Positions 1 to 15,945 of a DNA stretch of 15,945 nt are shown here, in pieces. The translations under genes and the position numbers were made by a program. The notes under the pieces are model-generated. The model was not told the DNA's origin, searched no databases, and saw only the letters and a program-made list of their open reading frames with translations. Source of the stretch: an uncultured Deinococcales bacterium (GTDB taxonomy: Bacteria > Deinococcota > Deinococci > Deinococcales > JAAFIG01); assembly GCA_964244895.1 (NCBI GenBank), contig CAXTKV010000121.1, positions 1-15,945 on the forward strand. Direction: 5' to 3'. The stretch's first letter is position 1. Every line of letters begins with the position of its first letter.

Positions 1-2
1 AA

Positions 3-527
3 ACCTACCGCGCGCAACTCGAGCTGTTGGGCTCGAGCCCCGAAATCGCGGACGTGCGCGCCCACATCAACCGCCGTATCCAGGATTTCAGCGCCAACCA
101 CCAGCGCAGCACGACCTTCGAGGTCGTTCGCGCCGAGGTCTACGACTTGCCGAACGGTCAGCGCGAGCTGCGTTTCGCTGGGGACGCGGTTCCGAACGGC
201 GTCAAGGTTTTCGACCTGGGCGTCGGCGTGACCGCGCGCGACGTTCAGGGCGTGTTGGACACGCAGTTCAACCTGATCCTGGGCATCAGCCTGGCCGCCA
301 TCGCCGCCGCGCTGGTGATCGCGATCATCGTCAGCCAACGCCTCGCCCGTCCGATTCTGGACATCACGTCCGCCGCCAACCGCATCAGCCTGGGTGAGAT
401 CCACACGCCCGTCACGGCGTTGTCCCAGAACGAAGCCGCCCGAGACGAGGTCGAGGATCTGGGTCGGGCCGTCGAGCGCCTGCGGCTCAGTCTGGTGCTG
501 GCCATGAAACGATCCAGGGTGCGCTGA
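3..527 (+). CDS. 5'-truncated membrane protein ending in a TM helix plus HAMP domain, with no output domain after the HAMP
   Basis: Frame is open from the window edge. Hydrophobic helix LILGISLAAIAAALVIAIIVS is followed by a HAMP pattern (RLARPILDITSAANRISLGE...RDEVEDLGRAVERLR); the stop follows about 12 aa later. Confidence 0.85.
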   Translation, partial: TYRAQLELLGSSPEIADVRAHINRRIQDFSANHQRSTTFEVVRAEVYDLPNGQRELRFAGDAVPNGVKVFDLGVGVTARDVQGVLDTQFNLILGISLAAIAAALVIAIIVSQRLARPILDITSAANRISLGEIHTPVTALSQNEAARDEVEDLGRAVERLRLSLVLAMKRSRVR

Positions 528-556
528 TGAAATCACTGACGAACCCAACGCGCAAC

Positions 557-626
557 CTCGAGAAAACACCGTCCCAGACGCTATTTCTTGGGCATCAAAA
601 ATCTGTGTCTGGAATGGTGCTCTCGA
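557..626. repeat. Palindromic intergenic element, family A, degenerate copy
   Basis: CTCGAGAAAACACCGTCCCAGACGC (557-581) ... GTGTCTGGAATGGTGCTCTCGA (605-626); imperfect inverted repeat similar to the clean copy at 3627-3672. Confidence 0.75.
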
Positions 627-690
627 CTCGAGAGACGGAGGGGTCGCCGCGCACCGACCTCTACGTTATCGGCAGAAGGCGGGGTGTCAC

Positions 691-1659
691 GTGATCAGAC
701 CGATTCAAAAACGCCAATCCCTCGGCGCGGACATCGCGCAGCAGTTGCAGGGAATGCTGGTCAACGGCACGTACAGACCCGGCGACCTGCTGCCCAGCCA
801 GCGTTCGCTGGCCGAACGCTTCGGCACCAGCCTGGCGAGCGTGCGCGAGGCCATCAGCATCCTGGCCGCCGCCGGGTTGATCGAGGCGCAACCGGGGCGC
901 GGCACGGTCGTGTGCGCCTTCCCGCAGGCCACGGGCAGCTTTAACGCGTGGCTGGGCGCGGTCAACCACCACACGGAAGCCCACGAGTTTCTCGAGGCGC
1001 GGCGTTTGCTGGAGCACTACACGATTCAGCACGCGGCGCAGAACGCCACGGTTGAACAACTCGCGGTGATTCGCGGCATCTTAGAGCAGATGGCGGACGC
1101 TCGAGACGACGTGGAGAGTTTCGTGCAGGCCGATTTCGCGCTGCATTTCGCCATCGCGGACGCGTGCGGTAACCGCGTCGTGGCGCGGATTCTGGACTTT
1201 ATTCACACGCCGCTCGCCAGTTTGCTGCGCACGCTCTGCGCTGCACTGTTCGAGGCGAAGGGCTTCGACCGCCTGCACGCCGCGCACGTCCGCATCGTCG
1301 AAGCACTCGAGCGACGGGACGCAGAGGCCGCGATTCTGGGCTTCGACGACATGCTCGATCAGGTCGCCAGCGCGGACGATCTGGAGCACGCGCTGCGCCA
1401 GAACGATCCCGCCAGCGACCCGCTCGGCCCGGCGTTTCTGGAGGACGTTCGATGGAACCTGACGCGATTGGTCGGGCCGATGGCGCAAGTGGTCATCACG
1501 GATGCCGCAGACGAACTGGGCGTGGTGCTCGAAGAGTTGCAGACGCACCAGCTCGAGCGCTTTTTGAAGCAGATCACCAAGCAATTGCCCGAAGGGAAAT
1601 TCGAGGAATTCGCCGTGCTGACGGATTTATTCACCCGGCGTTACGGTTCCAGGGGTTAA
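691..1659 (+). CDS. GntR/FadR-family regulator (wHTH + FCD) with an extra ~85-aa C-terminal domain
   Basis: GntR HTH PGDLLPSQRSLAERFGTSLASVREAI...GRGTVV; FCD features EARRLLE, ADFALHFAIADACGN, H..IVEALERRD; 322 aa versus the usual ~230-250. Confidence 0.93.
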   Translation: MIRPIQKRQSLGADIAQQLQGMLVNGTYRPGDLLPSQRSLAERFGTSLASVREAISILAAAGLIEAQPGRGTVVCAFPQATGSFNAWLGAVNHHTEAHEFLEARRLLEHYTIQHAAQNATVEQLAVIRGILEQMADARDDVESFVQADFALHFAIADACGNRVVARILDFIHTPLASLLRTLCAALFEAKGFDRLHAAHVRIVEALERRDAEAAILGFDDMLDQVASADDLEHALRQNDPASDPLGPAFLEDVRWNLTRLVGPMAQVVITDAADELGVVLEELQTHQLERFLKQITKQLPEGKFEEFAVLTDLFTRRYGSRG

Positions 1660-1768
1660 TGTTCGAGAAGCGGCAGGAGTCGCGCAGGTCTCTCCGCCTC
1701 GCGCATCGGAAAAGCTGATGCTCTATTCGACCTCCTGCGAACATCAGGCTCGAGAACGTGTTCGCGCG

Positions 1769-1837
1769 AGGGCAACCATCAAGGTTGTCCCTACAGGGCA
1801 GTGTTATAGGGGTCACCCTCGTGGTGACCCCTCCTAC
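1769..1837. repeat. GTAG-type REP doublet (family B)
   Basis: AGGGCAACCATCAAGGTTGTCCCTAC (1769-1794; reads GTAGGGACAACC.. on the minus strand) and ATAGGGGTCACC-CTCGT-GGTGACCCCT (1806-1832; perfect 10-bp stem), followed by CCTAC. Confidence 0.7.
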
Positions 1838-1948
1838 GAACGGCATTCGGTCACTTTCGCAAGGAAGTCTGTTCCGTCCTTCCCTGCCAAGCAGCGGGGG
1901 GCAAGAATCGTGCTGGAATCTCGAGGCTGGATGAATTCGTGAATACGG

Positions 1949-2008
1949 GAACACCGTCCAGGACAGCATTCTCGAGCCGAAGAAAATGGCGTGCTGAACG
2001 GTCTTCTC
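1949..2008. repeat. Palindromic intergenic element, family A
   Basis: GAACACCGTCCAGGAC (1949-1964) / GTGCTGAACGGTCTTC (1991-2006); 13/16 paired; CTCGAG in the loop at 1971. Confidence 0.8.
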
Positions 2009-2039
2009 GCGATCCTCCATTTCGAGCGAACGCAACCGT

Positions 2040-2045
2040 TACACT
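2040..2045 (+). promoter_or_regulatory. -10 box of a probable leaderless promoter
   Basis: TACACT, then 6 nt, then GTG at 2052; no SD. Confidence 0.7.
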
Positions 2046-2051
2046 TCGAGC

Positions 2052-2381
2052 GTGAAACTTCTGATGCTGGTTCACCGCGACGACGCCGCGCTGCAACGCT
2101 TCATCGACGCCGCGCGCGCCGAGAAGCTGGCGGGCTTCACGATCCTGCCCTCGCACGGCGTGGGGCGCGGCGCGGACGCGCACCCGACCGAATTCAGCGT
2201 GGGCGGTTTGCTGAACCTCCTCAAGGGCGACCGGCTCGAGAACACGACCGTCCTCTCGCTGGTGACCGAAGACCACCTGCTCAGAATGCTGGAACTGGTG
2301 CGGGCGCACCTGACGGATCTGGATCAGCCGGGCGGCGTCTACGCGGTGCTGCCCGTGGATGCGTTCGGCAGCCTCGAGTGA
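2052..2381 (+). CDS. PII-like (GlnB-fold) small protein
   Basis: 109 aa; MKLLMLV start, GFTILPSHGVGR (T-loop-base-like) and QPGGVYAVLPVD (B-loop/C-terminal-like) match the PII superfamily layout; lacks the canonical GlnB uridylylation Tyr motif. Confidence 0.75.
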   Translation: MKLLMLVHRDDAALQRFIDAARAEKLAGFTILPSHGVGRGADAHPTEFSVGGLLNLLKGDRLENTTVLSLVTEDHLLRMLELVRAHLTDLDQPGGVYAVLPVDAFGSLE

Positions 2382-2409
2382 TGAGCGGTATCAAAAACCT
2401 GGGGCCTTC

Positions 2410-3627
2410 GTGACGGCCTTTCTGGAACTCGCGCTGGTGCTGGGCGCGATCGTGCTGGGCGCGAAACTCTCCGGCTACGCCGCGTCCAGGGTCGGGCAAC
2501 CGATGGTCGTCGGCGAAATCGCGTTCGGTCTGATCCTGGGGCCGACCGCGCTCAATTTGCTCGGCTGGAACGGGTTCTCACACGCGGGCACGACCGCCGA
2601 AGTCGTGCACCTGCTGGCGGAACTCGGCGTGCTGTTGCTGATGTTCCTGGCGGGATTGGAAACCGATCTGGTCGCCATGCGAAAAGTCGGCGTTCCGGCG
2701 CTGAACACGGCCATCGGTGGCGTGATCGTGCCGTTTCTGGGCGGTTGGGCGCTCTCGAGCGCCATCGGCTTGCCGAGCGCTGAAAGCATCTTCATCGGCA
2801 CGGTTCTGACCGCCACCAGCGTCAGCATCAGCGCCCAAACCCTGATCGAACTGGGCAAATTGCGATCCAAGGAGGGCATGACGATCCTGGGCGCCGCCGT
2901 GATCGACGACGTGATCGGCATTCTGATGCTGTCCGTGGTGGTGGCGCTGTTCGGCAGCGGCGGGGCCGCACCGGTGAGCGTCTGGTTGGTAGCGCTCAAG
3001 ATGGTCGCCTTTTTTGCGCTCGGGATGCTGCTGGCTCGGCCCGCCAGGGCGTTCGTGCAGGGCTTCTCGAGGCTGCCCGTATCCGAACCCCTGCTGGCCG
3101 GAAGCATCGTGGTGGCGCTGGTATACGCCTTCGGTGCGGAAGTGCTGGGCGGCGTGGCTGCGATCACGGGCGCGTACCTGGCGGGCGTGATCCTGGGTCA
3201 GTTGGGCAGCAAACGCGAACTCGAGGAGAAAGCCCGAGCGCTCATTTACGCGCTGTTCGTACCAATTTTTTTCGTGGACATCGGGTTGGGCGCAAACCTG
3301 CGGGACGCGCTCGGTGGGCCGCTGCTGGGCTTCGGGATCGGCATCGTGGTGATCGCGCTGGTCGGCAAGGTGATTGGCGCGGGTGCGGGCGCGCTCGTCT
3401 CCAGGTTCAGCCTCGCGGAATCCTTGCGGGTCGGCACGGGCATGATTTCCAGGGGCGAGGTCGGGTTGATCGTGGCCGGAATCGGTGTGCAGCGCGGGTT
3501 GATCAACCGAGATGTCTTTTCGATCATGGTTTTGATGGTCGTGATTTCCACGCTGGTCGCGCCCGTGCTGTTGCGGCTGAGTTTCCCGAAGACCGCGCCG
3601 CCCGAGCCTGCCGCCGCGAGCGAATAA
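2410..3627 (+). CDS. CPA2-family cation:proton antiporter (NapA/GerN-like), no C-terminal RCK domain
   Basis: Motifs P.VVGEI..G.ILGP, LLMFLAGLETD, TATSVSIS, AAVIDDVIG, FVPIFFV.IG, GMISRGEVGLI. GTG 2410 chosen because GGGG lies at 2401-2404; the ORF-track start at 2359 overlaps the upstream gene. Confidence 0.93.
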   Translation: MTAFLELALVLGAIVLGAKLSGYAASRVGQPMVVGEIAFGLILGPTALNLLGWNGFSHAGTTAEVVHLLAELGVLLLMFLAGLETDLVAMRKVGVPALNTAIGGVIVPFLGGWALSSAIGLPSAESIFIGTVLTATSVSISAQTLIELGKLRSKEGMTILGAAVIDDVIGILMLSVVVALFGSGGAAPVSVWLVALKMVAFFALGMLLARPARAFVQGFSRLPVSEPLLAGSIVVALVYAFGAEVLGGVAAITGAYLAGVILGQLGSKRELEEKARALIYALFVPIFFVDIGLGANLRDALGGPLLGFGIGIVVIALVGKVIGAGAGALVSRFSLAESLRVGTGMISRGEVGLIVAGIGVQRGLINRDVFSIMVLMVVISTLVAPVLLRLSFPKTAPPEPAAASE

Positions 3628-3676
3628 ACACCGTCCAGCACGCATTGCACAAAACGCGTGCTGGACGGTGTTCTCG
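3627..3676. repeat. Palindromic intergenic element, family A, cleanest copy
   Basis: Perfect 17-bp IR AACACCGTCCAGCACGC (3627-3643) / GCGTGCTGGACGGTGTT (3656-3672), 12-nt loop, followed by CTCGA; overlaps the CPA2 TAA. Confidence 0.95.
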
Positions 3677-3731
3677 ATCATGACGCTCGAGAACAGGTTT
3701 GCGGGGTGGCGGTATCTCGGGCCTGAACGGT

Positions 3732-4283
3732 TCAGCCCGAGGCGATCAGTTCCTGCAACAGCTCGAAACCTTCAAGCCAATCGCCCAGACCGCTTTGCGC
3801 GTTGATGTGACCGACCGCGCCGACCGCGACCAACCGCGCGCCCCACGCGTCAGCGCAACGTCTCGAGTGTTCCAGGCTGCCGTAAGGGTCATCCGTACTG
3901 GCCACGACGATGCTCGAGAAGCCGAAAGGCTTGAGCGGCACCGGAGAAAACCCGCGAGCCCCACGCGGAAAATGCGCGCCCTCGGGATCGGGAACGGCGA
4001 CCAGCAAGGCGGCTTTGACACGCTTGCCCGAGCCGGACGCCCAGTGCGCGACCGCCAGGCACGCCAGGCTGTGCGCCACCAGGATCACGTCTCCTCGAGC
4101 TTGACCGACGACCAATTCGATGGCCTTCACCCATTCGTCTTTTTCTGGATGATCCCAATCGCGTTGCTGAACGCGGCGAAACGCGGGATTCTGTTTCTCC
4201 CAGAGACTCTGCCAGTGATCGGAGCCAGAATTGCCAATGCCGGGAAGAATCAATACACTCGGCTCGTGCGGGTCGCGGTCCAC
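3732..4283 (-). CDS. RBBP9/YdeN-family alpha/beta hydrolase
   Basis: LILPGIGNSG.DHWQ..WE, nucleophile elbow LVAHSLAC, VASTDDPY, GHIN...G.GDW. Confidence 0.93.
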   Translation of the reverse strand: MDRDPHEPSVLILPGIGNSGSDHWQSLWEKQNPAFRRVQQRDWDHPEKDEWVKAIELVVGQARGDVILVAHSLACLAVAHWASGSGKRVKAALLVAVPDPEGAHFPRGARGFSPVPLKPFGFSSIVVASTDDPYGSLEHSRRCADAWGARLVAVGAVGHINAQSGLGDWLEGFELLQELIASG

Positions 4284-4289
4284 GCCACC

Positions 4290-4295
4290 AGTTTA
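4290..4295 (-). promoter_or_regulatory. -10 box of a probable leaderless promoter
   Basis: Minus strand TAAACT, then 6 nt, then GTG at 4283. Confidence 0.7.
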
Positions 4296-4324
4296 AAAAC
4301 CGCAGCCGAAAACGGGAATGGGAT

Positions 4325-4843
4325 TTGATCGCTTTGAAACGCGCCTCGCCTCGAATCGCGAAAGAGAAACCCGCCGTGGCCTCGAATCCATCGCTGGACG
4401 CCAAAGACTGGAAGATTCTCGAGGCGCTGCAACGGGATGCGCGCCAGAGCCTTTCGGCCTTGGGCAAACGCATCGGCTTGTCTCAGCCCGCCATCAGCGA
4501 ACGAATCCGCAAACTCGAGGACGCGGGCGTGATCGAAGGCTACGGCGCGCGGCTCAACCTGCGACGCCTGGGGCTGGGCTTGCAGGCGATCATCCGGCTG
4601 CGCACCACGCACCAGCACATCAAATTTTGCACGGAGCACTTCGAGCGAACCCCGGAAATCCTGGAAGCCTTCCGCGTCACGGGCGAGGATTGTTTCATCG
4701 TCCGGTGCGCATTCCCGAGACCCGAAGACCTGGAACGCATCGTAGATGATCTGGCGCGCTACGGCGGCGTGACCACCATGCTGGTGCTGTCCAGCCCGGT
4801 CAGCAAACGCATCACGGCAGAAATCTTGAACGGGCGCGCCTGA
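4325..4843 (+). CDS. Lrp/AsnC-family regulator (start may be GTG 4376)
   Basis: LDAKDWKILEALQRDAR.S...LG..IGLS.PA..ERIRKLEDAGVIEGY; C-terminal RAM-like region with RVTGEDCF. Confidence 0.93.
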   Translation: MIALKRASPRIAKEKPAVASNPSLDAKDWKILEALQRDARQSLSALGKRIGLSQPAISERIRKLEDAGVIEGYGARLNLRRLGLGLQAIIRLRTTHQHIKFCTEHFERTPEILEAFRVTGEDCFIVRCAFPRPEDLERIVDDLARYGGVTTMLVLSSPVSKRITAEILNGRA

Positions 4844-4892
4844 TCTGATCGCGCTCAGAGCGCGTCGCGGTGGCGATCGACGACTCGAGACG

Positions 4893-5624
4893 CTACGCGC
4901 CCCCACCGATGCCGGACACCAGCCGCGCGATCAGGTAGGCCGCGCCCGCAGCCAGACCGCCGACCAGCGCCGTCTGGAACGCCCCGCGCAGCACCGGAAC
5001 GCCCGTGAACCGCGCCTTGACGCCACCGAAAATCACGAGCGCCACCAGGGTCACCACGACCGAAGCCAGGAGCGCCGTCGGAACTGGCAGCGGAAACACG
5101 TACGGCGCGAGCGGCACGATCCCTCCCGCGATGTACGCCCCGCCAATGGTCAAGGCGCTGCGCAGCGCGCGGCGGGGGTCAGGTTCCTCGAGTCCGAGTT
5201 CGTTGCGCATCATGAAGCGCACCCAGACGTCCGGTTTGGAGGTGATCGCCTCGGTCGCACCCTCGAGCGCCGCACCTTCCAGACCGTATTCCGCGAAGAT
5301 GCCGCGCACCTCGTCGCGTTCGGCCTCCGGGATGTCGCGAACCTCGCGGCGTTCGCGCTCGAGTTCCGCGTGGTAGTTCTCCTGCTCGCTGCGCGCCGCC
5401 AGGAAACCGCCCAGGCCCATCGCGATGCTGCCCGCCGCCATCTCCGCGACGCCCGCGACCAGCACGATGCTGGCGCTCGAGACCGCGCCCGAAAGCCCCG
5501 CAGCCAGCGCGAACGGCACCGTCAGGCCGTCGCTCATGCCGATCACGATGTCGCGCACGACCTCTGAACCCGTGAAGTGCTTCTCCTGGTGCTCAACCCT
5601 GGATACGATCACGTGCACCCCCAT
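4893..5624 (-). CDS. VIT1/CCC1-family Fe/Mn transporter
   Basis: RDIVIGMSDGLTVPFALAAG, AGSIAMGLGGFLAARSE, Glu-rich loop E..RE.RE....PE.E..E, FMMRNELG. Confidence 0.95.
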   Translation of the reverse strand: MGVHVIVSRVEHQEKHFTGSEVVRDIVIGMSDGLTVPFALAAGLSGAVSSASIVLVAGVAEMAAGSIAMGLGGFLAARSEQENYHAELERERREVRDIPEAERDEVRGIFAEYGLEGAALEGATEAITSKPDVWVRFMMRNELGLEEPDPRRALRSALTIGGAYIAGGIVPLAPYVFPLPVPTALLASVVVTLVALVIFGGVKARFTGVPVLRGAFQTALVGGLAAGAAYLIARLVSGIGGGA

Positions 5625-5630
5625 GGTTTG

Positions 5631-5636
5631 AGCCTA
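5631..5636 (-). promoter_or_regulatory. -10 box of a probable leaderless promoter
   Basis: Minus strand TAGGCT, then 6 nt, then ATG at 5624. Confidence 0.65.
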
Positions 5637-5745
5637 CACGAAGCCGCGACGGAATTCGCGACCTTCCAGTCCGCGATTTTAGCGGCAGGACGCGTCACGT
5701 TCACCTGCGCGGCTCAGGCTTCGAGAACGACCTGAGGCTCGAGAC

Positions 5746-5778
5746 AAAAAACTGGACGAGCGTTGCGCTCGTCCAGTT
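5746..5778 (-). terminator. Intrinsic terminator of rpmI-rplT
   Basis: Perfect 13-bp IR AACTGGACGAGCG-ttg-CGCTCGTCCAGTT (5750-5778); the A6 run at 5746-5751 gives a U-tail on the minus strand; 17 nt past the rplT stop. Confidence 0.88.
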
Positions 5779-5795
5779 CGGGTTCAGTCTTTCGG

Positions 5796-6160
<365 letters not shown>

Positions 6161-6161
<1 letters not shown>

Positions 6162-6364
6162 CAGCGATCACCGTAGGGCATCATGCGCTTGGCGCGTTTG
6201 GCGTCCACGTCTGCCAGAACGAAACCGACGCCTTTGGCCTGAATTTCGCTGCCGGACTTGTGGTAGCTGAGGTGGCGCTTGCCGCCCTTCCAGCCCATGA
6301 CCTTGCCCGTGCCGGTGATTTTCAACCGACTCGAGGCTGCTTTGACGGTTTTTTGCTTACCCAT
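6161..6364 (-). CDS. rpmI: 50S ribosomal protein L35
   Basis: 67 aa from ATG 6364 with [30 protein letters not shown]; its TGA overlaps the rplT ATG (TGATG). Confidence 0.95.
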
Positions 6365-6458
6365 GCGGTTCTCCTCGCTCGAGAGCGACGCTGTTCGCGT
6401 TCCCTGGAACCTGGCGGCCTGTTGGCACTTGAAAGCCGGGCTCACTTAGAGCCCGAAG

Positions 6459-6487
6459 AGTGTACACCAGGCCGGGGGGTTTTGAAA
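6459..6487 (-). promoter_or_regulatory. Probable rpmI-rplT promoter
   Basis: Minus strand TTTCAA-N17-TACACT, about 95 nt upstream of the rpmI ATG. Confidence 0.55.
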
Positions 6488-6656
6488 GTTCTTCCGGTCA
6501 AAACATCAATCCGTCCAGAACGTGCTGTCTGTGACGGGATTGCGTGAATCTCGGGTTCTGATGCTCGTGGCCGGGGAACGATCCTGATTTCGCGCGGGTC
6601 TCGAGAACGCGAATGTCTCCCGGAATGCGCCTCTCAACACGTGGGCGATTCCGGGG

Positions 6657-6702
6657 ACACCGTCCAGCACGCGCATCAGAAATACCGTGCTGGACGGTGT
6701 TC
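6657..6702. repeat. Palindromic intergenic element, family A
   Basis: Perfect 15-bp IR ACACCGTCCAGCACG (6657-6671) / CGTGCTGGACGGTGT (6686-6700); abuts the cobT stop (6703-6705). Confidence 0.93.
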
Positions 6703-7773
6703 TCAGCTTCCGCCCGGAATGCCCGCCTCCTCGAAGGTCATCATCTCGCTCAGGGTACGGGCGGCAGCCTCGAGGAGCGGCATGGCCAGCAGCGCGCCCG
6801 TGCCCTCGCCCAGCCGCAAGCGCAGGTCGAACAACGGCTCCAGGTGCAGATGCTCGAGTTGCGCCACGTGCCCCGGTTCCTGCGAGACGTGCGAGGCCGT
6901 CAGGAATGCGCCGACCTTCGGGTTCGCGGCGACTGCGACCAGCGCCGCCGCACCCGCGATGAAGCCGTCCACCACGACCGGCACGCGCAACGCCGCGCCC
7001 TGAAGCATCACGCCCGCCATGGCCGCAATTTCCAAGCCGCCCAGGTGCTCTAAGATGCCCAACCCATCCGTGGCTTCCAGCCCCGCGTTCCGGGCGCGCT
7101 CCAGAGCGCGTTCCACGGCGCGCACTTTTCGTTCCAGCGCGTCGTCCTGCACGCCCGTGCCGCGTCCCGTCACGGCGCGGGGCTCGAGTCCCGTGATGAG
7201 GGCCGTGATCGCCGCGCTGGGCGTCGTGTTGCCGATGCCCATGTCGCCCGCCGCGATCAGGGTCGCGCCGTCTCTGATGGCTTCCTGCGCCGCCTGAGCG
7301 CCGAGCATGATGGCCTGCACCGCCTCGAGCCTGGTCATGGCGGGTTCCACGGCGATGTTGCCCGCGCCGCGCCGCACCTTGCCCGCGATCAGGTCGGGAT
7401 GATCGGGCAGGTCAGCGTCAACGCCTGCGTCCAGCACGTAGACCCTCGCGCCGACCGCGCGCGCGATCGCGCTCACCGCCGCGCCGCCGCCCAGGAAGTT
7501 CGTGACCATCGCGGGCGTGACGCTGGACGGGAAGGCGCTCACGCCCTCACTGGTGACGCCGTGATCCCCGGCGCAGACGATCACGGCTTTGCCACGAATC
7601 ACGGGTTTTTCAGTGCCGTACACGCCCGCCAGCCAGACGGACAGGTCTTCCAGGCGACCCAACGAACCGGGCGGTTTGGTCAGTTGAGCTTGCCGACTGA
7701 GCGCGCGGGTTCTGGCGTCGGGGTCGGGTTCGGTGATGCTCGAGAGGAGGTTTTGCAGCGCGGCGTCGTTCAT
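6703..7773 (-). CDS. cobT: Nicotinate-nucleotide--dimethylbenzimidazole phosphoribosyltransferase
   Basis: LTKPPGSLGRLE, AGDHGV..EGVSAFP, GDMGIGNTT, GRGTG, VDGFI, LRLGEGTGA. ATG 7773 has SD AGGGG; the ORF-track start at 7803 lies inside a repeat. Confidence 0.97.
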   Translation of the reverse strand: MNDAALQNLLSSITEPDPDARTRALSRQAQLTKPPGSLGRLEDLSVWLAGVYGTEKPVIRGKAVIVCAGDHGVTSEGVSAFPSSVTPAMVTNFLGGGAAVSAIARAVGARVYVLDAGVDADLPDHPDLIAGKVRRGAGNIAVEPAMTRLEAVQAIMLGAQAAQEAIRDGATLIAAGDMGIGNTTPSAAITALITGLEPRAVTGRGTGVQDDALERKVRAVERALERARNAGLEATDGLGILEHLGGLEIAAMAGVMLQGAALRVPVVVDGFIAGAAALVAVAANPKVGAFLTASHVSQEPGHVAQLEHLHLEPLFDLRLRLGEGTGALLAMPLLEAAARTLSEMMTFEEAGIPGGS

Positions 7774-7788
7774 AGGTTCCCCTGTGAA

Positions 7789-7830
7789 AACACCGTCCAG
7801 CACGCATTCAACGATTCAGGTGCTGGACGG
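7789..7830. repeat. Palindromic intergenic element, family A, between cobU and cobT
   Basis: AACACCGTCCAGCACGC (7789-7805) / GTGCTGGACGG (7820-7830); the right arm is cut short 1 nt from the cobU stop. Confidence 0.9.
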
Positions 7831-7831
7831 C

Positions 7832-8359
7832 CTATCTGAGTTTGATGGGCAATCCCGAGACGATCAGAAACGCCTCGGTCGCGGCCCGCGCGACCATCTG
7901 ATTGGCGCGACCCAGCGCATCCCGGAAGGCGCGCCCGAGCGGGTATTCGGGCACGATGCCGGAACCGACTTCGTTGCTGACGACGATCAGGGCGCGATCT
8001 CGAGACTGCTGGATGTTCAGGAGCGCAGCCACCCGTTCGAGAATCGCGTCTTCCTCGAGCGCTTCGTGGTCGGCATCACCGAGCATCAAATTCGAGACGA
8101 GGATCGAGAGGCAGTCCAGCACGACCGCACCGGATGCACCCTTAAGGGCGGCGGGAACATCGTGCGGTTCCTCGAGCGTGATCCAGTCGGCGGGGCGCTC
8201 CAGCTTGTGCCGCCTGATGCGGTCGCGCATTTCGGCGTCGAAGGCTTGCGCGGTAGCGATGAAGGTCACGGGTTGAACGAACGCGCTGGCTTTCTCGAGC
8301 GCAAACGCGGACTTGCCGGATCGCGCGCCGCCCGTGACGAAGATCAGTTCATTCGTCAT
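7832..8359 (-). CDS. cobU: Bifunctional adenosylcobinamide kinase / adenosylcobinamide-phosphate guanylyltransferase
   Basis: VTGGARSGKS.FA, FIATA...D.EM..RI..H...RP..W.T.EEP, LDCL, VSNEVG.GIVP....GR.FRD.LG.ANQ; start at MTNEL. Confidence 0.96.
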   Translation of the reverse strand: MTNELIFVTGGARSGKSAFALEKASAFVQPVTFIATAQAFDAEMRDRIRRHKLERPADWITLEEPHDVPAALKGASGAVVLDCLSILVSNLMLGDADHEALEEDAILERVAALLNIQQSRDRALIVVSNEVGSGIVPEYPLGRAFRDALGRANQMVARAATEAFLIVSGLPIKLR

Positions 8360-8684
8360 AGCGCCCATCCATCGGCGGTTCCAGCCCCGCGTGCAAGGCT
8401 CGCGCGAGATTGATCGTGCGCGGGTCATCCATGCCCGAAAACCACGCCTCTCGCAACTCGCCAGCTCGCCTGAAGTAACACGCGACCGTCGGCCCGAACT
8501 GGCACGCGCCCAGGCAACCGGATTCCGTCAGGCGCAGGTTTCCGCCCGCGCTGTAATACGTTAGTTTCTCGCGCTCCAGGCCGTTCCAGGCGGCCTGAAA
8601 CAGCAATCTGGAACCTCTGGATTCGCACTGCGGGCCGGTGCAGATCATGACGTGCGCTCGGGTTTTGAAAAAGTTGGGTTTCAT
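8349..8684 (-). CDS. Thioredoxin-like [2Fe-2S] ferredoxin
   Basis: HVMICTGPQC...GS and TESGCLGACQFGP (four Cys in Trx-like Fd spacing); ATG 8684 with SD GAAGGTG. Confidence 0.85.
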   Translation of the reverse strand: MKPNFFKTRAHVMICTGPQCESRGSRLLFQAAWNGLEREKLTYYSAGGNLRLTESGCLGACQFGPTVACYFRRAGELREAWFSGMDDPRTINLARALHAGLEPPMDGRYDE

Positions 8685-8698
8685 TTCACCTTCCAGAT

Positions 8699-8753
8699 GC
8701 ACCGTTCCAGACAGTGGTTTTTGTATCTCGAGAGCACCGTCCGGGACGGTCTT
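8699..8753. repeat. Palindromic intergenic element, family A, degenerate/nested copy
   Basis: ACCGTTCCAGAC (8701-8712) pairs 10/12 with GTCCGGGACGGT (8739-8750); an inner CTCGAGAGCACCGTCC-G-GGACGGT forms a collapsed second palindrome. Confidence 0.7.
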
Positions 8754-8804
8754 TCTTTGCACCCGCCCGCCGCGAACTCGAGCGCGTCGTGTCGGTGTTC
8801 GCGG

Positions 8805-9692
8805 CTACTTCAACTCCGGGTGCAGCGCCATCGCGATCGCTCGCAGCGCGACCGGCAGGCGCGGGCCGGGACGCACGATGGCGTCGTTGATCTCTTCAGG
8901 GAAGACCAGCACGCGCTTGTTTTTGACGGCAGCGATGCTCGCCCAGCCGGGACGCTTCAGCACGTCGTCCAGACTCACGCCGAGGATCGCGGCGGGGTTG
9001 GCGTTGACCACCAGTTCCGGGCTGATCTGCGGGAACTCCCCGAGCCCGGCGGGGATCACGTTCAGCCCGCCCGCTTTGGTCATGAGCGTACCGATGAAAC
9101 TGTTCTGGCCCGCCGCGTAGGGCGTGGGGTCGAGTTCGAAATAGGCCGTGACTTTCGGCAGGGCTCGCACGCTGGCCTCGATTTTGCCCAGTTCGGCGCG
9201 CATCCCGGAGATCAGTTTCACGGCTCGCGTCTCGCGGTTGGTGATCTTGCCGATCACGGCGATTTTCTCGAAGACCTCGTTGTAGGTCTGGGCCGTGCCG
9301 CCGTAGACGGTCAATCCAGCCTGGGTGAGCTTTTGAACCAATGGGCTCGAGGTGGATTCGTCCGCCAGCACCAGGTCGGGTTTCAGGCCGATAATCGCTT
9401 CGAGGTTCGGCTCGAAACCGGAACCGACCTTCTGTATTTTGTCCGTTTCCGCTTTCGGGTAATTGCTGTACTCATCGATCCCGACGAGTTTGCCGCCCGC
9501 GCCGATGGCGAAGAGCGTCTCCGTGTGGCTGGGCAGCATCGCCACGATGCGTCTGGGTTCATTTTGAATCGTGATTTTGCGCCCCAGGTCGTCCGTGACG
9601 CTCAACGGGTAGGTGGTCGCGGCGGCCAGGCCGGACAGCGCCAGGCTCGAGAGGGCGGTCAGGGCGATCAGGGCGGGTTTCAGACGGTTCAT
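8805..9692 (-). CDS. btuF: Cobalamin ABC transporter substrate-binding protein (BtuF-like)
   Basis: Signal peptide, then [60 protein letters not shown] before ATG 9692. Cobalamin specificity inferred from context. Confidence 0.88.
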
Positions 9693-9732
9693 GGTTGCTC
9701 CTGAGGGCTCGAGCCTGAACGACTCGAGCGGT

Positions 9733-10440
9733 TCAATGGGTGGCGAGTACCGCGACCAGCGCGGCGATCTCGGATGTTTCGATGATTGCGCCGTACACGT
9801 CGCCAGAGATGCCGCCACCCAACCGGCGCGCGGCGAACCCGGCGACCAGCAGCGCGCCGAGAACTGCGGCAATCGCGGCGATCGGCGCGAGCAATACGGC
9901 TGGAACGGCGAATGCCAGACCGACGGGCCAGTTGCCTTCTCGGGCTCGCGCCCCCAGAGATTCCGCGCGGGCGGCAGGAAAAATGTTCATCGGCAGCAGC
10001 ACCGCGCCCCTGGCCAGCACGGGCGCAACCAGCAAACCGAGCGTGCCCGGATGGGCTTCCAGGGCGCTCCATTTGAGCAGCAGCGCGACCACACCAACCG
10101 CCAGTCCGAACGCGCCGATGTGAACGTCAGACAGAATCTCGAGCCGATGCGCTGGGCTTTTAGCGGCCAGGAGCGCATCGGCGGAATCCACCAGCCCGTC
10201 AAAGTGCAGCATCCCCGTCAGGCCCAACCAGACCGCCAGCGTCAAGGCCGCACCCACGCCCGATGGCAGCCCCGAGGTGATCCAGGCGGTCAGCACCAGC
10301 AGCAGTCCGAGCGTCCAGCCGACGGCGGGATAAAAACCGCTGGCGTAGCGGAACTCGCCGTCTTTCACCTCGTTGACGTGCGAAAAAGGCAGGGTCGTCA
10401 AGAAGGTGTGAGCCAGGTGCAGGCCGCGCAGGACGGTCAT
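9733..10440 (-). CDS. cobS: Adenosylcobinamide-GDP ribazoletransferase (cobalamin synthase)
   Basis: [50 protein letters not shown]. Confidence 0.95.
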
Positions 10441-10975
10441 CTCATCCCCCGCAGACGGGGCGCAGGTAGCCTTGGGTCATGCGAATCTGGACACGGTTGG
10501 TCTGCGCCCTGGCGCTCGGTGGTGGTCTGGCGCTCGAGATGCCGGTGGAGATCAAGCTCGGCAAGTCCTTCGCGCTCGAGACGAAAGGCGGCGCGTCCGT
10601 GGCGCACTACAGTCCTGCGAACTGGAACCTGGAATTCGCGCGGGTTAAACACGATTCGCGCTGTCCCAGAAAAGTCGTATGCGTCTGGGCGGGGGATGCC
10701 GAACTGGAGTTCGTGGCGTATCAGAACCGCGCCCAGAAACGTTTTTCCTTGCACACCAACCTCGAGCCGCGAGCGGCGCTCGCGTTGGGCTACCGCCTGA
10801 AGCTCGTCAAGCTCGAGCCGGAACGCGGGGGCGGCGCGCCGCTCGCGTACCGCGCGATGCTGGTGCTCGAGAAACCCTGAGCGCCGCCACACCTCGCGCT
10901 GGCTCATCGGCCCCGTCACGTGCTGGCTCATCGGCCATGTCACGTGCTGGTTCATCGGCTCCGTCACGTGCTGGT

Positions 10976-10979
<4 letters not shown>
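10437..10979 (-). CDS. Candidate antisense 'bridge' ORF coupled to btuD and cobS; translation unproven
   Basis: Its ATG overlaps the btuD TGA (10976-10979) and its TGA overlaps the cobS ATG (10437-10440); no recognisable family; codon-aligned antisense to 10479..10880. Confidence 0.3.
10467..10472 (+). promoter_or_regulatory. -10 box of a probable leaderless promoter, antisense to the B12 operon
   Basis: TAGCCT, then 6 nt, then ATG at 10479. Confidence 0.6.
10479..10880 (+). CDS. Small exported protein of unknown function with a DSRCPxxxxCVWAG motif
   Basis: N-terminal signal-like segment [18 protein letters not shown]; motif [16 protein letters not shown], which I recognise from widespread uncharacterised secreted proteins; own -10 box. 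Confidence 0.8.
   Translation: MRIWTRLVCALALGGGLALEMPVEIKLGKSFALETKGGASVAHYSPANWNLEFARVKHDSRCPRKVVCVWAGDAELEFVAYQNRAQKRFSLHTNLEPRAALALGYRLKLVKLEPERGGGAPLAYRAMLVLEKP

Positions 10980-10984
<5 letters not shown>
10897..10984. repeat. 24-bp tandem repeat, about 3.7 copies
   Basis: Units start at 10897, 10921, 10945 and 10969 (partial); consensus TGCTGGYTCATCGGCYMYGTCACG. Confidence 0.97.
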
Positions 10985-11728
<744 letters not shown>

Positions 11729-11747
11729 CTCGAGCGCCAACGGCGCG

Positions 11748-11806
11748 AAAACCGTCCAGGACGTATGTTATCGAGTATCGCATCCATACCGTGTAGAACG
11801 GTGTTC
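11748..11806. repeat. Palindromic intergenic element, family A, degenerate copy
   Basis: AAAACCGTCCAGGACG (11748-11763) / CGTGTAGAACGGTGTTC (11790-11806), between btuC and btuD. Confidence 0.7.
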
Positions 11807-11867
11807 CTCTGCGGCACGATCCAGCGCGCCGTCCGATGCACCTCAGCTCGAGGCCGCGCAGGACGCA

Positions 11868-12953
11868 TCACCCGCGCCTCCGCAGCAACCACAAGAAAAA
11901 CGGCCCGCCGATCAAGGTCGTGACCATCCCGACGGGCAACTCAGCCGGTCGCGTCAGGGTGCGCGCGCCCAGATCGGCCACCACCAGCAGGCTCGCGCCA
12001 GCCAGGGCTGAAGCGGGAATCAACCAGCCGTGATTCGGGCGACCCAGACGCCGCATGACGTGCGGCGCGACCAGACCCACGAAGCCGATGATGCCCGCAA
12101 AAGAAACCGCCGCCGCCGCCATCAGGCTCGAGGCGATCACCACGCCCAGTTTGACCCAGACGAGTTTCAAACCCAGCGTCCGCGCGGTGTCCTCGCCGAG
12201 TTGAAGGGCATCCAGCGCCCTGGAAAAACCCATCAGCGCCGCGAAACCGATCAGCGCGAACGGCAGCACCGCCAGCACCTCGGCCCAGCCCACCAGCGAC
12301 AGGTTGCCGAGCGTCCACGAGAAGACCGCGCGCATCCGGTCGGCGTCGCGCAACTGGATGTAGGTCGTGATCGCGGTCAGGATCGAGCCGACGATCACGC
12401 CCGCCAGGATCAGCGCGCCCGTGCCCGATTGGGACGCGCCCTGACGCGCCGCGCCCGAGAGCCAGACGGTCAGCAACACCCCAACGAGCGCACCCAGGAA
12501 CGCGAACGCCGGAACCAGGCCCGAGGCGTTCCCCCTCGAGACGATCGTGGCCGCGAACGCCGCCGCCTGCGATCCCGCCGCGAAGATCGCTACCGTCGCG
12601 CCCAGGGCCGCGCCCGAAGCCACGCCCGTCAGGTACGGGTCGGCCAGCGGATTCCTGAACAAACCCTGCATGGCCGCGCCGCAGGCCGCCAGGGCCGCGC
12701 CCACCAACGCGCCGAACACCACGCGCGGCAAGCGGATGTTCCAGACGATCGCCTCGAGCCCCTCCAGGGATTGCCCCATCAGGCCGTGCCAGACGGCGCG
12801 CAGGGTCGTATCCGGATCGATCCCGAGCGTACCGTTGCCGACCGCGATCAGCATCGCCGCGACCAAGACCACTGCCGCCACGACCAGCGCCAACGCTGCC
12901 TTTGAGCCTCGAGGCCGCGACCGGATTGAACGAATCGGTGAGTCTGATGTCAC
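11868..12953 (-). CDS. btuC: Cobalamin ABC transporter permease (BtuC/FecCD family)
   Basis: IVWNIRLPRV, QGLFRNPLADPY.TGVASGAALG, LGEDTARTLG, GIIGFVGLVAPH, ELPVG.VT.LIGGPFF. GTG 12953 has SD AGGGG; the ORF-track start at 13130 lies inside the riboswitch. Confidence 0.93.
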   Translation of the reverse strand: MTSDSPIRSIRSRPRGSKAALALVVAAVVLVAAMLIAVGNGTLGIDPDTTLRAVWHGLMGQSLEGLEAIVWNIRLPRVVFGALVGAALAACGAAMQGLFRNPLADPYLTGVASGAALGATVAIFAAGSQAAAFAATIVSRGNASGLVPAFAFLGALVGVLLTVWLSGAARQGASQSGTGALILAGVIVGSILTAITTYIQLRDADRMRAVFSWTLGNLSLVGWAEVLAVLPFALIGFAALMGFSRALDALQLGEDTARTLGLKLVWVKLGVVIASSLMAAAAVSFAGIIGFVGLVAPHVMRRLGRPNHGWLIPASALAGASLLVVADLGARTLTRPAELPVGMVTTLIGGPFFLWLLRRRG

Positions 12954-12999
12954 AAAAACCCCTGCCTGCCCCTGAGTCCCGACCAAACCGACAAACGAC

Positions 13000-13025
13000 G
13001 AGTCCTCGCCAAGCGGCGAGGACTC
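13000..13025 (-). promoter_or_regulatory. Strong leader hairpin (attenuator-like) upstream of btuC
   Basis: Perfect 11-bp stem GAGTCCTCGCC-(4 nt)-GGCGAGGACTC; the minus-strand tail GTCGTTTGTCGGTTT is only weakly U-rich. Confidence 0.6.
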
Positions 13026-13047
13026 ACGAAGACGAAATCCGGTGCAT
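13024..13047 (-). CDS. Candidate 7-aa leader peptide MHRISSS
   Basis: AAGGGG-ttttc-ATG CAC CGG ATT TCG TCT TCG TGA just downstream of the riboswitch aptamer. Confidence 0.35.
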   Translation of the reverse strand: MHRISSS

Positions 13048-13097
13048 GAAAACCCCTTTCGGCGAGAGGTGCGCCCCGAGCGTGTCTCGAGGTCGCG

Positions 13098-13212
13098 GTC
13101 CCTGGCAGGCATTCGGGCTCGGGTTTTCAACCCACACCGTTGCGCTACAGCGCCGGAATCTCACCGGACTTCCCCACTTTAAGCTCGAGCCTTGCGGGTC
13201 GAGCACCAGAGC
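13098..13212 (-). ncRNA. Cobalamin riboswitch aptamer (compact form)
   Basis: Minus strand: CTCTGGTG..TTAAAGTGGGGAAGTCCGGTGAGATTCCGGCGCTGTAGCGCAACGGT..GAGCCCGAATGCCTGCCAGGG; contains the GGGAA motif, the P4 T-loop, GCAACGGT and the B12 box; upstream of btu/cob genes. Confidence 0.93.
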
Positions 13213-13218
13213 GCCGTG

Positions 13219-13248
13219 AGACTACACCCGCCCCGCAGAACGGGTCAA
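13219..13248 (-). promoter_or_regulatory. Probable promoter of the B12 operon
   Basis: TTGACC-N18-TAGTCT, ending about 7 nt before the riboswitch P1. Confidence 0.7.
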
Positions 13249-13283
13249 GGCGAAACCGATTGAGGCTCGAGAAGAAGCCATTC

Positions 13284-13330
13284 ACGCCGTCCCGAGGCTA
13301 TGTTCTGTGATGCGCCGGGTGGTGTTCTCG
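13284..13330. repeat. Palindromic intergenic element, family A, heavily degenerate
   Basis: ACGCCGTCCCG ... CGGGTGGTGTTCTCG; keeps the GGTGTTCTCG outer end. Confidence 0.45.
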
Positions 13331-13473
13331 GATGTTCTCGCCCGCGTCAATCCCGTCAGCGTACCGGCACATCCGATCGCGCTCAGGAACATCCAGTCGT
13401 CTCGAGCCCGAGTCCGTCGAGCCTCGAGCGGGCCTGAATCCATCACGCCTCGAGCGAGTCCAAGTCTGTACAT

Positions 13474-13527
13474 CTCGAGGAAACACCGTCCAGCACGCAA
13501 TTTTAGACCACGCGCTAGACGGTGTTC
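13474..13527. repeat. Palindromic intergenic element, family A
   Basis: CTCGAGGAAACACCGTCCAGCACGC / CGCGCTAGACGGTGTTC; 14/16 Watson-Crick pairs. Confidence 0.9.
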
Positions 13528-13558
13528 GTAAAGGCTGGAGCTTCAAGCGTTCAGGCAC

Positions 13559-14599
13559 TCAGACGGGCGCATCGCCGGGCTTTTTCGCATCCTGGCGGTT
13601 CTGCTCGCTGGCGCGAAGCAGCGCGGGACCACCGATGAACGGGCCGATCAGCACGTACAGGTAATACGAAATCAAGCGCCAGATGGCGATTAAAGGCAGC
13701 ACCGCCGTCTCTGGAACCTTGCTGGCGCGGAACAGTTGCCCCAAAGCGATCTCGAAGTAGCCCGACCCGCCGGGCGTGGGAATGAAGAAGCTGGCGGCCA
13801 CGACCATGGTCTGCGCCGCCAGAATCGAAACGTGATCGACCTTCAAACCCAGCCCGAAGGCGACGGCGTTGAAAGCGATGAAGTGAATCAAAAACGATGC
13901 GGCGGTCAGGACGTGCAACAGCACCTGCGACACGAGCGGCATGGTGCGAATGCCCGCCAGCGCGGTTCCGGTTTCGCGCACGAACTGGTACGCGCCGCGC
14001 CGGAAGCGCAGTAAAAAGCGCGGCGAGAACACCCACCACACGAAGCGTTCCAGCAACGAAATCCTGAAGGTCAAAGCCCAGGCGACCGTCAGCGCCAGCG
14101 CCGAGGCGAAGATGATCAGGATGCCGATAAAAGGCCCGACCACCGGGATTTCCAGATTGACGTGCCGAAGTTCCAGCACCAGGAAGCTGGCAGGCAAACT
14201 CCAGGCGTAAAAAACCAGGTCGAGCACCAGCCCGTACAGCGCAATCGCCGTGGCGCGCCGAGCATCAATGTAGCGAGACAGGTACCAGCCCAGCCCGAAG
14301 CTCGCACCGACGGCGGCGGGTGTGACGGCGGCTGAGAACAAGCTCAGCAGCATCGCCCTGGACGCCCGCCCCAGCGTGACCTGACGGCCTTCCGGCCCGG
14401 CCAGCACCTTGATTCGCAGGCCCCCCAGCAGCCACCAGGCGACCAGCAGCACCACGACCAGCACCAGACCTGCGGGTTGGACGTTGACCAGGCCAGCGAA
14501 GGCGGACAGGTCGAATTTTTTGCCAGTCAAGAGCAGAAATCCGAAGCCCAGCAAGGACAACAGGATTGAAAGAAGAACAATCTGGACGGCGTTTTTCAA
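13559..14599 (-). CDS. Lysylphosphatidylglycerol-synthase TM / UPF0104 (flippase-like) membrane protein
   Basis: Multi-TM protein with F.AAVTP...G, FIPTPGGSGYFE and IWRLISYY motifs. Confidence 0.85.
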   Translation of the reverse strand: MKNAVQIVLLSILLSLLGFGFLLLTGKKFDLSAFAGLVNVQPAGLVLVVVLLVAWWLLGGLRIKVLAGPEGRQVTLGRASRAMLLSLFSAAVTPAAVGASFGLGWYLSRYIDARRATAIALYGLVLDLVFYAWSLPASFLVLELRHVNLEIPVVGPFIGILIIFASALALTVAWALTFRISLLERFVWWVFSPRFLLRFRRGAYQFVRETGTALAGIRTMPLVSQVLLHVLTAASFLIHFIAFNAVAFGLGLKVDHVSILAAQTMVVAASFFIPTPGGSGYFEIALGQLFRASKVPETAVLPLIAIWRLISYYLYVLIGPFIGGPALLRASEQNRQDAKKPGDAPV

Positions 14600-14675
14600 G
14601 GGGTTTCCTTCGTGGGGATCTGGTTAGGGGTCGTGGCGGACGGTGTGCTTTGCGACTTCAGGTTGTGAGTCGGAT

Positions 14676-15710
14676 TCAAATCCATCGGGCATCTTTGTAC
14701 CATTGGGCGGTCGTCCTGAAGCCATCACTGAGCGCGGTCGTGGCCTTCACGCCCAAATCCCGAGCGATGGCGCTCGAATCGCAGACCCAGCCGGGCGCGC
14801 TCAGGTCGCGTTGGCGGGATGTGTTGATCAATCCGACGCGCCCGAAGACCTGCGCGGCCTCGCCGAGTCGCGCGGCGACCTCGAGCGCGGCGTTCGGCAA
14901 GAAAAATGGTCGGTACGGTCTGTCGAACAACCGGGCCAGCGTCTCGAGGATCGCGCCCCAACGCGCGGGTTGCTGATGGCCCAGGAAGTACGTCTCGCCA
15001 TTCGCCCTGGGGTTTTCTCCGGCGGTAATCATTCCGGCCACCAGGTCGGTCACGTGAACCAGCGTGTAGACGCGGTTCGGATCGCCCAGGATCGGGAATA
15101 CGCCGAGTTTGGCGGCCTGGAAGGCGAACAAAAAATCCCTGTCGCCGGGGCCGTAGACGCCCGGTGGGCGGATGATCGTGAACTCGAGCGGCAGCAGCCG
15201 AGCGGTTTCGTGGACGCGGTTTTCGCCCTGGAGCTTGGAGCGTCCGTAGGGCGTGATCGGTTCTGGCGGATCGGATTCCGTGCGCGGTTTTTGGGGGGTT
15301 CCCGTGCCCGCCGCCGCCAACGACGAGACGTACACGAGCTTCGCCCCCGCCTGCGCCGAACCGAGTGCGGCGGCGCGCGTACCTTCGGCGTTGGCCCACA
15401 TGAATTCAGCGCTCGCGGCAGCCCGCGTCAGACCCGCCAGGTGGAACACGAGGCGCGCACCATCGGCGGCCCTGGCCACGCCGTCCGGCGTCAGGTCACC
15501 GCGCACGACCTCCACGGAGCCGGGTTCGTTCGGCGCTCGCGGCGCGACCCAAGGCCAACGCACGCCCTGGGCGGGTCTGGGGCTCGCGCTGGCGGGTCGT
15601 TGCAGGGTGCGCACGGCGTAACCGCGTTCCAGCAAGGCCCGCACCACGTGCCGACCGATGAAACCGCTCGAACCGGTGACGAGTGCGATGGGTGCGTGTG
15701 CGTCGGTCAT
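14676..15710 (-). CDS. NAD-dependent epimerase/dehydratase (extended SDR)
   Basis: LVTGSSGFIG, VFHLAG, VYVSSLAA, YGRSK, IRPPGVYGPGD. Confidence 0.93.
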   Translation of the reverse strand: MTDAHAPIALVTGSSGFIGRHVVRALLERGYAVRTLQRPASASPRPAQGVRWPWVAPRAPNEPGSVEVVRGDLTPDGVARAADGARLVFHLAGLTRAAASAEFMWANAEGTRAAALGSAQAGAKLVYVSSLAAAGTGTPQKPRTESDPPEPITPYGRSKLQGENRVHETARLLPLEFTIIRPPGVYGPGDRDFLFAFQAAKLGVFPILGDPNRVYTLVHVTDLVAGMITAGENPRANGETYFLGHQQPARWGAILETLARLFDRPYRPFFLPNAALEVAARLGEAAQVFGRVGLINTSRQRDLSAPGWVCDSSAIARDLGVKATTALSDGFRTTAQWYKDARWI

Positions 15711-15851
15711 AAAGGCCGGAGGTCGACTCCGGGCGTTTCATGTTACAACGCCACCGCAGCCCGATTGGGGCAGATCCTGAAGGCGGCGACAGTCTTCACC
15801 GCGCGAGAAAGCGGAATCGAGATTCTGGTCGCGCGTGTCAGACTACCGATC

Positions 15852-15945
15852 GTGTCGCTGATTCGCCTCGAGAAGATCAACCTGACGTTGGGTGGACGGC
15901 GCGTGCTGGACGATGTGAATTTCACTTTAGAAGCCAACCAGGTCT
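15852..15945 (+). CDS. 3'-truncated ABC transporter ATP-binding protein
   Basis: Not in the ORF track. GTG 15852 gives MSLIRLEKINLTLGGRRVLDDVNFTLEANQV, a typical ABC ATPase N-terminus ahead of Walker A; runs off the window. Confidence 0.8.
   Translation, partial: MSLIRLEKINLTLGGRRVLDDVNFTLEANQV

Follow-up and report, generated by a model that had tools for sequence, protein, structure and literature searches.

The btuD and cobS genes of a cobalamin operon are joined by an open frame that runs antisense through a complete, inverted gene and overlaps both neighbours by four nucleotides. Its conservation among relatives indicates that this arrangement is real and selected, and the frame is probably a throw-away frame that likely just carries ribosomes across the insert. 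Throughout the text, the window is the whole 15,945-nucleotide stretch of DNA that was analysed, G000 is the genome of the window, X is the plus-strand gene at 10479-10880, and the bridge is the minus-strand ORF from 10979 to 10437.

Results

An open frame antisense to X in the cobalamin operon

The operon order in G000 is btuC-btuD-[X]-cobS-btuF-ferredoxin-cobU-cobT, in which same-strand, functionally linked genes flank the opposite-strand X. The main features are as follows.

13087-13225, minus strand: cobalamin riboswitch at the operon head (Rfam RF00174, 43.8 bits; gathering score 31.5)
11868-12893, minus strand: btuC-like permease, first operon gene in G000 (FecCD, PF01032)
10976-11728, minus strand: btuD-like ABC ATPase (ABC_tran, PF00005); start likely the ATG at 11728, longest ORF from a TTG at 11740
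10886-10985, no strand: 24-bp tandem repeat, about four copies, between btuD and the X stop; it lengthens the bridge in frame, with the TGA junction repeated
10976-10979, minus strand: ATGA, −4 overlap of btuD stop and bridge start
10437-10979, minus strand: bridge, 180 codons from the ATG at 10979 to the TGA at 10437, codon-aligned antisense to X
10479-10880, plus strand: X, 133 aa, hydrophobic N-terminus, DSRCPxxxxCVWAGDA motif with two invariant cysteines
10467-10472, plus strand: TANNNT −10 element six bases upstream of the X ATG; predicted leaderless promoter
10437-10440, minus strand: ATGA, −4 overlap of bridge stop and cobS start
9733-10440, minus strand: cobS, cobalamin-5-phosphate synthase (CobS, PF02654); sole in-frame start is the ATG at 10440
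6703-9692, minus strand: downstream operon genes btuF, 2Fe-2S thioredoxin-like ferredoxin, cobU and cobT

A preliminary description of this DNA had reported the 180-codon minus-strand ORF with ATGA at both ends and the plus-strand gene inside it; all of its coordinates hold, as do its names for the flanking btu/cob genes, which match CobS, ABC_tran and FecCD and, elsewhere in the operon, Peripla_BP_2, CobU and DBI_PRT. Because X lies codon to codon within the bridge, any stop in the bridge corresponds to a TTA, CTA or TCA codon in X. The repeated N-terminal peptide of the bridge is the product of the 24-bp tandem repeat, of which no other copy was found in the G000 genome. No terminator-like sites were found on the minus strand from 11129 to 10351, and a sigma-70 scan, which is ill-suited to leaderless promoters, returned no site.

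Coding signature and conservation mark X as a real gene. A dicodon model trained on G000 scored X at +45 and the bridge at −16.6; homologues of X share 59-94% identity, matches occur in 84 of 364 genomes of the phylum, and dN is 0.088 against a dS of 0.66 in the genus g4. The product of X, which is likely exported judging by its N-terminus, matched no Pfam or NCBIfam family, and its Atlas matches were merely 'hypothetical' (score 0.86). X is single-copy in G000. The TANNNT element recurs at the same spacing before X in relatives; this motif, described at leaderless starts (PMC12340547), stands at 6 nt from 177 of 547 unambiguous divergent starts in G000 and marks the commonest start type there. 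Leaderless starts of this type suggest that G000 belongs to the Deinococcota.

Frame, junctions and phase are kept in relatives with X before cobS

Our comparison set was a family of 19 genomes. X lies inverted behind btuD in 10 of them, from four genera, and in all 10 the aligned antisense frame of X begins with a −4 overlap on the btuD stop (start ATG in eight, GTG in two). RTG is present at the btuD stop in 10/10 despite differing last codons, compared with 223 of 1402 convergent gene ends in G000.

The order btuD-X-cobS occurs in G000, G006, G001 and G002, which belong to three genera and share one ancestral insertion. As had been predicted for relatives that carry the insert, all four have an uninterrupted frame with a −4 overlap to each neighbour; it is 180, 150, 161 and 330 codons long, respectively. 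The junction of bridge stop and cobS start is ATGA in two of these genomes and GTGA in two; the cobS start is the sole in-frame start in three, and in G002 it is the one of three candidates that matches the family N-terminus. The G002 bridge crosses two tandem, diverged X paralogues. In that genome (locus L004), X is tandemly duplicated, and the diverged second copy lacks the DSRC motif and keeps both cysteines.

All nine spacers in the four genomes are multiples of three (99 and 39; 9 and 27; 21 and 45; 6, 72 and 159 nt), against even gap phases in G000 at large (convergent 438/472/466, divergent 56/48/63). If the seven in-phase spacer length changes were independent, their probability would be (1/3)^7, or about 5 × 10−4. 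Synonymous sites between the genera are near saturation (pS 0.57-0.75), and with G000 left out, X contains no TTA, CTA or TCA codon where 6.8 were expected (P = 0.0012). Other A-ending codons in X of the cobS lineages number 23 (28.8 expected), TTG 23 (13.7 expected) and CTT/TCT/AGT 15 (9.4 expected); the baselines for the relatives were 5,000-16,000 codons per genome from script-called genes. The 110 non-coding spacer codons are likewise stop-free (P about 0.07). In X paralogues outside the operon, nine TTA/CTA/TCA codons were counted against 8.5 expected, and 25 homologous genes in other families hold 0-13 such codons each, with none in 6 of the 25.

A contig from read data that covers 9742-10926 differs at 108 positions and has one 6-nt deletion in X; none of the 10 changes inside the bridge that were checked makes a stop, and we did not count this contig as a fifth genome. 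Among 80 loci from a metagenome scan, none had a btu/cob context, with a 31% ABC ATPase nearby in two. What these relatives conserve is the frame with its phase, its two −4 junctions and its avoidance of stops; the peptide is not conserved.

Relatives without X and the genus g4

The preliminary description had further predicted that relatives without the insert would have btuD directly overlapping cobS. This is borne out in G005, the sole relative with btuD and cobS adjacent without X, in which the two genes overlap by ATGA; X was not found in this assembly, which is 87% complete. G005 is the sister of G001 on the btuD tree (97/97), and because X is present in g1, g3 and g4, the simpler reading is that loss of X in G005 restored direct btuD-cobS coupling. 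In 5 of 7 loci of the genus g5, an ATGA overlap joins btuD to cobU. Coupling of btuD to the cob gene behind it is therefore the normal state.

In g4, X is followed by btuF, which has its own SD. The start junction at btuD is kept in 6/6, and the frame crosses X in three complete loci; in a fourth, cut by the contig end, it does so as far as the sequence reaches. It is broken in 2 of 6 by a TAA about ten codons before the X start, near the frame end, and otherwise ends about 60 nt short of btuF, leaving the end uncoupled. Across five complete g4 loci, TTA/CTA/TCA make up 3 of 134 Leu and Ser codons in X, compared with 25 of 267 in btuD and 26 of 277 in btuF (Fisher 0.004, for kin that are not independent). 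This codon test is weakened because other A-ending codons are also low in g4 X (32 against 50.8 expected). The proposal that the antisense frame is kept open to carry ribosomes over the insert is supported by the four btuD-X-cobS genomes, and carriage is likely; the end junction is absent in g4.

Some further arrangements were seen at related loci. In L148 (G014), at about 2050-2512, the inverted gene behind btuD is not X but another one, with its TAG overlapping the btuD TAG; the aligned frame antisense to it has about 155 open codons but no start codon. L112 (G006) has no cobalamin riboswitch above the gathering score upstream of the operon, unlike most relatives.

The bridge peptide resembles any antisense frame

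The bridge peptide matched no Pfam or NCBIfam family, and a database search yielded no homologue of it among 604 candidates. In g4, dS is not reduced in X (0.66; neighbours 0.57 and 0.75), and antisense identity is 0.665 for the bridge and 0.684 and 0.64 for control antisense frames. By these measures the peptide is unconstrained and drifts like any antisense frame, and the earlier designation of a fully overlapping gene pair fails for want of purifying selection on the antisense product.

Chance level within the G000 genome

The preliminary description had cautioned that a codon-aligned antisense frame is often open by chance, and rightly so: 328 of 609 G000 genes of 110-160 codons (54%) contain no TTA, CTA or TCA and hence have an open aligned antisense frame. 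It had also taken the double ATGA junction as the real signal. However, NTGA occurs at 2094 of 4067 G000 starts (51%), so that the ATGA at cobS alone is uninformative; across lineages, the real signal is phase together with openness.

Among 297 confident triples of gene, inverted gene and gene in G000, RTGA is present at the first stop in 45; the inverted gene is spanned in five of these, and one, btuD-X-cobS, ends on the next start. In G000, 1 of 459 triples is doubly coupled; the 800-kb samples taken from G006 and G063 contain no such case among 68 and 79 triples, respectively. A first triple scan gave twenty further candidate rows; the ten other −4 cases that were inspected proved to be gene-calling artefacts or to end far from the next start. 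The G000 picture alone could be a rare accident; the excess over chance lies in the cross-genome pattern.

Shorter relay frames

Three shorter frames lie in spacers of the same operon.

11725-11871, minus strand: second relay frame, 48 codons, from the btuC stop (GTGA) to the btuD ATG (ATGA) over a 139-nt spacer
9689-9736, minus strand: frame of 15 codons with a weak TTG start at the cobS stop, ending on the btuF ATG (ATGA)
7770-7835, minus strand: frame of 21 codons in the cobU-cobT spacer, no start codon, ending on the next start by ATGA

We scanned 1796 same-strand gene pairs in G000 that are 10-400 nt apart. The 238 pairs whose first stop reads RTGA and whose second start reads NTGA have gap phases of 60/125/53, and 100 spacers are fully bridged compared with 30 and 25 in phase-shift controls (p = 2 × 10−15). 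With unambiguous starts alone, 57 of 130 are bridged, against 20 and 8. The coding score is negative for 95 of the 100 bridged spacer frames. No phase bias was seen for frames that begin with TTG (35/33/39) or lack a start codon (181/206/200), and the 15-codon cobS-btuF frame may be a chance product, as TTG-started frames lack the bias genome-wide.

G000 also carries a palindromic REP-like element with about 1660 core copies, 1537 of them intergenic, compared with 4 per 800 kb in G006 and G063; copies in the window lie near 3627, 3672, 6701, 7789 and 13482. Relay frames number 55 in repeat-holding spacers (controls 13 and 6) and 45 in repeat-free spacers (controls 17 and 19). The short-spacer excess was not seen in 800-kb samples with few eligible pairs from G006 (5 against 3 and 5) and G063 (7 against 2 and 4), nor in pooled g4 loci (1 against 2 and 0). 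Across inverted genes, doubly coupled frames are rare, as the single G000 triple illustrates.

Signals at the cobS start

One further feature precedes cobS.

10447-10460, minus strand: CCCCG/CGGGG hairpin with 5-bp arms, covering the G-rich SD-like tract of cobS; at chance level

The arms of this hairpin are present as first described, but the proposed fold that hides the SD is unsupported: the region folds like its shuffles (z = −0.10, 90 of 200 shuffles as good), and the hairpin is not common to relatives. A hairpin-gated SD of cobS was accordingly rejected. The anti-SD duplex of the cobS SD-like site has −8.6 kcal/mol in G000, −11.4 in G001, −2.7 in G006 and −5.9 in G002, and cobS in G000 and G001 might initiate on its own SD-like site. 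TANNNT at 6 nt before cobS is absent in all four btuD-X-cobS genomes, and none is found anywhere on the operon strand of the G000 bridge; TANNNT hexamers deeper inside the bridges of G006, G001 and G002 may be internal promoters. A rho gene was found in 17 of 18 relatives and was not found in the 91% complete assembly of G000.

The cobS start looks different in other genera. All six g4 genomes (L016, L017, L020-L023) have a 6-codon mini-ORF whose TGA overlaps the cobS start; it begins 1-2 nt past the stop of the upstream gene, and its start codon is kept while its middle is variable. In g5 (L018, L026-L031), TANNNT stands 5-6 nt before the cobS start, and cobS looks leaderless there.

Discussion

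Sequence evolution points to translation of the bridge. A riboswitch-led btu/cob mRNA would run through X, and a ribosome ending btuD would re-initiate at the overlapping AUG, translate a throw-away peptide across X and terminate on the cobS start, where it would then re-initiate or open the start site. The bridge would restore the btuD-to-next-gene coupling that X-less relatives have directly, and its translation would shield 450-990 nt of mRNA from Rho-type polarity or decay, with cover and delivery acting together. Cover is suggested because g4 keeps the start and most of the frame without end coupling, and delivery because the cobS lineages keep the end junction exactly. Because coupling needs an overlap or very short gaps and is lost at gaps of about 20 nt (PMC10666635), and because Rho loads on untranslated RNA (PMC12548453), an insert of 450-990 nt would otherwise cut both.

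Translation might serve as cover alone, shielding the transcript from Rho, decay or duplex cleavage with the X mRNA, while cobS uses its own SD and the end overlap is incidental. The uncoupled end in g4, the SD-like sites before cobS in G000 and G001 and the occurrence in 17 of 18 relatives of Rho, a factor that loads on RNA free of ribosomes (PMC12548453), fit such a reading. We nevertheless regard it as unlikely, given that the end overlap is exact in 4/4 with spacers of 27, 39, 45 and 159 nt, that the g4 mini-ORF ends on the cobS start in 6/6, as if cobS needed an arriving ribosome, and that Rho was not found in G000. Chance and inheritance without any translation are less likely still: the frame would be open by chance and the TGA junctions would be leftovers of insertion into an ATGA overlap. 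Open antisense frames (54%) and NTGA starts (51%) are indeed common in G000, both junctions could be inherited from a coupled ancestor, the triple is the sole one in G000, and the peptide drifts neutrally. Against this stand the seven independent spacer length changes, all in phase, the avoidance of stops (0 against 6.8) despite near-saturated synonymous sites, and RTG at the btuD stop in 10/10 compared with 223/1402 convergent ends.

That the antisense frame encodes a functional protein, which would make it part of a true overlapping gene pair, is very improbable. Although open frame, start and stop are kept across genera, X shows no synonymous constraint, antisense identity equals that of the controls, length varies from 150 to 330 codons, the coding score is negative, and no homologue was found among 604 candidates. 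We give hardly any credence to the open frame being a by-product of a highly expressed X that avoids rare codons. Other A-ending codons are under-used in g4 X (32 against 50.8), which speaks for it, but the cobS lineages use other rare codons near expectation (23 against 28.8; CTT/TCT/AGT 15 against 9.4), spacer phase already contradicts it, and stop-free non-coding spacers and junctions would be left unexplained.

The olg1 and olg2 genes of P. aeruginosa are reportedly antisense overlapping protein genes with product function or purifying selection. The overlap of olg1 with gene 10 in phage Fc02 (PMC9936078) is likewise a full antiparallel overlap within a transcribed unit, but unlike there, neither product function nor purifying selection is detectable in the bridge. 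Similar in this respect are the frame −1 antisense ORFs that avoid TTA, CTA and TCA without protein-level selection (10.1101/724807). The text of that study offers no operon or coupling explanation ('operon', 'coupling' and 'Rho' have 0 occurrences in it), whereas btuD-X-cobS supplies one.

The locus also resembles noncontiguous operons, or excludons, such as menE-menC-MW1733-ytkD-MW1731 of S. aureus (PMC7154746, PMC11034616): an operon holds an interspersed opposite-strand gene with its own promoter, here predicted for X, and the RNAs would overlap fully. In noncontiguous operons, the stretch opposite the inverted gene is described as untranslated, which was called 'intriguing' and put down to uncoupled transcription in Gram-positives (PMC7154746, PMC11034616). 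By contrast, the btuD-cobS stretch is under selection as an open frame and is coupled to both neighbours. Mutual repression of the two RNAs by interference and RNase III, a mark of noncontiguous operons, would in the present case tie X to B12 status. Frames that deliver ribosomes have precedents in the uORFs of leader-peptide reinitiation (PMC4833913) and in MIRU elements, in which a −4-coupled frame prevents an insertion from breaking translation of the next gene (Supply et al. 1997, summarised in PMC12548453). There, as here, the product is immaterial and the frame is coupled at −4 to the downstream start. MIRUs are short, repeated and mobile, however, whereas the carrier at this locus is the antisense of a complete selected gene, 450-990 nt long, single-copy and in a fixed place across four genera; a closer analogue of MIRU is found in the shorter G000 spacer frames, half of which lie over the palindromic repeat. 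Termination-reinitiation at ATGA overlaps (PMC10666635) is alike in that −4 overlaps occur at both ends in 4/4 and unlike in that the middle partner is unconserved. In the literature searched, which included few subscription papers, we found no published bridge across an inverted gene.

We are inclined to a broader conclusion, somewhat more likely to be right than wrong: that bacteria with coupled transcription and translation can keep an operon intact over a backward gene through codon selection for a meaningless translated 'ribosome bridge' coupled at both ends. The B12 operon would be a chromosomal case kept across genera, in a genome with some 60-70 shorter relay frames beyond chance. If true, this would explain in general how polarity is avoided in noncontiguous operons, and it bears on the point, raised in the literature, of how transcription crosses their untranslated middle (PMC11034616). 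It would also account for some long antisense frames that lack stops although no protein is conserved, and it bears on the question, raised for many such frames, of how stop avoidance arises without protein selection (10.1101/724807). The case cautions against taking every antisense ORF that is conserved, or even translated, for a new gene. The locus itself offers natural controls, namely relatives with X, without X, with two X copies and with X before a gene that has its own SD. For the coding sequence of X and its like, the bridge would amount to a third constraint, in which codon choice keeps the opposite strand readable although no functional protein is encoded on it.
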